From positions 145,283 through 209,282 of the IMG/VR virus record IMGVR_UViG_3300036944_001289: a stretch of 64,000 nucleotides of DNA. The stretch is one strand, 5' to 3'. The translations under genes were made by a program, and so were the position numbers. Within the stretch, counting starts at the first letter, position 1; every line of letters starts with the position of its first letter. Positions 1-64,000 of the stretch are shown piece by piece. Under the pieces are notes generated by a model that had not been told where the DNA came from, ran no database searches, and worked only from the letters and a program-made list of their open reading frames with translations.

Positions 1-190
1 AATGATAATGATGAGTTAGCAAAAGCAATTACGGAATATAATTTTAATACTGAAGCATGTTACAATTTTGCATATGACAAATATCATATCAAGTGTGAGA
101 TACAAAAGTTATTAGATTTAAGTTTAAACATATTAAACAAATCTTGAATTTTTAAGTAAGTTATACTAAAATGTAAAAAAAATCTAAAAT

Positions 191-724
191 ATGAAAACAT
201 TAAAAACAAGAAACGATTTACTAAATTTAGTACCGAAAAACGCTACTATAGCAGAGATTGGTGTATTTAGAGGTGAGTTTGCAAAGTATATAATTCAAGT
301 AACACAACCTGAACATTTATACCTAGTCGATATATGGCAAGGTAGTTGGGGATCAGGTGATAAAGACGGTAATAACTATGTTAAAATAGAAAACATGGAA
401 GAGATTTATCTACAGCTATTTCACCAAGTAAAAAACAAACCAAATATTCATATAGTAAGATCATCCTCACATAACTTCTTAAAGAGTTGCTCTGAAAATT
501 ATTTTGATGCTGTATATGTTGATGGTGATCATACAGAGGAAGCAGTGTATCAAGATATGGTAGATTCGTTTAGAGTAGTGAAAGCAGGAGGTCTGCTAAT
601 GGGTCATGACTATCACCATCAAATTAAAATAGCAGTTGATAGATTCTGTATCAATTTTAATCAAAAAATAAAAATAGTTACAGATGATGGATGTCCTTCT
701 TTCCTAATTGAGATTATAAAATAA
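191..724 (+). CDS. Class I SAM-dependent methyltransferase (Methyltransf_24-like)
   Basis: EIGVFRG motif I; YVDGDH and GGLLMGHDY motifs. Confidence 0.85.
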   Translation: MKTLKTRNDLLNLVPKNATIAEIGVFRGEFAKYIIQVTQPEHLYLVDIWQGSWGSGDKDGNNYVKIENMEEIYLQLFHQVKNKPNIHIVRSSSHNFLKSCSENYFDAVYVDGDHTEEAVYQDMVDSFRVVKAGGLLMGHDYHHQIKIAVDRFCINFNQKIKIVTDDGCPSFLIEIIK

Positions 725-725
725 T

Positions 726-1562
726 ATGAAGATACTCATCATACAAGAATATAGCAGACACATTGAAAACGTTAAGTATAGAGAGTGTCTATGTTTTGAA
801 CGCGCATTCAAACGGCTCGGACATGAAGCGTATAGCTGGGGATTGGGACACCCTAATTTCGATAAAACTCCAGACTTTGACAGTTTCGACTTAATACTCT
901 GTTGTGAGAATTACGGAGATAATTGGATACCTAATCTATCGAAGTATAAAAAACCATATAAAATATTTTATGCAATAGACCCCCATGTTAGAGGTATTGA
1001 ACCATACGAAGCTATTGTACGTGATAAAGGTTTTGATTTTATGTTTGTAGCTGTTCATGATTTTTGTACAAAGTCTAATACAGCATGGCTACCACCTGCA
1101 ATTGATGAAGAATTATTCTATAATAAACAGATAAGACGTGATATACCTATAGGATTTGTAGGTCATGTTGCTACTGTTGAGCGTAGCCATTATTTACAGG
1201 TATTAAAATCGAGACTTAACTTATCCGTAAATCTTGAAGTTTTCGGTGACGCTATGGTTGATCTACTAAATCGATTTAAGATTTCTTTTAACAAAAATAT
1301 ATCTAATGATACTAATTATAGAAACTTTGAAAGTATAGCGTGTGGTTCTTTGCTTATTACAGATGATAATCCTGCGTTATATGATCTTGGATTTAAACAT
1401 GGTGAAAACTGTCTTATGTATAAAACAGTCGATGATATCGTATCGTTATTTCCTTTAGATGTAAACAAATACGATACGGTTACTAAAAACGGTATTGAGT
1501 TAGCTAAGAAACATACATATACAAAAAGATGTATAAGCATTTTAAATTTTTTAAATAAATGA
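726..1562 (+). CDS. Glycosyltransferase (GT-B, CgeB/Glyco_trans_1_2-like)
   Basis: GFVGH, KISFN, NYRNFESIACGSLLIT, HTY..R C-terminal motifs. Confidence 0.8.
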   Translation: MKILIIQEYSRHIENVKYRECLCFERAFKRLGHEAYSWGLGHPNFDKTPDFDSFDLILCCENYGDNWIPNLSKYKKPYKIFYAIDPHVRGIEPYEAIVRDKGFDFMFVAVHDFCTKSNTAWLPPAIDEELFYNKQIRRDIPIGFVGHVATVERSHYLQVLKSRLNLSVNLEVFGDAMVDLLNRFKISFNKNISNDTNYRNFESIACGSLLITDDNPALYDLGFKHGENCLMYKTVDDIVSLFPLDVNKYDTVTKNGIELAKKHTYTKRCISILNFLNK

Positions 1563-2530
1563 AAAAAATAGCGTTCCACACAAATGAGTTAAATTTACGC
1601 GGCACTAATGTTGCATTATACGACTACGCGCATTACAACGAACAAATACTCAATAATACCTCTTATATTATTTCAAATAAAAATGCAGACATGTCTGCGT
1701 ATAAGAAGTTTATTGAAAGATGGCCTTCTCGTGTATTTCTCTATGATAACTTTTCTGAGGTTGATGCCTTTCTAAAAAAAGAAAATATAGAGTTTATTTA
1801 TATTGTAAAAGCTGGTGGTGTAGATGGTAAGACAGTAAACAATGCAAAAAATCTTATACATGCTGTATTTCAACACTACGAACCGCACGGTGAAAAATAT
1901 GTATACATATCACAGTGGTTAGCGCAAAAAATGTGTAAAGATAGTGATAACTATATACCTTATATAGTAGACTTACCACCATCTAATGCTAATTTAAGAC
2001 AGAAATTAAATATACCTGAAACAGCTACAGTAATGGGTAGACACGGAGGTTATGATGAATTTGATTTTTATTACACAATACAAGCGGTAGTAGAGTCACT
2101 AAATAAGCGACAGGATTTGTACTATGTATTCATGAATACAAGGCCGTTTATTAATCACCCACGTGTATTTTTTATCGAAGGTACATATAATTTACAACAT
2201 AAGTCAAACTTTATATCTATGTGTGATTGTATGATCCATGGCAGACAGCAAGGAGAAACGTTTGGACTTGCAATAGGTGAATTCTTATTCTTTGATAAAC
2301 CGGTTATTCTATCAACACAAGGTATCGATGAAAATCACCGTTATATGTTAAGCGATAAAGGTTTTTGGTATGACGATTATTCTAGTTGTTTATCTATGTT
2401 ACTAGAGTTTGATAAGACTAAGCTTATACCTGGCACATACAAAGCACTAGTAAGTCAGTATACACCACAGAAAGTAATGGAACAATTCAATAGTAAATTT
2501 CTTGGGGGTTTAAAGACTGGTTTTTATTGA
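1559..2530 (+). CDS. Glycosyltransferase (GT-B/GT4-like)
   Basis: RGT..ALYDYA N-terminus; GETFGLAIGE (EX7E) motif. Confidence 0.75.
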   Translation: MKKIAFHTNELNLRGTNVALYDYAHYNEQILNNTSYIISNKNADMSAYKKFIERWPSRVFLYDNFSEVDAFLKKENIEFIYIVKAGGVDGKTVNNAKNLIHAVFQHYEPHGEKYVYISQWLAQKMCKDSDNYIPYIVDLPPSNANLRQKLNIPETATVMGRHGGYDEFDFYYTIQAVVESLNKRQDLYYVFMNTRPFINHPRVFFIEGTYNLQHKSNFISMCDCMIHGRQQGETFGLAIGEFLFFDKPVILSTQGIDENHRYMLSDKGFWYDDYSSCLSMLLEFDKTKLIPGTYKALVSQYTPQKVMEQFNSKFLGGLKTGFY

Positions 2531-2550
2531 AACTGATATTATTATAACGA

Positions 2551-3138
2551 ATGATCATTAAAAATCTCAAAAAATACGATGGTTCTTTGATTCATAAGAG
2601 ATTTGCTTATGAATACTTTAGAAAGAAAACATTACCTATCGGTAATATAGTAGCATTTCGTGGTGAAATGGATGTAACTACTAATCTTATCGATAGCGAA
2701 GATCTACTTAATAACGACTATATTCATAGTGAAGATGCAATAAACTTCTGTTGGGAGATTCCTAATCTCGACGCATTTGGTGCAGTAGCCTTTCAAAGAC
2801 TATTCAATACATATATTGCAAACATTCTATCATCAAAGTATCTCAAAAAGCCCATTGAAGTAGATGGTGATGACTTAATGGTGCATGATGAGTTTGAAGG
2901 TTCAGATGGTTCATTGCAAAAGGTTGGTAAGTGTAGTGTTAGCATTACATATTCTAAAGATGGTATTGCATTAGGGCATACTGGTATCAATATCGATGCT
3001 GGTAGAAAAGCTCCTAACTTTGCATATAGTACTAAGCTTACTGATGAACAAGCTGAACAGTTTATGAAAGACGTTATCGACGTATTTTACGCTACGACAG
3101 ACGATATTTTCATTGCCACGACGAAAGTTATCGTGTAA
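2551..3138 (+). CDS. DUF366-family protein (BPL/LplA-like fold)
   Basis: YDGS..., IVAFRG, FQRL, GDDL, KCSVSI, HTGINI pattern recalled for DUF366. Confidence 0.65.
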   Translation: MIIKNLKKYDGSLIHKRFAYEYFRKKTLPIGNIVAFRGEMDVTTNLIDSEDLLNNDYIHSEDAINFCWEIPNLDAFGAVAFQRLFNTYIANILSSKYLKKPIEVDGDDLMVHDEFEGSDGSLQKVGKCSVSITYSKDGIALGHTGINIDAGRKAPNFAYSTKLTDEQAEQFMKDVIDVFYATTDDIFIATTKVIV

Positions 3139-3181
3139 CAGTCACCCTATTAAGATTTCATCGTCGTTTGTATAAAAAAAA

Positions 3182-3538
3182 ATGACAATATTCGATCAAC
3201 TTAATAGTATTCTATTTACAAAAAAGAAAATTGAACTAAACTGTGATGATGAGTCACAGTTTAGTCCTTTTATGTTAAATAGATGGTTATCTTTTCATAG
3301 TAGTGAGATGACATTATTCATAAATGATACTGCAAACAAGTACCAGCACTTTTCTGATAAACATGAGGCTTACAATTTTTACTTCAACATATGTCCTAGA
3401 TTGAAGTTTAAGAGAATAAACTATATTAAAAAAGCTAAAAAAGAAGATACAAAAGAGGAAGAAGTAATATTACCTGACTTTTTGAGTAAAAAAGAATATA
3501 ATATGTATGTTGATCTATTAAAAGAGACTAATATATAA
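3182..3538 (+). CDS. Clamp loader small subunit (T4 gp62-like)
   Basis: F..LNSI..KK, PFMLNRWLS, YNFY motifs; size. Confidence 0.7.
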   Translation: MTIFDQLNSILFTKKKIELNCDDESQFSPFMLNRWLSFHSSEMTLFINDTANKYQHFSDKHEAYNFYFNICPRLKFKRINYIKKAKKEDTKEEEVILPDFLSKKEYNMYVDLLKETNI

Positions 3539-3543
3539 CGTAT

Positions 3544-3948
3544 ATGGCACTAAGTGTAGATATTCTAGAAACACAGAGATCTCTTATCGATCTCACATCA
3601 CATAGTGATGGTAACTTTGGTTTTGGCGAAGACTTTAAGTTGTCTTTTTTGTTTGAAGACATTGTACTCGTTGAATTTATCGATGAAGCAGATGATGGTC
3701 ATGGTGATGCAATCCTGAGAGGTGGTATCTTTGTACCGACCAATACTTTAACTAAAGCATGGAGAAAAGCTAAAGTTATTCTAGCTGGCCCTAATGCACA
3801 ATACGCTAAAGTTGGAGATATAGTTATATTTCCAAATGATAAGGGTGTATCAGTGTCTAATATTGAAATAGAAGGTCATGGTATTCTAAAGAAAGGTATG
3901 TTCCTAAACGAAAAAAGACTTTTCGGTATTTGTAAGAAGAAAGAGTAA
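3544..3948 (+). CDS. GroES-like co-chaperonin
   Basis: GGIFVP mobile loop; AKVILAGP...KVGDIVIF; FLNE. Confidence 0.75.
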   Translation: MALSVDILETQRSLIDLTSHSDGNFGFGEDFKLSFLFEDIVLVEFIDEADDGHGDAILRGGIFVPTNTLTKAWRKAKVILAGPNAQYAKVGDIVIFPNDKGVSVSNIEIEGHGILKKGMFLNEKRLFGICKKKE

Positions 3949-4328
3949 TGCCGCAAGTAACTATAGCATCATTAAAAAACCTGCTTAGGTCTAACGTTTG
4001 TGAGATAGAATTCTTACGGCGTAGACCTAAAGCGGGTCGCCCTTTGTATAGGAAAATGATGTGTACGTTATGTAATGATCTTTTAAACTCAACAAATGGT
4101 AGAATATCCTTAAACTACAGACCACCAGTTTATGGTTTACCATATAATGCAGAGTCAAAAAATCTATTACCGGTTTGGGACATCTTTATGCAAGATTGGA
4201 GAATGGTAAATATGGATGCTTGTAATCTTCTCAATACAATAAAAGCAGATGATTCATTCTGGAAACATTATAACGAAAATCTATATACTATGTCAGCGCA
4301 AGATAAAATCAATTATATGGACCTATGA
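3948..4328 (+). CDS. Conserved T4-like phage protein (SH3/Sm-like, DUF2693-like)
   Basis: VCEIEF..., RKMMCTL, VWD...WR pattern. Confidence 0.5.
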   Translation: MPQVTIASLKNLLRSNVCEIEFLRRRPKAGRPLYRKMMCTLCNDLLNSTNGRISLNYRPPVYGLPYNAESKNLLPVWDIFMQDWRMVNMDACNLLNTIKADDSFWKHYNENLYTMSAQDKINYMDL

Positions 4329-4669
4329 TAGACCCGCTAATAGAAAATAAAATCAATTCTTTTTTACAAAAAAAGATAAGCATCTTTGTAGAAGGTGCTA
4401 AGCCTATGAAAGAAGGTAAATTTTTAATATTCAGATTTAAAGAGTTTTATCTTAATTTTACTATCAAGCACAGTACAACATCTAAGATTATAGAGCTTCC
4501 ATATCCCTTTAAAATTACAGAAGAGCATAATTGTTTAAAGTTCTCATATAAAGTAGAAGAATTTGCTGCAGAGAACGAAGATTTGCAATTCAAGTTAATG
4601 CTATATAAACCAGAAAAGAAAAATAAATTATATAATTCTGTAGTGGTTTTATCTGCAATTGAAATATAA
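4325..4669 (+). CDS. Hypothetical protein
   Basis: ATGA-coupled ORF in operon. Confidence 0.6.
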   Translation: MIDPLIENKINSFLQKKISIFVEGAKPMKEGKFLIFRFKEFYLNFTIKHSTTSKIIELPYPFKITEEHNCLKFSYKVEEFAAENEDLQFKLMLYKPEKKNKLYNSVVVLSAIEI

Positions 4670-4676
4670 TTAACGG

Positions 4677-6308
4677 GTGTTAAAAAATCTAGTCTCTTTC
4701 TTTCCCGAAAATTATACACCCAGTAATCAGCAGCAAGCGCTCCTAGAAAAAATAGATAAAGCGTTTGAAGAAAATAAGTTTGTAATATGTAATGCACCTA
4801 CGGGTTCTGGTAAGAGTTTTTTATCTAAAACATTAGGTAATTACTCTACAGAATGTTCTTCCGAATTTAAACAGCTTATTACAAGTTATGATGCGTTTAA
4901 ACAGACATACGATGGTTCGTATGAATATGAACCTGACTGTATGGCAGAAGAACCTTTCGGTTCTTTTGTATTAACAATAACAAAATCTCTTCAAGATCAG
5001 TATCAAAAACTATTTCAAGAAGATGCTATTTTAAAAGGTAAAACCAATTATACATGTCAAGTAGATGATCAATTTGATGTAGACACCGCACCATGCTTAT
5101 TGACACCTAAATTAAAAGAGACATGTTGGCAAAAAAACATGTGCCCTTATTATAATGCGAGAAATGATATACTGACAAGTAGGTTCGGTATCTTAAATTA
5201 TAAGATGTTTCTTTCGTTGCCAGGTCATGTAAAAAGGAAGCAATTTATCATCTGTGATGAAGCTTCTGAATTGGAAGATACATTGGTTAGTCAATTTTCA
5301 GCTACGATTGACCCTGAAAAGCTTAGAATAGCAGGAGCTAAAGTAACACCTCTTATCAATCATACAGACTATAGTCAAGTTCAAAAATGGCTTAATAATA
5401 TATGCATTACGGTAAGTGAGGAAGCTGATCTATTACTTTCTAAACTCCTTTCAAAGAAGAACGATAAAAATGCTCAATCGGATAAAATTAAACTTAATTA
5501 TTTAAGAAGTATACACGGTAGTATTAAAATGATTTTAGACACATGGCACGAATGTGAATATGTAGTACAGAAAGAGGATAAGGTCGTTAAATTAACACCT
5601 CTAAAGGTAGATACTTTATCTAAACATATATTTGAACATGCTGATAAAGTGTTATTAATGTCTGCTACTATAATTGACCATAAGACGTTTGCTAAAACTC
5701 TAGGTATAACTGATTACAAGTATGTAGAGGTTGATAGTACTTTTGATCCTGCTAAAGCTCCAATCTTTATTAATACCAAGCTAAAGCTTAATCATGGCAA
5801 TCTAAAAGATAATCTACCTACGATTGCTAAACAAATACAAGCTATTTGCGATAAACATAAAAACGATAAAGGTATTATACATACACATTCGATGGCAATT
5901 ACTAGTTACTTGCAAGGTTCAATAAAAGGTAAGAGATTCCTTTTTAGATCTGAAGGTCAGAAGAATGAAGTGCTATTAACACAACATGCAGAATCTACAG
6001 AACCTACTGTTGTTGTAAGCCCATCAGTTGCATTTGGTGTTGACTTTAAAGATGATTTAGCTAGATTCCAGATAATAGTAAAAGCAGCATTTCCACCTTT
6101 AGGTGATGCAAGAATAAAGAAGTTATTTGAAATGGATAAACAATGGTACACTGATAAAATGCTTTGTAATTTTGTACAAGCATGTGGTAGAGGTGTTAGA
6201 AGTAAGGATGATCATTGTATAACGTATGTGTTAGATGCGTGTATATATGATGCTATTATTAAAAATAACCGTAATCTACCTAAGTACTTTCTCAATAGAT
6301 TCGTATAA
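4677..6308 (+). CDS. DinG/Rad3-like SF2 helicase
   Basis: APTGSGKS Walker A, Fe-S Cys cluster, DEAS, MSAT, QACGRGVR. Confidence 0.9.
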   Translation: MLKNLVSFFPENYTPSNQQQALLEKIDKAFEENKFVICNAPTGSGKSFLSKTLGNYSTECSSEFKQLITSYDAFKQTYDGSYEYEPDCMAEEPFGSFVLTITKSLQDQYQKLFQEDAILKGKTNYTCQVDDQFDVDTAPCLLTPKLKETCWQKNMCPYYNARNDILTSRFGILNYKMFLSLPGHVKRKQFIICDEASELEDTLVSQFSATIDPEKLRIAGAKVTPLINHTDYSQVQKWLNNICITVSEEADLLLSKLLSKKNDKNAQSDKIKLNYLRSIHGSIKMILDTWHECEYVVQKEDKVVKLTPLKVDTLSKHIFEHADKVLLMSATIIDHKTFAKTLGITDYKYVEVDSTFDPAKAPIFINTKLKLNHGNLKDNLPTIAKQIQAICDKHKNDKGIIHTHSMAITSYLQGSIKGKRFLFRSEGQKNEVLLTQHAESTEPTVVVSPSVAFGVDFKDDLARFQIIVKAAFPPLGDARIKKLFEMDKQWYTDKMLCNFVQACGRGVRSKDDHCITYVLDACIYDAIIKNNRNLPKYFLNRFV

Positions 6309-6311
6309 ATA
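6304..6311 (+). promoter_or_regulatory. T4 gp55-type late promoter TATAAATA
   Basis: Exact TATAAATA 5 nt before the GTG of the hydrolase gene. Confidence 0.7.
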
Positions 6312-6316
6312 TATTT

Positions 6317-6880
6317 GTGAAGTTCTCTACATATTACAAATTGGATGAGTCTCTCAAGACTAAACTAAAAGCATTAGGATTAGCAGGTCTAGCTGCTTTA
6401 ACACCTTACACTAAAGCTTCAGATATGAGTGTAAATTTTCAGATGCCTGCAACTATCGCACAGTCGCAACGTAATAGGACGGCTTCCAAAACTGCGACAG
6501 ATATAGATATTGTTGCTGCTACGTTATATAAGGAAGCTAGAGGTGAAGGTAAGAAAGGTATGGAGGCTGTAAATGAGGTTATACATAATAGATCTAAAAA
6601 GAAAAAAAAATCTCTATCTCAAATATGTACTGAACCTAAGCAATTCTCATGCTGGAATAATATAGCACCTACAAAAGATGTTATAGACTCTATTGCTAAA
6701 AAAGATCCAAAAAGTTTTTCAATAGCTAAGAAAATTGCATCTGATGATTTAACAAACCATACTAAAGGTGCTGAGTATTACCATACACTAGCTGTAAAGC
6801 CAACGTGGGGACCAAAACTAAAGAAAAGCGGCTACCAAACAGTAATTATAGGTAATCACATTTTTTATTATAAAAAGTAG
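6317..6880 (+). CDS. Cell-wall hydrolase SleB/Hydrolase_2
   Basis: EARGE catalytic Glu, V..VI.NR, QFSCWN, T.GA.YYH, IGNHIFY. Confidence 0.9.
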   Translation: MKFSTYYKLDESLKTKLKALGLAGLAALTPYTKASDMSVNFQMPATIAQSQRNRTASKTATDIDIVAATLYKEARGEGKKGMEAVNEVIHNRSKKKKKSLSQICTEPKQFSCWNNIAPTKDVIDSIAKKDPKSFSIAKKIASDDLTNHTKGAEYYHTLAVKPTWGPKLKKSGYQTVIIGNHIFYYKK

Positions 6881-6881
6881 A

Positions 6882-7109
6882 CTACTTTTTCTTCTTCTTT
6901 CTAGGTAATCTGAATGTTACTGTAGATATAGATGGATTTAGTCTATCACCTTTAAATCCACTGTACGCAGAGGGTGTAGACTTATTACCAATAAGAGGGT
7001 TCACAGTACCATGATTAGGCATATTAGGAACCTTTACAGGTCTTTTTGTATCTATAGGTGCTCTAAAACCACCCTCCAATAGAAATTTAACTAATTTATT
7101 GAACCCCAT
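6882..7109 (-). CDS. Small late protein with internal-protein-like leader
   Basis: TATAAATA upstream; MGFNKLVKFLLE leader. Confidence 0.55.
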   Translation of the reverse strand: MGFNKLVKFLLEGGFRAPIDTKRPVKVPNMPNHGTVNPLIGNKSTPSAYSGFKGDRLNPSISTVTFRLPRKKKKK

Positions 7110-7132
7110 ATTATTATTTATATAATAACAGA

Positions 7133-7495
7133 ATGACTAAAACTAAAACTTTAACCTGCGTAGTTACAGGAAGTACTACTGTTTACTCAGGTGAATTCCT
7201 TGCAAAGAAAATTGAAGAGTATGGTTCTGAAGAAAACTTAGAAAAACGATATATTTGTAAAGAAGTAAAAAGCTTTCTTAAAAAGAGATATAAGATTAAA
7301 GATATTAGAAAAGTATTATCTGTGGATGATAAGATACCACTACCTGATAATGAAACTCTGGTCTTTTTAGAAATGAATTTTAATAGCAGTATTAATACTG
7401 AGAACTCAGCATCTACAACAATAACAGAATTTACATACAATAAGTCAGATAAAGATGTTGAAGAATTTATCAACAAGTATATAATTCAAAAATGA
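7133..7495 (+). CDS. Hypothetical protein (paralogue of 60046..60354)
   Basis: Shared TC..(S/T)G...GS.E.L.K.Y N-terminus. Confidence 0.6.
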   Translation: MTKTKTLTCVVTGSTTVYSGEFLAKKIEEYGSEENLEKRYICKEVKSFLKKRYKIKDIRKVLSVDDKIPLPDNETLVFLEMNFNSSINTENSASTTITEFTYNKSDKDVEEFINKYIIQK

Positions 7496-8013
7496 TACCT
7501 ATATCTTTAGTAGATACACCTGTTAATGTGGAGGAATTTAAAATTTTAACACCAGCAGAAACTAAGTACGCGCTCTTTTTAGGATTTATTATTCGTAATG
7601 AATATGATAACAAAAGGCTAAAAATAGCTGAAAATTTTAAGCCGGTAAAGTTTTTACATGTAAAAAGAAAAGATAATCAAATAACAGAGTGTATACCATT
7701 GTATGGTGTATTATTAACACCTAATAGTGCTATTGTAAACTTAATGAAGACAGTGCGATCACAAGAAAAAGTAAAAGAAATGCCGCTTATAACATACAGA
7801 AACATACTTTCTCAGTATAATTTTTCATGTGATAATACATATTCATTATACAGCGATATGATATACCCAATTGATTTCACAAATTTAAAATCAGTTTGCG
7901 ATGATACATTTAACGAAGATAAAAAAGTATTTCAACACCTACTATCATTAGATGAAAAACATTTTGATTTCCAATCTTTTGCATCATTGAAATTATTAAT
8001 TCTTAACATATAA
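7492..8013 (+). CDS. Hypothetical protein
   Basis: ATGA-coupled ORF. Confidence 0.6.
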   Translation: MIPISLVDTPVNVEEFKILTPAETKYALFLGFIIRNEYDNKRLKIAENFKPVKFLHVKRKDNQITECIPLYGVLLTPNSAIVNLMKTVRSQEKVKEMPLITYRNILSQYNFSCDNTYSLYSDMIYPIDFTNLKSVCDDTFNEDKKVFQHLLSLDEKHFDFQSFASLKLLILNI

Positions 8014-8038
8014 TAGCAGATAAATAATAATCTAATTT

Positions 8039-9010
8039 ATGTTATTCGAAGAGCAAATATCACGCAAACCTAACTTGTACCCTTGGACAAAGGAATTTAT
8101 CAAAGCAATGCATAACGGTTTTTGGACAGAAGATGAATTCTCATTTAAATCTGATGTACAGCAATTTAAAGTAAATTTAACTAAACAAGAACAAGATATG
8201 ATAATCAAAGTTCTATCCGCTATAGGGCAAATAGAGGTAGAAGTAAAAACATTCTGGGGAGAGCTTGGTAAGAATCTACCACACCCATCGATTAAAGATC
8301 TTGGGTTTGTTATGGCTAACACCGAAGTTATTCATAATAACGCTTATGAAAAACTTTTAACACTTTTGGGACTAGAAGATATTTTCCAAGAAAATCTCAA
8401 GCTAGACTGGATTCAAGGTAGAGTTAAGTACCTAAAAAAGCACAATCATAGATTTTACAAAGACTCTAAAAAACAATACTTATACGCTATAATTCTATTC
8501 ACATTATATGTTGAAAACGTTTCATTATTTTCTCAGTTTTATATAGTCAACTGGTTTGCAAGATTTAAAAATCTCTTAAAAGATACTGATCAACAAGTCA
8601 AATATACACGTAACGAAGAAAATATACACGCACTAGTAGGTATTAAAATAATTAACACATTGAGAGAAGAATACCCGGAACTTTTTGATAATGAACTCGA
8701 AGAAAGAATACTAAGTGAAGCACGCGAATCTATTAAGGCTGAATCAATCATAATCGATTGGATGGTAGGTGATCTACGTGAAGAAAATGTATCACCAGAT
8801 ATTCTTAAAGAGTTTATTAAAAACAGAATGAATCAATCATTATTAAACATAGGTTTTAAGAGTATATTTGATATAGATCAAGATCTACTAAGCAAAACAA
8901 CCTGGTTTGATGAAGAGTTACTTGGTAATAATATGACCGACTTTTTTCATACTCGACCTGTCGAATACAGCAAAAAAGGGCATTCATTCTCTGAATCTGA
9001 TTTATTTTAA
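8039..9010 (+). CDS. nrdB: Ribonucleotide reductase class I beta subunit
   Basis: EVIH..AY radical Tyr; ENVSLFSQF; NEENIH; DFF...Y tail. Confidence 0.95.
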   Translation: MLFEEQISRKPNLYPWTKEFIKAMHNGFWTEDEFSFKSDVQQFKVNLTKQEQDMIIKVLSAIGQIEVEVKTFWGELGKNLPHPSIKDLGFVMANTEVIHNNAYEKLLTLLGLEDIFQENLKLDWIQGRVKYLKKHNHRFYKDSKKQYLYAIILFTLYVENVSLFSQFYIVNWFARFKNLLKDTDQQVKYTRNEENIHALVGIKIINTLREEYPELFDNELEERILSEARESIKAESIIIDWMVGDLREENVSPDILKEFIKNRMNQSLLNIGFKSIFDIDQDLLSKTTWFDEELLGNNMTDFFHTRPVEYSKKGHSFSESDLF

Positions 9011-9013
9011 TTT

Positions 9014-10660
9014 ATGGAAACAATATATTGGTTAAACGAGGACTCTAGAACGTACTTGCAGCGGGGATATTTATTACCTGGAGAGACTGCAGAGAATCGT
9101 ATTAGAGATATTGCGGTTTTTGCAGAAGGTATATTACAAATACAAGGATTTGCGAATAAATTTGAAGACTATTTAAAGAAAGGTTTTTATAGCTTATCAA
9201 GCCCTATTTGGAGTAATTTTGGCAGAAAACGTGGCCTACCTATATCATGTTTTGGTTCGTACATAAACGATGACATCAATGATATTCTATTTAAAATAGG
9301 TGAGGTTGGATCAATGTCTAAATCTGGTGGAGGTACTTCCGGTTATTTCGGTAAAGTTAGATCAAGAGGTTCTAAGATCTCTTCTGGAGGTGAATCAACT
9401 GGTGTACATCATCAGTTGACTGTCTTCAACGCTATTACAAACTACATCTCACAAGGTAACGTGCGCAGAGGATCATTTGCTGCATATCTACCAATTGATC
9501 ATGGAGACTTTGATGAGTTTATAAATATAAGATCTGACGGTGATTCTATTCAGGATCTATCAATAGGTGTTTGTATCACAAATGAGTGGATGGAGGATAT
9601 GATTGCTGGCAACACCGAGAAACGTCAACGTTGGGGTAAGGTAATTAAGAAGAGATTCGAATCAGGTTACCCGTACATATTCTTTACAGATAATGCAAAT
9701 GATCAAGCTCCTAAGGTTTATAAAGATAAAGGGTTAAAAATAACTCATTCTAACTTATGCTCTGAAATTATGCTTGCAAATGGTATTGATGAATCATTTG
9801 TATGTGACCTATCATCTCTTAATCTTGAAAAATGGGATGAGTGGAAAGATACAGATGCTGTAGAAGTGCTTACATTCTTTCTGGATGCCGTAATGACTGA
9901 TTTTATTAATAAAACAGAAGGTGACCTATTTTTATCTCACGCACGTAAATTTGCTATCAATCAACGTGCACTAGGTATAGGTGTATTAGGTTGGCATACA
10001 TATTTGCAATCTAAAATGATTGCATTTGAGTCTGTTCAAGCGAAATCATTAAATGCACAAATCTGGAAAAATATAAGAACTAAAGCAGATAATGCATCGC
10101 AGAAATTGGCTGATTTATTTGGAGAACCAGAACTACTTAAAGGTTATGGACGTAGAAATACTACTACACTTGCTATCGCACCTACAACGTCGAGTTCTTT
10201 TATTTTAGGTCAAGTATCACCTTCTATAGAACCATTAAATTCAAATTACTTTGTAAAAGACTTAGCAAAAGGTAAATTTACGTTTAGGAATCCACAATTA
10301 GTAAAGCTATTAGAATCTAAAGATAAAAACAAAGAGGATATTTGGAGATCTATTCTCGTAAAAGGTGGTTCTGTACAGCATTTAGATTTCTTTACGGAAG
10401 ATGAAAAGAATGTATTTAAAACATTTGGAGAGATATCTCAAAAAGAAATTATAATACAAGCTGCTACACGCCAAAAGTACATCGACCAAGGTCAATCCCT
10501 TAATATAATGATACCACCCGATACCAAACCTAAAGATGTAAGTGAACTAACGATCTTTGCGTGGAGAGAAGGTATTAAAGCGCTTTATTATCAAAGAAGT
10601 GCTAACCCAGCTCAGGAGCTGGCGAGAAACATATTAAATTGTCAGTCCTGCCAATCATAA
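9014..10660 (+). CDS. nrdA: Ribonucleotide reductase class I alpha subunit (short, no ATP cone)
   Basis: PISCF, SNLCSE, APTTSSS, LYY, C-terminal CQSC. Confidence 0.95.
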   Translation: METIYWLNEDSRTYLQRGYLLPGETAENRIRDIAVFAEGILQIQGFANKFEDYLKKGFYSLSSPIWSNFGRKRGLPISCFGSYINDDINDILFKIGEVGSMSKSGGGTSGYFGKVRSRGSKISSGGESTGVHHQLTVFNAITNYISQGNVRRGSFAAYLPIDHGDFDEFINIRSDGDSIQDLSIGVCITNEWMEDMIAGNTEKRQRWGKVIKKRFESGYPYIFFTDNANDQAPKVYKDKGLKITHSNLCSEIMLANGIDESFVCDLSSLNLEKWDEWKDTDAVEVLTFFLDAVMTDFINKTEGDLFLSHARKFAINQRALGIGVLGWHTYLQSKMIAFESVQAKSLNAQIWKNIRTKADNASQKLADLFGEPELLKGYGRRNTTTLAIAPTTSSSFILGQVSPSIEPLNSNYFVKDLAKGKFTFRNPQLVKLLESKDKNKEDIWRSILVKGGSVQHLDFFTEDEKNVFKTFGEISQKEIIIQAATRQKYIDQGQSLNIMIPPDTKPKDVSELTIFAWREGIKALYYQRSANPAQELARNILNCQSCQS

Positions 10661-10667
10661 CAATAAT

Positions 10668-10702
10668 AAAAAAAAGATATCATTTAAATGATATCTTTTT
10701 TT
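10668..10702. terminator. Bidirectional intrinsic terminator
   Basis: A-tract, GATATCATTT/AAATGATATC hairpin, T-tract between convergent genes. Confidence 0.75.
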
Positions 10703-10703
10703 A

Positions 10704-11063
10704 TTATTTTTTAGAAATATTATCTTTGATATATTCTATATCTTTTTGTATCAAACCTATATCTCTTTCCATATTTATGATTTTATTATCATAAATTATC
10801 TTACCATCTTCGGTAATGATATTGCTCAATCTCTTTTCAATATTTTTTAGTACCGGTACTATGTCTCCCATCTGTCTCTCAAGATTATTAGTCTTAGATT
10901 CTACCACGACTATTCTATTTGTTAACTCTTTAAACTCGTTTTGTTTAACGTAGTTACTGTTTAACCAAACAACACATGTTGCTATAAAAAAAGTACCTAC
11001 AACTTTAACTATATTGATTGTAGTAAACAACTCTGATAATGTAGAGTTACTTGATGACGGCAT
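10704..11063 (-). CDS. Single-TM coiled-coil late protein (possible lysis accessory)
   Basis: N-terminal hydrophobic helix, coiled coil, TAAATA promoter. Confidence 0.5.
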   Translation of the reverse strand: MPSSSNSTLSELFTTINIVKVVGTFFIATCVVWLNSNYVKQNEFKELTNRIVVVESKTNNLERQMGDIVPVLKNIEKRLSNIITEDGKIIYDNKIINMERDIGLIQKDIEYIKDNISKK

Positions 11064-11081
11064 ATAATCTATTTATTAGTT

Positions 11082-13367
11082 TCACTTACGTTCGTTGTGT
11101 ATACCTTCAGATACTGATCGTTGTGACCCATCGTTTAATTCTTTAGCAGCAACTCTTACAGCATCATTAGTTGCGAGTAATGTGAGAGGTAAGTTTGCAA
11201 ATGCATGAGAATGCGGATAACATTCAATTATATTAGTACCCGTACTGGTATATTCCAATGTTGCAGGACTTCCGTTTATTTTAACATTTACTACTGTACC
11301 TGTAACAAATTTACCAAATAGTGTAACTTGTTCAGTCACCTGATATTCCTTAGGTGCTGTTATATGCTGTATGTAAGTTTCACCTTCTACGTGTAGACCT
11401 CCACCAATAATAACATTATTATTAACACCGAGACTTTCGTTTATTAGTACTTGTCTTTGATTTTTATTTCTTAATCTTAGGATTTCAGCAGATATGTTAA
11501 TTGTTTTTGCATCTATATTAATTTCATTAGATGATGCAATATTTACTTGCTCGCCTACTATATTAGTAACAGTGCCTGTTATGTTAGTTTGTCCAAGAGA
11601 TTTAATATTGATGCCGCCAGCACCTACTAAAACGTTCATTCTATTACATGCTGTTATCGTATAATTACCACCTGGTAAGTCTTGCACGTGTACCAACTCT
11701 ACTAATGGACTCTCTTTTTTGTTTACATATACACCAAAATCATCAACAAGTACTTCATTGCTTAACATTTTACCGATACCATCGTATCGTATACTACCGA
11801 AATCATTAAACGTTAAACCTATAGTTTCAATTTTATGCTTGGCAATTTGCGATATCTCACTACCACCAACACCAAGTTGTTTTTCTATTTCTGTTAGCTG
11901 TTGTATATTAAGTTCTATTAACTGGTTTAAAATATCTTTTTGATCTTCTACATCCCAATTACCACCTTGTGAAGATGTGCTCTTACCTACACCACCAGGT
12001 CCCCATTCAGTGTTAGATTCAGCAAGATATCTTGAAGTAGGTGGTAATGATCTATCAACAGTAGAACCTAAATTATTATTAATATTATAAGCACCGTCAG
12101 ATGATGCATTTGTTGTTGTGTTATATGTGTCAAATGATTGACTACCTGTAATAGTATCATACGTTACTGATCCATCTGTTACTGGATGTGCAGCAAAAGC
12201 ACCTGATCTTGTTTGCAGTAAACTATTACGTTTTAGTCTTATATTACCGTCTGCATCTAAAACGTTATTATTATCCGTACGCTTAATTTCAAATAGTTGC
12301 TTATTTTCATGTATTATAGCATAAGTTAGTTTCCACTGATCAAATAGTTCACTATTTAATAACCCGACTTTTTTATACTTATCACGCATTACTATTTCAT
12401 CTAAGCTCTTACCGGTATATACATTATTAAAACCTCTTACCGTTTCATACTGATCATTTAGTACTAGCTTTTGGCTATTCTTTGTAGCGAGCTCTATATT
12501 AGATTGATTATTAAATTCTTTAAACGACCCTGAAAAATGCGTAAACTTTAACTTCTCATTTAAGTCTGTATTAACAACCTCTATAGTACCACCTTTTTGA
12601 TTTATAACAAATTTATTTCTGTACGTATCTACATTATTATTATATTCGGTTTGTATCTTATTTTCGAAACTACCAGGGTAATCTATACCACCATTTTCAG
12701 AATTAAAAATTCCCTGCCAATCTATATTACCGTATGTTGTGGCAAAATAAATAGGTGCTGTAGGGTTACCATCTCTGAAAAATACCCATACATGTGAACC
12801 TACACTTGGTATAGCGAAAGAGCCTTTTGCTTTATTAGAATATGATGAAGGTAAATACTCGTAAGATAAAGGATTAGGTCTATTAATATTATTTGAAGCA
12901 GAATCAAACGCGTCTTGAAGTCTATATGTTTGATCTTCGTAGAAAGCAGCAGGTTTCCCAGGTATATCTTTTGAGTCAATATCTGGCGATAGCTGATCTG
13001 CAAAATTAGAGTCCGAAGTAGTACCTACTTGCCTTGTATTATTATACCTACCACTAGTGTTCTCACCTACTAATGGGCATGCACATTCTGCCCAAGGTAA
13101 TATACGTTTTAATTCTTCAGCAACGTTTATGATTGTAGAACTAGTCGAAGATTCACCACCTGTCTCTGTTTGTTGCTTTAATATCTGTGTTAGTACAGAT
13201 TGTATATTATCACCTAAAAACTTAAATGATTTATTAGTTTTCTGTTGTATCCATCTTTCGTACACAGTAGGTGAAATATAAGGTATGAATACCTTAACTT
13301 TACCTGATTTGTCTGGATCGTTATTTTGTATAACTATACCTACATGATTGCCGTAATATTTTTTCAT
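11082..13367 (-). CDS. Baseplate hub/puncturing protein (T4 gp5/VgrG-like)
   Basis: GIV..NNDP...G.VKV.IP OB-fold, LPWA, P.VGSHVWVFF.DG...PIY, beta-helix region, C-terminal HSH. Confidence 0.8.
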   Translation of the reverse strand: MKKYYGNHVGIVIQNNDPDKSGKVKVFIPYISPTVYERWIQQKTNKSFKFLGDNIQSVLTQILKQQTETGGESSTSSTIINVAEELKRILPWAECACPLVGENTSGRYNNTRQVGTTSDSNFADQLSPDIDSKDIPGKPAAFYEDQTYRLQDAFDSASNNINRPNPLSYEYLPSSYSNKAKGSFAIPSVGSHVWVFFRDGNPTAPIYFATTYGNIDWQGIFNSENGGIDYPGSFENKIQTEYNNNVDTYRNKFVINQKGGTIEVVNTDLNEKLKFTHFSGSFKEFNNQSNIELATKNSQKLVLNDQYETVRGFNNVYTGKSLDEIVMRDKYKKVGLLNSELFDQWKLTYAIIHENKQLFEIKRTDNNNVLDADGNIRLKRNSLLQTRSGAFAAHPVTDGSVTYDTITGSQSFDTYNTTTNASSDGAYNINNNLGSTVDRSLPPTSRYLAESNTEWGPGGVGKSTSSQGGNWDVEDQKDILNQLIELNIQQLTEIEKQLGVGGSEISQIAKHKIETIGLTFNDFGSIRYDGIGKMLSNEVLVDDFGVYVNKKESPLVELVHVQDLPGGNYTITACNRMNVLVGAGGINIKSLGQTNITGTVTNIVGEQVNIASSNEINIDAKTINISAEILRLRNKNQRQVLINESLGVNNNVIIGGGLHVEGETYIQHITAPKEYQVTEQVTLFGKFVTGTVVNVKINGSPATLEYTSTGTNIIECYPHSHAFANLPLTLLATNDAVRVAAKELNDGSQRSVSEGIHNERK

Positions 13368-14446
13368 ACCAATGAACCTTTAATTGTTTTAATTACTAAT
13401 TTTTTTGGAGGTGTTTTAGCTTCACCTTCTTGTATTAAAGTAAGTCTTTCTCGTAGTGTTTTATTAATATTCTGTATATATGTTTCTGATGACATCGTAC
13501 CGTTAGTTTTTTGAACTGCAAATTTAACTATCATACACTGTTTATTGTTTACATCGAGATTAAATTTTGTATTATCTAGATCTAATTCATTCTGAGTATA
13601 TAATTTATCTAAACCGTTAACGTTTTCAACTAACGTGCTATACGTTCTCTTTATGATATTACCTGCAGTAATCTTATCGTCATCAATATATGGTTTAGCA
13701 TTAGTAAATAAGAAAACCAAACCTGCTTGTATGTCCTTAAGCAACAGAGTACTTTCGTTATAAAGATTATCTGTATCTTTTTCAAATTTTTCGTCTTGAG
13801 GTGCTGATACAGTTTGCAAAGCGCTTAGAGATGTTGTTTGTGTATTTACTATTTGTTTATTACTTTGTGAATCAGAAGCTTTTGTTGTACCTTTACTTAT
13901 AGTATCGCTTGTTATCTCTTGCGTTTTCTTATCTTTATATTCAGTATTTTCTGATACTTTTTTAATTTCACTGTTTGTTAAATTTTTAGTACTAGAAACG
14001 CTAGTAGACATAACTGAAGATTTTATAGCTGTAGTTTCTTGAGTCGATTGTAACGCTTCTGCAGTTGTTTCATCTTCGCAATCAAAAGCTGATTTCATAT
14101 TTTGATACTGTTTGGATATCTCATTTTTTGCAGATATAATACCATTTGCAATGCTTGTTTTGATTCCCTTTAAATCTTCAGGTATACCTGCTTTTAAATC
14201 AGTACCTAATCCCGATACTAAACCACCTAGATTAGAGAGTTTACCTGTAGCATCATTTGCAAAATTACCTATTTGGTTTCCTACCTGCCTTGTAAGATCT
14301 CCAGCCATGTCACCAAAACCTTCAGCAATTTTTTTTGCCTTTAATTTTGGTGATAAGCCTTCTAAGCTACTTGGTGTTAATTTCTTAAACTGTTCGTTTA
14401 TGTTAGATAAGCCTGGTAAGTTGGATAACTTATTTTTACATGACAT
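13364..14446 (-). CDS. Hypothetical protein, probably baseplate-associated
   Basis: Coupled to gp5-like gene. Confidence 0.55.
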   Translation of the reverse strand: MSCKNKLSNLPGLSNINEQFKKLTPSSLEGLSPKLKAKKIAEGFGDMAGDLTRQVGNQIGNFANDATGKLSNLGGLVSGLGTDLKAGIPEDLKGIKTSIANGIISAKNEISKQYQNMKSAFDCEDETTAEALQSTQETTAIKSSVMSTSVSSTKNLTNSEIKKVSENTEYKDKKTQEITSDTISKGTTKASDSQSNKQIVNTQTTSLSALQTVSAPQDEKFEKDTDNLYNESTLLLKDIQAGLVFLFTNAKPYIDDDKITAGNIIKRTYSTLVENVNGLDKLYTQNELDLDNTKFNLDVNNKQCMIVKFAVQKTNGTMSSETYIQNINKTLRERLTLIQEGEAKTPPKKLVIKTIKGSLV

Positions 14447-14499
14447 ATCAATATTTAAAGAAAATATTGATTTTTCAAATTTACATATATAATGAAACT

Positions 14500-15303
14500 A
14501 TGAATCATAAGATTTTAATTTCACATGAATCACCTATATCAATACTGACCGACTCCCTTCAGTTTAACGATTATGATTACTGTCTAGTACATCTTTTAGA
14601 ACAGAAACCTGAATATGCTGAGTTTTTTAAAAGGAGTAAAGCACTCAATCGTGAAATCCTACTAGATAATAGTATATTTGAATTAGGTACATCGTTCGAA
14701 CCTTCTAAATTTGCTAAGTATGTAGAATCACTACAACCTAATTGGTATATAGTACCAGATGTTTTAGAAGATGGTTATGCTACGATAGAATCGTTCAATA
14801 AGTTTACGTCTACATACAAAGATCTACCTGGATTAAAAATAGGTGCAGTACAAGGTAAATGTTATGATGAATTAGTTGACTGTTATAAGTATATGTCGCA
14901 AAATGCTGACTATATTGCTATAAGTTTTGATTTTAGCTACTATATCGGTACAGGTATTGGTTTATCAAAATTAGATAGATGGTGTGATGGTAGAAAGCGA
15001 TTTATTAAATCTTTGATAAATGATGGTGTATGGGATTGGAATAAACCACACCATTTACTAGGTTGTTCTTTAGCAAAAGAGTTTAGCTATTACGTGAATA
15101 ATAACATCTATAATATTAGATCGATTGATACATCAAACCCTGTTGTAGCTGGTATCAAAGGCATGAGATATAATGGAGATTTAGGGTTAAATGATAAACC
15201 TTCGATTAAACTTGCTGACTTAATTGACCACGAAGTAACAACTGATGAATTGGAAATTATTAATTATAATACACGTCAATTTAAAAACATATTAAAAAGA
15301 TGA
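14500..15303 (+). CDS. TGT-fold transglycosylase (DpdA-like, 7-deazaguanine insertion)
   Basis: LLDNS, IVPDV, AVQG, HHLLG, SIDTS motifs; next to queF; start moved to ATG 14500 after TATAAT. Confidence 0.7.
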   Translation: MNHKILISHESPISILTDSLQFNDYDYCLVHLLEQKPEYAEFFKRSKALNREILLDNSIFELGTSFEPSKFAKYVESLQPNWYIVPDVLEDGYATIESFNKFTSTYKDLPGLKIGAVQGKCYDELVDCYKYMSQNADYIAISFDFSYYIGTGIGLSKLDRWCDGRKRFIKSLINDGVWDWNKPHHLLGCSLAKEFSYYVNNNIYNIRSIDTSNPVVAGIKGMRYNGDLGLNDKPSIKLADLIDHEVTTDELEIINYNTRQFKNILKR

Positions 15304-15869
15304 TAATAACATTTACAGGTACACAATCAGTAGGTAAAAGTACTTTGCTTTCAGCTCTTCAAAAAGATGAAAGATATAAAGACTGGATGTTTGAACCGGA
15401 AATAACGCGTAGTCTAAAAGAGAAGTTTGGACTGAATATAAATGAATCAGGTGATTCAATAACGCAGTTATTCGTTCTAAATTCGCATTTAGAAAATGTA
15501 GTAAAACATAAGAACAATAATGTTATTTTAGATAGATGTATAGTTGATGGGCTTGTATATACAACATATCAGTATATGACAGGTAAGATTCATACAGATG
15601 TATTTTTGCATGCAAAGTATATGTTCGATCTTATTATAGATAAATATGATATAATATTTCATATTGAGCCTGAATTTCCTGTTGTTGATGATGGTGTAAG
15701 AAGTATAGATGAAAAGTTTAGAACAACTATAGCTTCATTGATAAACGAAGCCTTACAATCTAATAGTGTAGTTAGAACTAAGATAGTAAAGTTAACAGGT
15801 ACTGTAGAAGAAAGATTGAAACAAATAGATATAGCTATTGAAAACTTAAAAGCACAAAATATAATATAA
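15300..15869 (+). CDS. P-loop nucleotide kinase (AAA_28/NadR/dNMP-kinase-like)
   Basis: GTQSVGKST, LDR..D, DDGVR. Confidence 0.75.
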   Translation: MIITFTGTQSVGKSTLLSALQKDERYKDWMFEPEITRSLKEKFGLNINESGDSITQLFVLNSHLENVVKHKNNNVILDRCIVDGLVYTTYQYMTGKIHTDVFLHAKYMFDLIIDKYDIIFHIEPEFPVVDDGVRSIDEKFRTTIASLINEALQSNSVVRTKIVKLTGTVEERLKQIDIAIENLKAQNII

Positions 15870-15871
15870 AC

Positions 15872-16792
15872 ATGGCACTTAAAAAACTCGACAATAAAAA
15901 CATAAGCAAGCACCTTGGTAAGGTATCACAATACAAATCAACATATGATGCTTCTCTCTTGGTAAGAGAGCCAAGATCATCTAATAGAGTACATCTTAAT
16001 ATTAAAGATGATAACTTACCCTTTGTAGGTTATGATACTTGGAATGCATATGAAGTTAGTGCATTAACAGATAGTGGTTTACCTGTTGCAGGTGTAGCTA
16101 AAATTGTTTACCCTGCTTCAAGCAAATATATCGTAGAATCAAAGTCTATTAAACTTTACTTTAATTCTTTTAATATGACTAAACTAGGGTTTCATAGCGA
16201 TGCAGTTCTTGATAAAATAGCAATTACTGCTTCAGAAGATCTCTCAAAACTACTCGAAACAGATGTACAAGTTTACGTACATTCGAATGCTGAAGTACTA
16301 CGTCAACAAAGCACTGCATATACCGAATGGAATCACAAAAAATACTCAACAATAGAGGATGAGTATAATGTTAATGATGTAACCTTTGAAATCTATAAGG
16401 AAACACCAGAACTACTACAAGTAGTAGATAGTGTTAACGATACAGTTCACTATCATAGTGCTCTACTTAAGAGTAATTGTAGAGTAACATCACAACCAGA
16501 CTGGGGTGATGTATATATAACCATCACAAAAAAAGATAAAACTATTGACCCTATCTCTTTACTAAAGTATATAATATCATTTAGAGATGAGTGCCACTTT
16601 CATGAAGAGATATGTGAGACAATTTATAAACGCATATATGATAAGCTAACACCTGATGAACTTACGGTAAGATGTTTGTATGCACGTAGGGGTGGTATTG
16701 ATATAAACCCTGAGCGTGCAAATAAAGAGGTATTATTAAGTACTAATCTACAACTTAATTGTATACCACATATTAAAACACCTAAGCAATAA
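15872..16792 (+). CDS. queF: NADPH-dependent preQ0 reductase, bimodular
   Basis: WNAYEVS, ESKSIKLYFNSF QueF motif, C..T.QPDW, FHE, YARRGGIDINP. Confidence 0.92.
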   Translation: MALKKLDNKNISKHLGKVSQYKSTYDASLLVREPRSSNRVHLNIKDDNLPFVGYDTWNAYEVSALTDSGLPVAGVAKIVYPASSKYIVESKSIKLYFNSFNMTKLGFHSDAVLDKIAITASEDLSKLLETDVQVYVHSNAEVLRQQSTAYTEWNHKKYSTIEDEYNVNDVTFEIYKETPELLQVVDSVNDTVHYHSALLKSNCRVTSQPDWGDVYITITKKDKTIDPISLLKYIISFRDECHFHEEICETIYKRIYDKLTPDELTVRCLYARRGGIDINPERANKEVLLSTNLQLNCIPHIKTPKQ

Positions 16793-16819
16793 TAACTAAA
16801 TCAGTTAATAAATAATATT

Positions 16820-17407
16820 ATGGCAGATACAAAATTAACAGAGTTAGACGCACTTTCATCAGTGCAAAGTACCGACTTACTGTACGTTGTTAGTCTACAA
16901 ACTTTACCTTCAGGTGAATCCAAGAAAATCACTGTCAATGATTTTCTTGGCAATCTTAGTGATTCTATAGAGACGAGTAGCACGATTACAGCAGCTTCTA
17001 TATTAGCTAATACGGTAGCTGGTACTAACGTAAATGCAGTAGCATTTACGAGTAATACAATAAATACGTCTTACATAAATGCAACTTCTGGTAATTTTGA
17101 TAGTATTACCTCAGGCTTCTTTCCATTAACGGCAGTTACATCTATAACTGCTGATAATACATATGATAACAGTAGAGTATATAATTTAAATACAAATTCT
17201 ACTAATTTAAGTGTTATACTACCATCAGAACTTTCTAACGGTTTTAATATGGGTATAACAAATATAGGTACAGGTACTATATACATATCATCAACACAAG
17301 TGCCAATGATTTGTGCATTCTCCAATAGATGCTCCACACAATTCGGTAGCTTATTTATATATAAATCAAATAATATTCTTTTTGGTATAGGTGGCTTCGA
17401 TCTATGA
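16820..17407 (+). CDS. Virion structural/fibre-like protein
   Basis: MADTKLTEL...DLLYVV...SKKIT fibre N-terminal motif; late promoter. Confidence 0.55.
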   Translation: MADTKLTELDALSSVQSTDLLYVVSLQTLPSGESKKITVNDFLGNLSDSIETSSTITAASILANTVAGTNVNAVAFTSNTINTSYINATSGNFDSITSGFFPLTAVTSITADNTYDNSRVYNLNTNSTNLSVILPSELSNGFNMGITNIGTGTIYISSTQVPMICAFSNRCSTQFGSLFIYKSNNILFGIGGFDL

Positions 17408-18207
17408 TACTTAAAGATTTCATGATATTATGTTGCGCACAAACGTATGATTATGATGCGCTAAAATATATAAAAAGTGTTGAACAAGCAGATGGTCAAC
17501 CACTGGAAACTATTGTAAAAGATGCAATACGAACTTTTATCTTTAATTGTAAACGCGATAACACTTGGCAATACATTAACAATTCATGTTTATTGTGTGG
17601 CCCACACACTATTCAAGGTGCTTTAGTACCACTAAAAGGTGCTGCACCTATAAGTTATAATTTTACCTCATCTAATTATGATAGAAAAACTGGATTAGAA
17701 TCACCATCAACTTCTGTAAATGCTTATATCGATACAGGATTCGATTCAAAAAGCGTTGGATTAGATGATATACATATAGCAACATATGCTTCATCAATAC
17801 CTTTCGGATCTTTTGGTAATATAATGGGAGATATTACAGATTCAAATTCTAGAATGACATTATTTAGATCTACATTAGGTTTAGGTAGTTATTGCAGAGC
17901 TACCAACCCTGATGGATATTTTTCTACTGGTTTTGATTACACTAATAATCTGCTGGGTATTACAAGAGCATCATCCACTACATTTAATATGAGAGCTACA
18001 AGCACCAATAATTCTTTTACGCGTGGATCGAGAGCAACAACTACAGCAAGTAATATTTACGTATATACAAGAAATCTAGGCGGTGCTTCTAATACACCTA
18101 TAGGTATGACAAGACTACAATTTTATTCATGCGGTAGAAACGTAGATCTTCAAAAGATTGAAAATAGAATATCTCAATACGTATCAGCAGTTTCGTTATT
18201 ACCATGA
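17404..18207 (+). CDS. Putative tail-fibre/receptor-binding domain protein
   Basis: DA..YI..VE.ADG..LE, YIDTGF beta-rich domain common in phage fibres. Confidence 0.5.
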   Translation: MILKDFMILCCAQTYDYDALKYIKSVEQADGQPLETIVKDAIRTFIFNCKRDNTWQYINNSCLLCGPHTIQGALVPLKGAAPISYNFTSSNYDRKTGLESPSTSVNAYIDTGFDSKSVGLDDIHIATYASSIPFGSFGNIMGDITDSNSRMTLFRSTLGLGSYCRATNPDGYFSTGFDYTNNLLGITRASSTTFNMRATSTNNSFTRGSRATTTASNIYVYTRNLGGASNTPIGMTRLQFYSCGRNVDLQKIENRISQYVSAVSLLP

Positions 18208-18458
18208 CAACATATATCGACATAATGACAGCTACAGATTTAGAAAACTTTCGTTTTTTAATTTCTGATGAGTTAGGAAACGAAATTAATTTAGCACAAC
18301 AAGGAAGTAATATGAAGATTTCTCTCCATGAAATATCACCAGGTATACAATCTTTTACTTGTTATATTGTAAATGAAATAACAGAAACAGGTATATATAA
18401 TCATTTATATAGCGTACTAAAAAATAAACTTTCAAGTATAGAAGTAGAACCTGTATAA
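18204..18458 (+). CDS. Hypothetical protein
   Basis: ATGA-coupled ORF before terminator. Confidence 0.5.
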   Translation: MTTYIDIMTATDLENFRFLISDELGNEINLAQQGSNMKISLHEISPGIQSFTCYIVNEITETGIYNHLYSVLKNKLSSIEVEPV

Positions 18459-18481
18459 CTATTAAATCTAACCATTAGTTT

Positions 18482-18514
18482 AAAAAAGCAGCTTTTTATA
18501 GCTGCTTTTTTTTT
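18482..18514 (+). terminator. Intrinsic terminator
   Basis: AGCAGC/GCTGCT hairpin plus T-tract. Confidence 0.75.
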
Positions 18515-18539
18515 ATGTCTGTATTACAAATATAGACAT

Positions 18540-18568
18540 AAAAAAGAGCTGCTCTTTCGAGCAGCTCT
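18540..18568 (-). terminator. Intrinsic terminator of capsid gene
   Basis: AGAGCTGCTC-GAAA-GAGCAGCTCT plus T-tract on minus strand. Confidence 0.8.
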
Positions 18569-18603
18569 GAAGTTGTTTATGATTCGTTGTACTAGCGTTA
18601 AGC

Positions 18604-20058
18604 TTAGAAGTAAACTGACTGATTGCCAGGTGTGAATGCCTGACCGAGTCCGCTTACTATAATAACGTGGTAGTAGAGGTTTGCGCCGAAAATGTTGTCT
18701 ACAACACCGTAACGGGTTAATAGACCAACACGTGGTGCAAAGTCGTTCTGACCAATGGTGCGTTGTACCATAACAGGTATGTATGGGCAGTAGATGATAC
18801 CGGTATCGTAGAATTCTGGACCCTTGTAGCCAAGTAGTGCATATTCTGGACGATTTGTAGTATCAACGTATTGACCTTCTGTTCTGGTGTCTCTGTAAAC
18901 CTGGAAACGACCACCAAGGCTACCTACCTTAGCAACACCGACTGGCTGTGTGTTAACATTGCCTTGAACTGGTACCCATTGGAATTCAGGTAGCATTTCA
19001 AGGATTGCGCAAACGCGAGGTGTTGCAACAATGAAGTTTGCAGCGCCACGACGATTACGTACAGCAATACGGTTAGCTTCGATAATTAGTCTTTGATAGA
19101 AGTCACGGTTACGTTCGACCAACCAACGGCCATCTGCTGAAGCAGGAGACCAGATAGAATAACCAACGCCAGCACCTGCATTGAGGGCGACTTGGATCAT
19201 TCTAATAATCATTTCACGGTCGATTTCGGCCTGAATTTCATAGCTCATAGCGTTTGTTAATTCAGTGTCGATATCAATACCGTTCATGTTCTTGAGGTCT
19301 TGCTCAAGCTCTACGGACCAGCGGGCGCCTAAGCGTCTTGTACCAGCTTCAACAGCAGTCTTTTCAAATGAAACTTCAAATGTCGGAATGTTTTCCGAGA
19401 TTTCAAAGCTTGATAGAAGAGCTGCTACACCGTTATTTTGACCGTTATTAATAAAATTAACGGGCAATGCAGAGCTACCAGAAAGGTAGGCTGCGGATGT
19501 ACCGGTGTAAGCACTGTTAAGGTACTGATAGCCTGCTTCCTGACCAGCTGCAGAGGTAAGAATACCAGACTGACCGGCAGGAGCGTTGCCATTAGAACCT
19601 AAAGTGCTACCTGTGTAGCGATAACGAAGAGCGAATGCGAGACCTACTGGACCAGCCATTGGTTGAACGCCGACAATTTCGTTAGAGATAAGCTCTGGGA
19701 AAGTACGGCGGATCATGGGGATCAAGATTTTTGGAAGACGGTAGTCACCAGGTGCGTATGTATCTGTACCAGGTGTACCGGTAGAGTTCCATGAGTTCAT
19801 ACCTGCTGTGCCACCAACTGCACCACCGAAACCGGCAGTATTAACTGTACCGGATGGGTTGTAGTTAGGACCAGCTTCGTTAACCATACACCATTGCTCT
19901 TGGTTTTCCAATAGCATTGCTGTATTTAAACGGGTGTGGTTGTCTTCAATCGGAGCAACGTTCTTAGAAGAGTAATCCAAAACTGGACCCCACTTCTCAA
20001 GAAGCGCCTTTGCTCTTGATTCATTGATATATGCTTGTGTAGGACGAATAGTGTTCAT
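18604..20058 (-). CDS. Major capsid protein (T4 gp23-like)
   Basis: LLENQ, RR.FP.LI..EIVGVQPM.GPVGL.FALR, AEIDRE, IYCPY.P, TRYG. Confidence 0.97.
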   Translation of the reverse strand: MNTIRPTQAYINESRAKALLEKWGPVLDYSSKNVAPIEDNHTRLNTAMLLENQEQWCMVNEAGPNYNPSGTVNTAGFGGAVGGTAGMNSWNSTGTPGTDTYAPGDYRLPKILIPMIRRTFPELISNEIVGVQPMAGPVGLAFALRYRYTGSTLGSNGNAPAGQSGILTSAAGQEAGYQYLNSAYTGTSAAYLSGSSALPVNFINNGQNNGVAALLSSFEISENIPTFEVSFEKTAVEAGTRRLGARWSVELEQDLKNMNGIDIDTELTNAMSYEIQAEIDREMIIRMIQVALNAGAGVGYSIWSPASADGRWLVERNRDFYQRLIIEANRIAVRNRRGAANFIVATPRVCAILEMLPEFQWVPVQGNVNTQPVGVAKVGSLGGRFQVYRDTRTEGQYVDTTNRPEYALLGYKGPEFYDTGIIYCPYIPVMVQRTIGQNDFAPRVGLLTRYGVVDNIFGANLYYHVIIVSGLGQAFTPGNQSVYF

Positions 20059-20138
20059 CGATAATTATTTATTCCTTTTTTCTTCGACCCCAGGGTTTTT
20101 TACCAGGTAACTCAGGAAAAAATAGCCTAATTCTTCTC

Positions 20139-20993
20139 TTAGTACTTACCTAATTCTTTTAGGTAAGGAGAAATTTGTTGCACGCCTTCTGTGATCACTT
20201 CTTCTGTCTGTTCTGTAACAACATGATCAACATCTTGGCGCTCATTTAGTGCTTCTTCTTTCAAGACTTCGAGTCTATCTGTTAATTTCTTATTGAAGAG
20301 TTTGACTGTGTAATCAAAATTTTCATTTATAAATTCCAGCGATTTGCCAGCCATTACTTTCTTAACGTAATATTTTTCTTGATCGTTAAGTTTGGCGGTT
20401 TTTTGTTCTAGAATCAAACCAGCTTGTATTTGCTGTAGGGATTCTTTTAACATAGCGTTTTCGCTTTGGATAGACTCAAGCTTTTTAGAAGCTTCATTTA
20501 TTTGGTTTTTACCATCAAGCACTGCATCTTTGATAGAATCTCTTTCAAGTGCAGATGTGACAGCTAAAGTGTTTCGTAGTGATTCAAGTAGTTTGGCTGC
20601 TTTCTTGTTTTTAACAGCTTCTTGAATGTCAGCAGCAGGTACTATCTCTTCAAGATAAGCTTCGAGATAGTCACTGATAGATTCAACTAAGGTTTGTTTA
20701 AACTTCTTAGCATCTTCATTTAGTGTTCTCTCATACTTAGAAACAACCTTCTTAAGTTTGTTTGCTCTATCTAGTTCAATAGCTTCTACTACCTTTTCTA
20801 ATTTAATTGTATGATCTTTATCAATAGCTTCGAGTAGTTGCTCGAGCTTCTTAGTATAAAGTTCATCTTGTTCAGCAAGAGCTTTCTCAACATGGAGTTC
20901 AACTTTTGCTTTTACCTTTGATTCAATAGCCTCTTGAATCATTTTTAAAGATTCAGGTGAGAGGTCTTTTAATTGTTCGTTAATATTCTCCAT
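20139..20993 (-). CDS. Prohead core scaffold (gp22-like)
   Basis: Coiled coil, ISDYL, position between protease and capsid. Confidence 0.85.
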   Translation of the reverse strand: MENINEQLKDLSPESLKMIQEAIESKVKAKVELHVEKALAEQDELYTKKLEQLLEAIDKDHTIKLEKVVEAIELDRANKLKKVVSKYERTLNEDAKKFKQTLVESISDYLEAYLEEIVPAADIQEAVKNKKAAKLLESLRNTLAVTSALERDSIKDAVLDGKNQINEASKKLESIQSENAMLKESLQQIQAGLILEQKTAKLNDQEKYYVKKVMAGKSLEFINENFDYTVKLFNKKLTDRLEVLKEEALNERQDVDHVVTEQTEEVITEGVQQISPYLKELGKY

Positions 20994-20996
20994 AAA

Positions 20997-21191
20997 TTAG
21001 AAAAGTTTTGCGTTATTATTATTTATTATTTTTTGCTTTATTTTTTGTTCAATGGCAACTTTTATTGAGTCTTTAGCAGATTTAGGCTTATTACTCAATA
21101 TATTGTCAATAAAATTATGCAAGGACTCTTTAACTACAGAACGCTTACTGTGTTTTTTTACCTTTTCTTTTATCTTATGTTTTTTTCTCAT
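20997..21191 (-). CDS. Small head-assembly protein (gp67/68-like?)
   Basis: Position in head operon. Confidence 0.4.
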   Translation of the reverse strand: MRKKHKIKEKVKKHSKRSVVKESLHNFIDNILSNKPKSAKDSIKVAIEQKIKQKIINNNNAKLF

Positions 21192-21192
21192 A

Positions 21193-21855
21193 TTATAATT
21201 TATTTATAAAACTAAGAATCGCGCTACGTAGATATTGATCTTTATCGGAGCGAGGTAAAGTTATTAACTTCTTTTCAAAAGTATCATATAATTCTTCATA
21301 ATGTCCATTCTCTCTCAATACATATTGTTTAGATTCGAGAATACCATTAACAAACGCTTTACCGAAACTTGGATCTGCAACGCAATCGATTGCTACTAGT
21401 CTAAAATCTTTTACTCTATTACAACCGTTTGATTCAGGTATTAATTGCCCTAAAGCTCTAGAACTCATACCAACTTTAACACCGTCGTTAATAAGTGAGC
21501 GAACTATAAGACCTGTAGGTGTTGATAGTACTTTACTTTTACCGTAAAATACATTACCATCTCTTTTTAGTTCTGTAACTAAGTGACAGACTCTAGATAG
21601 ATCTACGTCAGCTGTGGTAGGGTGATTAAGTTCACCCATTGCTCTACCAGGCTTAATCATATCATCTTCGTAGCGCTGAACTTCACGGACCATTTCATCG
21701 ATAGGATATAGACGCTTATTTCTATTGACACCCTCTGCCATCATATATGGCCCCTTTATATAGAGTGTTCTAGGTTCATTAGCATTACGCTCTTCAACGA
21801 TATAAGAAAAATCGTTGTTATTAGTAGGTGTCTCAACTATTAGTCTAAAACTCAT
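21193..21855 (-). CDS. Prohead protease (T4 gp21-like)
   Basis: N.N.R.YP, GELNHP, GMSSRALG, DCVADPS. Confidence 0.95.
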   Translation of the reverse strand: MSFRLIVETPTNNNDFSYIVEERNANEPRTLYIKGPYMMAEGVNRNKRLYPIDEMVREVQRYEDDMIKPGRAMGELNHPTTADVDLSRVCHLVTELKRDGNVFYGKSKVLSTPTGLIVRSLINDGVKVGMSSRALGQLIPESNGCNRVKDFRLVAIDCVADPSFGKAFVNGILESKQYVLRENGHYEELYDTFEKKLITLPRSDKDQYLRSAILSFINKL

Positions 21856-21889
21856 TTAATATTATTTATATGATGGTGTATCATATCCA

Positions 21890-22339
21890 TTAAGTTTTTA
21901 TATTTAATTCTTTTTCTGTTAGTATAATAAACTCCATATTCTTTCTTTTAGCCCATTCTTTAGCTGCTATCCATTTTGCTTGATTGGTAATCCAGGTAGT
22001 TTGTTCGTATAGTATTGTTTTTTTATGTTTACCTTTTGTAGGTACTGGTTGTACCGTTTGTTTGCTAGGCTTAATTTCTATCAAAAGTTTTTGTTTATTA
22101 CCGTCTTTATCTTTAAAGACAACAAAATTATCTACAAAATATCTGTGAACTTTCTGATCTAAAGGGTTGATATATGGTACAATTATATTTTCACTACCCC
22201 ATGCTAATATATTAGGATTTGTATCAGCCCATCTAAAGAATTTTAACTCCCAACCACTACGATATACAGGATTGTTCTTTCCTAGATATTTTTCTATATT
22301 AATCGGTCGGTAAATTCCTTGCTTATATTTATTGGCCAT
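21890..22339 (-). CDS. Head completion protein (T4 gp4-like, TnsA-like fold)
   Basis: YRSGWE, WGSE..VPY, HRYFVD, IEIKP, NQAKW.AA. Confidence 0.9.
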   Translation of the reverse strand: MANKYKQGIYRPINIEKYLGKNNPVYRSGWELKFFRWADTNPNILAWGSENIIVPYINPLDQKVHRYFVDNFVVFKDKDGNKQKLLIEIKPSKQTVQPVPTKGKHKKTILYEQTTWITNQAKWIAAKEWAKRKNMEFIILTEKELNIKT

Positions 22340-22368
22340 AAATTAACTATTTAAAAAGTTAAATGTTT

Positions 22369-23214
22369 TCATTTTACAAACACACCACTATACATCATTG
22401 CATTACCCCATTTACTCGGATATAAAGACACATGTACATGTTTGAGACCATGGCTAATCAAATTAGCAGTAGTGTAGTTAGCATTTTTAACTTGTAGTAG
22501 GTTGTTCTTAATATTTTTACCTATGTTTATGTTAAACTCATCTATATATGCGTCTTCCGGTAACTCATAGAAATTAGCATCATCTGGTTCAGTAGTGTTT
22601 ATTGTATCACTCTCATCATACTTAGACCTATTAATTCTGGTATCTATATAAGACTTAGATCTAATTAGATTAGTGAATGTAACATGAATAAATCCATTAG
22701 GTGTAAGATTATTGAATACATGTGCTATCGCATCTATAGCCTCTGGTATTGCTGTAGTAGTAGTATCATAATCGACTATATCGAATAATATTGGTTTGTC
22801 TACAATATTATTATCAACAACATTGATGAATTTTTGCGGTTGTTGTAATACATTTTCAAACTTAACAATTTTTCTTTTTGTAAAAGGCACATACACACTT
22901 AATTTATTATTAGATGCATCTCTAATAAATCTTCGACCTTGTTCAAAAGCTTTAGTAGGGGTATAATCGACACCATATATCTCTATGGTTGGATTAGGTA
23001 GATTTGATATTATTTTACGTTCAAAATCATAGGTATCTGGGAGAGATGCTATTCTAACCACTGGCTGTGCATTTAATTTATCAAACACCCCAAGTCTAGA
23101 TAATATAGATATATAATTTTCTCTATCTTTAAGTTTGTTCTCGATAGAGAACCCAGTATGATACTCCTCTCTACGTTTACGTTCAATTAAAAAATAGTCC
23201 TTAAATGTTATCAT
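22369..23214 (-). CDS. Hypothetical protein with internal-protein-like leader
   Basis: MITFKDYFLIE leader; in head gene cluster. Confidence 0.55.
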   Translation of the reverse strand: MITFKDYFLIERKRREEYHTGFSIENKLKDRENYISILSRLGVFDKLNAQPVVRIASLPDTYDFERKIISNLPNPTIEIYGVDYTPTKAFEQGRRFIRDASNNKLSVYVPFTKRKIVKFENVLQQPQKFINVVDNNIVDKPILFDIVDYDTTTTAIPEAIDAIAHVFNNLTPNGFIHVTFTNLIRSKSYIDTRINRSKYDESDTINTTEPDDANFYELPEDAYIDEFNINIGKNIKNNLLQVKNANYTTANLISHGLKHVHVSLYPSKWGNAMMYSGVFVK

Positions 23215-23235
23215 TATTATTATGTGACCTAGTCC

Positions 23236-24384
23236 CTAGCCGACAAAGAATAGAGGAGGTTCATTATCACCAAGCCCGGGTGTAGCACCGGTATATAGTT
23301 GCTCTTCGAGTTTTTCCTTCTCAGCAAGACCTTCCGATAACATGTCTGCATTTACAGATCCACCACCGAATAATGTAGTACCTTGGTACTTACCACGCAC
23401 TCTTGCAAGTACTATTTTTGTTAATGCAAGAGAATATTGATATACCCACTGCTCTTGTATTACATCTCTTAAAGGCTTTTCAACATAACAGCTTATAACA
23501 CCATAATATTGTGAAGTGCTTTCACCAGCTTTTGGTTGAGGATATATTCTCATTAACTGAGTTCTTTCATTAAAGTCGTATGAAGGTTTAATTGCCAGTA
23601 ACTTCTCTCTATTGTTTAACCAGTCCTTTAATACATACCAGCTTATTAAATCAAAGCCGTAATTACCCATCGCATAACTGAAATAGGTTTGTTGTGCTAA
23701 TGTTTGTTCAATTGTAAACAGCGTATTAATACCTGTTGTAGATCCTTGTTCAAAGTCTGTAATAGCGATTACTTTACGATAATCCATTACGTCATAATCA
23801 AAAGAGTTATTATATTTTGTAGATGATACTGGTGTACCTAATTGTGTTATCTGTCTTTGAGATGTTTGTGTAAAATTAGCTGATAGAGATGAATTAAAAG
23901 CAGTAATTTGACTATATATTGTTGTATCAAATATTTCATTTACAAATAGACCACCACTTAGTGCTGCAGATAAACTTGTAGATGTATTAAAGTAACCTGA
24001 ATTTGTTGCTGTATTTACTACGTATGCAACAGTTTGCTGTGGTACGTAATTTGTATATTGAGGGTTAGAAGTTTTACCTTTTGTCTGATCTAACACACTT
24101 GCATCGTTTAATGTTACTAAAGAGTCTAGTCTAATACCAACATCTTTCTCATAAAGGTTACTATTGAATAATATATACTCTCTGGTATAACCGGCAAATT
24201 TAGTAAACATTTCACAAGCTATGCTAATATTTTCATATAACTGGTCTCTATGAACCTCTACATTTATAAATGGGTAACCAAGGCTTCTAAGAATTCTTTC
24301 TGATAATCTATTAAAAGAAGTTATCTTGTTTGAAAGATTAGTACTTTGAAAAGCAGAGATGGGTGTTATATCGCACTGTGACAT
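23236..24384 (-). CDS. Neck protein (T4 gp13-like)
   Basis: LRSLGYPFINVEV; WV.QY.LAL.K..L..VRGK; PPLFFVG end. Confidence 0.85.
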   Translation of the reverse strand: MSQCDITPISAFQSTNLSNKITSFNRLSERILRSLGYPFINVEVHRDQLYENISIACEMFTKFAGYTREYILFNSNLYEKDVGIRLDSLVTLNDASVLDQTKGKTSNPQYTNYVPQQTVAYVVNTATNSGYFNTSTSLSAALSGGLFVNEIFDTTIYSQITAFNSSLSANFTQTSQRQITQLGTPVSSTKYNNSFDYDVMDYRKVIAITDFEQGSTTGINTLFTIEQTLAQQTYFSYAMGNYGFDLISWYVLKDWLNNREKLLAIKPSYDFNERTQLMRIYPQPKAGESTSQYYGVISCYVEKPLRDVIQEQWVYQYSLALTKIVLARVRGKYQGTTLFGGGSVNADMLSEGLAEKEKLEEQLYTGATPGLGDNEPPLFFVG

Positions 24385-24423
24385 ATAGTTATTTATTAAG
24401 AGTCTATGATGTCAATGTTTTCG

Positions 24424-26193
24424 TTATTGTGGTGCGGGTGTTTCAGCTGGTGCTGCTTCTGCACCACCAGTTTCAACTGGAGCTTCTCCACCTACTTCAG
24501 CGGGACCTCCACCAAACTCCGGTGGTGAACCTGCTGGTGATTGTTGCTCACCCGCACCACCTATTTCACTACCTGCTGCTGCTTGATTTTGTTGACTCAT
24601 TGTCTGTAGTTGATCTCTCCAATTTGGACCAGCATTTGTAATATTATTAAGCTCCCACTCAAGCTCTTTATCCTTACGGAGGAATTCACGATTTGCCTTA
24701 ATGTCAATATCACTCCAACCAAGAATTTTCTTTTGTAAATATGTAGGAGAGATAGTAGGATTGCTCGCAAGGGTATTAAAGTTATTTGTTTTAAGTTCTA
24801 ATTTTTGGCTCTCTCTTAACTCATAAAAGTTAGTAGGTACATTAAATTCTAATGATATATGCTGTTCTTTAATGTCGTATTTTTCTACTAGACCTTTAAG
24901 ATTTAAGTGTGTTAAAAATCCATTTTTTAATGCACCTGCAAATTGTTGTTGTAAGCGAATAATAAACTTAGCAAACTTGAGCTCTTCTCTTAAAATTTCT
25001 GCACCATCTTTGAAAGTACTCTCAGAGTTAAGTCTATTAGTAGGTACTTTTAATGATTTGTAAAGTTTGTTTACAAAGTACATTAAGTCTGTTAGCTCAC
25101 CAAGATTTGCACCACCAGCTAATTGTGTAACAGATGTGCCTTCGCTACCTTGTCTTTTTGCAAACCAAAAAGAGTCCAACATTGATTGTGGATTAAATTT
25201 CTGAACTATACCAGATTGATTGACGTCGAAAGTCTTCTTGCTCCAGTACTCTTGAATTAATTTACGTAAATAAGCTTCAGCTTTTGGTGGTGGCATGTTA
25301 CCAACATCAACATTAAATACTAGACGTTCAGGAGCTCTTACCAATCTATATATTACTATAGAGTCTTCTATAAGAGATAACTGTCTGTAAGCTCTTCTTG
25401 AATTTTCAATAAACGGTAATCTAAAAGATTTATCTTGATTCCATATGCCAGAATTAATATATGTAACCTGGTTTTTATCCATAGGGATAAACTCATACTT
25501 AATTACTTTATTAGGCTTAGCAGGATCAAAAATAGGCTTTCTTAGAATATAACCTTTAATAATCATATTCTGAATATTATCAAAAATAGGATCGATTAAC
25601 TCCGTAGGCAACTGTACCACGCCAAGTATACCTTCTTCTGGAAACTTTTTATGAACTACATGTTCAAAGTAAACTTCACCCTCCACTATTAACTGTCTAA
25701 AATATTCCCAGCCTTTTCTTTCAAGATTAAAATATTCTACGTATTTTTGAAACTCTTTAATTATCTGTTCCTTATCTATATCTTTTAAGTCAATATTTTT
25801 AAATTGTAACTTAACAATATCACCTGCTTGATCTTTATTGATTGTTTCATCACAAATCTCATCTAAACAATCAGATATTTCAGAGAATGCCGCCATCACT
25901 CTGTAATCCATTATTCTCGCACCCTTATCAGCCTGTATATTGGCATATACCATATCATTGTATATGCCACCTTTTGCTATAGAACCAGATGGTGTGTTAT
26001 TATAATCATTATCAAAAAATACGCTATTACGAGCTAAAGCTTCGGAACGTTTAGACCCTGTGTCCTGGAATATTTGATACTTAGGATTTATCTGATTTAA
26101 GTATCCATTTAGATCAAGAGTTTGGTATGGTAACTTATTTACAAGGTTTTTAAAGAAACCACCGGATACTGTATTTTTATCGTCTGCAGCCAT
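24424..26193 (-). CDS. Portal protein (T4 gp20-like)
   Basis: IEDSIVIYRLVRAPERLVFNVDVGNMP; ILREELKF. Confidence 0.97.
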   Translation of the reverse strand: MAADDKNTVSGGFFKNLVNKLPYQTLDLNGYLNQINPKYQIFQDTGSKRSEALARNSVFFDNDYNNTPSGSIAKGGIYNDMVYANIQADKGARIMDYRVMAAFSEISDCLDEICDETINKDQAGDIVKLQFKNIDLKDIDKEQIIKEFQKYVEYFNLERKGWEYFRQLIVEGEVYFEHVVHKKFPEEGILGVVQLPTELIDPIFDNIQNMIIKGYILRKPIFDPAKPNKVIKYEFIPMDKNQVTYINSGIWNQDKSFRLPFIENSRRAYRQLSLIEDSIVIYRLVRAPERLVFNVDVGNMPPPKAEAYLRKLIQEYWSKKTFDVNQSGIVQKFNPQSMLDSFWFAKRQGSEGTSVTQLAGGANLGELTDLMYFVNKLYKSLKVPTNRLNSESTFKDGAEILREELKFAKFIIRLQQQFAGALKNGFLTHLNLKGLVEKYDIKEQHISLEFNVPTNFYELRESQKLELKTNNFNTLASNPTISPTYLQKKILGWSDIDIKANREFLRKDKELEWELNNITNAGPNWRDQLQTMSQQNQAAAGSEIGGAGEQQSPAGSPPEFGGGPAEVGGEAPVETGGAEAAPAETPAPQ

Positions 26194-26257
26194 TTTAAAT
26201 ATTTAATATAAAAAATAGATTTATCAATTATAATAAATCTATAGATTTTAATTTATA

Positions 26258-28510
26258 TTAAGTATATAAACCACCCGTTGCTGCTACACCAAGAGCATTA
26301 CCAAGTAAATAATTACTGGCACCACCATTTGTATAAATTAATGAATTATTCCATACATTATAATATTTACCTGAATAAACAGCGACACCAGAAAAGGTAG
26401 GTCTAGTTCCAAATGTTGGTGTAAGGTTAATTGTAGCAAGGTTACGTGCAACAGCAAAAGCATCTGTTAATGTCAAATTACCAGCACCATAAGCCAAATT
26501 AGACCCTGGATTAACACGTATATATCCATTGTTTTCAGCTAACATATGTGCATAAATTTGCGAACCACTTACGACACTTATATTCCAACTAGCATTTACC
26601 CATATTTCACCACCTTCTGTAGCATACAGATGAATTAACGCAGAATTACTACCTATAAACGTTATACCTGTACCTATTAACAATCTTGCTGTAGATCTTG
26701 CACAAGATGCAAATGTAACTAATAAGTTTGATATACTTACCTGACCTCTACCTATACGAAATGGATTAGTATTATTTCCTAGTGTAACTGTACCGACACC
26801 AATACCACTTAGTGTCGTTAAATTAACATTCGTTGGTCCAAGAAGAAGATTACTAGATATTTCATATGTACCTGGTTTTAATAATATTGTTGGTGATACT
26901 GATGTTTGTATAGCTAAACCACCAATGTAGTCAAATGCTTTTTGAACAGTTAAAAAAGGATTATCATCAGTACCGGTACCTGATAAATTACTACCTGTAG
27001 TTGAAACGTATAGTGTAAAATTAGTATCTATAGCGTTAGCTGTATTGACAGTTACATCTATATTTTGAGAACCAGCATCGGTAGCAGATATAGTTGTACC
27101 AACAAAATTAATACCAGTAACACCTACAACAACGGTAGTACCTTCATCCTTTATTGTTAACGATGATACAGCAAGGTTAGGATTAAAACTACTTAGAGTA
27201 TTTAATACTATTTTCTCTGCAGATGTTATTAAACCTTTTGTTGAGGTAGTAGCTAGATCAAGCATCGAAGTTACTTGTGTAGGTGTTAAATCCTCAACAT
27301 TACCGGTACCTGCTGTTATTCTACCTTTAATGACATTAGTTGATACTTGCGATAATTTAGTATTACCAATTACACCGCTATCAACAGTCCAAGATGTACC
27401 GCTACCTGATACAGTTATATCACCTTTATCACCGTCAGTAAGACTGCCTGAAACACTTACTGTAATATTACCTGGTGAAGATAATGATGATTGAACACTT
27501 GCACCAATAAAATTAATAGATGATACAGATGTGGATATAGTAATACCTTCATCTTTTACGGTTAAAGATGGTGAGATGATATTGGGGTTGAAACTACTTA
27601 GAGTATTTAATACTATTTTCTCTGCAGATGTTATTAAACCTTTTGAAGACGTAGTAGCTAGATCAAGCATTAAAGTTGCTTGTGTAGTCGTTAAGTCTTC
27701 TAGATTACCTGTACCTGCTGTTGTTCTACCTTTAAAAACACCTGAAGATACTTGTGATAATTTAGCGTTACTAACTACATTAGAATCAATTGTCCAAGAT
27801 GTACCTGAGCCAGATACAGTTATATCACCTTTATCGCCATCGGTAATTGCTCCAGAAACACTTACTATAATATTACTCGGTGATGATAATGATGATTGAA
27901 CGCTTGCACCAATAAAGTTAATCGATGTTACAGAAGTTGATACAGTAGTACCTTCATCCTTTATTGTTAACGATGATACAGCAAGGTTAGGATTGAAACT
28001 ACTTAGAGTATTTAATACTATTTTCTCTGCAGATGTTATTAAACCTTTTGTGGAGGTAGTGGCTAAATCAAGCATTGAAGTTATCTGTGCTGTAGTTAGG
28101 TCTTGTACATCGCCCATACCAGTTGATATTCTACCTTTAATAGTATTAGCAGATATAGTAGCTAATTTTGTATTTGTTACTGCATTAGAATCAATAGTCC
28201 AGGTAGCTCCTGAACTAGACACGGTTATATCGCCTTTATCACCATCTGTAATTGATCCAGAAACACTTACAGTTATATTACCAGGAGAAGAGATAGATGC
28301 TTGTACTGTAGCTCCGACAAAATTAATTGATGATACAGTAGTTGAAACTGTTGTACCTTCGTCTTTTATAGTTAAAACTTGTGGTATAGAAGACTTTATA
28401 TCTGAAAATGTAATTTTATTAACAACACCATCTGTGGTAGATATAGGAATAATATCACTATCACTTGGAGTTGTAATAGAAGATAAATCAATAAACTGTT
28501 TGTATTTCAT
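26258..28510 (-). CDS. Tail fibre/spike-like protein with three 135-aa repeats
   Basis: LTIKDEG..SINF.GA..DGDKGDITVS repeats; YVST.GS beta-helix C-terminus. Confidence 0.75.
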   Translation of the reverse strand: MKYKQFIDLSSITTPSDSDIIPISTTDGVVNKITFSDIKSSIPQVLTIKDEGTTVSTTVSSINFVGATVQASISSPGNITVSVSGSITDGDKGDITVSSSGATWTIDSNAVTNTKLATISANTIKGRISTGMGDVQDLTTAQITSMLDLATTSTKGLITSAEKIVLNTLSSFNPNLAVSSLTIKDEGTTVSTSVTSINFIGASVQSSLSSPSNIIVSVSGAITDGDKGDITVSGSGTSWTIDSNVVSNAKLSQVSSGVFKGRTTAGTGNLEDLTTTQATLMLDLATTSSKGLITSAEKIVLNTLSSFNPNIISPSLTVKDEGITISTSVSSINFIGASVQSSLSSPGNITVSVSGSLTDGDKGDITVSGSGTSWTVDSGVIGNTKLSQVSTNVIKGRITAGTGNVEDLTPTQVTSMLDLATTSTKGLITSAEKIVLNTLSSFNPNLAVSSLTIKDEGTTVVVGVTGINFVGTTISATDAGSQNIDVTVNTANAIDTNFTLYVSTTGSNLSGTGTDDNPFLTVQKAFDYIGGLAIQTSVSPTILLKPGTYEISSNLLLGPTNVNLTTLSGIGVGTVTLGNNTNPFRIGRGQVSISNLLVTFASCARSTARLLIGTGITFIGSNSALIHLYATEGGEIWVNASWNISVVSGSQIYAHMLAENNGYIRVNPGSNLAYGAGNLTLTDAFAVARNLATINLTPTFGTRPTFSGVAVYSGKYYNVWNNSLIYTNGGASNYLLGNALGVAATGGLYT
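27100..28375 (-). repeat. 405-bp tandem repeat, about 3.2 copies, in fibre gene
   Basis: Identical blocks recur at 405-bp period (about 27197, 27602, 28007). Confidence 0.85.
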
Positions 28511-28519
28511 TGTTATTAT

Positions 28520-29053
28520 TTATATAAGATAAATAGCGCTTGTGCTATCTACAAAAACATTATTATCGTTATCTACACATATGCTTAATAAAGACTCTGG
28601 CGTTAGGAATAACGATCTACCATCTGGTCTTCTATATGTAAAAGATGATACGGGTCTAATATAGGTTATTATTAATGGTGTTGTTACAGATATTACAGTA
28701 CTATTTGAAGATAAATATGGTGAAAATAACGTTTTAGAGCTCTCTGAGTACCCAGCAACATTATATGGTATGAATTGTATATCACAATCACCTATTAATC
28801 TAGGTACATTTATTAAAATATTATTTTTGTCTATAACAGTATAATCAACTAAAGAACCTGTAATAGGCTGCTGTCTTTTGAATATGTTTATACTAGTTAG
28901 TGATGGTAAAGAAAATGTATCGTTACTCGATAACATAACATTTAAAAGCTTATCAAAATTATATCCCTGTAAACCTACAACACTTAAATTATTTGTGTTT
29001 GTGGTTAACGTATCGTATAATTTTATACCATCGACTGTAATGCTGGTTATCAT
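28520..29053 (-). CDS. Hypothetical structural protein
   Basis: ATG 29053 overlaps gp15 stop (ATGA). Confidence 0.55.
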   Translation of the reverse strand: MITSITVDGIKLYDTLTTNTNNLSVVGLQGYNFDKLLNVMLSSNDTFSLPSLTSINIFKRQQPITGSLVDYTVIDKNNILINVPRLIGDCDIQFIPYNVAGYSESSKTLFSPYLSSNSTVISVTTPLIITYIRPVSSFTYRRPDGRSLFLTPESLLSICVDNDNNVFVDSTSAIYLI

Positions 29054-29808
29054 GGATTTGCTGATACTCCTACAAATTCCGTTTCTGTTAAAATACCTGT
29101 AGATACAGGCCATGTATAGGTATTACCTGAGAGACTATCATAGGTTGTTATCCTACTCTCAACATTAAAATTATTATTAATATAATATATTAATCCTTTT
29201 GGATTTTGCTGAGTCTTAAACAACCAACCTTTTATCGTAAAAGACGTGTCAGCTGTACATCTATATTTATCGGTACTTGAGATATCTGTAGGGTATGATA
29301 ATGCAATACCACCTTCCCAGAGAACTTCGCTTCTTATTTCTTGATTTAATGATAGACCTAAATCCTCTGGTACCTTCCAACCTATTATAATGTATGGATT
29401 AGCATAAGGTACAAAGTTACTTAGTATTTGATCCATGTCTGTCTGATATTTTGTTATTATCGACATACTTACACTTATATTAATAGGTACAGGTGATAAA
29501 AGATGAGATACACTATTTTGAGTACCATCGTTTTTACCATAATAGAAACCATCAAGTTTATTGAAAACTCTATTAACATCCCTAGATATATTTGTTATAG
29601 ATACAGATACTACTGGTAGTGTTAAGTTTTTAGCTTGGTTTATTATATCATATAATACACGCTGTTTAGGTGCATATACATATCTTACTTCAATTGACTG
29701 TTCTGTTTTTCTTTCTCTATTATATCGCTGAATTACAGTATCGTCAAACGCAGCAATAAACTGCGTTATAAGATCTTTTACTTCGAAAAAATACGTTTTT
29801 GATTTAAT
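29050..29808 (-). CDS. Tail terminator/completion protein (T4 gp15-like), probable ATT start
   Basis: Frame open 114 codons above track ATG: YFFEVKDLITQFIAAFDD, YVYAPKQR, LTLP, ISRD..R.FNK; AGGAGG 6 nt before ATT. Confidence 0.8.
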   Translation of the reverse strand: MKSKTYFFEVKDLITQFIAAFDDTVIQRYNRERKTEQSIEVRYVYAPKQRVLYDIINQAKNLTLPVVSVSITNISRDVNRVFNKLDGFYYGKNDGTQNSVSHLLSPVPINISVSMSIITKYQTDMDQILSNFVPYANPYIIIGWKVPEDLGLSLNQEIRSEVLWEGGIALSYPTDISSTDKYRCTADTSFTIKGWLFKTQQNPKGLIYYINNNFNVESRITTYDSLSGNTYTWPVSTGILTETEFVGVSANP

Positions 29809-29831
29809 GTTGCACCTCCTTATAATATTTA

Positions 29832-30224
29832 TTAGTTATAATGCTTTAATAGAGTCGCAAGCATTTCCAGTTTTGTTGTAATCTGACTATATTTTTTAAG
29901 CTTCTTCATTTCGGATACAGAATCAACAGTTTTATCTATCAAATTTTTTAGTTGATTTTTAGTCATCTTACCGTATCCTTTTACCATAATTTCTTCACTT
30001 TCACTAAACGAACCTGATGCTCCTGGAATACCTGCAGTGTTTGTTTTAGCTGAATTACCTGGTAAGTTACTAGTACTGTTAGCATTAGCGTAGCTGTTCT
30101 TTACGTCAGATGTTGGCATATTATTATGTGCTTGATTTTTTTGCTGTGTATCAGCAATAGCCCACATATTGAGACCGCTTTCATACAACATACCTATCTG
30201 CTTTATGTCATTAAGTTTATCCAT
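29832..30224 (-). CDS. Hypothetical late protein
   Basis: TAAATA upstream; LYE|S-type leader. Confidence 0.6.
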   Translation of the reverse strand: MDKLNDIKQIGMLYESGLNMWAIADTQQKNQAHNNMPTSDVKNSYANANSTSNLPGNSAKTNTAGIPGASGSFSESEEIMVKGYGKMTKNQLKNLIDKTVDSVSEMKKLKKYSQITTKLEMLATLLKHYN

Positions 30225-30238
30225 AATTATATTTACAT

Positions 30239-30274
30239 AAAAAAAGCTGGGTTGTTAACAACCCAGCTTTTTTT
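30239..30274. terminator. Intrinsic terminator
   Basis: AGCTGGGTTG/CAACCCAGCT hairpin with A and T tracts. Confidence 0.75.
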
Positions 30275-30288
30275 AAAATTTTTATATA

Positions 30289-30690
30289 TTATCCGTTAAG
30301 ATTCCAACGACGTCTATTATCTGGACCAATATTATCAAACCCACCAGCACTAACTCTTGCTATTATAGTTGAGCTAGAAGTTAGTACTGTAAATGAGGTT
30401 GTAAAGTTATTTGACGCTTGAAGGCAGAGTGTTACACCTGTAGCAGATCCGGATAGTAGTCTTACTATTGTAGATGTATCTCCAGGGCTTGAAATTGTTA
30501 CTACTTGTGTGGTAGACAGCGATGCTGTAAATTCTGTAGAATTGTACAATACACCCTCTACATCTACACCATTAAATGTACCAGCACTAGAAAGTACTAT
30601 TGCATTGTTAACACCACTCAGAGAGTAGATTAAAGGTGCTGGGTTACCCATTTTTGTTACATCGTATACTGCGTCTGTAAAGCTTGCCAT
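30289..30690 (-). CDS. Hypothetical virion protein
   Basis: S/T/G-rich; late promoter; own terminator. Confidence 0.55.
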   Translation of the reverse strand: MASFTDAVYDVTKMGNPAPLIYSLSGVNNAIVLSSAGTFNGVDVEGVLYNSTEFTASLSTTQVVTISSPGDTSTIVRLLSGSATGVTLCLQASNNFTTSFTVLTSSSTIIARVSAGGFDNIGPDNRRRWNLNG

Positions 30691-30746
30691 ATGTATTATT
30701 ATTTATTGTTTTTGATCAGAATTTATTGAATTTAATAAATAATTAT

Positions 30747-31397
30747 ATGAGCTTTCACGAAGAATTAAATAATCTTTACGCAAAACAAATAGCAGGTAAA
30801 TCTATACTTGTAAATGAAAATAGTCAAAAGACAGTAAATGAAGCATTCCCACCCTATGAAGCAGGTGAATATGCCCCCGAACATCCTACTGCTCGTGAAA
30901 AAATGTTAGCTTTAGCAAAGAGTACACATGAAGAAACACCAGAAGGTGAAAGACCACGTGTTGCATATCAAGGTGCAGAACCTGGTACACATACATGGCG
31001 CTTCTATTTAGCGTTTATAACAAAATTTAGAGAAATGTCACCAGAAACATCTGTTAAAGTTGCTAATTTAATTTTAACACAAATACTTGATAAACTATCT
31101 GAAAGCCCAGATGGTAGATTTATGGGTACAAATCTTCAATTTAGAGAGCAAGTAGTTAAGCCTATTGTTGCAAGAGCAATACCTGAAATGACAAAAGGTG
31201 ATGTAAAGATAGGTAAAACATATGTTGAGTATATTGCAAGAGGTATAACCGATGCTGCAGTACAATCAGGTATATTAAGAAACTTCTCTGATGACGAGTT
31301 TCCACGCAACAAACCAAAGGATAAACCAATTACAGATCCTGCAGGTCTAGGTAAGTACTCAGCACAAAATCTAGATAAATTACTCGGACTAGATTAA
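30747..31397 (+). CDS. Hypothetical late protein with internal-protein-like leader
   Basis: Start moved to ATG 30747 after AATAAATA; VNE|N and VNE|A sites. Confidence 0.6.
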   Translation: MSFHEELNNLYAKQIAGKSILVNENSQKTVNEAFPPYEAGEYAPEHPTAREKMLALAKSTHEETPEGERPRVAYQGAEPGTHTWRFYLAFITKFREMSPETSVKVANLILTQILDKLSESPDGRFMGTNLQFREQVVKPIVARAIPEMTKGDVKIGKTYVEYIARGITDAAVQSGILRNFSDDEFPRNKPKDKPITDPAGLGKYSAQNLDKLLGLD

Positions 31398-32092
31398 TGT
31401 ACGTTACACCTACAAGCGAGCTTGCTACTGCTGTACGTGAAAACTTACGTAGAGCAGTATTAAATAAAGAATCCTGCTGGGTGTTTGATAAAATCGAACC
31501 TTCAGGTAAGTACTTTACATCTTTTAAGATAGTCGATGAGAATAACATAATTATGTACGCTTACAGAAATGGTAACGTATATAAGCTAAATAATCTTAAC
31601 GGACCTGCATTCTATCACGTAAGAGGTAATAAAAAAATGTTCTTTATTGATAATGAAGCTTATTCTGAGTTTGATTATAGTAGACACTACGCTATTAAAT
31701 TTATCAAAAATTTACAGCTTAGAGATCCTAATCAACCTATAGTTGGACCTGGACGCTACAGATTAGTAAATAATGGTATACTTGAGATAAAAATAAATTA
31801 CAGCGGTGATATGTCATTAAAAACATATAATTCAAGAGGTAATCTACATAATGAAAACGGACCTGCAGTTATTGATTTTGCTTTCTATCATATGATAGAA
31901 TATTATAGAAACGGTGAATTACATAATTCAACAGGACCTGCAGTCCTCAAATTGAGTAAAGATTCTAATGTAGATACACAAGAGCTATTTTTTATAGGCG
32001 GTAAAGCGCTGACACAAAATGAATTCAAGTCATTTGCTAAAGGTTATGATTCTACTGACATTGACTTATACTCGGATTTAACAGGACTTTAA
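31397..32092 (+). CDS. HxxxGPA (MORN-variant) repeat protein
   Basis: LHNENGPA, LHNSTGPA; family C-terminal tag. Confidence 0.7.
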   Translation: MYVTPTSELATAVRENLRRAVLNKESCWVFDKIEPSGKYFTSFKIVDENNIIMYAYRNGNVYKLNNLNGPAFYHVRGNKKMFFIDNEAYSEFDYSRHYAIKFIKNLQLRDPNQPIVGPGRYRLVNNGILEIKINYSGDMSLKTYNSRGNLHNENGPAVIDFAFYHMIEYYRNGELHNSTGPAVLKLSKDSNVDTQELFFIGGKALTQNEFKSFAKGYDSTDIDLYSDLTGL

Positions 32093-32093
32093 T

Positions 32094-33725
32094 ATGAGTA
32101 ATATTTTAGAAGACTATCACATATACACAAGATATACTAATAACCTCATTCTTGAGTTTAATGAAGCTACGCTTAAAAAATTGAGCGTAACATACAAGAA
32201 AGAGAGACCAGAACTAACTGATGATGCTATAACAGCATACTTAGAGGCATATGAACAACTAAAAAACACTCCTAGGTTTATTGGTGTAGTTAATAGATTT
32301 TATCCTAAAATTAAAAACCCTAAGGATATATATTCATTCACTTGGGAGCAACTTGAACAGGTAATAGATAGTTTAAAAGATATTCAGATAAGTACCGATA
32401 CTAAAGTCGATAGTACTAAGTATAAAGAAATTTACGAAGACGATACAATAAAGATAATTCTAGGTAGAGATGCAGAAGAGTGGATATATATTCGTAATAC
32501 ATTATTACCAGCGTTACCACCATTTAAGGGTTCTTCATGGTGTATAGGCAACCCCGGTGGTAGTAATATGTATTACTCTTATAGAATTAAAAAGTTAAAT
32601 CAATATTCACCAGAACAATTCTGGTCACAATATCTTATTCATAGCAAAGTACCTACACCTTCTCCTAAGTATCAAAATGCAGTATTGATGATATCACAAG
32701 ATGGTGAGTATTATTTAACTTCTCAAGATAACAGGGATGATACACGCATGGAATGGAGCAGGGTAATACATCTTATACCTGCATTAAAAAATAAAGAGAA
32801 GTATATAAAATTTATACCATTATCGAAAAAAGAACAAGAAGAATATGCTGTCACAAAAGCTACACCGGAAAGTTTTGACAAACTAAGATATAGAGCAAAA
32901 CAGGTATATTGTCAAGTAGGTAAGCCATTATTTATAAAAGATTTTATAAACATGGATAAAGATCTACAAACCATGTACATAAATGGTAGATTTGATAGAG
33001 GTGGTTTTTCTCTGTACAATAAAAGTACATACGATTCATATAGTAAAAATCTATTTGCAATTCCTGGACCCAAAGAGATAGATTTACCTCAAGGTAATAT
33101 TCAATCACCTGAGTTTGTAGAGCGACTTAACAGCCTACTTGGAGATATTTCTATAGAAGATAAGTTTAGTATCTATAAACAACTCTTGTTTTATATATCA
33201 CCTGAGCTTAAAAACTTTCCTCAAGCAATACAAACATTCTGCAGACAATGTGAGAAGTATTTACCTGCATTAAAAAATACACTACTTTCAAAACTTATAT
33301 CAGAGTATAATATTAAAAATTTCAAAACATTACCAGATATGATAAAGTATACACTTTGCGAACTGCCTCAAATTTTCATAACAAGTTCTGATTTTATAAA
33401 CCTACCTGAAAAATCACAAAATAACTATATTAATAGTAGAAAAACGTTAAGACATTTAGTGTATTTATTTTTTACACCTAAGATGATAAAAAAGATAGAA
33501 TCTCTAAAACCATCTGAAATTAATGAACAAGCAATTACAAATATATGGAAAAATAACTCTGTAACATATAGACAAGTTATTGATATGGCTACAAGAGAAG
33601 GACAAAAACAAAAAGGTAAAGGGATTACATATTTGTTAAACTTCAATAATTTGAGCGGTGATATACCTGTACGAAAATTATACGCTTCAAAAGTCTTAGA
33701 AAAGATTAAAGAAGAAAACGAATAA
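32094..33725 (+). CDS. Hypothetical protein (SWCI..NMYYSYR domain)
   Basis: 543-aa ORF; ILE| leader. Confidence 0.6.
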   Translation: MSNILEDYHIYTRYTNNLILEFNEATLKKLSVTYKKERPELTDDAITAYLEAYEQLKNTPRFIGVVNRFYPKIKNPKDIYSFTWEQLEQVIDSLKDIQISTDTKVDSTKYKEIYEDDTIKIILGRDAEEWIYIRNTLLPALPPFKGSSWCIGNPGGSNMYYSYRIKKLNQYSPEQFWSQYLIHSKVPTPSPKYQNAVLMISQDGEYYLTSQDNRDDTRMEWSRVIHLIPALKNKEKYIKFIPLSKKEQEEYAVTKATPESFDKLRYRAKQVYCQVGKPLFIKDFINMDKDLQTMYINGRFDRGGFSLYNKSTYDSYSKNLFAIPGPKEIDLPQGNIQSPEFVERLNSLLGDISIEDKFSIYKQLLFYISPELKNFPQAIQTFCRQCEKYLPALKNTLLSKLISEYNIKNFKTLPDMIKYTLCELPQIFITSSDFINLPEKSQNNYINSRKTLRHLVYLFFTPKMIKKIESLKPSEINEQAITNIWKNNSVTYRQVIDMATREGQKQKGKGITYLLNFNNLSGDIPVRKLYASKVLEKIKEENE

Positions 33726-33738
33726 CATAAATATTAAC

Positions 33739-33987
33739 ATGGCAAAATTTGACGACTTAATAAAGCACATACTTAGTGAATCACCAGCACCTGCTATTAC
33801 ACCAGAAAAACCTACAGTAAAACCTGGCACAAAACCAGAAACACCAAGTAAACCATCTAAACCAGAACATCCTTTTGCACCTAAACCAGGTATAAAACCA
33901 CGCCCTGATGCAAAGAAGAAATCACGTGAAGAGAATGAAGAAAATGCTGATGTTAAGTTATTTTTATCACACCGTCGTAAAAAATGA
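33739..33987 (+). CDS. Pro/Lys-rich protein with internal-protein-like leader
   Basis: MAKFDDLIKHILSE; KP repeats. Confidence 0.6.
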   Translation: MAKFDDLIKHILSESPAPAITPEKPTVKPGTKPETPSKPSKPEHPFAPKPGIKPRPDAKKKSREENEENADVKLFLSHRRKK

Positions 33988-35141
33988 AATTTAATAAAAA
34001 AATATTCGAAGCTATAGATAAAGGTGATGCACCTAATCTCTTTCACAGTGATAAAGAGAAAAAATATAAACCATCTTTAGATGTAGAGAAGTTAATGCCT
34101 TCTCTATCTCAAAAAGAATCAAATTACATAGAAACAGTTACAAGTGCATCATATAAAAAGGCAATTGAAAGATTAAGAAATTATACCGGGTTAAATCCGG
34201 CTAGGACAGGTCTACCGCAACTACTAACAGTTGCAATGAGTGCTATACCTAAGATACAGCAGGTACAACACGCACACAAACAACATCTTGAAAAATTAGC
34301 AGTAGATACAGTTTTAAGTCTTCCAGAATTTGAGTTTTTTAAGCACATGATTGATCGTGGTCAGCTTAAAATAGTTGCTAAATTAGAGCAAGCAGATTTA
34401 AGTAATGCTATTACAAAAGAGGATCTTGAAAATAAAGAAGAAGAACCTGAAGAGGGCGAACTAACTAATGCTGAAGAAATTACATTAAACCTGGCCGTAG
34501 ATCTCGGAGATGCAAGCGATGATAAGTTAAAATGGAAGTTTGCAAATATGTTAAAACAAGGAAATGCATTTAATAAGACATACTTGTTTAATATGGTTTC
34601 TGATGAACTAAATAAAATAGATCCAAACTTAGTAAAATTATATGGCACATTATCATCAGTAATACAAGTTGCATACTATGCAATGCCTGATATACCTCTT
34701 AATATGCGTTCATCAGAATCTGAAATGGGTTCATCTGAAGTTGTTCCAGAAGACGATATTTATACTGTATATGCTTTATCACCTTTCTTTCCGGTATTGA
34801 TACATGAGATTGTAAAGGGGTTGTGGACATATCTAACCATGTCACTTGTAGGTCAAGGAGAACATGATGAAAGAACAATAGACGATGAAACTGTTGAGTT
34901 AATGACTGGACCTGAATTATACGCAAAATTCGTTGAGTTTATACCTTTCAAAGATTCAAAATATCTACCTCAGACAGTAATGCAATTAATAAAGACAAAT
35001 AAGATTGCTGATGTTCTAGGTGGTGGTGATAAAGCTAAATCAGCTGTATATACAGCTTTAGATCAGGTAAAACAAATAATGGCAGAGTACGAAGATCAAA
35101 TGGACGACTTTAACGGTGATAAATATAAGGATATAGAATAA
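33984..35141 (+). CDS. Large-phage hypothetical protein (FP.LIHEI.KG motif)
   Basis: 385-aa ORF; MKFNKKIFE leader. Confidence 0.6.
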   Translation: MKFNKKIFEAIDKGDAPNLFHSDKEKKYKPSLDVEKLMPSLSQKESNYIETVTSASYKKAIERLRNYTGLNPARTGLPQLLTVAMSAIPKIQQVQHAHKQHLEKLAVDTVLSLPEFEFFKHMIDRGQLKIVAKLEQADLSNAITKEDLENKEEEPEEGELTNAEEITLNLAVDLGDASDDKLKWKFANMLKQGNAFNKTYLFNMVSDELNKIDPNLVKLYGTLSSVIQVAYYAMPDIPLNMRSSESEMGSSEVVPEDDIYTVYALSPFFPVLIHEIVKGLWTYLTMSLVGQGEHDERTIDDETVELMTGPELYAKFVEFIPFKDSKYLPQTVMQLIKTNKIADVLGGGDKAKSAVYTALDQVKQIMAEYEDQMDDFNGDKYKDIE

Positions 35142-35525
35142 ATGGAAAATATTTTTCTTACACAATATATAAATGAAGCTTTTGATACAAAATCTTTAGC
35201 AGCTCATAGAAAAAGTCTAATATCTAAATACGGTAAAAAGGGTACGACAAGTGTAAAAGACGTAATAATAACTCCAGAGAAATTACAAATGCTCAAGACT
35301 ATCAGAAATGATATGGGATTATTTAATGAAGGTGAGCCTGCACCAGCTTGGAATAGTTTTACAGCAGCGCTACTAAACAATATAAAAACCAATCCAGTTT
35401 TTGTTAAGAAGATGCTATCTAACGAGCAAACAGCTAAAAAATTTATAGCGTCCTTTATATTAAAGTTTAGACGCGAAATTGAAAGTACTTCCAGCTACCT
35501 TAGCGAAAAATTAAAGACTGGTTAA
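35142..35525 (+). CDS. Hypothetical protein with INE|A leader
   Basis: ORF adjacent in operon. Confidence 0.55.
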   Translation: MENIFLTQYINEAFDTKSLAAHRKSLISKYGKKGTTSVKDVIITPEKLQMLKTIRNDMGLFNEGEPAPAWNSFTAALLNNIKTNPVFVKKMLSNEQTAKKFIASFILKFRREIESTSSYLSEKLKTG

Positions 35526-36329
35526 GTCGTTATACATTTGTATATCTTCTGTACTATACTGCTTAGTTAGTTGCTTAAACTCACCAGGTAATATTTGTTT
35601 ACCATCAATGTAATACTCCATAATATCAGGTAGAACTGAGCCTGATGGACTAGTCATACCATAAAAATTAATTATAATGGCAGGGCCTGTTAGACGGTGA
35701 AGCTGACCGTGTTTTAACCACTTTGTTTCCTTAGTTTTACTAAAAGAAGAAGGCTGTAAGATATAAGCAGGTTTATCATCTTCTCTGTGTAATCTATTTT
35801 GAGGATCACGATACTGTATAAGTTCTCTATTGCTGGCTGTTATAGAAGTTTGTTTCTTGTATTGTAACTTACCTTCAATATAAAAATCTTCATCTTTAAA
35901 CTTACCGCTTCCTTGTGAAATATATACATTTGCAGGTCCACCTATACGGTGATACTTGCCATTTTTGTACCATTCTTGTGATTCTATCTTACCATTTTTT
36001 ATAGTAGTTTTAGCAGGGCCATTCTCCCTGTTCAACTTACCGTGTGTATACCAAGCTTCAATATGATGTATATTGGGATACTCTTGTATAATCTCATTAA
36101 GATTTAACTCTAGAGACCATTCATTATCAGTTAAAATCATAGCAGGTCCATCATCTCTATGTAATCTACCTTGTTTATCTCTCCATGATTTTCTGGTATA
36201 TACTTCGTCGAATGCTGAACTATCTCTTTTAGATACGTGTGTTCGAGTAGTTTTCTCTACATCAGTAGGTGGTATAAGATACTTACTCTTAAGGCCTTCC
36301 TGTAAATAAAATTTTTTAAACGATAACAT
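35511..36329 (-). CDS. HRxDGPA repeat protein
   Basis: Five HR..GPA-type repeats; family C-terminal tag. Confidence 0.75.
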   Translation of the reverse strand: MLSFKKFYLQEGLKSKYLIPPTDVEKTTRTHVSKRDSSAFDEVYTRKSWRDKQGRLHRDDGPAMILTDNEWSLELNLNEIIQEYPNIHHIEAWYTHGKLNRENGPAKTTIKNGKIESQEWYKNGKYHRIGGPANVYISQGSGKFKDEDFYIEGKLQYKKQTSITASNRELIQYRDPQNRLHREDDKPAYILQPSSFSKTKETKWLKHGQLHRLTGPAIIINFYGMTSPSGSVLPDIMEYYIDGKQILPGEFKQLTKQYSTEDIQMYNDLTSL

Positions 36330-36706
36330 TACGAATTAAGGTCGTTTAGTATATCAAGATCTTCATCAGTGTAATCTTTAGCTGCTTGAGATACTTCATT
36401 AGGTAAGACTTCTTTACCTTTAATATAGTATTTCTTCTCGATGAGAGAACCGTCTTGATCATACTCTTCTAAAGCAGGACCTTTTATATTGTGTAATTGA
36501 CCATCTCTATAATGAGATATAAGTTTAGGCTTACCATCTTTATAGAATAGCTCTACAGCAGGACCACTCTCATTATGCAGTACTTTAGTACTTGGCTTAA
36601 AAACGACATTAACACCTACTACACCATTACCCCAATTTAAAGTGTAAGCATTACTACCAGTCTCAGACATTTCATTTAAGATTTCTAGAAGAGCGTTGAA
36701 ATTCAT
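36329..36706 (-). CDS. HxxxGPA repeat protein (2 repeats)
   Basis: LHNESGPA, LHNIKGPA; tag. Confidence 0.75.
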   Translation of the reverse strand: MNFNALLEILNEMSETGSNAYTLNWGNGVVGVNVVFKPSTKVLHNESGPAVELFYKDGKPKLISHYRDGQLHNIKGPALEEYDQDGSLIEKKYYIKGKEVLPNEVSQAAKDYTDEDLDILNDLNS

Positions 36707-36723
36707 ATGTTAATATTTATTAT

Positions 36724-37272
36724 TTATGAATTTAAGTCATCTAAGATATCTAAGTCTTCTTTATCATATTGCTTAGTTAGCTGTTTAAATTCATTTGGTG
36801 TTAGTTCTTTACCATCTATATAGTACTCTTCTTCTATTTTATCACCATTTTGATTCCACACTTGACTAGCAGGACCATCTAAGCGATGAAGCTTGCTATC
36901 TTTATACCATTCTTCACTTCGCCTTTTACCATTTTTATGCCATGATTGATAAGCAGGTCTATCTAACCTATAACGTTTATTATCTCTAAACCATTCTTCA
37001 ATATGTTTTTGACCATCTATATACCACAGTTGAACAGCAGGACCATCTAAGCGATGAAGCTTGCTATTCTTAAACCACTCTTCAAATTCTTTTTGACCAT
37101 TTTTATACCACCATTGACGAGCAGGACCATCTAATCTATGAAATTCACCATCTTTAAGCCATTCTTCAGACTTAAGCTTTGTATCATCCTCATCCCAATA
37201 CGTATGTATAACTTTAATATCTTGGTAATCTTCAATATTCTCTACTAATAAAATCAATTGATCAAACTTCAT
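36724..37272 (-). CDS. HRLDGPA repeat protein (4 x 28 aa)
   Basis: 84-bp repeats. Confidence 0.8.
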   Translation of the reverse strand: MKFDQLILLVENIEDYQDIKVIHTYWDEDDTKLKSEEWLKDGEFHRLDGPARQWWYKNGQKEFEEWFKNSKLHRLDGPAVQLWYIDGQKHIEEWFRDNKRYRLDRPAYQSWHKNGKRRSEEWYKDSKLHRLDGPASQVWNQNGDKIEEEYYIDGKELTPNEFKQLTKQYDKEDLDILDDLNS

Positions 37273-37280
37273 AAGATTAT

Positions 37281-37904
37281 TTATGAATTTAAGTTATCTA
37301 ATATATCCATATCTTCTTTATCGTATTGCTTAGTTAGTTGTTTAAGCTCATTTGGTGGTATTTCTTTACCGTTTATATAGTACTCTTCAATCATCTTTTG
37401 ACCATCTTCATCCCACTCTTGACTAGCAGGACCATCTAAGCGATGAAGCTTGCTATCTTTATACCATTCTTCAAATTCTTTTTGACCATTTTTATACCAA
37501 TCTTGACGAGCAGGTCCATCTAAGCGATGAGGTCTACCATCTATATAGTACTCTTCAATCATCTTTTGACCATTTGTATACCAGTATTGACGAGCAGGTC
37601 CATCTAATCTATGAAATTCATCATCTCTAAACCATTCTTCAATATATTTTTGACCATCTATATACCACAGTTGAACAGCAGGACCATCTAAGCGATGAAG
37701 CTTGTTATCTTTATACCATTCTTCAAATTCTTTTTGACCATTTTTATACCACCCTTGACGAGCAGGACAATCTAATCTATGAGGTTTACCATCTTTATAC
37801 CAATACTCCTCCTTAGGTTTTGTCTCAGCATCATCCCAGTACACTCTTTCAACTCGAATATTTTCATTATCTTCTGCTAATAAAACTAAATCTTTAAACT
37901 TCAT
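37281..37904 (-). CDS. HRLDGPA repeat protein (5 x 28 aa)
   Basis: 84-bp repeats sharing DNA blocks with neighbour. Confidence 0.8.
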   Translation of the reverse strand: MKFKDLVLLAEDNENIRVERVYWDDAETKPKEEYWYKDGKPHRLDCPARQGWYKNGQKEFEEWYKDNKLHRLDGPAVQLWYIDGQKYIEEWFRDDEFHRLDGPARQYWYTNGQKMIEEYYIDGRPHRLDGPARQDWYKNGQKEFEEWYKDSKLHRLDGPASQEWDEDGQKMIEEYYINGKEIPPNELKQLTKQYDKEDMDILDNLNS

Positions 37905-38059
37905 AAGATTATTTATAAGAAAACCTCTCTTTATATTTTTACGCCGCCCAAAAATTCCCGAAAGGCGTAATACTATCTATATTACCGAAAGTTCCGGGCC
38001 CTATATAGCGTTTCTATTTTTCTGCGCGCGTCGCGAGAATTTCCGAGGGTTCCGAGCTT

Positions 38060-38154
38060 TTTATGGTTCCGAGCGCTCTCTGCGGCGAATATAGAATTTC
38101 CCGCGACTTTTGCGGCGAGAATAGCGCTATTTATGGTTCCGAGCGCTCTCTGCG
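38060..38154. repeat. 25-bp direct repeat x2 in GC-rich non-coding patch
   Basis: TTTATGGTTCCGAGCGCTCTCTGCG at 38060 and 38130. Confidence 0.85.
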
Positions 38155-38555
38155 CAGAGAATTGGGCATGGGGCTCATTATACGAAAGTTCCTTTAACTA
38201 ATAAGTGAAAACTCCTTTGCCCTGGTCTCTGAAACCTTTTTATATGAAAACCTTTTTTGAACTAGAGGTTCCGACTTTTCCGAAAAAAGTTATCTGCGAT
38301 ATAACCACTATCTTTTCTGAAAAGGTTCCTTTTATGCAGCCAAAGGAACATCTATATAATTAATGTAACTATTTATTATGAAGCGACAACCATTAGCTTA
38401 TCCGAAATGTATAATATGAAATATTCTTTTAGGAGTTATATATCAAAGCTTTTCTGAAATGTATAATATGAAGATAGTATATAGCAGTTTCTGAAAAGTA
38501 TAATATGAAGACCAATTAAGGCTACAAATAATATGCAGCCCTAATAAGTGCTAAC

Positions 38556-38750
38556 TTATCCTTTATTACATTCTTCCCAACAAGTTAGCTCATCCTCGTT
38601 TTCTAATATTAATACCAGATCTTTTAAGTCATCAATTAGTTGTTGCAAATCTATTTTATCTTTAATGGCGTCTTCCTTTAATAGAGGATGCCCTTTAACA
38701 GGTTCTTTTTCTAGATATTTCTTTGCAAGTTCTAAATGTTTATTTGTCAT
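38556..38750 (-). CDS. Hypothetical protein
   Basis: Short ORF between iteron blocks. Confidence 0.45.
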   Translation of the reverse strand: MTNKHLELAKKYLEKEPVKGHPLLKEDAIKDKIDLQQLIDDLKDLVLILENEDELTCWEECNKG

Positions 38751-38986
38751 AATAATTAGGGTGCATAATAAGTATATACTTGTTCCATCCTATAAAGTGA
38801 AACATTATTATATGAAACCATTATTTAATACCGTTTCAGAAACGCTCTTATATGCAAAAGAGGTGATCAACCGTTTCAGAAAAGTATTATATGAAATATG
38901 TACTAGAGCGGTTTCTGAAAGCTACAAGAGGATATCAGATCAACAAACTTTTCAGAAATAAACGGATTTGAAAAATGAGTGAGAAA

Positions 38987-39025
38987 ATAATAGTAGGCTG
39001 CTTATATTAAGCAGCCTACTATTAT
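38987..39025 (-). terminator. Long hairpin/terminator
   Basis: ATAATAGTAGGCTGCTTA/TAAGCAGCCTACTATTAT. Confidence 0.65.
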
Positions 39026-39036
39026 GCTAATTACTT

Positions 39037-39399
39037 TTAGTCAATGCTGGGTTCTGAATCTTCGTCATCCGAATCCATATCTTCATCTTCTACATCCTCC
39101 ACCATATCATTCTTCTTAACCTTACCTGCCGCAATCAAACGACGCGCTTCCTTTTGCGCCTCCTTAAACTCTTCATACTTAGCCTTGCGACGAGCCTCCT
39201 TTTCCTCAGCCTCAATCTTATTCTTAGCTTCCGCTGCCAATTCCATCTCTTCCATATGCTGAATGGCCGCATCCAAAATTGCGGTCATCGTATCTTTTTC
39301 CGTCAAGTTAAGCTTCTTGCGGATTTCGATAATGCGATTCTTATCGGCTTCATGGAGTAGAGCTGCGGTGAACTTGGCTGGCACTTTTAGGGTCTTCAT
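39037..39399 (-). CDS. Putative RHH-like DNA-binding protein with acidic tail (paralogue of 48718)
   Basis: AKFTA beta strand, helix-helix, coiled coil. Confidence 0.5.
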   Translation of the reverse strand: MKTLKVPAKFTAALLHEADKNRIIEIRKKLNLTEKDTMTAILDAAIQHMEEMELAAEAKNKIEAEEKEARRKAKYEEFKEAQKEARRLIAAGKVKKNDMVEDVEDEDMDSDDEDSEPSID

Positions 39400-39453
39400 T
39401 TTAGTAGTTAGTTTGTTGTTGTTGTTAATAAGGGCTCTATCGGCCCTACATTT

Positions 39454-39469
39454 ATATTACTAAAGTTCC
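39454..39469 (-). promoter_or_regulatory. GGAAC-N5-TAnnAT phage promoter
   Basis: GGAAC TTTAG TAATAT. Confidence 0.65.
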
Positions 39470-39914
39470 GTTGTAAGAGTTGAAGGAGGATCCGAGGAAA
39501 AATAAGTCCTAAGCTTTTCAGAAAAGTAAAAAATGCAAGCCGCACTTTTCTGAAAAAATAGAATACACCTTTCATACCTGACTTTTCTGAAAAGCTTTGA
39601 ATGCTGCTTCCAATTCGTAAACCACTTTTCGAGGAACTTTGATATTATAAAGTTTAAGGGTCTATATTTTTCCTGTATACTATTTCAGTTCCTGCGTTTC
39701 GTACGCATTAAAATGCAAGGCTTTATATGATACTAATATAAAAGAAGCTTACAAGTACGCAGGAACAAGTACTTGTGCCTAGTAAGCAGGAACTGGAACA
39801 GAGTACTATATAGCCGTACTAAGAATCGGAACAATAAGAAAGGAGAGCCGCATAAAGCAGACTCTCCTTGTTCCTATATACTAGCTAACTAAAACTGTTC
39901 CTAGATACTATTGA

Positions 39915-40097
39915 TTACTTACTAATCTTATCATCGACCTTATTTGAGAAGTATAGCATGATATAACCGAATACTGCCATCTTAATGATTACTAGTACTT
40001 GCATTACTAGAGTAGTTTGTTGCTTGAATGTAGCTCCTTCTAAGATAGCCAGTATTAGAAAGAATAGTGTTAGTAGTAGATTGATAGCTGTACGCAT
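39915..40097 (-). CDS. Small 2-TM membrane protein
   Basis: Two hydrophobic helices. Confidence 0.45.
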   Translation of the reverse strand: MRTAINLLLTLFFLILAILEGATFKQQTTLVMQVLVIIKMAVFGYIMLYFSNKVDDKISK

Positions 40098-40228
40098 ATA
40101 GTATGATCTAATATGTATATGAGGTTCTTATATCCAAGAATAACAATGTGTTTCGGGGCTCTCAGAGCGCTGTTTGTCTCTGAGAGCTGGGCGGGGCTAT
40201 GATATCAGTGAGTGGGTTCTGTGAATGG

Positions 40229-40765
40229 TTAACTCATCTCGTCTAACCAGTTTTTGTAATAGGCTCTACCAGCTTTTGCTGCATTTGGACCACCTATAAA
40301 TAGTGTTAACCCACCTGAACCTACTACGAAACGTGGACCTCCACTTTGTTTATACAAAATCTCAGTGCAAGCCAAAATTGTAAGCTTACCACTAGCAATT
40401 GAATTAAAGAATGATAATGGATCATCCACGAGTGTGATGTCTTTTGTTTTGAATACTCCTTTAGCAATAGCATCTTCGATAGTTAATTTAGCCTCGTCTG
40501 CATCTGGACCTGGTTTACCAGTGTCGACGAATTCATAAGGCATATGTAGCATAAGGTCTTCAAACCCATAATTAGTGTAGATGTCTGAATTATTATCTTC
40601 TGGTAAAATTATAAAACAGGTTGGATCATCACCAAGACTATCATAGTTATCTTCGCACCTTACTACCGCGTTAGCTACTTTTGTTCCGTAGTCCTCGTCG
40701 GTGTTCTCTTTATAGATAGAAGCATAAGCTTCTGAAATTAACTTATAATCATGTTTGTCTTTCAT
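40229..40765 (-). CDS. Hypothetical late protein with ISE|A leader
   Basis: TAAATA promoter; LF..GP..AK shared with 41193. Confidence 0.6.
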   Translation of the reverse strand: MKDKHDYKLISEAYASIYKENTDEDYGTKVANAVVRCEDNYDSLGDDPTCFIILPEDNNSDIYTNYGFEDLMLHMPYEFVDTGKPGPDADEAKLTIEDAIAKGVFKTKDITLVDDPLSFFNSIASGKLTILACTEILYKQSGGPRFVVGSGGLTLFIGGPNAAKAGRAYYKNWLDEMS

Positions 40766-40962
40766 AGGTATATTTATTTATTCAGCGCTGCTCATAGATT
40801 TGAGAATCTTAGCTTGGGCTTCGAATTCTCTCTTGAAGCAGCATTATTTTTGTTTATATTTTGTTAGCATTCTGACATTTCTATGATCTCCCATACCTCT
40901 CTTGTAAATCCCTCTCCCATCCTCCTATAACCTTCCGGTGCCGCATTAGGTTTTTCGTTAAT

Positions 40963-41181
40963 TTAACTATGATTTTTAACTATTTTATTAACGTATTCCT
41001 TAGCTTCCTTATTACTTACCCCTACTAATACAGGTGTTTGATATAGAGGCTCTCCTACATATTCATATACTGTATATGTATTAAGAGCTACTTGCTTATT
41101 CTTCATCCATTGCTTTGTTACCGGGTTTTGTTCACTCACCCATTTATAGTCTTGTTCGATATGGAAGCTTTGATCGTTCAT
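40963..41181 (-). CDS. Hypothetical protein
   Basis: ORF in minus-strand array. Confidence 0.5.
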   Translation of the reverse strand: MNDQSFHIEQDYKWVSEQNPVTKQWMKNKQVALNTYTVYEYVGEPLYQTPVLVGVSNKEAKEYVNKIVKNHS

Positions 41182-41192
41182 ATGAGTAATAA

Positions 41193-41585
41193 TTAAAATA
41201 TACCATCACAGAAGCCTTGCTCAATACCATTAACAATTTCCAATACCTTAGCCTTATCTGGACCTGCTACAAACAATGCACCATCTACGCAAGTTGCATC
41301 TATATACTCTCCTTCTTCATCTACCTCATTTGGCGCCGTATAAAGTGCTACATAACCTGTCTTTGCTAACTTCTGGAAGTTAAGCATATTTGCTACTACA
41401 GTAACATTCTTAAGTTCTTTTACCCGTCCCTTAATATAATCCATATGATCTTTATACATATCCATCTCATCTGGATTACTTGTGCGTAAAGCATCCGAAA
41501 CCTCTTTAATGTTGCTAATAAAAGGACCAGGATCAGAGACTTCATGACCTTCATCACCGCCTAGGACTACTTTATAGATATTCAT
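41193..41585 (-). CDS. Hypothetical protein
   Basis: Downstream of GGAAC promoter. Confidence 0.6.
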   Translation of the reverse strand: MNIYKVVLGGDEGHEVSDPGPFISNIKEVSDALRTSNPDEMDMYKDHMDYIKGRVKELKNVTVVANMLNFQKLAKTGYVALYTAPNEVDEEGEYIDATCVDGALFVAGPDKAKVLEIVNGIEQGFCDGIF

Positions 41586-41622
41586 AATGTTTTAGATGTT
41601 ATTTGTTTTACTGTGCACTATA

Positions 41623-41638
41623 ATTATATGTTTGTTCC
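41623..41638 (-). promoter_or_regulatory. GGAAC-N5-TATAAT phage promoter
   Basis: GGAAC AAACA TATAAT. Confidence 0.7.
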
Positions 41639-41658
41639 GAGGGCTAACTAATTACTAA

Positions 41659-41907
41659 TTAAGCTTCCAAGTCAATATAAATCTCATCACCATTCTCATC
41701 CATAATAAGCTTACTAAGCTTATGATCTTTACCCACACCCCAATCACTCAGCTCATCAATAATACGCTGCACAGTGATAAGAGTCTTATCATTGTCGCCG
41801 AAACTAAAACTGTTACTTTCGCAGATGAAGTCGTATTGCTCATCACTGATATACTTTTCATCATACAAGGCACTTAGCTCTAAGATAGGTGTATATGTTG
41901 GTTTCAC
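41659..41907 (-). CDS. Hypothetical protein (GTG start)
   Basis: GTG 6 nt below GGAAC-N5-TATTAT at 41914-41929. Confidence 0.5.
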   Translation of the reverse strand: MKPTYTPILELSALYDEKYISDEQYDFICESNSFSFGDNDKTLITVQRIIDELSDWGVGKDHKLSKLIMDENGDEIYIDLEA

Positions 41908-41935
41908 GTTATTATAATATATTTGTTCCCTTTGC

Positions 41936-42118
41936 TTACTCTTCTTCGTCTTTGAAAAGTGCTTCAAGATACTCTCGATCCTGAGCTTTATCAAAAGCTT
42001 CATTGACAGATTTTACAAACTCTTTAAGCTGTTCAATAGTGTCTACATTATGTAGCGCTTCGCTTAAGTTATCCTTTGCGCACTCAATATAGGTTTCTTG
42101 TTTTTCTTTTTGAGTCAT
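41936..42118 (-). CDS. Hypothetical protein
   Basis: ATG 6 nt below promoter 42125-42140. Confidence 0.55.
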   Translation of the reverse strand: MTQKEKQETYIECAKDNLSEALHNVDTIEQLKEFVKSVNEAFDKAQDREYLEALFKDEEE

Positions 42119-42149
42119 ACCAATATATTATATTGGTTCCCGGGGCTTA

Positions 42150-42560
42150 CTATTGGCGTATCCCGTTTTTATATACAATTAGTTTTTTATTTGGATTATC
42201 TAATATAATATCCATTACATGATTAGTAATTACTTGTTCTGTATATGTAATTATTACACCGTTACTAAACATATTATTAAACCATTTATAGTACTTTGAA
42301 CTTTCGAGTATAACAACATAGTCTACAATATCAAAGGTAAGTATAAATACATTGTTATCTATACTCTTAAAAGCCAACCAATCTACTTCATCTGGGTCGA
42401 ACTGTCCTTTACTTTGTAGATTGTCTATATAGTATTGAAAGATACCATCTGATATCTCTTCTGGTGTATGTCTATTTTCTAGCTGATCTAGACGTGTATT
42501 AAAAAAGTGCTCAAGACTTGTAGTTGTTCTTATAACACATATTATAGCCTTGTTATTCAT
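42150..42560 (-). CDS. Hypothetical, local paralogue family
   Basis: SKYYK...LIVY.dG.R shared with 42557. Confidence 0.6.
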   Translation of the reverse strand: MNNKAIICVIRTTTSLEHFFNTRLDQLENRHTPEEISDGIFQYYIDNLQSKGQFDPDEVDWLAFKSIDNNVFILTFDIVDYVVILESSKYYKWFNNMFSNGVIITYTEQVITNHVMDIILDNPNKKLIVYKNGIRQ

Positions 42561-42955
42561 TTTATACGTTCTCCATCTCTATATACAATAAGCTCAGTAT
42601 TATTACTATCATGTATAAGCTTTAATATGTGTTCGTATATATCAATCCAATCGGTATTACTACTCACCATTTTCATGATTTTATAGTACTTAGATGTATC
42701 AGGAATAATATATACATCATTATATATTTCTCTTGTAATTTCAATAACACCATCATCAACCACCAAAAATGATACATTTTTAGGTATATATCCTTCTTTT
42801 TTAAGAATGCTATTAGCTACATAGTTATATACACCATCTAAGCCTGGGCGGCTGTTTAGTAGTCTTAAATCATTGCGATTTTCACTGTGCATATCCTCGA
42901 GTTCACGGTCAAACTCTCCAATACGCACTCTGCAATATATAGCGTCTTTAATCAT
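42557..42955 (-). CDS. Hypothetical, local paralogue family
   Basis: Same motif; ATGA coupling. Confidence 0.6.
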   Translation of the reverse strand: MIKDAIYCRVRIGEFDRELEDMHSENRNDLRLLNSRPGLDGVYNYVANSILKKEGYIPKNVSFLVVDDGVIEITREIYNDVYIIPDTSKYYKIMKMVSSNTDWIDIYEHILKLIHDSNNTELIVYRDGERIK

Positions 42956-43407
42956 ATACTTTTTACTATTAAACCTCCTGTTTTTTGTTCGTAATAATCT
43001 ACTATAACGTCAGTGGCATGTTCAATTATCTTAGATTGGCGATTAATTATACGTACAAAGGGTAATTCTTTAAAGGTTTCTAATACTGGGTCCATTATAC
43101 TATTTCTCCACATTAAGAATAACTGAATGGTTTGCTGATCCATAAGTTTTAAAGCTAAAGCCTTTTCATATGCTTCTTTAGGTGTACAGTTTAGCCAGAT
43201 TAGCGTATAAAAATTACTATATCTACCATATATCAAAGCAGGTAAACCTTTAAAGTAACCTAAAGCTGCATACTTAAGTTCTACAGAGAACATCTGATTC
43301 ATATCAAAGTCATACTCCAACGTAAACCCAGAATTTTCTAATGAATTACCTTTTACATATCTTGATTGTAAAAAGAAACCATTATTATTACAGCATAACA
43401 AATACAT
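42952..43407 (-). CDS. Hypothetical late protein
   Basis: TATAAATA upstream. Confidence 0.55.
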   Translation of the reverse strand: MYLLCCNNNGFFLQSRYVKGNSLENSGFTLEYDFDMNQMFSVELKYAALGYFKGLPALIYGRYSNFYTLIWLNCTPKEAYEKALALKLMDQQTIQLFLMWRNSIMDPVLETFKELPFVRIINRQSKIIEHATDVIVDYYEQKTGGLIVKSI

Positions 43408-43423
43408 ATATTTATTTATACAT

Positions 43424-43459
43424 AAAAAAAGGCTTTATATACTTATAAAGCCTTTTTTT
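43424..43459. terminator. Intrinsic terminator
   Basis: AGGCTTTATA/TATAAAGCCT hairpin with tracts. Confidence 0.7.
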
Positions 43460-43463
43460 AATT

Positions 43464-43652
43464 TTAATGTACGTCGTCGTACGGTATATAATTCTTGACC
43501 TTTTCTAGTGCTTCTACTATGCTATCATCTTTAGTAAACCCAGCCTTAAAGAGTTTATTTAAGGCTGTATCGATGTGCTTAGAAGTACTTTTATATGCCT
43601 TATATTCTTTAGCGTGTTGTTTAACACGCTTCATAAGATCATCTGTAGTCAT
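43464..43652 (-). CDS. Hypothetical protein
   Basis: ORF before terminator. Confidence 0.5.
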   Translation of the reverse strand: MTTDDLMKRVKQHAKEYKAYKSTSKHIDTALNKLFKAGFTKDDSIVEALEKVKNYIPYDDVH

Positions 43653-43859
43653 ATTAAAGGTCTTCAGTTACAACATCAGGATAACTAATGGCTACTGCCA
43701 GTGCAAACATCCCTTCTAGGACTGAGGCAGTCTCGCGAGTGCCTACAAATCCTTCACCTTGGACGTAGTATTTGTTAGTTTTGGTATTTTTAATAAGCAT
43801 ATTGTGTTTGGGTTAGCACAAAAATAATATCTTAGTTCCTAAGGATGTATTTTTCATTC

Positions 43860-44285
43860 CTAAACAGGTTGGTAAACTCTAGTACCATTACTGTTAGCCA
43901 ATACGTGTTCAGCAACAATAGCCATTATATTGCGTATTAACCTGTAGTCACCTATTTTTTCTAAACTAATTAATACTTGATATAATGGATTAACTTCTAG
44001 TATACCAAAAATTAATATGCCTTCAAAATCAACTGGATGTAAATAGTTTACCTGCCTTACAGTATACAGATGTATATTATCGTACTCATATTTCATCCAA
44101 TGCTTATTATTATCTTCTTCATGTGGATTAATAGGTTTATAATGGTACGGTAACTCTGCAACTATATAATCATGCCATTCTTGCACACTCATACCTGCAA
44201 CACCTAAACTTGGATGTAGAGTTATGATATTAAACTCATTATAATTTTCTGCATCAAACTGGCATACAATTTCAAATATTTTCAT
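43860..44285 (-). CDS. Hypothetical protein
   Basis: ORF; weak similarity to 42150 family. Confidence 0.55.
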   Translation of the reverse strand: MKIFEIVCQFDAENYNEFNIITLHPSLGVAGMSVQEWHDYIVAELPYHYKPINPHEEDNNKHWMKYEYDNIHLYTVRQVNYLHPVDFEGILIFGILEVNPLYQVLISLEKIGDYRLIRNIMAIVAEHVLANSNGTRVYQPV

Positions 44286-44408
44286 CTTTAGTAGTTATTA
44301 AAGAGTCTGCGATACATTTTAGTATCTGCTCATCAGACACACCTTTTACATCATCATTAAAGATATGCATCTTATCGTACCCACTATTGGCATATATTGC
44401 TAACATTA

Positions 44409-44840
44409 TCATACGTCGTGATACTTTCTTATGTTATCTAAGACTATATCCACAGTATGATTGCTAATTTTGTAATCAAGATCATTTAGTAACTCTACTC
44501 TCTGTAATTGATTCCAGAGTTCGTTTTTATTATTTAATATTAATAACCCATAATCTTTATATTTGTCGATACAAACAACATAGTCTCCTTTCACACCAAC
44601 CATTGATGGGTCTGCCCATTGATTTTTAATCATATCGTAAGCTACATCTGTAGCAGTATCCATATCTTCAAAATCGTTTGGTTGTTCGTCATATAATGCA
44701 TCAGCAAGGTGTTCTGCTGAATTATTCAAAGTATTATTATATACTACGTTGTAAGCTTCTTCTATATCATTAGTGTGTATATCACTAAAATAGAAGAAGT
44801 AATCACCACCATTTTTGTTTATTACAAGATATTTAGCCAT
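44409..44840 (-). CDS. Hypothetical late protein
   Basis: TATAAATA in upstream palindrome. Confidence 0.55.
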   Translation of the reverse strand: MAKYLVINKNGGDYFFYFSDIHTNDIEEAYNVVYNNTLNNSAEHLADALYDEQPNDFEDMDTATDVAYDMIKNQWADPSMVGVKGDYVVCIDKYKDYGLLILNNKNELWNQLQRVELLNDLDYKISNHTVDIVLDNIRKYHDV

Positions 44841-44910
44841 ATATAGACAATAAGAAACCTTATTGGTTTATATTATTTATAAACCAATAAGGTTTAATCT
44901 GTTTTATTTG

Positions 44911-45102
44911 CTAGTTATAGTTGGCTTTAATTGCTCTCCATACAGCACGAGCAGCAGTACGCTCATCAGGATCATTACTCATTAGTGCAGCTTTAATAGC
45001 AGCTACGCCTTGAGACGAAAGCGGCTTACTAGTTATAGCTTTCGCACGCTTATCAAGATTAACAGCTTTACAAGCCGCGATAAGATCTACATCAGTGCTC
45101 AT
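44911..45102 (-). CDS. Hypothetical protein
   Basis: Start moved to MSTDV. Confidence 0.5.
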   Translation of the reverse strand: MSTDVDLIAACKAVNLDKRAKAITSKPLSSQGVAAIKAALMSNDPDERTAARAVWRAIKANYN

Positions 45103-45103
45103 A

Positions 45104-45337
45104 TTACTTAGTATTGGTATTAACACCGACAAACTCTTGAATCTCTTCAAGGAGTGCAACAGGGTTAGCAATTGGAGATTCTGATGTAATCTCGTCTCCG
45201 TGCTGAGTATAGAGCCGGCTATCAACTATCTTATCCTTATCAGCCGCGTAGAAGTCCTTAAGAATGAGCTCACCATACTCAGGATGCTCAACAACGTATT
45301 CGATTACTTTTAGGGTTTGGATAGATACAAGTTTCAT
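45104..45337 (-). CDS. Hypothetical protein
   Basis: Below promoter 45358-45373. Confidence 0.55.
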   Translation of the reverse strand: MKLVSIQTLKVIEYVVEHPEYGELILKDFYAADKDKIVDSRLYTQHGDEITSESPIANPVALLEEIQEFVGVNTNTK

Positions 45338-45384
45338 ATGTTTGTTGCTTCCCCTAAATTATGTGTTAGTTCCTAAGGCTGCAT

Positions 45385-45798
45385 TTATAGCTTTACACCA
45401 CATTTAGTACCATTAGAAAATGTATAGTCTTCGAGTAGAGTTTCTCTTGTTACATGATATTTAACAATATCACCTGTTAGTCGTAGTGTTATCCAATTTT
45501 TACTAATCGAAAATACAACAAACTTGCTGCTCTTATTTTTACCGTCAAAAATATAGCAATCGAGATACTTGCATAGCTCAGTATTCGTAAACGGACGATA
45601 TAAAGGTTCAGGCTTTACTCGATACTCATCAGTATCCCAAGCCCAGATAGGTTCATCAGTATCATGCCACTTATCCTCGGTAATAGTACTATATTGAATA
45701 GCCTTACCTTCAAGAGCAGCCTTGATAATTTTAACCCTCTTAGGAATCTCTTCAAGCTCTTTCTTAGCAAGTTCTGGATTATTGATTTTCAGATGCAT
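45385..45798 (-). CDS. Hypothetical phage protein
   Basis: GK.IQ..W.D..P.W....YRVKP..RPF motif common in phages. Confidence 0.6.
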   Translation of the reverse strand: MHLKINNPELAKKELEEIPKRVKIIKAALEGKAIQYSTITEDKWHDTDEPIWAWDTDEYRVKPEPLYRPFTNTELCKYLDCYIFDGKNKSSKFVVFSISKNWITLRLTGDIVKYHVTRETLLEDYTFSNGTKCGVKL

Positions 45799-45803
45799 AT
45801 TTG

Positions 45804-46187
45804 TTAAAAAGTAAAGTCGTAGAACTCATCGCGTTCACCGATAATGATACCATTTGAGGATCGCATCTGTTTCCAGCGACCTTTATCACTCTTCATCACT
45901 TCAATCCACTTACCATTTTTAAACTTGAAATGATAGAGGTTACCATTCTCATTAGTCTCATACTTGTAATCTTGACTATCACTCATACCGTTATTATCGA
46001 TACGAGTAGCTTTATCTTGCTGAACTGTTACGATCTTGCGAATGTGATCGTAAGCAACTACAGTACCAGCATGGCGATCTTTTGCATAACAAATAGTTGC
46101 TCCTTCATTGATTGAAGGCTTGCGATGAGCAGTAACCTGAATACCAAGGTTACTGTGAAGATTGTAAGTAGGCTTAAGTAGTGACAT
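45804..46187 (-). CDS. Hypothetical phage protein
   Basis: GAT....DRHA.TV; G.R.E.YD.F. Confidence 0.6.
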   Translation of the reverse strand: MSLLKPTYNLHSNLGIQVTAHRKPSINEGATICYAKDRHAGTVVAYDHIRKIVTVQQDKATRIDNNGMSDSQDYKYETNENGNLYHFKFKNGKWIEVMKSDKGRWKQMRSSNGIIIGERDEFYDFTF

Positions 46188-46188
46188 A

Positions 46189-46563
46189 TTAGATGCTATT
46201 TAGTATGCGGTTTTGATCGAGAAACGTATCATCAACTTTTACAAGAAAAGGTTCATCACTATCTAGAATAGAAGGATCGATGAACAACGAAGGATTGTAA
46301 TAAAGTTCCTCGATTAGTTCATCGCGAGTGTTAGCAATAACAAACGGTACAGGATACTCATCCAAGAGATCTTGAAAACCAGTTGAGCTAAACCCATTAC
46401 TAACAGCCATCATAAGTTTTGCAACACATGCTGGTGTAAGCTTTTTATTGTTCTCCTTATAACAGATCACAATGTCAGTAATCAAATCCATTTGATATGA
46501 TCGAAGCGACTTAAACAGATCGTCTGTTGTGAGCTCAATGAGCTTTACGTTTGTTTGTTTCAT
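46189..46563 (-). CDS. Hypothetical protein
   Basis: Start moved to MKQTN below promoter 46576-46591. Confidence 0.5.
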   Translation of the reverse strand: MKQTNVKLIELTTDDLFKSLRSYQMDLITDIVICYKENNKKLTPACVAKLMMAVSNGFSSTGFQDLLDEYPVPFVIANTRDELIEELYYNPSLFIDPSILDSDEPFLVKVDDTFLDQNRILNSI

Positions 46564-46576
46564 GTTTACCTTAACA

Positions 46577-46795
46577 TTATTTGTTTGTTCCCTGATCGTC
46601 AGTTTCATCGTCTTCTTTATATGTATTATTATTCAATCTTCGGATAACTACTCTTAGCAAAAACGTATATATCCACGCATTTGCACTCCAAGTAGCGGTT
46701 GACCAATCTTTAGCACTAATAGATAGTACTAAGGCTAGCGATGAACCCATTAGATTAATTGCTGTTGCTATGTAAACCCACTTATAATACCTCAT
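46577..46795 (-). CDS. Small membrane protein
   Basis: Two hydrophobic segments. Confidence 0.45.
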   Translation of the reverse strand: MRYYKWVYIATAINLMGSSLALVLSISAKDWSTATWSANAWIYTFLLRVVIRRLNNNTYKEDDETDDQGTNK

Positions 46796-46941
46796 ATGTT
46801 TTTAGCATCTCCTCTAAATCTTTTACTATACCCTCTTTGCTTTTACAATTCTCTTCACCTTCCACATGTGGAATAAATACCTCTTCATTCCACTCTTCAA
46901 ATGCTGCACTTAACAGAACGTTATATATAGCTTCGGTAGTA

Positions 46942-47286
46942 TTATTCTTCATCTTCGTAATCGGATTCTTCAAAACTGTCTTCAGCCTCCTTAAAGGCAT
47001 GATCTTGGAGTTTATCCAGTTGGTCAGGTGTGAGATCAAAGAGGTCGTCGATATGTACCTTTTCTTCATCTATAACTGCATAGACGTTTCCGATCTCTAC
47101 ACTATACGACTCTTCATTACCGAACTCATGACCAAAAGAAGTATCTTCGATACTGTATTCGTAATCTAGTAAAAGCTCACAACCGTCATAAAAGGCATTA
47201 TCATCATCACTAGAAAGCATAAAGTACTCATTCAATACTTCTGCCTGCTTATCATTAACCCAGACATATTTATATGTAGAATTCAT
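46942..47286 (-). CDS. Highly acidic small protein (possible DNA mimic)
   Basis: Very D/E-rich; below promoter 47315-47330. Confidence 0.55.
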   Translation of the reverse strand: MNSTYKYVWVNDKQAEVLNEYFMLSSDDDNAFYDGCELLLDYEYSIEDTSFGHEFGNEESYSVEIGNVYAVIDEEKVHIDDLFDLTPDQLDKLQDHAFKEAEDSFEESDYEDEE

Positions 47287-47330
47287 AAAGATGTTTAATG
47301 TTAGTACAAACGATATTATCTATTTGTTCC

Positions 47331-47552
47331 TTAGCGATTGTTAATCTTCTTAACCGCTTCTTCTGCACAAGCAATCCAACAATTACCGTCGATTAGTCCA
47401 TTATTGAATACCTCAGGGCCGGCCTTGACTACTTGTGAGGAATAGTTGTAAATGGCTTCAATAATGAATGCTTGCATAAGCGGACCATTGTTGGAGAACT
47501 CCATCATATCAGTAATCATCTCTACATTAGTCTTGCGATTTTCGGTATTCAT
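47331..47552 (-). CDS. Hypothetical phage protein
   Basis: TNVE....M.FS..GPL.QAFIIEA. Confidence 0.6.
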   Translation of the reverse strand: MNTENRKTNVEMITDMMEFSNNGPLMQAFIIEAIYNYSSQVVKAGPEVFNNGLIDGNCWIACAEEAVKKINNR

Positions 47553-47557
47553 TTGCT

Positions 47558-47809
47558 TTAGTTGTTGTTGTTTATAGGAAGCATTGAAGGGTATGCTTCT
47601 TCTTTGCAGATATCATTGTGCCACTCTACCATATTATCAATCTCTGCTTGAGGAATACTTTCTTTAGCACGAGCTCGTTTGACGAGATCTTTTACCTCAT
47701 CAATCCATTCCTCACACAGATCGTTCATCATGTCTGTGAGATCTGACCGCAAAAATCGTAAAGTGGCTGCTGTTTCAATAAGATCTTGGATTGTATATTT
47801 CGTATCCAT
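47558..47809 (-). CDS. Hypothetical protein
   Basis: ORF in array. Confidence 0.5.
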   Translation of the reverse strand: MDTKYTIQDLIETAATLRFLRSDLTDMMNDLCEEWIDEVKDLVKRARAKESIPQAEIDNMVEWHNDICKEEAYPSMLPINNNN

Positions 47810-47822
47810 ATATTATATTATT

Positions 47823-48161
47823 TTAGTTCTGAGTAGGGTCAGTATATAGAGAACCAGTATCAATAATAAATCTAGCTGCTAAATCTTTACCATGCTCAGT
47901 TAGCTTATACTTACCATTATTTGTAGTAGTAAAAACATTATGAGTAATACCCACATCTATTAACATTTGATGATTTTTCGTAACTATTTCGCGAGGGATG
48001 ACGTCTTTATGTGAATCAGGTAGTTTATTAAAGATATAGTCTTCTATTTCTTGTAAACTAAATTCATCAAGCTTCCCTAGCAATGCATGCATTGCTAGGG
48101 AAGCCATCAATGAATGTTCTAGCGCATTACTATACATATTAACCGCTAACTCGAACTTCAA
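47823..48161 (-). CDS. Hypothetical protein (wHTH-like YKLTEHG end)
   Basis: ORF; true start probably MYSN. Confidence 0.45.
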   Translation of the reverse strand: MKFELAVNMYSNALEHSLMASLAMHALLGKLDEFSLQEIEDYIFNKLPDSHKDVIPREIVTKNHQMLIDVGITHNVFTTTNNGKYKLTEHGKDLAARFIIDTGSLYTDPTQN

Positions 48162-48468
48162 AGCTCATGTTCTCGACGTAATCACAAATTCGATTATCAA
48201 GATCAGACTCACAAACAAACTCATCACTATCCGATACTGCTTCTACAATAGCATCAGAGATATCTCTATCTTCTTTGATGAGCTTTAAAACCTCATCCTT
48301 AACAGCTGCACTGTTATTTGTGCCGTTATTCTGCAAATGAAGCTTAACTGCCTCATGAATCTTATCCTCTAGCGTAGTATTGATCTTAGCAACTACACGA
48401 TCTACAATCTCGTTAGTAACGTTTTCGATGAATGAGTTAATAATAGTATTCATAATGTTTGGGTGCAA
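48139..48468 (-). CDS. Hypothetical protein
   Basis: Below promoter 48473-48488; true start probably MNTII. Confidence 0.5.
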   Translation of the reverse strand: MHPNIMNTIINSFIENVTNEIVDRVVAKINTTLEDKIHEAVKLHLQNNGTNNSAAVKDEVLKLIKEDRDISDAIVEAVSDSDEFVCESDLDNRICDYVENMSFEVRVSG

Positions 48469-48717
48469 TTATATTTTAAGTTTGTTCCCTTTGCTTACGT
48501 TTATATAACTTTTTAGATATAAACTTAAATGTAGGCTTGGGCATAGGTTTGCGAATTGATTTGATCAACTCTACGATTTTAAGTTTACTATTCATAAAAT
48601 TAACATAGTGTCTAAAGAAACCTCTTTAGACACTATGTATGGGTATTCTGATGAATACCTCCACCACGTTACCTAAGCAACGAAAATAAAAAAAGGAGTT
48701 AATAACTCCTTTGTAGG

Positions 48718-49032
48718 TTAGCCTTCAATAGGCTGAGCAGCTACCTGCTTATCCTTGACGGCAATCCGAGCAGCAGCCCGAACCTCTTTCTGGGCCTGCT
48801 TAAGAGCCTCGTAACGCTCCTTCTTCTTAGCAGCCTTCTCAGCTTCATACTGCTCATTAATCGCAGCAGCTTCAGCAAGGATTTCATCCTTAGCAAGCAA
48901 CGCCTTATCGAGAATAATCTCCATAAGTTCCTTCTCAGAGAGCTTAGTCTCATCACGAAGGACCTTAAGAGCGTCCTTAGTCTTTTCATTTACCATGACG
49001 GCCGTAAACTTGGCCTTAGTTTCAGTACTCAT
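48718..49032 (-). CDS. Putative RHH-like DNA-binding protein (paralogue of 39037)
   Basis: AKFTA motif; own promoter 49073-49088 and terminator. Confidence 0.55.
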   Translation of the reverse strand: MSTETKAKFTAVMVNEKTKDALKVLRDETKLSEKELMEIILDKALLAKDEILAEAAAINEQYEAEKAAKKKERYEALKQAQKEVRAAARIAVKDKQVAAQPIEG

Positions 49033-49072
49033 ATGTTTTGGTTTGTTGTTTAGTGCCGTTATTGGCGACAAA

Positions 49073-49088
49073 ATTATATTTTAGTTCC
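49073..49088 (-). promoter_or_regulatory. GGAAC-N5-TATAAT phage promoter
   Basis: GGAAC TAAAA TATAAT. Confidence 0.7.
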
Positions 49089-49129
49089 TGATACTTATGT
49101 TGTTAGCGTATCTTAAGCAAACTTGATAT

Positions 49130-49327
49130 TTACTTCGTAAGTACGTCCATCATTACATTACGATACGTAATTGCATTTTGCAAAGCAAATGCTGTACCAC
49201 CATGTTGATTGTCACCGAACCACTTTGAGCGGTCCTGTCCTCCAATATGTGAGCGAACCTGCCAGCCATGCTGGTTGGTTAGTGAGATGTCGATACGATT
49301 GATGTTTTTTAGTGGCTTATTGTTCAT
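49130..49327 (-). CDS. AP2-like DNA-binding domain protein
   Basis: I.RID...HGWQVR...SKWF.D...G...AL..A..YR. Confidence 0.6.
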   Translation of the reverse strand: MNNKPLKNINRIDISLTNQHGWQVRSHIGGQDRSKWFGDNQHGGTAFALQNAITYRNVMMDVLTK

Positions 49328-49328
49328 A

Positions 49329-49733
49329 TTAAATATTTTCGATTATTCCGCTGAATTTTTCAAGATCTGATAGTTCTTCCTTATATGGTGTACGCATTAC
49401 TAGTTGATATATCTCTTCAAATGTAAATTCTCCTGGAAGAAATGCATAACAACCTCTCTCATTCCAAATATAATTCATCTGTTCCTCGAAGTGATTTGGT
49501 GTTGGGTTGTCAGTAAAGTAAAAGTTTCGATGATCGTATTCAATCATCTTCCACATAGATAAGTCTAGCTCATCATGTTTATCTTCTTTATGTGTGTTTA
49601 TTACTTCTGTGTGTATTTTAACATTGCAAGGTGTTTGGATACTTTCAACTTTATCATAGTTATATGCACAACCAAAAAGAAAACCTATATAAGCTATTGC
49701 GCAATTTATAATTATATTAGATACTTTTATCAT
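49329..49733 (-). CDS. Hypothetical membrane-anchored protein
   Basis: N-terminal hydrophobic helix. Confidence 0.5.
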   Translation of the reverse strand: MIKVSNIIINCAIAYIGFLFGCAYNYDKVESIQTPCNVKIHTEVINTHKEDKHDELDLSMWKMIEYDHRNFYFTDNPTPNHFEEQMNYIWNERGCYAFLPGEFTFEEIYQLVMRTPYKEELSDLEKFSGIIENI

Positions 49734-49960
49734 TTACAGGTATTCTTAGAGAAGTTTTTAACTGCAGATCTTGCACCGTTTGCTACATAATACTTCTTAG
49801 TAGACTCAAAAGAGTCAGCGGTAAAGATCTCTACCTCACCTCCCGTCTTATGAGCAAACGTCATACGACCAAACCTATTCTTAGATGTTTCACGAGGCTG
49901 AAAGTTCGGATTAGGTAGGATACCCATCTCAATTAACTTCTTAGTCTTATCTTCGTTCAT
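49730..49960 (-). CDS. Hypothetical protein
   Basis: Below promoter 49973-49988. Confidence 0.5.
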   Translation of the reverse strand: MNEDKTKKLIEMGILPNPNFQPRETSKNRFGRMTFAHKTGGEVEIFTADSFESTKKYYVANGARSAVKNFSKNTCK

Positions 49961-49964
49961 ATGT

Positions 49965-50375
49965 TTATGGGAATTTTGTTAAAGTTCCTTTGGCATCAGT
50001 ATACCATACCCTTTTCAAGTTATATTGTCCAAGATAAAAAGCGCAGTTAGGGCAAGGAATACTATTATCTACTTCTCCATTGTTGTTAATGCGGATGTTA
50101 ATCATCTCAATCTTAGAAAAGTCATCAATAGATTTACCCTTACCAAGTGCATCCATTTCAGAGTGGATACCAGCAATATAATCCTTTTTATACTCTCTAG
50201 TACACTTATAAGTAGCAGAGATACGATTAGTCTTCTTATAATGGTTAGTACCGATCTCGATTATCTTTCCTTTTCTAACTAGAAATGATACATGAAAGCA
50301 TGGGCCAGATTTGTGCTTCTCAATCTTGAGAGCTCGAGCAATATCAATTAATCTATTGAATTGCTTGTTGTTCAT
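49965..50375 (-). CDS. Cytidine/dCMP deaminase-like zinc protein
   Basis: HSE...PCPNC; start moved to MNNKQ because upstream is tRNA sequence. Confidence 0.75.
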   Translation of the reverse strand: MNNKQFNRLIDIARALKIEKHKSGPCFHVSFLVRKGKIIEIGTNHYKKTNRISATYKCTREYKKDYIAGIHSEMDALGKGKSIDDFSKIEMINIRINNNGEVDNSIPCPNCAFYLGQYNLKRVWYTDAKGTLTKFP

Positions 50376-50384
50376 GTTTGAAAA

Positions 50385-50425
50385 TGGCGCCTCCGGTTGG
50401 ACTCTAACCCAGAATAAAAGCTTAA
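50385..50425 (-). pseudogene. 3' half of a tRNA (degenerate T arm, acceptor, CCA)
   Basis: GGTTAGAGTCCAACCGGAGGCGCCA. Confidence 0.55.
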
Positions 50426-50501
50426 TGGTGCCTTCGTTGGGATTCGAACCCAAATAAACGCTTTAGAAGAGCGTTGTCCTAATCCATTGAACGACAAAGG
50501 C
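50426..50501 (-). tRNA. tRNA-Arg(UCU)
   Basis: Full cloverleaf; ACGCT-CTTCTAA-AGCGT; TTCGAAT; encoded CCA. Confidence 0.92.
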
Positions 50502-50505
50502 ATAT

Positions 50506-51177
50506 TCATTTTACTAAAAGTGATTTTATATACTCCTCAGTTAGTTGTTCTTTAGTAAGAAAAATAATATTATTATACTGTTCCTTGAGATGTTGAATTT
50601 TTGTTGACTGTACTTGCCTAGCAAAGGGGTTCTTAGGATCTAGGAATAGGTTATAATCTGGTAAAAAAAAGTCACTAAAATAATTATGTTCTATACCTTC
50701 ACTATCTTTCCATCTTATTGGTTTGGGACGTATCCATAAAACTTTTAAATTATCAAGTATATTAGCAAGATTTAACTCCCAACTAGAATCTAGCAGTACA
50801 CCTTTGTACTTAATAGTTTTCTTCTTTAACCGTCTATGTGGTGAGTTTAGTGCTATATTTCGTAATTTTATTTTTGTCTCTTCAGATTGTGATCTTTTTC
50901 CATATTTTACATAAATCAATGCTGCATTCTCTTTTCGATTTCGTTTTTTAATTAGCCCATTTTTAGATGCTTTGCATATAGTTAAGGCTGTGCAGTTGAA
51001 TTTAGTCGCACATTCAGCATAACTTTTACCAGTATCATAATAGTTTTGGACTTCTTCCCAATTTATATCATCATAACGAGTATATGAACATGTTTTACAC
51101 CATCTTAAATGATTTCTTTTGGCGCCAACTTTAAGTCCACTTATATCTTTATCACATGTAGGACAGTATATTATCAT
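50506..51177 (-). CDS. Putative homing endonuclease (Zn finger, HTH, NUMOD-like, PD-(D/E)xK)
   Basis: CPTC..HLRWC; SEETK.KL; SSWE..A..LD; YFSDF.L...LDPK. Confidence 0.7.
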   Translation of the reverse strand: MIIYCPTCDKDISGLKVGAKRNHLRWCKTCSYTRYDDINWEEVQNYYDTGKSYAECATKFNCTALTICKASKNGLIKKRNRKENAALIYVKYGKRSQSEETKIKLRNIALNSPHRRLKKKTIKYKGVLLDSSWELNLANILDNLKVLWIRPKPIRWKDSEGIEHNYFSDFFLPDYNLFLDPKNPFARQVQSTKIQHLKEQYNNIIFLTKEQLTEEYIKSLLVK

Positions 51178-51207
51178 GTAACTATTTATCGGATAGAGCA
51201 ACGAATC

Positions 51208-51242
51208 AAGGCGCTTGCTCTATACAACTGAGCTACAGTGAC
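51208..51242 (-). pseudogene. 5' half of a tRNA (Arg-like, A20), truncated in the anticodon loop
   Basis: GTCACTG-TA-GCTC-AGTTGTATA-GAGC-A-AGCGC-CTT. Confidence 0.6.
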
Positions 51243-51250
51243 ATAAAATG

Positions 51251-51571
51251 TTAAACTAGTTTTTCGATTTTGTATCGAGAGTTCTGTGTGGTTGCAATGC
51301 CATCCTTATACTCAATAACCTTTGAGGTAGAAAATACACCGTCGCGACCAGCTGGATGTTTCTTATTCGCAACACGAGCAAGCCAAATAGGTGAACCTAC
51401 TTTAATCTCTTCTATAAGAGAACCAAGAGTCCAGTAATCGTCGGTGATTGAAGAGGCTTTACTAAACTCGTTAAGTGCCTCAATTTTGGTGATCTTATAA
51501 AGAGTTATACCAAACCTAGCAAAGCGGCTATGAGCCTTTACAAACTCATTGATGTATTCTTGTTCGGTCAT
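51251..51571 (-). CDS. Hypothetical phage protein
   Basis: F.TS.V......T.NS.Y motif; promoter 51578-51593. Confidence 0.6.
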   Translation of the reverse strand: MTEQEYINEFVKAHSRFARFGITLYKITKIEALNEFSKASSITDDYWTLGSLIEEIKVGSPIWLARVANKKHPAGRDGVFSTSKVIEYKDGIATTQNSRYKIEKLV

Positions 51572-51677
51572 TTTATAATTTTATGAAAGTTCCACCAGCC
51601 CGTTTTTATTGAGGTGGTCGCTGGCTCTCCCTCAGTCGATCATATCCCCAAGCTTTATGGGCTTGGTTCTTGAATGG

Positions 51678-52106
51678 TTAGCTGACAAATACGTTCTCGG
51701 GATTAGCTTCAATATACTCCCCGATTTGCTTAAAAGTTAACTCTCGGTCGTTCATATCTGCAAGACTACCAAACTTATCACCTTGAACAGTTGCAGCTTT
51801 CTTAAACTTACCAACACAATTGCGTAATTTAAGTAATGTTCTTGCGCTATTAGGTAATGTATGACCATCAATATCATATTTAATAAAGGGTAATGCACCA
51901 TGTGGCTCCTCTATCGTTTTGGGTAGCTTTAATTCACCTGTTTCGTTAGCAAGTTTGCAAGCTAGACCAAGACAGCAATACACAGCTGTCTTATTTAACC
52001 GATTAACGGTATGTAGTCGGCTCTTACCTTGACGAAAACGTCCAGATTTAAGAGCATCAATCCAGAGACGTTGAAATGGTGTAAAATTATATGGTTGTTT
52101 GTTCAT
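51678..52106 (-). CDS. Hypothetical, tandem paralogue
   Basis: W.DAL.SG.F.QGK..L; YCCLG.AC; ND. Confidence 0.65.
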   Translation of the reverse strand: MNKQPYNFTPFQRLWIDALKSGRFRQGKSRLHTVNRLNKTAVYCCLGLACKLANETGELKLPKTIEEPHGALPFIKYDIDGHTLPNSARTLLKLRNCVGKFKKAATVQGDKFGSLADMNDRELTFKQIGEYIEANPENVFVS

Positions 52107-52489
52107 GTTATATTATTGAAGTAACGTTGAGGATTTTGTCGAATTTTAGCAGCAAGACATTTATGAGATTCACCCATATCGTTCAATACTGCGAGATCAT
52201 CTCCGCGTTTATCTACTAAGTTAAGCGCAGTTTGAACTGATTTTGGTAAATAACTTCTCCCACCATCAAAAGACACAACAGGTTTACCTAATGCAGCTGA
52301 TACTGACATTTTCTTTGAAACCTTTACTCCATTCTCACGTGCAACAACACAAGCAACACCGAGACAACAATAACTAACCGTCTTACGTTTTATATTGCGT
52401 GTTGCAAGGTGATTTTTACCTTGACGAAAACGTCCAGTTTCGAGAGCATTAATCCAAGCTTCTTGTAAAGGTGTAAAATTGTATTTCAT
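52103..52489 (-). CDS. Hypothetical, tandem paralogue
   Basis: Same motifs; promoter 52498-52513. Confidence 0.65.
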   Translation of the reverse strand: MKYNFTPLQEAWINALETGRFRQGKNHLATRNIKRKTVSYCCLGVACVVARENGVKVSKKMSVSAALGKPVVSFDGGRSYLPKSVQTALNLVDKRGDDLAVLNDMGESHKCLAAKIRQNPQRYFNNIT

Positions 52490-52546
52490 ACTTGTATATG
52501 TTATTCTTGTTCCTGATGCTATTCAGGATGTATGTAATTAAAAAAT

Positions 52547-52631
52547 TGGTGCCGCAGGCCGGACTCGAACCGGCACGCCGTTAAGGCAACAGATTTTAAG
52601 TCTGTAGTGTCTACCATTCCACCACTGCGGC
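52547..52631 (-). tRNA. tRNA-Leu(UAA)
   Basis: Type II cloverleaf; ACAGA-CTTAAAA-TCTGT; long variable arm; CCA. Confidence 0.95.
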
Positions 52632-53035
52632 ATTAATCTCTCAGGTGACACTAACTATTAACCCATTACTCTAATTATTAACAAACAACATTATCACCTG
52701 AGAGAAAATTAAAAAAAGAACTAAATGAAGGATATCAACTTTTATAGTGGTTTAGCCTATCTTCAATGAAGTCAGCGTTAGCTCATAGGTTATATCCATT
52801 ACCACCTTGTATCGCTTAGAAAGCGATTAGCATTTTCAATTAACTTATCTTTTATATGACATAATTTTATAGAAGTTCCAAGGTTAAAAGATTTGATAAT
52901 CTCCATGGTAGTTATTCTGCTATAGTTATTTCAGGAGGGTTTCTCTCTACTGCTGCTGTGCTGCTCACAACATTTGGAGCATCCTAAGACTACCTTAATC
53001 ATCCTAGGCCATTCTTACGAATCGATTATCAAAAT

Positions 53036-53145
53036 TAGTGAAGTGTTATAAGACTCGAACTTATATGTTGTGACTAAATCAACCGGCCCGCTAAGTGTAT
53101 ACGTCATATACCACCGCCTATGTTTACCATTTCATCAAACACCTC
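53036..53145 (-). ncRNA. tRNA-like RNA with 8-bp acceptor and extended anticodon arm
   Basis: Leu-type D arm; ATAAG-TTCGAGT-CTTAT T arm; ends ACTA. Confidence 0.65.
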
Positions 53146-53503
53146 AAAAAACTAATCACATAACAATCAGGTAATCTTCTGCCGCTGGTTACCGGTTACC
53201 TCCGATCCGAGACTTATACATGATAGTTTAAATTGCTATGTGAAGATTATATGAAAGAACAAAAAAATAAAGCCCAGATAGGTTTGACCTGCGTTACCTA
53301 TTATTCGTTTCATCAGCAGGTGAGTCATCCACGAATATATCTATCGTTAGAAAGAACTGGATAAATCAATAAAGAACAAAAATGTTTACGGTTACTTTAC
53401 AATGGCTGTTTTTGATGACTAGTCAGCCCAATTTCCACGAATTTCACCGTTGGATAATTCCGGTTAGAGGTCAATCTTTCCTTGTTACCCTAAGCTATTA
53501 AAA

Positions 53504-53582
53504 TGGTAGGCAGAGTGGGATTCTAACCCACGATCCGAGTGTTATGAGCACTCCGCTTTGGAACGGGCTAAGCTATCTGCCT
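53504..53582 (-). tRNA. tRNA-CAU (Ile2 or elongator Met)
   Basis: GAGTG-CTCATAA-CACTC; compensatory U19-A56; CCA. Confidence 0.88.
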
Positions 53583-53949
53583 GAAAGATTTACAAAACTT
53601 ACAAAGAACAAAAATAATTCTCAATATAGGCCGTTCATACAATACTTTTGCTAATGTACTATTGTATACATCGCACCGTGCGTAGTTCAATTATCCGTAG
53701 CATCGGAATTTTGTAACCACTTATATTGAGAAAAGAACAAAATTAGTGCGTTGTACGTAGGAGCTACCAACGCTAATAGCTGTACTTCACCAGCCTACTC
53801 TAGCTTTCATTACCACTCTGCGCTTTCAAAGTATCGGTAACTACTCATTATACATTTCACTTAAGACAATCACCTGCGGGTGTGTTGCAATATATAAGTT
53901 TCTATCAATTACTATCTAGAAATTGTTAACGAACTCTCTTAACACCTAA

Positions 53950-53965
53950 ATTGTATTAAAGTTCC
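53950..53965 (-). promoter_or_regulatory. GGAAC-N5-TACAAT promoter of the RNA array
   Basis: GGAAC TTTAA TACAAT. Confidence 0.65.
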
Positions 53966-53981
53966 TAGGCTATAATTTTTA

Positions 53982-54305
53982 TTAGCTCAATTTAATGCAG
54001 CAATCCAGATCATAGAAACCTTGCTTATCAAAACCTTCTGAAGCCAATACCTGCGTGTTGATAAAGTCAGCAAGGTTACGAGCATCACCTTCCAGTAGTT
54101 TCAATTTATTAGCTACATAATCCCAATGAGCAAAATGGCTAAAGGTATATGCTCCTTTTCCCATGATACCAATAAAGAAAGATCCTTCATTGCGTATAAA
54201 TCCTACTTGAAACATTGTCCCATTGCCTAGTGCAAGGTTAATAAAACCATGCGTTGAATCTAGGTATTTAAACTCCTTACTCTCAAAAGGTCTAATTGTT
54301 TCCAT
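53982..54305 (-). CDS. Hypothetical protein
   Basis: ATG 5 nt below promoter 54311-54326. Confidence 0.6.
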   Translation of the reverse strand: METIRPFESKEFKYLDSTHGFINLALGNGTMFQVGFIRNEGSFFIGIMGKGAYTFSHFAHWDYVANKLKLLEGDARNLADFINTQVLASEGFDKQGFYDLDCCIKLS

Positions 54306-54502
54306 GTTTTATTTTATATCAGTTCCTGCGGATTAACCAATCTCTTTACCTCTAAAGTAAGCACATAAAGCCATCCAAAAAGCTGTTAAAAACGTACAGA
54401 TTGCATAACCTGCACCCATATTCTTGTATATAAGTGCAGATACTGATCCAAGTATAATACAAGGTACTGTACCATCTAAAGCGATGTATCGTAGTATTCT
54501 TT

Positions 54503-54709
54503 TCATTTTGTTTTATATTCTGAGTTACTAGGCAAGCTCTTAGTTAACTGCTTAAGGTGTATAAGTAGCTGAGTAAGCTCATTAACCTCATCGTGCGGCC
54601 ATTCTTCATTATTATTTTCTTCTAATAAATTGATAATCTCTTCCATCTTGGAAGAAGCTTCAGCACGTGTATAAGAGATATCTATCTCTTGATTTGTTTG
54701 AGTGTCCAT
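54503..54709 (-). CDS. Hypothetical protein
   Basis: ORF in array. Confidence 0.5.
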   Translation of the reverse strand: MDTQTNQEIDISYTRAEASSKMEEIINLLEENNNEEWPHDEVNELTQLLIHLKQLTKSLPSNSEYKTK

Positions 54710-54735
54710 AAAAGTATTGGGAAAAGGAAATCGGA

Positions 54736-54822
54736 GGCTAACCAGTCGTTGCAGAAAATGCGGTTAAATGTCACAGGTCATGCGGAGCAGCTAGCCCCGC
54801 ATTTCTGAACTTGTCGTTAGGC
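54736..54822 (+). mobile_element. Integron attC site (87 bp)
   Basis: R'' GGCTAAC, 5-nt spacer, L'' GTT(G)CAGA, stem AAATGCGG/CCGCATTT, L' TCTGAAC, 5-nt spacer, R' GTTAGGC. Confidence 0.8.
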
Positions 54823-55016
54823 ACGGGGAACCGTCCTGCGTGTAGTCGGCAAAGGTGCATTCCGTTGAAGTTCCCGCACGCAGACGCTTTGCACGGTCTG
54901 CTTATCCATGCGCCGCCCCTTCGCTCCATAGGATAGTATCCTTCACAGAGCCTAACAAGGCACTGGACGCGAAGCCCTTTGCGGGTCGCGGGTTGATCGG
55001 AAGCGTTGTTTTTCAT
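54771..55016 (-). CDS. Cys/His-rich small ORF spanning the cassette, antisense to attC
   Basis: C..C..C..C..H; GC-rich relative to genome. Confidence 0.45.
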   Translation of the reverse strand: MKNNASDQPATRKGLRVQCLVRLCEGYYPMERRGGAWISRPCKASACGNFNGMHLCRLHAGRFPVPNDKFRNAGLAAPHDL

Positions 55017-55117
55017 CGGTAGTCAGGTAGAGCGCGGCTTTTTTCTGACGCATTGAGCGCCTGAGCGACCTTGGCTTGGGATTCGGGACTTAGTTTGGGA
55101 TTCATAAATTATTCATT

Positions 55118-55717
55118 TTAGAATGATTCAATAACCATCTTCATCCCGGCCTTAATATCTTTAAGATCTTTTACGAGCTGCTTACGGTTATAAGAGTTAT
55201 ACTTAATTGTAAAGTCTGCCAAGAACTCTGCAATGGGTCGATCTTTAAGCGATGCACTAACAATCTTTTGCCAATATTCACTTTGTTTGCATAACTCTAC
55301 AATCGAAGCTTCTGTCTTTACAGTACCATCACTATCTATAAAACACTCAATACGTTGACCTATATCGTAATACATACTATCAACGTAGTAACCTCGCATA
55401 CGATATGATAAATCACAATCTTTACTTACTAGTGTTGATAGATTATAGCCTGTACGTTTTGCAGGTGACTTATGATACCATTTATGGTATTTTTCATCGA
55501 ATTCATTTAAACTTCCATTCTTTACGAAACCAAACTCACTTGTCAAAGACACTGCAGTATCTAGCATGCACCAGAATTGCCAATGATTGTATGGTTGAGC
55601 ATTTTCCCATGCACCATCACTAAGTTGACCTTTGATTTCATTATCAAAGATAGCCTTGAGTCCTTTATTGGGTAACAAAAATAGGTGTTGTTTCATATCG
55701 AAAATATTGTAGTACAT
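55118..55717 (-). CDS. Hypothetical phage protein
   Basis: E..GQLSDG.WEN..P..HW motif; true start probably MKQHL. Confidence 0.6.
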   Translation of the reverse strand: MYYNIFDMKQHLFLLPNKGLKAIFDNEIKGQLSDGAWENAQPYNHWQFWCMLDTAVSLTSEFGFVKNGSLNEFDEKYHKWYHKSPAKRTGYNLSTLVSKDCDLSYRMRGYYVDSMYYDIGQRIECFIDSDGTVKTEASIVELCKQSEYWQKIVSASLKDRPIAEFLADFTIKYNSYNRKQLVKDLKDIKAGMKMVIESF

Positions 55718-55938
55718 TTCCCCTGGCGTAAATTGTAAACGTATTGCTTCCTGTGGTTACCTTTCTTAACTAGTACTGTACCTACATCTCCAGATACATT
55801 AGTATTAATTATATCACCATCAGTATGCATTACCGATTTAGTACATCCTGATTTGTTCTCAATTATTAAGAAAGAGTTAACAGTTCGAGGCACTATAGAA
55901 TAATCACTCATAGTTTGTATATCTGATAAAGAATCCAA
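55693..55938 (-). CDS. Hypothetical protein
   Basis: ORF in array. Confidence 0.45.
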   Translation of the reverse strand: MDSLSDIQTMSDYSIVPRTVNSFLIIENKSGCTKSVMHTDGDIINTNVSGDVGTVLVKKGNHRKQYVYNLRQGKCTTIFSI

Positions 55939-56480
55939 TGAGCAAAGTCAATATGCTTATTAGCTAACCAAGACAACCTTAATCTTAGATGGTATCTAAT
56001 ACTATCTATAGTACGCTCAAACCATTTTCTATTATTATGCTTTATCGTTTTTTCTCTGAACTCTCTTTCTCTTTTCTTTCTTTCAGAGTTGTCACTAAAA
56101 TCAAACTTTACTAGCTTAATATCTTTAATGTTACCATCAACAATATGTGCTGAATATTCTAACCAGACATCTGAATCAGGTGTAATATCATTCCATAGGT
56201 CATAGAAGCAGATGTAGTCAGTTATATCTGCTCTCTTAACCCACTTTACTGTATCTGGTTTCTCTTGACAATATCCACCTAATAGATGTGTTTTATCTTC
56301 TACAAAGATACGTTCTGACTTTCGTTCTTGAATCTCTCCGTCTTTAAAACGATACTCTGCAAGTAAGCAATTCAAATCTTTAGTCTGATATGATCGTTCA
56401 TGAAAATTAAACGACTCAAAGTTATCTGGTTTAGGTAAGTCAACTGACTTATCAATTGTTATAGAATCAAACATTCCCAA
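55908..56480 (-). CDS. Phage protein, MGMFD...QTKD family, TTG start with SD
   Basis: GGAGG 8 nt before TTG. Confidence 0.65.
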   Translation of the reverse strand: MGMFDSITIDKSVDLPKPDNFESFNFHERSYQTKDLNCLLAEYRFKDGEIQERKSERIFVEDKTHLLGGYCQEKPDTVKWVKRADITDYICFYDLWNDITPDSDVWLEYSAHIVDGNIKDIKLVKFDFSDNSERKKREREFREKTIKHNNRKWFERTIDSIRYHLRLRLSWLANKHIDFAHWILYQIYKL

Positions 56481-56541
56481 AATCGTACCCTCCGTTTAAT
56501 GGTGAATGTTCGATAACATGTGATTTAGTATAAGTAATTAT

Positions 56542-57162
56542 ATGTCTCATTTTTATATTTTATATAAGATAGTAAATAAAGTCAATAATAAATTCTATAT
56601 AGGTGTACATAAGACTGTCGATATACACGATAACTATATGGGTTCTGGTCATCTTATAAAGGCTGCTATTGCAAAATATGGTATCGAGAATTTTACAAAA
56701 GAAATAATAAACGTATTTACAAATAGTGTAGATGCGTATAATAAAGAAAGAGAAATTATAACAAAGGAGTTATTAGAGAGCAAGCAGTGTTATAATATAA
56801 AGGAAGGTGGTCGTGGTGGGTTTGAACATATAAGACAGAAAAATCTACATAAGTGGTCTAAAGGTAAGGTAATTATACATAACCCTTTAACTGGGCAGCA
56901 AACTAAAGTATCGACTGATTTATTACAATCTTATTTGGACAAAGGATGGTTAAAGGGATTTAAGCCTGAAGCACTAAAACGGATGTCGGAGTCTGGTAAA
57001 ATTAAAATACAAACAGCAGAACATCGCAGTAAGAACTCTCAAACCAAAAAGGGTTGCAAAAAATTAATACCACCAGAACATAGTATGTATAAACAGAGAT
57101 ATAAATTTATTAAAATTGAGAAGGTAGAAGAATATATAGCTGCAGGTTGGAGACTGTTTTAG
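56542..57162 (+). CDS. GIY-YIG homing endonuclease (Seg-like)
   Basis: LYKI.N.VN.KFYIGVH; YMGSG; KYG.ENF.KE; YN...GG. Confidence 0.88.
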   Translation: MSHFYILYKIVNKVNNKFYIGVHKTVDIHDNYMGSGHLIKAAIAKYGIENFTKEIINVFTNSVDAYNKEREIITKELLESKQCYNIKEGGRGGFEHIRQKNLHKWSKGKVIIHNPLTGQQTKVSTDLLQSYLDKGWLKGFKPEALKRMSESGKIKIQTAEHRSKNSQTKKGCKKLIPPEHSMYKQRYKFIKIEKVEEYIAAGWRLF

Positions 57163-57221
57163 ATCAATAACGATGTTCAACCTAATCTTTAGTTAGATGT
57201 AAACATCTTTCATCACCATAA

Positions 57222-57833
57222 TTAGTCCTGTGTTAAAGCTGTATTTTGTGGATTTATATTAGAGCTCTCTGCATGCCATGTGATTGGGCTCATTACTTTA
57301 TAATTTATTTCCTTTGGCTTAACAAAAGAGAAGTCACGCCAAACAATTCTATTATTAGGTTGAGCTGCTATTTGACCAGATCCATCTCTAAGTAATAGTA
57401 CGTGATAACATTTATGTTCTGGCGGATATTGACTGAAGCCATTATCGGTATGGTCTAAAGTAAACCAGTACTGACCTTCTACAGGATTACCTTTACGCTG
57501 CTTATAAGTGCAGCACATCTCACGTATATATTCATACTGTACAGTAGAGAAGTCCCATCCGTGATTGTCCCACATCTGTAACTCATGCAGCTCATGAACT
57601 ACTTTACTCTTAGGTAGCTCCCATCTAAGCATATGTATAGGTATACGAGCCCATTGTGCACCACTCTCACACAATATGCTAAAATGTAGACATCTGCTTG
57701 GTATAGATGTAACACCAAAAATAACGCAAGGTTCATATTGTCCTTTATAAGAAGCATCCATACCATATAGAATTTGTTTATCTACAAATCCGTATAGATG
57801 CTGAGGTATTGAAGCGTTTAAACAGTTATGCAT
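57222..57833 (-). CDS. Hypothetical phage protein
   Basis: LNA.IP; GA.WAR.PI; FT.D; EHK; G.IAAQPNNR. Confidence 0.65.
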   Translation of the reverse strand: MHNCLNASIPQHLYGFVDKQILYGMDASYKGQYEPCVIFGVTSIPSRCLHFSILCESGAQWARIPIHMLRWELPKSKVVHELHELQMWDNHGWDFSTVQYEYIREMCCTYKQRKGNPVEGQYWFTLDHTDNGFSQYPPEHKCYHVLLLRDGSGQIAAQPNNRIVWRDFSFVKPKEINYKVMSPITWHAESSNINPQNTALTQD

Positions 57834-58063
57834 TATCTATAGGTTATCCAATCTTTAATTAGCTGTATACTAAAATCAATAGCTTCTTCGTCGGTTAGTG
57901 TATCTTTTTCATATACACGTTTAATTTCTGCCTTAAGATCTCGAAATGTATTACCATCAATCTCGATACTAACTGGCCATTCTACTGTTTCTTCAAAAGC
58001 TTTTTCAGCTTGTTTTTCTATCTCTGGGGGTGTTTCTAACTGAGTAGTTTCGGTGGGAGACAT
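57833..58063 (-). CDS. Hypothetical late protein
   Basis: TAAATA upstream. Confidence 0.5.
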   Translation of the reverse strand: MSPTETTQLETPPEIEKQAEKAFEETVEWPVSIEIDGNTFRDLKAEIKRVYEKDTLTDEEAIDFSIQLIKDWITYR

Positions 58064-58211
58064 ATAAATTATTTAGCTTGAAGACAGAGGCCAATATTGC
58101 TTATTACAAAGCCAATAAATACAAGGAAGGTAGTCTTATCACCCTTGTATAAGGAGGCAGCAGCAACACATAGCTGTATTGTAGCGATTAAAATTATTAG
58201 CTTACTGCTCA

Positions 58212-58433
58212 TTAAATTACGCCTAGACCTTCAAACTTTAAAATGTTATCGTAGATAAACTTTACTAAACGTTGATGGTCTTTAATATTGTATTGTACTC
58301 TTACCATCATTGCTCTCTTATCTTTATCGGTTATATTACTATTACGGATATGTTCTAGTGTGATACTCTGAGCTTTTTCAAAGTCAGGCTCGTTCTGTAC
58401 TTGTTCAGCGATTGAACGTAAGAATGATTTCAT
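58212..58433 (-). CDS. Hypothetical protein
   Basis: ATG 5 nt below promoter 58439-58454. Confidence 0.55.
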   Translation of the reverse strand: MKSFLRSIAEQVQNEPDFEKAQSITLEHIRNSNITDKDKRAMMVRVQYNIKDHQRLVKFIYDNILKFEGLGVI

Positions 58434-59083
58434 AATAGATTGTATTGTTGTTCCTTATACTTTAACATATATAACCAGCCATCACTAAGCCATTTAAGGT
58501 AATCTTCTGCTTTATAAGTATCACCATACCATCCACAAGAGTAAGGATGATGCGCTTCTATAAGCTCAAGACCATTAAGTGTCATTCCAACATCTAGTGT
58601 ACCATTCCAATCCTTTGGTATTTTAATTGGTATCTTTGGAGCAGGTAGCTCTTCTTTACCTAAATACCACCAAGCGGAGATTACCTTCCCTTTAGAGATG
58701 TAATACCTCCACTCATTTTCAAACTCTACGAATTCAGAGCAAAGATGTGGACCAACCTCTACGCTACCATCAGCCATTCTACCTTGATAGCGCTTATAAC
58801 GATCAGCAGGCTTAACATGTATGCCGTTATTGGGCCATTCGTTCTGTACCCATGTATTACGTTTAACTAAAGACTTCGTAAAGTGAGGAAAGTAGTTAGG
58901 CTCAATTTTAAGATCTAAAATAGATTCGATCCAAAGAGCATTACCAAATGGTGTATAGCCTTCTGGAATGCTCTTTGGATCGCTAACTATTACATAAGGT
59001 ATCTTTTGCATAGAGCATGTAGCTACAATCGATACACCATTACGAGTATCTTTAACATCATGCTCTATTGCAAACCCTTTCAT
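58430..59083 (-). CDS. ATP-grasp protein (DUF4343/R2K-like)
   Basis: VKP....K..G; SE.V.F..EWRY; LDVG...G..LIE. Confidence 0.7.
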   Translation of the reverse strand: MKGFAIEHDVKDTRNGVSIVATCSMQKIPYVIVSDPKSIPEGYTPFGNALWIESILDLKIEPNYFPHFTKSLVKRNTWVQNEWPNNGIHVKPADRYKRYQGRMADGSVEVGPHLCSEFVEFENEWRYYISKGKVISAWWYLGKEELPAPKIPIKIPKDWNGTLDVGMTLNGLELIEAHHPYSCGWYGDTYKAEDYLKWLSDGWLYMLKYKEQQYNLL

Positions 59084-59694
59084 TGTACTAAGTTCAGACC
59101 ATATGGTGTTAGATCAACAGTCTTAGATAAGTCAAAGATATTATCATGACTATCGACTGTGTCTAACTCCATCTTAGCTTTAGCAATAGCTTTAACTAGA
59201 TGCGCCTTTTTAGCTTTGCGCAGCATATTTACAGCAATTGCTTCACATTGCTCAAACGATGGTAGTACTTTACCCCAGCGTGCAATGATATGATAGATAT
59301 CATCTGACCATTTATAACCGTTAGACTCACGCCAATTCTTTACGATACCTACTAGGATAGGATCATCGATGCGTGCTTCTGCGGGATACCAAATCTCAAA
59401 CTTGGAGTATAGTCCGCACTCTACAGCTCTGTTTGCAGCTTCTAGTACTCGTACAGGTATAGCATCTACACTATAATCTTCCATAACACACGATTTAGGG
59501 CAAAGAGTCTTATACACAACCATCTCATGTGCGTCCATCACACGGTATGGATTACGTGTAATAGTTTCACCGTTCATGGCCTTTTTCTGACCCTTGAGAC
59601 CGAGCTTTTCAATAAGCTCATTTGCTACTGCATCATTAGCCATTTGAGAGGCTAATGATGTTGAGGTTTCTACTTCAAAAGTTTCGATTTGCAT
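59080..59694 (-). CDS. Hypothetical phage protein
   Basis: LGL.GQ; IP.RVL; DPILVG; IARWG. Confidence 0.6.
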   Translation of the reverse strand: MQIETFEVETSTSLASQMANDAVANELIEKLGLKGQKKAMNGETITRNPYRVMDAHEMVVYKTLCPKSCVMEDYSVDAIPVRVLEAANRAVECGLYSKFEIWYPAEARIDDPILVGIVKNWRESNGYKWSDDIYHIIARWGKVLPSFEQCEAIAVNMLRKAKKAHLVKAIAKAKMELDTVDSHDNIFDLSKTVDLTPYGLNLVQ

Positions 59695-59695
59695 A

Positions 59696-59989
59696 TTAGT
59701 CTACGACTTCAGATTGTTTGAAATAACGAACAGCTCGAGAACGCATCTCAAGAAGTTCACTCTGAACAATGCGAGGAATAACAACCTCGGGCCCAGTACC
59801 GGTATTGGCACGATTAAGAGCAATCATTTTACCCTTATCACGATTAAAACGATCTCCTTTCTTAAGAGCTGTAAAAGACCAACCAATACCAACCTTAGCA
59901 GGATCATTGGTAAGCTTAGTAGCGGCAACAACACCAACATGAGCATTGGTGCGGGGATCGTGAATGTATTTAATAATGGTATTGTTCAT
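59696..59989 (-). CDS. Hypothetical phage protein
   Basis: GWS....D.F....G..IAL.RA; promoter 59999-60014. Confidence 0.6.
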   Translation of the reverse strand: MNNTIIKYIHDPRTNAHVGVVAATKLTNDPAKVGIGWSFTALKKGDRFNRDKGKMIALNRANTGTGPEVVIPRIVQSELLEMRSRAVRYFKQSEVVD

Positions 59990-60045
59990 AGCGAGTTGAT
60001 TTTATTTTTGTTCCGGTTGTTGATTTTATTCTACTGAAAAATTCG

Positions 60046-60354
60046 TTACTTATCGTAATTTGAATACACTGTGCAGGTTTGCACATCTCCATCAATAGTC
60101 TTACCTACCACAGTAACACTAGATGGTTCTGGTTTGATATCATTATAACTAATTTTAGCAGCAGGTTCTACTTTAAAGGTAGGGGTAGTAGCAGGTTCTT
60201 TCTTCTTTGCACCTTTTGCAGTGTAATTTTTAAGAAAGCTCTCTAGTGATCCGTGCTTAGTTATAAGCAGATCAATGTAAGGACGATGATAAAGCTTTTG
60301 CTTACGTCCCGATATATTACAAGTGACAATCAGAGGTGTGTTATATTCGTTCAC
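60046..60354 (-). CDS. Hypothetical protein (paralogue of 7133)
   Basis: GTG 5 nt below promoter 60360-60375. Confidence 0.55.
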   Translation of the reverse strand: MNEYNTPLIVTCNISGRKQKLYHRPYIDLLITKHGSLESFLKNYTAKGAKKKEPATTPTFKVEPAAKISYNDIKPEPSSVTVVGKTIDGDVQTCTVYSNYDK

Positions 60355-60380
60355 ACCTTATTGTATGGTTGTTCCGGGTG

Positions 60381-60635
60381 TTACTTCTTTTTGATAGAAG
60401 GTTTGCGGCCTTTTTTCTTGGTTAGTACTACAGGCTCTAGAAGAACAGTTGTAGTTACTTCTTTATCAAGATATTTTTTAGGTAGCTTTTGATCTTGAGC
60501 CTTCTTTAGGATAGGGTCAAGCTGAATAGTTGTATTGATATTCTTATCATTATTGTATGAATAGAAATAAGTCTCTTGCTTTTGAGTAGTAAATAATGAT
60601 TTGAATAATTTGATAATAGATTTAATAATGGCCAT
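60381..60635 (-). CDS. Hypothetical basic late protein
   Basis: TAAATA upstream; KKKGRKP. Confidence 0.5.
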   Translation of the reverse strand: MAIIKSIIKLFKSLFTTQKQETYFYSYNNDKNINTTIQLDPILKKAQDQKLPKKYLDKEVTTTVLLEPVVLTKKKGRKPSIKKK

Positions 60636-60644
60636 ATAGTATAT

Positions 60645-61121
60645 TTATTTATTTTTATTTTGTTCCCAAGGAGTGTAACTATTTGCTGCGGCTTCTTCAG
60701 GGCATAATACCTTAACCCAACCACCTCTTATATGTAGTTTACCAGGCTTACCAGTCTTTTCGCAAGTAATTAGTGACATATAGTGAGCCATTTGCTCACA
60801 GCCAAAAAGAAATTGTTTAGCTTTATCTACGTGTTTAATGTATTGATTTATATCAATATCATGTAGCTTAGTCCATTTATCATCGTAAGATAAATTGTAA
60901 TGTATTCTAATAGTACCAAATTTTTGCTTTACGCTAGTGAGCTCGATATTTGGCATATCGAGCGTTACACTTTCTTTAACATAAAAGCGTGTAGATTTTG
61001 TTGCTAAACAAAAAGCATGAACGATTTGATACCATCCATCTCCACACTGACAGCCATACTCAAGATTTGCAAATAGCTCTGGAAACTCTTCCTTTAACTT
61101 ATTATACACTTCAGGTGTCAT
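60645..61121 (-). CDS. Hypothetical phage protein
   Basis: CGDGWY; K.KFG..R; TCE..G.PG...GW...LC. Confidence 0.65.
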   Translation of the reverse strand: MTPEVYNKLKEEFPELFANLEYGCQCGDGWYQIVHAFCLATKSTRFYVKESVTLDMPNIELTSVKQKFGTIRIHYNLSYDDKWTKLHDIDINQYIKHVDKAKQFLFGCEQMAHYMSLITCEKTGKPGKLHIRGGWVKVLCPEEAAANSYTPWEQNKNK

Positions 61122-61122
61122 A

Positions 61123-61674
61123 TTACTTACACATTAGGTTAAAACCTTCTTCGATCTTACTGACAAGATCATTTATTACATTCTCTGTTAACTCGTCTTT
61201 ATAATGACCATAATAGTCTTTAATCTTTACATAGTGAGCTTTACCAAATGTTTGTAAATAACTTATCTTATCACGTGCGTTAGTAAAACCTGGATGCTGA
61301 TTATCTACAAGAACAGAGTAACAAGGCTCATCAGTAAACTTATGAGATCTTGGTGTTTTCATATATAATGCATGCCATAGATCTCTACCAATAATTTGAT
61401 TCTGAGTAAAACCTAGATTGAATGCATCATTCATCCCTTGACCATACTCTGATGTAGCTGCAGTGAGCATATATACATTTGGATATAATCGCCTCAAAGT
61501 TTTAAGAAACTCGTGCGCATTTGGGCGAAGTCTTACCCCATAGCTTTCAGTTGGTTGCATATCCCAACCTCCGGCATCTAGAGTAAAATCTACACGCACT
61601 CTATCCTTACCGAAGTTATTCCATTCAGCATGGATTAGCGTTTCATCTAAATCTAAAAATAAGAACTTATTCAT
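61123..61674 (-). CDS. HAD-superfamily phosphatase (FCP1/NIF-like)
   Basis: LDLDETLIH; RP....FL; TAA; LVDN. Confidence 0.8.
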   Translation of the reverse strand: MNKFLFLDLDETLIHAEWNNFGKDRVRVDFTLDAGGWDMQPTESYGVRLRPNAHEFLKTLRRLYPNVYMLTAATSEYGQGMNDAFNLGFTQNQIIGRDLWHALYMKTPRSHKFTDEPCYSVLVDNQHPGFTNARDKISYLQTFGKAHYVKIKDYYGHYKDELTENVINDLVSKIEEGFNLMCK

Positions 61675-61799
61675 TTGTGTTTACTGTTTTGGCTATCTCT
61701 TCCAAAAGGGTTTGTTTTTCTTCAAATTCTTCTGGTAGAAGCATATAAAAGTCTATGGCTTTTTCTAGAGAGCTCATAAATCTATTTTGTTTTTGTTCC

Positions 61800-62264
61800 T
61801 TAATGTAAAGGTGTGAGATGTTGCTCTGAAACGACGTAACAATCAGCGAATCTTTCATCTTCAAGCATGTTTAAAGTAAAATTTTCTAGTGTTATTGCTC
61901 CTACTAATAATATTTTGCTAATATTCTTAGCATCTACTGCAGCTAATACTAGTTGTTTAATACCTATCTTTTTATATTTCTCTAAGTCTTTCTTAGATAC
62001 TTTTAAAAGTTTATTAGGACCAGTCCAAGTCACCGTTTTAACTTGCGTGTTATCTGGAAAATCTATACCACCGTCACCTTTTACTGATTCGTATATCGTT
62101 AGATCCATTGGAAGGCCTGAGTATTTACTATAGGCCATTTCACCAAGATTACCGACTATAAAATTTTCTAGATTGATCTTCTGTTTGGAAGCGTGTGAAT
62201 ACTTCTTTTTAAATGCGTTAGATAAACAGATATTAAGTTCTTCCGCAGTTAAGATAAACTCCAT
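61800..62264 (-). CDS. PD-(D/E)xK-like nuclease
   Basis: G.LGE.A; DGGIDF; QVKT; TATAAATA promoter. Confidence 0.5.
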   Translation of the reverse strand: MEFILTAEELNICLSNAFKKKYSHASKQKINLENFIVGNLGEMAYSKYSGLPMDLTIYESVKGDGGIDFPDNTQVKTVTWTGPNKLLKVSKKDLEKYKKIGIKQLVLAAVDAKNISKILLVGAITLENFTLNMLEDERFADCYVVSEQHLTPLH

Positions 62265-62463
62265 CTACTATATTTATAGCAGATGGAATTGATTTTTCAA
62301 GTATTAATTTCTCTTTCTAAGATAATTATCATAGATGAATAATTGATAGATGATTGATTAAAAGCGCACATATGCTTTACACTCCATCCATCTAACAGAT
62401 AGTCATTAATTGCTGATAAGTTGGTTGTACTTTCAATTTTAATCGCTTTTTCTTCTGTCGTTT

Positions 62464-63474
62464 TCATTTATTAGAATCGTAGTATTTGTTAATGACCTTA
62501 AATGATCGAATATCGGGATGATTCTCTACATTGATGACAACACCTTCAAAAGGTGTACCATTGATATCTTTAAGTTCTTCATCATACTTTTGAATTAGCT
62601 CTGGAGAAAGAACTACGTCTTGCTCAAGGAAAGGTACAGTTGGAATACCAAGTTCATTAGCAACATTGAGGAAGTAGAACTGTTCACCTTTACGAGTATA
62701 TCTATGTTCATCAATCAGATAGATTGAGAATATAGCAAGGTCTTTATTCTTAGTTGAGTGAGGATTGAGTTTGAAAGCTTGAATACCTTGACCGTAGGAC
62801 TCTCCACGGATAGCAATAGATACATTATGTTTTAAAGCATATCTGGTTAGCTTCTCAAGTATACTATATTTCTTGTTAAGAAGTGTATAGTTATTAGTAA
62901 TATCATCTTTGAATTCTAGAGTACGACCACAGATACCAGTTTTGATAGACTTATCATGGTCAAACTTAACATAGGCGGTCCAAGACTGCCCATCAATCTT
63001 TAGAGTAACATCAACCTTACTACCATAAGGTACAGAGATGTTCTGGTACCGCTCTTCGTCTGTCTTAGGTATTCCATAAGGAAGGAGACCCTTAGCTGAA
63101 AGATCAGCAGGAACAGGCGGTTCGTATTTGATGACACCAATGTAGGCGGAAATCTCCAGACCCTCGGAAGGAATCACTGGGTAGGTCTGAGCATTATCTC
63201 CAAAGATGTTCTCGATGGGTTCCACAATACCCATGGACCACTCACCGCGAAGCTTTACAGCTTTTACACGAGATGACTTCGACTTATAGAAGGCGGCCCA
63301 CGCAGTGTTGTCAGGTAGAACAGTGTCGGGCTGAATAAAGACAATCAGGTCATCAACCTTGTATTGGTCACGCTTGACAATTGACTTGTAGCCCAGAACG
63401 CCTACAATATCGAGAGCATCGGCATTGGGATGTTTAGTGGCAGTGTGAATCTTTTCAATGGAAGCTAGTTTCAT
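62464..63474 (-). CDS. RNA ligase (DRB0094/Rnl family with N-terminal OB-like domain)
   Basis: HPNADAL; LRG..S.G; PKTDEER.QN; KIDG; GE..G.GIQ; EGVV; FKVI. Confidence 0.88.
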   Translation of the reverse strand: MKLASIEKIHTATKHPNADALDIVGVLGYKSIVKRDQYKVDDLIVFIQPDTVLPDNTAWAAFYKSKSSRVKAVKLRGEWSMGIVEPIENIFGDNAQTYPVIPSEGLEISAYIGVIKYEPPVPADLSAKGLLPYGIPKTDEERYQNISVPYGSKVDVTLKIDGQSWTAYVKFDHDKSIKTGICGRTLEFKDDITNNYTLLNKKYSILEKLTRYALKHNVSIAIRGESYGQGIQAFKLNPHSTKNKDLAIFSIYLIDEHRYTRKGEQFYFLNVANELGIPTVPFLEQDVVLSPELIQKYDEELKDINGTPFEGVVINVENHPDIRSFKVINKYYDSNK

Positions 63475-63636
63475 AACATTATAAGAAAATAAATTGCAAG
63501 GATTATAAGCGGGATGATTAAAGGAATCTTTATCACTGTAGGTTTTCTCCGAATCTTATTTTTCTTGATTCTTGGAGAATACTTGAGAGTGTCGGTAATA
63601 TGAAGACTTCTACGACCCGGTGAATGATTCATCTTA

Positions 63637-64000
63637 TTAAGCTTTTTTCCATTCTACAACAGTTGTTTTAACATATCTCTGACCGTTCATTTTAACCTCT
63701 GTAATTTCTTCGGGTAGATTTGATAATTCAGGAGGGAGTTCATCTTTATTTTTACCGGAGACCTTGGCATTATCACAGACAAAGGCATTACCACAGACCA
63801 AGGCATTACCACAGACCACGGCATTACCATAGACCTCGGCATTACCACAGACCTTGGCATTACCATAGACCATGGCATTACCACAGACCCCGGCATAACC
63901 AGAGACCCAGGCTTTACCATAGACCTCGGCATTACCACAGACCTTGGCATTACCATAGACCATGGCATTACCAGAGACCCTGGCATTATCACAGACCAAG
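63637..64000 (-). CDS. Hexapeptide-repeat (left-handed beta-helix) protein, 5' truncated
   Basis: V.GNA. repeats encoded by 18-bp tandem units. Confidence 0.8.
   Translation of the reverse strand, partial: LVCDNARVSGNAMVYGNAKVCGNAEVYGKAWVSGYAGVCGNAMVYGNAKVCGNAEVYGNAVVCGNALVCGNAFVCDNAKVSGKNKDELPPELSNLPEEITEVKMNGQRYVKTTVVEWKKA

What the first reader, a model, noticed from the sequence alone, without database searches (positions are those of the whole stretch)
53036..53145. tRNA mimic with 8/5 acceptor-T fold and a rebuilt anticodon arm
Minus strand reads GAGGTGTT-TG-ATG-AAATGGTAAA-CAT-A-GGC..GTATA-TGACG-TATAC..GCC-variable arm-ATAAG-TTCGAGT-CTTAT-AACACTTC-ACTA. The D and T arms are Leu-like and intact. 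The acceptor has 8 bp (as in tRNA-Sec), the anticodon arm is elongated with an internal loop and no 7-nt loop, and the end is CTA rather than CCA. An intact elbow with a re-engineered anticodon arm suggests selection rather than decay. Inference: a decoy for anticodon nucleases, synthetases or TGT, or an intron-bearing tRNA.
Basis: partly seen in the sequence, partly recalled or inferred. Interest (0 to 1): 0.62.

Follow-up and report, generated by a model that had tools for sequence, protein, structure and literature searches.

The report
Conserved non-decoding tRNA-like RNA in phage
A T4-like phage carries, among its tRNA genes, a 110-base RNA gene that keeps the tRNA body but has a long rod where the anticodon arm should be; a diverged relative keeps the same folds through matched base changes, so it is a working RNA of unknown role and not a dead tRNA.

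Summary
On the minus strand at 53145-53036 there is a tRNA-shaped element with an acceptor stem, a Leu-like D arm, a canonical T arm and a long extra arm. It has no anticodon stem-loop, and it ends A-CUA where the three neighbouring tRNAs end A-CCA. ARAGORN and Rfam do not call it.

The window is an uncultured, distant T4-like myophage. In close relatives the element is identical or differs by one base. It is missing from the tRNA cluster of one lineage. One contig (L058) holds a strongly diverged copy at a different position in the cluster. Between the two versions every helix is kept, including the hairpin inside the rebuilt arm. 15-16 of 29-32 pairs changed on both sides, while the loops stay conserved. 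This shows selection on an RNA structure and not decay.

No excision gives a normal tRNA in both lineages, so the intron idea fails. The 8/5 stack is specific to the window lineage.

The closest known thing is T4 RNA C, a tRNA-like stable RNA of unknown function in the T4 tRNA cluster. It has the same general layout, but a model built from RNA C does not match the element.

The most likely role is a non-decoding tRNA-body mimic, processed like a tRNA, that binds some tRNA-recognising factor. The partner is unknown.

The parts
53036..53145 (-). whole tRNA-like RNA gene (110 nt, numbered 1-110 from 53145 downwards)
   Evidence: Sequence. Model R1 scores it 142.7 bits against itself and finds the L058 homologue at 65.3 bits. 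The structure is kept by covariation.
53138..53145 (-). acceptor stem, 5' strand (nt 1-8); nt 1 (G) makes the eighth pair, which is specific to the window lineage
   Evidence: Pairs with 53040-53047. Four of the 8 pairs changed on both sides in L058. Pair 1-106 is absent in L058.
53120..53135 (-). D arm: 3-bp stem AUG/CAU and loop AAAUGGUAAA containing G18 G19
   Evidence: All 3 stem pairs changed on both sides in L058. UGGUA in the loop is invariant.
53085..53118 (-). central rod that replaces the anticodon arm. From the base it has GGC/GCC, two further pairs, a 3-nt UUR bulge, then a 6-7 bp hairpin with a 5-nt loop UGACG. There is no 7-nt loop.
   Evidence: RNAalifold and pair counts: hairpin pairs at columns 34-39 with 46-52 have 5 changes on both sides. 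The single substitution in L053 (window 53113, U to C) turns a U.G pair into C-G.
53097..53111 (-). apical hairpin of the rod (GUAUA-UGACG-UAUAC in the window, ACACG-ACGACG-CGUGU in L058); GACG in the loop is conserved
53065..53084 (-). extra (variable-position) arm. The 13-nt core UGAUUUAGUCACA (53081-53069) is identical in both lineages.
   Evidence: Pair 64-78 is U-A in the window and C-G in L058. The core motif occurs only once in the window.
53048..53064 (-). T arm: 5-bp stem and T loop UUCGAGU (the same loop as the phage tRNA-Leu)
   Evidence: Three of the 5 pairs changed on both sides. G53-C61 and UUCGA are invariant.
53040..53047 (-). acceptor stem, 3' strand (nt 99-106)
53036..53039 (-). 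3' tail A-CUA, where sibling tRNAs have A-CCA; the same tail is present in L058
53151..53156 (-). leader ATTAGT, complementary to the trailer ACTAAT (53039-53034); it extends the acceptor helix in the precursor
   Evidence: Fold of 52990-53200. Conserved in L040 and L053, imperfect in L058.
53504..53582 (-). tRNA-Met(CAU), upstream neighbour in the same cluster
52547..52631 (-). tRNA-Leu(UAA), downstream neighbour
53371..53380 (-). one of four exact copies of TTTGTTCTTT. The others are at 53254-53263, 53603-53612 and 53732-53741. They sit at the borders of the modules that differ between relatives.
   Evidence: Junctions seen in L043, L053, L058 and L037.

Best explanation
The element is a real gene for a small structured RNA that descends from a class II (Leu-type) tRNA but no longer decodes.

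**What is shown**
- It keeps the parts of a tRNA that are read by enzymes acting on the tRNA body: an acceptor helix stacked on a T arm, a D loop with GG, and a T loop UUCGA that together can form the elbow.
- The anticodon arm is replaced by a rod of about 11 bp with a UUR bulge and a GACG-containing end loop.
- The variable-position arm carries an invariant 13-nt core.
- These features are maintained by selection across two diverged lineages.
- The gene behaves as a movable cassette inside the phage tRNA cluster.

**What is inferred**
- It is transcribed with the tRNAs and cut out by RNase P and the 3' processing enzymes, as T4 RNA C is.
- It accumulates as a stable RNA.
- It works as a tRNA-body mimic. 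The tRNA-like half engages a host or phage factor that recognises the acceptor, T arm or elbow. The rod and the conserved extra arm provide a second, specific surface.
- It would therefore act as a sponge, decoy or tether and not as an adaptor on the ribosome.
- The conserved CUA in place of CCA suggests that it is not meant to be charged, or is charged only after end repair.
For: - **Cluster context:** the element lies in a same-strand cluster Met / element / Leu / Arg in a T4-like phage (gp23, gp20).
- **Close relatives:** it is identical in L040, where the adjacent spacer has 15 differences in 404 nt and tRNA-Met is only 87% identical (Fisher p=0.03).
- **Single substitution:** the L053, L060 and L061 copies carry one substitution, and it improves a pair.
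- **Diverged homologue:** L058 scores 65 bits, E 3e-14.
- **Covariation:** 29/29 pairs are kept, 15 with changes on both sides. Slid controls give 26-55% paired and 0-2 double changes. RNAalifold independently gives 32 pairs, 16 of them compensatory.
- **Loops against stems:** paired columns are 42% identical and unpaired columns 71% identical (p=0.004).
- **Tail:** the ACUA tail is shared by both lineages, while all true tRNAs end ACCA.
- **Precedent:** T4 RNA C has the same general layout and sits in the tRNA cluster.
Against: - Only two independent lineages are available (three distinct sequences). The alignment used for the pair counts was fitted to the model.
- There are no expression data.
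- The fold energy of the window copy is not better than that of shuffled sequence.
- The element is absent from the cluster of a close lineage (L043-L052, L056), so it is dispensable.
- No binding partner, target complementarity or linked tRNA-handling gene was found. The only candidates are an RNA ligase and a phosphatase about 8-10 kb away.
- The D arm and the length of the stack differ between the lineages, so the tRNA-likeness that matters is not yet defined.
Confidence: 0.7

Rival explanations
1. The element is a decaying tRNA-Leu pseudogene. A small hairpin was inserted into the anticodon arm, and the rest still looks intact only because the event is recent.
For: - Neither tRNA finder calls it.
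- It lacks CCA.
- It is absent from a close lineage.
- The fold z-score is about 0.
- The tRNA cluster is full of indels and holds at least one tRNA-like fragment (53198-53217).
Against: - A homologue with only 42% identity in the paired columns keeps every helix, including the inserted hairpin, by changes on both sides.
- Loops are more conserved than stems.
- The abnormal arm and the CUA tail are shared by both lineages, so they are old and have been retained.
Confidence: 0.05
2. The element is an intron-bearing or otherwise edited tRNA. A segment of the central region is removed, for example with help from the phage RNA ligase, to give a decoding tRNA.
For: - ARAGORN with introns allowed and the threshold lowered to 80% proposes Ala(agc) with an 18-nt intron.
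- A relative carries a true group I intron in tRNA-Leu(UAA).
- An RNA ligase gene lies at 62464-63474.
Against: - In an exhaustive excision scan (8-55 nt, all positions) the one anticodon common to both lineages (tta) came from unrelated excisions, and the L058 calls did not use the real acceptor stem, so no consistent excision was found.
- The candidate anticodon positions are not conserved.
- 34 nt cannot hold a group I core, and no intron family matches.
- The hairpin that would be removed is itself under structural selection.
Confidence: 0.05
3. The element is an unusual decoding tRNA whose anticodon sits in the conserved extra arm. The loop A-U-UUA-G-U would be read as anticodon UUA, an ochre suppressor, and the central rod would be an additional arm.
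For: - The 13-nt core with U33-like and purine-37-like neighbours is invariant between the lineages.
- Non-canonical cloverleaves exist in phages (PMC5389517).
Against: - TAA is the main stop codon (52 of 76 long ORFs), and coding is dense under the standard code.
- The arm would sit on the wrong side of the core and would leave a 2-nt variable region.
- Its stem has a 2-nt bulge.
- The tail is CUA.
Confidence: 0.03
4. The element is a cis-acting signal and not a trans-acting RNA. It would be a tRNA-shaped punctuation mark that directs RNase P or 3' processing of the polycistronic tRNA transcript, or a DNA- or RNA-level element that helps the cassette move.
For: - Leader and trailer pair beyond the acceptor.
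- Cassette behaviour: the position differs in L058, the element is absent in L043-type contigs, and TTTGTTCTTT repeats lie at the borders.
- Homing endonuclease genes are nearby in the window and in relatives.
Against: - An RNase P site needs only the acceptor/T minihelix. Selection on the rod, on its loop and on the 13-nt core of the extra arm is not explained.
- Covariation shows RNA-level constraint and not DNA-level constraint.
Confidence: 0.15

Closest known systems
Bacteriophage T4 RNA C (species 1 RNA, rnaC)
   Same: - It is encoded on the tRNA strand inside the tRNA cluster of a T4-type phage. In phage EcS1 it lies between tRNA-Phe and tRNA-Trp.
- The layout is the same: acceptor-like stem, long irregular rod, extra arm, canonical T arm GGUUCGAAUCC, no anticodon loop and a non-CCA tail. 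The layout is supported by covariation.
- Its function is unknown (PMC3014915, PMC9697503).
   Different: - RNA C has no D arm, is 139 nt long and has an interrupted acceptor.
- There is no detectable homology. The RNA C covariance model scores the element 4.2 bits with filters off, and the element's model does not find rnaC.
Class II tRNA-Leu of the same phage lineage
   Same: - The D loop is AAAUGGUAAA, against AAAUGGUAGA or GAAUGGUAGA in the Leu tRNAs.
- The T loop UUCGAGU is identical.
- Both have a long extra arm, A before the tail and an AUUUU trailer.
- This is the likely ancestor.
   Different: - The element has no anticodon stem-loop.
- It has a 13-bp stack in place of 12 bp, and CUA in place of CCA.
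- All stems differ in sequence.
- The tRNA models do not call it.
tRNA-Sec
   Same: - A 13-bp acceptor/T branch (8/5) is otherwise known only from tRNA-Sec (PMC5389517).
- Both have a long extra arm.
   Different: - The window copy has no 6-bp D stem with a 4-nt loop.
- There is no UCA anticodon and no match to Rfam RF01852.
- The 13-bp branch is not kept in L058.
Bacterial YrlA / Y RNAs and tmRNA (tRNA-body mimics)
   Same: They follow the same principle. The acceptor, T and D modules are kept so that tRNA enzymes recognise the RNA, and the anticodon arm is replaced by a functional extension. YrlA is cut by RNase P and receives CCA (PMC4201824).
   Different: - In YrlA the RNA ends lie in the Ro-binding stem and not at the acceptor.
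- tmRNA has a tag reading frame and G3.U70. Here G.U is present only in the window lineage and there is no reading frame.
- There are no Rfam or ARAGORN matches.

Membership tests
canonical tRNA | acceptor helix stacked on a 5-bp T stem with a T loop UUCRANY | tested here: met
   The stack is 13 bp in the window lineage and 12 bp in L058.
canonical tRNA | D arm with G18 G19 able to form the elbow | tested here: met
   UGGUA is invariant in the D loop. Formation of the tertiary contact itself cannot be tested with these tools.
canonical tRNA | 5-bp anticodon stem with a 7-nt loop, U33 and a conserved anticodon | tested here: not met
   The central arm is a 34-nt rod with a 5-6 nt end loop. No anticodon is shared between the lineages.
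canonical tRNA | reaches the threshold of tRNA gene finders or models | tested here: not met
   ARAGORN at default settings gives no call. Rfam RF00005 gives no match even at E<=10.
canonical tRNA | 3' CCA, which is encoded in all sibling tRNAs of this phage | tested here: not met
   The tail is ACUA in the window and in L058. Met, Leu and Arg end ACCA.
intron-bearing tRNA | removal of one segment gives a canonical cloverleaf with the same anticodon in homologues | tested here: not met
   Excision scan. Only a sub-threshold ARAGORN call was obtained.
tRNA-Sec | 8/5 or 9/4 branch, 6-bp D stem with a 4-nt loop, UCA anticodon | tested here: not met
   Only the 8/5 branch is present, and only in the window lineage. 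There is no RF01852 match.
T4 RNA C family | location in the tRNA cluster of a T4-type phage, same strand as the tRNAs | tested here: met
T4 RNA C family | layout of acceptor, long rod, extra arm and T arm, without an anticodon loop or CCA | tested here: met
   Searches compared. The element has a D arm in addition.
T4 RNA C family | match to a sequence-plus-structure model of RNA C | tested here: not met
   Model R2 gives no match with default filters and 4.2 bits with filters off.
T4 RNA C family | accumulates as a stable processed RNA late in infection | not testable with these tools
   Needs RNA data from an uncultured phage.
tmRNA | tRNA-like domain with G3.U70 plus a tag reading frame | tested here: not met
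   ARAGORN at default settings finds no tmRNA. The G.U pair at position 3 is A-U in L058. There is no reading frame in the 34-nt rod.
YrlA / Y RNA | Ro-binding stem formed by the RNA ends, with the tRNA-like module internal | tested here: not met
   The ends are at the acceptor, and there is no Rfam match.
tRNA pseudogene | substitutions fall without regard to pairing, so helices erode | tested here: not met
   99-100% of cells are paired, 15-16 pairs are compensatory, and stems vary more than loops.

The most novel reading that the evidence does not exclude
The element is the first recognisable member of a class of phage-encoded, non-chargeable tRNA-body mimics. Such RNAs would titrate or redirect a host factor that reads the acceptor, T arm or elbow of tRNAs. 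That factor could be a tRNA-directed immune nuclease or toxin, or a processing or CCA enzyme. This would also give a testable model for the long-unexplained T4 RNA C.
Probability: 0.25. Interest if true: 0.8.

Novelty: new variant of a known kind. Interest (0 to 1): 0.58.

Why it matters
Phage tRNA clusters are usually read only as codon-supply or anti-defence tRNA sets. T4 RNA C and RNA D have sat in such a cluster for about fifty years without a known function.

This element is an unrelated sequence with the same design in a very distant T4-like phage. It has a tRNA body, no anticodon and no CCA, and it is kept by compensatory evolution.

That suggests the design itself is selected repeatedly. 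It offers a small, well-defined RNA whose processing, charging, binding partners and effect on tRNA-targeting defences can be tested.

It also shows that tRNA finders miss this class. A crude pattern search turned up further uncalled tRNA-shaped elements in other phage contigs.

Tried and rejected
**Looking for homologues**
- Megablast and blastn against 50,697 phage records found no homologue of the element. Only the true tRNA-Leu matched.
- IMG/VR pattern scans found only the window's own phage (L005, L019) or chance hits in coding DNA.
- A genome-contig scan for the conserved core gave no match.
- Relatives fetched through a tRNA-Met anchor (L026-L036) were too distant and held no homologue.
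- The neighbouring-protein route in IMG/VR gave one locus that was not syntenic (L025).

**Ideas tested and dropped**
- An AlaRS-type G3.U70 identity: the G.U pair is A-U in L058.
- Descent from the group I intron: the element shares only the 8-mer GGUAUAUG with the L037 intron, which I judge a chance match (about 0.09 such 8-mers expected by my own arithmetic).
- Antisense targets of the 13-nt core in the window: none beyond chance.
- An ochre-suppressor reading: TAA is the main stop codon.
- Lowered-threshold ARAGORN tmRNA calls in the region: spurious.
- Small ORFs across the element: none credible.
- tRNA-handling genes within about 10 kb: only an RNA ligase, a NIF-type phosphatase and an R2K ATP-grasp protein, none specifically linked to the element.

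Full report
**Context**

The window has about 33% G+C. It encodes a T4-type portal protein, a gp23 capsid protein, a baseplate protein and ribonucleotide reductase. The capsid protein is only about 34% identical to the nearest cultured phages, which are cyanomyophages. The window is therefore part of an uncultured, distant T4-like myophage. Identical DNA lies on IMG/VR contigs of 209 kb and 98 kb.

On the minus strand there is a gene-free stretch of 1.5 kb (52490-53982). It holds tRNA-Met(CAU) at 53582-53504 and tRNA-Leu(UAA) at 52631-52547. tRNA-Arg(UCU) follows at 50501-50426. The element under study lies between Met and Leu.

**The observation**

Numbering runs from 53145 (nt 1) down to 53036 (nt 110).

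| Part | Nucleotides | Description |
|---|---|---|
| Acceptor stem | 1-8 with 99-106 | 8 pairs |
| Linker | 9-10 | U9 G10 |
| D arm | 11-26 | 3-bp stem, 10-nt loop AAAUGGUAAA |
| Central arm | 28-61 | 34 nt, irregular |
| Extra arm | 62-81 | 20 nt |
| T arm | 82-98 | 5-bp stem, loop UUCGAGU |
| Tail | 107-110 | ACUA |

RNAfold keeps the acceptor and T arms, although the energy is no better than for shuffled sequence. ARAGORN and the Rfam tRNA model do not report the element, even at E<=10.

The three real tRNAs of the window all end A-CCA followed by a T-rich trailer. The element ends A-CUA-AUUUU. The T loop is the same as that of the phage tRNA-Leu, and the D loop differs from the Leu D loops by one or two bases. 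Descent from a class II Leu-type tRNA is therefore the simplest origin.

**Relatives**

Cultured phages have nothing similar. Relatives were reached through the neighbouring small proteins.

- **Identical copy.** One contig (L040) carries an identical element. Its adjacent spacer shows 15 differences in 404 nt, its tRNA-Met is 87% identical, and its tRNA-Leu is heavily different.
- **One substitution.** Three contigs (L053, L060, L061) carry one substitution, U33 to C.
- **Element absent.** Eleven contigs of a lineage whose flanking protein is 85% identical (L043-L052, L056) lack the element. Homology resumes two bases after its 3' end.
- **Diverged copy.** One contig (L058) has a strongly diverged copy of the same length that lies upstream of tRNA-Met instead of downstream.

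The element is thus a cassette that can be present, absent or moved. No relative has an ordinary tRNA at this place.

**Selection**

A covariance model built from the window and L053 copies finds the L058 copy at 65.3 bits (E 3e-14). Real Leu tRNAs score 32-41 bits.

On the resulting alignment all 29 modelled pairs are kept in all sequences, and 15 pairs changed on both sides:
- 4 of 8 pairs in the acceptor stem
- 3 of 3 pairs in the D stem
- 4 of 5 pairs in the hairpin inside the rebuilt arm
- 1 pair in the extra arm
- 3 of 5 pairs in the T stem

Sliding the partner columns by 1-3 positions gives 26-55% pairing and 0-2 double changes.

RNAalifold, which predicts its own structure, returns the same cloverleaf. 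It lengthens the central arm to a rod of about 11 pairs with a conserved three-base UUR bulge. In that model the one substitution seen in L053 turns a U.G pair into C-G.

Between the window and L058, paired columns are 42% identical and unpaired columns 71% identical (p=0.004). The conserved single-stranded blocks are:
- UGGUA in the D loop
- GGCG and GCGGGCC at the base of the rod
- GACG in its end loop
- a 13-nt core UGAUUUAGUCACA in the extra arm
- the T loop
- the ACUA tail

This is the pattern of a functional RNA. There are caveats. Only two independent lineages are available, and the alignment was fitted to the model.

**What differs between the lineages**

The eighth acceptor pair (G1-C106) exists only in the window lineage. 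L058 has a 12-bp branch. The D arm of L058 is a 5-7 bp stem with a small GG loop and is not Leu-like. The G.U pair at the third position of the acceptor is A-U in L058. The Sec-like 8/5 fold, any Ala-type identity and the Leu-like D arm are therefore not family features.

**Readings tested and rejected**

- **Intron.** Only a lowered-threshold ARAGORN run proposes Ala(agc) plus an 18-nt intron. Removing every possible segment of 8-55 nt from both versions and rerunning ARAGORN gives no homologous excision with a shared anticodon.
- **Suppressor.** The invariant extra-arm loop could be read as an anticodon loop with UUA. However, TAA is the main stop codon (52 of 76 long ORFs), coding is dense under the standard code, and the arm is in the wrong place.
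- **Antisense.** The core has no target in the window beyond chance.
- **Known RNA families.** Nothing in Rfam matches the window copy or the L058 copy.

**Closest known**

T4 RNA C (species 1 RNA) lies in the T4 tRNA cluster next to RNA D and tRNA-Arg. It is present in 748 phage records, and its role is unknown (PMC3014915, PMC9697503).

Folding four diverged copies gives an acceptor-like stem, a long rod, an extra arm and a canonical T arm. There is no anticodon loop and no CCA, and 11 pairs are compensatory. That is the same design as the element, apart from the missing D arm.

A covariance model of RNA C scores the element only 4.2 bits. The element is therefore an analogue and not a member of that family.

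Other tRNA-body mimics use the same principle with other topologies: YrlA, which is cut by RNase P and receives CCA (PMC4201824), and tmRNA. A 13-bp acceptor branch is otherwise known only from tRNA-Sec (PMC5389517).

**How it most likely works**

Shown:
- It is a conserved tRNA-derived structure without an anticodon arm or CCA.
- It behaves as a cassette in the tRNA cluster.

Inferred from what is known of tRNA processing and of RNA C and YrlA:
- It is co-transcribed with the tRNAs and released by RNase P and 3' trimming.
- It is stable because of the tRNA fold.
- It acts through binding of a factor that reads the acceptor/T/elbow half. The rod and the extra arm give specificity.

Whether it sequesters a defence nuclease or toxin, a processing enzyme or a synthetase cannot be decided here. 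A decoy for anticodon nucleases or TGT is unlikely, because the element has no anticodon loop. I put 0.7 on a selected, non-decoding tRNA-like RNA acting in trans, and about 0.25 on the decoy or sponge version specifically.

**Verdict**

The intron and Sec-like readings are not supported. The element is a new variant of a known but unexplained kind, the tRNA-like small RNAs of T4-type tRNA clusters. It is of moderate to good interest.

Noticed in passing
L037:330-553 (relative, JGI 3300077523); compare window 52547-52631: A close relative carries an insertion of about 223 nt in tRNA-Leu(UAA) between U34 and A35, the classic site of the Leu group I intron. Rfam Intron_gpI scores it 34.6 bits, E 2e-7, below the gathering threshold. 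The tRNA-Leu of the window has no intron.
   Followed up: partly
window 53254-53263, 53371-53380, 53603-53612, 53732-53741 (minus strand); near-copy at 52715-52724: TTTGTTCTTT occurs exactly four times in the window, all inside the tRNA cluster. The copies sit where relatives differ by whole modules: a 215-nt insert in the window, a 180-nt insert in L037, an HNH gene in L040 and L058, and the element itself. They look like recombination or regulatory junctions for cassette shuffling.
   Followed up: partly
window 53008-52983 (minus strand) and the spacer 53034-52892: The spacer downstream of the element is conserved even in the lineage that lacks the element (about 90% identity). It holds a hairpin CCUAGGA...UCUUAGG that becomes CCUAGAAC...GUUCUAGG in L043, which is a compensatory change. 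This may be a second structured RNA. No ORF and no Rfam match were found.
   Followed up: partly
window 53198-53217 against 53526-53545: A 20-nt stretch in the window-specific insert upstream of the element is 80% identical to the anticodon-to-T-stem part of tRNA-Met. It may be a relic of a tRNA.
   Followed up: no
window 62464-63474 (-), 61123-61674 (-), 58430-59083 (-), 56542-57162 (+): Four genes lie within about 10 kb of the tRNA cluster: an RNA ligase (PHA02142 OB plus RNA_ligase domains), a NIF/HAD-type phosphatase, an R2K ATP-grasp protein and a GIY-YIG-type homing endonuclease. The ligase and the phosphatase could form an RNA repair pair.
   Followed up: no
L040:922-1455, L041:995-1528, L058:702-1235: Relatives carry an HNH_2 endonuclease gene on the opposite strand directly after tRNA-Met. 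The window has none there.
   Followed up: no
L001:11258-11379; L002:696-802; L003:3396-3502; L004:5088-5211; L009:1238-1344; L016, L018, L020: Unrelated IMG/VR phage contigs hold other tRNA-shaped elements with a Leu-like D arm, a canonical T arm and a non-standard middle, and ARAGORN does not call them. Several lie inside large tRNA arrays. L001 also has an 8-bp acceptor and a CCUA tail, and L002 has an ACUA tail. They were picked out by my own search pattern, so their frequency is unknown.
   Followed up: partly
L036:3589-3683 (-), L034:380-474 (+): Distant relatives encode a 95-nt class II-shaped tRNA with anticodon UAU and an encoded CCA. It recalls the allo-tRNA(UAU) species described in PMC5389517.
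   Followed up: no
L026:2223-2321 (-): In a 235-kb relative, a 99-nt Leu(UAG)-like tRNA follows tRNA-Met by 18 nt. Its anticodon stem is mispaired or its loop has 12 nt. The element's model does not match it.
   Followed up: partly
window 51678-52106 and 52103-52489 (-): Two tandem paralogues of DUF8296 (phrog_18067) follow tRNA-Leu. Relatives have one or two copies, and in L040 a single copy spans what are two genes in the window.
   Followed up: no

What the first reader, a model, noticed from the sequence alone, without database searches (positions are those of the whole stretch)
54720..55105. Integron attC site and mini-cassette captured in a lytic-type phage
A GC-rich island in an AT-rich genome. 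54736-54822 has full attC anatomy: RYYYAAC, 5-nt spacers, extrahelical G in L'', a second unpaired A, and GTTAGGC. The next unit runs GTTAGGC (54816) to GCCTAAC (54950), perfect complements as expected for one cassette, and continues into a second, apparently truncated attC. The only ORF (81 aa, Cys/His-rich) reads antisense through both sites, co-oriented with the phage genes. No integrase is in the window. Inference: the phage exchanges DNA with host integron arrays, and attC arms are co-opted as coding sequence.
Basis: partly seen in the sequence, partly recalled or inferred. Interest (0 to 1): 0.66.

Follow-up and report, generated by a model that had tools for sequence, protein, structure and literature searches.

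The report
Integron-type attC hairpin in a phage
A 385-base GC-rich scrap of foreign DNA between two genes of an AT-rich T4-like phage carries one intact hairpin with the full anatomy of an integron attC recombination site; near-identical copies sit in unrelated GC-rich phage-like contigs, so it adds a case to the phage-borne attC sites first reported in 2023.

Summary
Window 54720-55105 is a GC-rich (0.52-0.65) island that fills the gap between two genes of a complete 209-kb, 33% GC T4-like phage with no integrase. Positions 54736-54822 (+) have the full attC anatomy. A strict attC grammar hits only this site in the whole phage genome, against about 0.01-0.03 hits expected per window.

The site is a real, conserved element. 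Copies 80-97% identical lie in GC-rich phage-like metagenome contigs, and their flanks are unrelated. A covariance model built only from these copies finds genuine class 1 attCs (dfrA17, dfrA1, cmlA). It also finds clusters of further attC-like sites in two of the contigs.

- The second "truncated attC" (54950-55011) is only weakly supported.
- The 81-aa ORF has no relatives and is probably spurious, so the claim that arms are co-opted as coding sequence fails.
- The nearest copies are in phage-like contigs, not in host integron arrays.

In every context the genes run opposite to the attC top strand. The insertion junctions I could map show microhomology rather than G|TT crossovers. attC sites in virulent phages were published in 2023, so this is a new member of a known kind, with an unexplained orientation twist.

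The parts
54720..55105 (.). GC-rich foreign island that fills the gap between the 199-aa gene and the 68-aa gene
   Evidence: GC 0.42-0.65 against 0.33. No gene is called here by JGI or Logan gene callers. Absent from four related phage records, two of them complete. About half depth in a second sample.
54736..54822 (+). Intact attC-type hairpin element, 87 nt. R'' 54736-42; spacer 54743-47; L'' arm 54748-63 with bulged G 54751 and one extra A; centre 54764-96; L' arm 54797-810; spacer 54811-15; R' 54816-22.
   Evidence: Sequence. Only hit of the strict grammar in the genome. Top hit of real-attC model R1 in the window, 14.3 bits, E 0.27. Copies 80-97% identical in L087, L088, L090, L091, L116 and L117. 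Family model R2 finds real attCs.
54817..54949 (+). Putative gene-less mini-cassette body, from TTAGGC to just before GCCTAAC
   Evidence: It starts with TTAGGC, which with a preceding G is the exact complement of GCCTAAC at 54950. No homologue found at DNA level.
54950..55011 (+). Weak, degenerate second attC-like site (GCCTAAC-AAGGC ... GGAAGC-GTTGTTT)
   Evidence: R1 second-best hit in the window, 11.9 bits, E 1.1, L-box pairs all broken. Not found by R2.
54771..55016 (-). 81-aa Cys/His-rich ORF, probably not a gene
   Evidence: No relatives. No Pfam or PHROG family. Not called as a gene. Its last residues are only the translation of the attC arm, as in unrelated ORFs of L087 and L088.
54952..55105 (-). 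Two overlapping short frames (30 aa from ATG 55105; 33 aa) that may be the frameshifted remnant of a small GC-rich gene
   Evidence: Six-frame reading. The ribbon-helix-helix look of the KKAALYLTTDEKQRF stretch is my impression only; there is no family match.
54503..54709 (-). AT-rich 68-aa phage gene whose ATG lies 26 nt from the element
   Evidence: In the other copies too, an ATG on this strand lies about 5-11 nt from the element, except L091, where the next called gene starts 48 nt away.
55118..55717 (-). 199-aa phage gene bordering the island
   Evidence: No relatives in the related phage records. Its 3' part (55101-55380) shares the half depth of the island in run X2.

Best explanation
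The island is a short piece of GC-rich foreign DNA lodged between two genes of an AT-rich, integrase-less T4-like phage.

Its left 87 nt (54736-54822, + strand) is an intact member of a conserved family of about 88-nt hairpins. These have the architecture of integron attC recombination sites: inverted core boxes, 5-nt unpaired spacers, an L box with a bulged base, a second bulge six pairs further on, and a variable centre. The rest is decayed non-coding DNA, comprising a possible gene-less mini-cassette with a degenerate second site and frameshifted ORF remnants.

Shown:
- the anatomy and its rarity by chance;
- the family;
- its recognition of real attCs;
- its absence from relatives;
- the lack of any integrase in the phage.

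Inferred:
- The piece came by recombination from a GC-rich phage, prophage or cassette array of the kind seen in L088, L090 and L091, which carry clusters of such sites.
- As single-stranded DNA the site would fold and could be cut and joined at G|TT by an integron integrase supplied by a host. Five of six attCs from virulent phages behaved this way in published assays.
- In this phage it is most likely a passenger, a solitary attC lacking an integrase (SALIN-like).
For: - Anatomy identical in its boxes to real attC_dfrA17: GGCTAAC, 5 nt, GTT[G]CAG ... CTGAAC, 5 nt, GTTAGGC.
- The strict grammar hits only this site in 209 kb, and only attC_aadA1 in R100; about 0.01-0.03 hits are expected per window.
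- Four copies in metagenome contigs have arms conserved, centre variable, similarity ending at the two boxes, and unrelated flanks.
- Variation in the right box falls after GTT.
- Model R2, built from the family alone, finds attC_dfrA17 (31.1 bits), attC_dfrA1 (28.4 bits) and attC_cmlA5 (23 bits) with the correct strand and ends. The best false hit in the same search is 12.6 bits. With filters off, background in the window reaches 14.6 bits.
- L090 and L091 hold 4 and 5 such sites on one strand, with compensatory changes in the L box and stem.
- The island is absent from relatives.
- attC sites in virulent phages are recombined by IntI1 (PMC9892861). The SALIN concept comes from bioRxiv 10.1101/2022.09.11.507474.
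Against: - My surrogate model of 15 real attCs gives only 14.3 bits (E 0.27). R100 has a false hit at 15.6 bits with the same model.
- No integrase is found in the phage, and none is annotated on any contig that holds a copy.
- Exact words of the element are absent from 185,579 species genomes.
- In every context the supported genes lie on the strand opposite to the attC top strand.
- The L-box bulge is G or A on the top strand. It is C in most real attCs, though G occurs in dfrA17, cmlA and VIM-1.
- The 974-bp insertion that carries the element in L087 has the element in its middle and microhomology at its ends.
- In the L091 lineage the element keeps the same neighbours.
Confidence: 0.6

Rival explanations
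1. The element is a phage intergenic module that only resembles attC. It would act either as an RNA hairpin on the gene strand (terminator, attenuator or processing site between genes) or as a portable patch of homology that lets phages shuffle neighbouring genes by ordinary recombination. The promoter-stem-loop cassettes of T4-type phages would be the model; I recall those from Arbiol et al. 2010 and did not check them here.
For: - All copies are in phage-like contigs, between co-oriented genes. Except in L091, an ATG follows within about 5-26 nt, after a T-rich run on the gene strand.
- 30 nt of one arm are identical in all copies, which is more than the structure needs.
- The 3' arm can pair with either of two upstream segments, and L090 has a perfect 12-bp alternative hairpin.
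- The centre closes all three frames on the gene strand (sequence).
- Genes run opposite to the canonical cassette orientation.
- Mapped junctions show microhomology.
- The element is absent from bacterial species genomes.
Against: - No Rfam family matches on either strand, even at E 10.
- No promoter or terminator consensus lies in the element.
- There is no covariation among the close copies on the gene strand.
- The strand asymmetry (bulge positions, spacers) matches attC top strands. The family model finds real attCs on their top strands only. Its own reverse strand scores 11.3 bits against 111.6.
- A plain terminator would not need AAC/GTT boxes, 5-nt bubbles and bulges at fixed places.
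Confidence: 0.3
2. The island is a small protein-coding moron. The 81-aa Cys/His-rich ORF would be a real gene and the hairpin its incidental 3' end.
For: The ORF is open, co-oriented with the phage genes and starts with ATG.
Against: - No homologue in the word search or in the exhaustive search: one marginal 37-residue hit at E 1.5e-4.
- No family match.
- Not called by two gene callers.
- Its C-terminal PNDKFRNAG stretch is simply the open frame of the attC arm, and unrelated ORFs in L087 and L088 share it.
Confidence: 0.05
3. The hairpin is a chance inverted repeat in a scrap of GC-rich DNA.
For: - The fold energy is not unusual (z -0.56).
- The R1 score is within the false-positive range.
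Against: - Conserved copies exist in at least six other contigs.
- Grammar hits in random sequence number 0-2 per 5 Mb.
- The family model detects real attCs.
Confidence: 0.03

Closest known systems
attC sites and attC clusters without an integrase (CALINs) in virulent and temperate phages (Qi et al. 2023, PMC9892861)
   Same: attC-type sites in integrase-less phage genomes. These include a myovirus of unknown host with several ORFs between sites, and DNA methyltransferase genes next to sites. Here an N6_N4 methyltransferase gene abuts the element in L116 and L117.
   Different: - One intact site plus a doubtful second in this phage.
- Not run through IntegronFinder or HattCI, and not tested with IntI.
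- The same site family recurs at 80-97% identity in unrelated phage-like contigs.
- Genes here run opposite to the attC top strand. I did not check gene-versus-attC orientation in the published phage cases.
SALIN, a single attC site lacking an integron integrase, and cassette insertion at genomic attG sites (Loot et al., bioRxiv 10.1101/2022.09.11.507474)
   Same: An isolated attC with no integrase or attI nearby.
   Different: - SALINs were described in bacterial genomes as a coding sequence plus attC inserted by IntI.
- Here the DNA on the cassette side of the site is native AT-rich phage DNA, and the foreign DNA lies on the other side.
- No G|TT junction is evident.
Class 1 integron attC_dfrA17, and also the attCs of dfrA12, cmlA1 and VIM-1
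   Same: For dfrA17: identical R'' (GGCTAAC), L'' core GTT[G]CAG with the bulged G on the top strand, L' core CTGAAC, 5-nt spacers ending in C, and R' GTTAGGC. The family model scores attC_dfrA17 at 31.1 bits.
   Different: In real cassettes the ORF is upstream on the same strand, with its stop codon in R''. Here there is no such ORF, and the neighbouring genes are antisense. The centre of the element is unrelated to that of attC_dfrA17.
Promoter-stem-loop mobile regulatory cassettes of T4-type phages (from memory: Arbiol et al. 2010; not checked here)
   Same: A conserved intergenic motif with unrelated genes on either side in the plastic regions of phage genomes, proposed to drive modular shuffling.
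   Different: Those motifs are repeated many times within one phage and carry an early promoter. This element is single-copy in the T4-like phage, has no promoter consensus and has attC-specific asymmetry.

Membership tests
integron attC recombination site | Inverted core boxes R'' (RYYYAAC) and R' (GTTRRRY) | tested here: met
   GGCTAAC and GTTAGGC, 6 of 7 positions complementary. Position 2 departs from the consensus, exactly as in real attC_dfrA17 and attC_dfrA12.
integron attC recombination site | Unpaired central spacers of about 5-6 nt between the R and L boxes | tested here: met
   CAGTC and TTGTC stay unpaired in the predicted DNA fold. Real sites fetched here have 5 nt on one side and 5-6 nt on the other.
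integron attC recombination site | L box with an extrahelical base on the R''-side arm of the top strand, and a second extrahelical base about 6 pairs further on | tested here: met
   GTT[G]CAGAAA[A]TGCGG has the same geometry as attC_aadA1, GTT[C]AAGCCG[A]CGCC. The bulged base is G, not the commoner C; G also occurs in dfrA17, cmlA1 and VIM-1.
integron attC recombination site | Length 57-141 nt with a variable centre; structure kept while sequence varies between sites | tested here: met
   The element is 87 nt. The centre varies among copies. Other sites in L090 and L091 keep the geometry through compensatory changes: GTT/AAC to CAT/ATG, and CAGAAA/TTTCTG to CAGCCA/TGGCTG.
integron attC recombination site | Detected by a covariance model of known attCs (the IntegronFinder model was not available) | tested here: inconclusive
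   Surrogate R1 (15 class 1 attCs) makes it the top hit in the window, but at 14.3 bits, E 0.27. The held-out real attC_dfrA17 scores 19.8 bits and a false hit in R100 scores 15.6. The reverse test is positive: family model R2 finds the attCs of dfrA17, dfrA1 and cmlA5 at 23-31 bits.
integron attC recombination site | Sits at the 3' end of a cassette whose ORF is on the top strand, in an array beside intI and attI | tested here: not met
   No ORF ends in R'' on the + strand. All supported neighbouring genes are on the other strand. No tyrosine recombinase is found in the phage. Clusters of sites do exist in L090 and L091.
integron attC recombination site | Exchange at G|TT of R' | tested here: inconclusive
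   Family similarity stops at the R' box, and the box varies after GTT (AGGC, CGGC, CAGC). The one mapped insertion (L087 against L110 and L111) has microhomology junctions far from the element.
integron attC recombination site | Strand-specific recombination by an integron integrase | not testable with these tools
   Needs an attC x attI conjugation assay, as in PMC9892861.
known structured RNA families (Rfam 15) | Match to a curated covariance model | tested here: not met
   Nothing in 54500-55300 lies within the island on either strand, even at E 10.

The most novel reading that the evidence does not exclude
attC-type hairpins may form a phage-borne cassette system of their own. In the accessory-gene regions of GC-rich phages they occur in same-strand clusters, oriented opposite to the genes, and one family has moved between unrelated phages, including this T4-like one. 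On this reading phages would be a reservoir and vehicle for integron-type cassettes. Alternatively they would use the hairpins for gene shuffling, either through a host integrase acting on the gene-sense strand or without any integrase.
Probability: 0.2. Interest if true: 0.75.

Novelty: new member of a known kind. Interest (0 to 1): 0.45.

Why it matters
Integron cassettes are a main currency of bacterial gene exchange, and phages were linked to them only recently. This case adds three things:
- an uncultured, integrase-less T4-like phage from shale-gas wells that carries an intact attC-type site;
- one attC family shared at up to 97% identity by unrelated phage-like genomes from different samples;
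- small same-strand clusters of such sites in phage-like contigs.

If host integrases act on these sites, virulent phages could ferry cassettes between lineages. If they do not, the family is a clean example of a non-integron use of the attC fold. The consistent antisense orientation of the genes is unexplained and is a concrete thing to test.

Tried and rejected
- **DNA searches of the island.** blastn in near and distant modes against phages and plasmids found no match.
- **Empty-site comparison in relatives.** The flanking 199-aa gene has no relatives in IMG/VR (the viral-contig collection) or in the related phage records. Relatives found through the capsid protein (70-82% identity) lack both the island and its flanks, so no clean empty site exists.
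- **Run X2.** Its contig 'record 3' shares only the 31-nt arm. Its letters were not found in IMG/VR or in JGI metagenome contigs. Its ATG-proximal flank reads like the start of a GC-rich gene, so I take it for a seventh context in the same habitat rather than the phage's other allele.
- **Half depth in X2.** Depth over 54755-55380 is about half that of the flanks, and contigs break at 54732, 55081, 55101 and 55367. An identical 98-kb JGI contig ends at 55080. The locus looks polymorphic, but no joint was reported, so I make no empty-allele claim.
- **Bacterial genomes.** A two-arm gapped pattern and a 20-mer gave 0 hits in genome contigs. These are exact-word searches, so diverged copies would be missed.
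- **Cassette made of 54331-54822.** I rejected the idea that this stretch (two antisense ORFs plus the attC) is one cassette. The module boundary seen in runs X3 and X4 at about 54328-54331 is a gene border, not a G|TT site.
- **Ribbon-helix-helix remnant.** This reading of the minus strand has no family support.
- **RNA fold on the gene strand.** No covariation was found.

Full report
**Where the window lies.** The window is the last 64 kb of a complete virus record of 209,282 bases with direct terminal repeats and 33.3% GC. Portal, major head protein, ribonucleotide reductase and RNA ligase genes mark it as a T4-like myovirus. Its head protein is about 34% identical to those of cyanomyophages. 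Uncultured relatives at 70-82% identity exist in IMG/VR, the viral-contig collection. No integron integrase and no tyrosine recombinase of any kind is found in the whole genome. Public runs that hold the locus are shale-gas metagenomes.

**The observation.**
- From about 54720 to 55105, GC rises to 0.52-0.65 against 0.20-0.38 on both sides.
- The island fills the 408-nt gap between the stop of a 199-aa gene (55118) and the start of a 68-aa gene (54709), both on the minus strand.
- The other GC-rich spots I looked into are coding genes or a cluster of six tRNA genes.
- Two gene callers place no gene in the island.
- The sequence at 54736-54822 reads GGCTAAC, CAGTC, GTT[G]CAGAAA[A]TGCGG, a 33-nt centre, CCGCATTTCTGAAC, TTGTC, GTTAGGC. 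The predicted single-strand DNA fold pairs the two boxes, leaves the 5-nt spacers open and bulges the G, although its energy is ordinary.

**Comparison with real attC sites.** I fetched class 1 integron arrays from plasmids and read the sites downstream of their cassette genes.
- attC_aadA1 shows the canonical geometry on the sense strand: GTT[C]AAGCCG[A]CGCC.
- attC_dfrA17 has the same boxes as the window element: GGCTAAC, 5 nt, GTT[G]CAGC ... GCTGAAC, 5 nt, GTTAGGC.
- Many real sites break the strict RYYYAAC rule (GCATAAC, GGTTAAC, GGCTAAC).
- The bulged base on the top strand is G in dfrA17, cmlA1 and VIM-1.

**Is it more than chance?** I wrote a strict grammar. It asks for N4AAC and GTTN4 boxes at least 6 of 7 complementary, 5-6-nt spacers, 3 pairs, one bulge on the 5' arm, then at least 8 further pairs allowing one more small bulge or mismatch.
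- The element is the only hit on either strand of the 209-kb genome.
- The true attC_aadA1 is the only hit in 50 kb of plasmid R100.
- Markov-random sequence gives 0-2 hits per 5 Mb, or about 0.01-0.03 per window.
- Only 3 of my 16 real attCs pass this strictest form, so the element is, if anything, unusually canonical.
- The grammar was written after seeing the site, which weakens the number but not the order of magnitude.

**A conserved family.**
- A 19-mer from the left arm found four true copies in metagenome contigs: L087, L088, L090 and L091, which have GC 0.51-0.60.
- Thirty nucleotides of the left arm are identical in all five copies. The right arm is nearly so, and the centre varies.
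- Similarity begins and ends at the two boxes, and the flanks are unrelated at DNA and protein level.
- The right box varies after GTT (AGGC, CGGC, CAGC).
- A contig in the second shale-gas run shares only the 31-nt left arm, with other GC-rich DNA on both sides.
- Further copies turned up in relatives of L091 (L116, L117), and a diverged one in L118.
- The element is single-copy in this phage and absent from four related phage records.
- Exact words from it are absent from 185,579 species genomes and from the papers held.

**Model tests.** The IntegronFinder model was not available, so I built surrogates.
- R1 was built from 15 real class 1 attCs with dfrA17 held out. With filters off, its best hit in the window is 54736-54822 (+) at 14.3 bits, E 0.27. 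Its second best is 54950-55011 (+) at 11.9 bits, E 1.1.
- The held-out real site scores only 19.8 bits, and R100 gives a false hit at 15.6 bits. R1 is therefore too weak for long attCs and its result is inconclusive.
- The reverse test is clearer. R2 was built only from the five element copies. In about 225 kb it finds attC_dfrA17 (31.1 bits, E 1e-6), attC_dfrA1 (28.4 bits), attC_cmlA5 (23 bits), attC_VIM-1 (17.1 bits) and attC_cmlA1 (15.4 bits), each on its top strand with the correct ends. The best false hit in that search is 12.6 bits. With filters off, background in the window reaches 14.6 bits, so the last two real sites are near background.
- R2 scores the element's own reverse strand at 11.3 bits against 111.6. 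The strand asymmetry is real and agrees with attC top strands.

**Clusters elsewhere.** R1 and R2 also find further sites on the same strand of the metagenome contigs.
- L090 has four sites in 1,382 bases: 52-165, 380-473, 708-820 and 1073-1179.
- L091 has five: 4156-4249, 6025-6085, 7392-7504, 7960-8031 and 8752-8847.
- These sites keep the geometry while the sequence changes on both sides of pairs. That is the signature of attC sites in arrays.
- The genes around them have phage-family matches: Holliday junction resolvase, DNA methyltransferase, RNA-ligase-like, scaffold-like and protease-like proteins.

**What does not fit the integron picture.**
- In every context the supported genes lie on the strand opposite to the attC top strand. 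The bulges are therefore on the arm far from the upstream stop codon, the reverse of canonical cassettes.
- L087 carries a 974-base insertion (110-1083) relative to L110 and L111, which are 97% identical to it. The element lies in the middle of that insertion. The ends show about 8 nt of microhomology, not G|TT. The insert looks like a moron, a self-contained accessory-gene module, and ends in an intrinsic terminator.
- In the L091 lineage the element keeps the same neighbours, a methyltransferase gene and a 68-aa gene.
- No contig holding a copy shows an annotated integrase.
- These facts keep open a rival reading in which the hairpin is a phage intergenic module that works as RNA or as a patch of homology for shuffling. 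Against that rival: Rfam gives nothing, no promoter or terminator consensus lies in the element, and the asymmetry is attC-like.

**The rest of the island.**
- TTAGGC at 54817 and GCCTAAC at 54950 are exact complements once the preceding G is added, as expected for one small cassette. I estimate by hand that this has roughly a 2% chance of arising by itself.
- The second site has R boxes and spacers but no L box.
- The 81-aa ORF has no relatives: no hit in the word search, and one marginal 37-residue hit at E 1.5e-4 in an exhaustive search. It matches no family. Its tail, PNDKFRNAG, is simply the one open frame of the arm and recurs in unrelated ORFs of L087 and L088. I take it for a chance ORF in GC-rich DNA.
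- Short minus-strand frames from ATG 55105 may be a frameshifted gene remnant. This is an impression only.

**Population data.** In the second shale-gas run the flanks have depth about 10-11.5, but 54755-55380 has only about 4.6-4.7, and contigs break at the island. An identical 98-kb JGI contig ends at 55080. The locus is probably polymorphic, but the other allele was not recovered.

**Comparison with what is known.** Qi et al. 2023 (PMC9892861) screened 10,705 phage genomes and reported 17 attC clusters lacking an integrase, in temperate, virulent and uncharacterised phages. Five of six attCs from virulent phages were recombined by IntI1. Loot et al. defined solitary attCs (SALINs) and insertion outside att sites. 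The kind is therefore known.

What is new here is a further host-unknown T4-like phage, an attC family shared between unrelated phage-like genomes, and the antisense orientation of the genes.

**Verdict.** The best explanation is a solitary attC-type site on a scrap of foreign DNA (confidence 0.6). The main rival is a phage intergenic module that mimics attC (0.3).

Noticed in passing
window 37905-38547: A 640-nt intergenic region with many GGTTCCG-type repeats. It has a 25-nt repeat, TTTATGGTTCCGAGCGCTCTCTGCG, at 38061 and 38131, and three copies of a promoter-like repeat (TTCTGAAA..TATAATATGAA) at about 38400-38510. No Rfam match. It could be an origin or a control region.
   Followed up: partly
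window 56542-57162 (+): A free-standing GIY-YIG homing endonuclease gene (phrog_314, E 9e-39) on the strand opposite to its neighbours, 1.4 kb from the island.
   Followed up: no
L090 1-1382 and L091 4156-8847: Same-strand clusters of 4 and 5 attC-like hairpins in GC-rich phage-like contigs, with the genes on the opposite strand. In L090, site 708-820 spans the stop of one ORF and the start of the next.
   Followed up: partly
L087 110-1083 against L110 and L111: A 974-bp moron-like insertion with small ORFs, the attC-like element and a terminator. It lies immediately upstream of the protease-like gene, after a 418-aa gene in L111, and is bounded by about 8 nt of microhomology.
   Followed up: yes
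L116 3919-6450 against L091 3765-4124: An 843-aa N6_N4 DNA methyltransferase gene next to the element is cut down to 119 aa in L091 by a 2.5-kb deletion at a 7-nt overlap.
   Followed up: partly
genome 1-400 and 209076-209275 (window 63794-63993): The genome ends are GC-rich and encode short tandem peptide repeats of the VYGNAKVSGNA type.
   Followed up: no
genome 37500-38490 (L119 695-1690): A cluster of six tRNA genes outside the window. Three more lie in the window at 50426, 52547 and 53504.
   Followed up: yes
window 54331-54616: A freshwater run holds this stretch (the 57-aa ORF and part of the 68-aa ORF) at 97% identity with other DNA to its left. A relative in another run diverges right of 54327. 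This marks a mosaic boundary at a gene border.
   Followed up: partly
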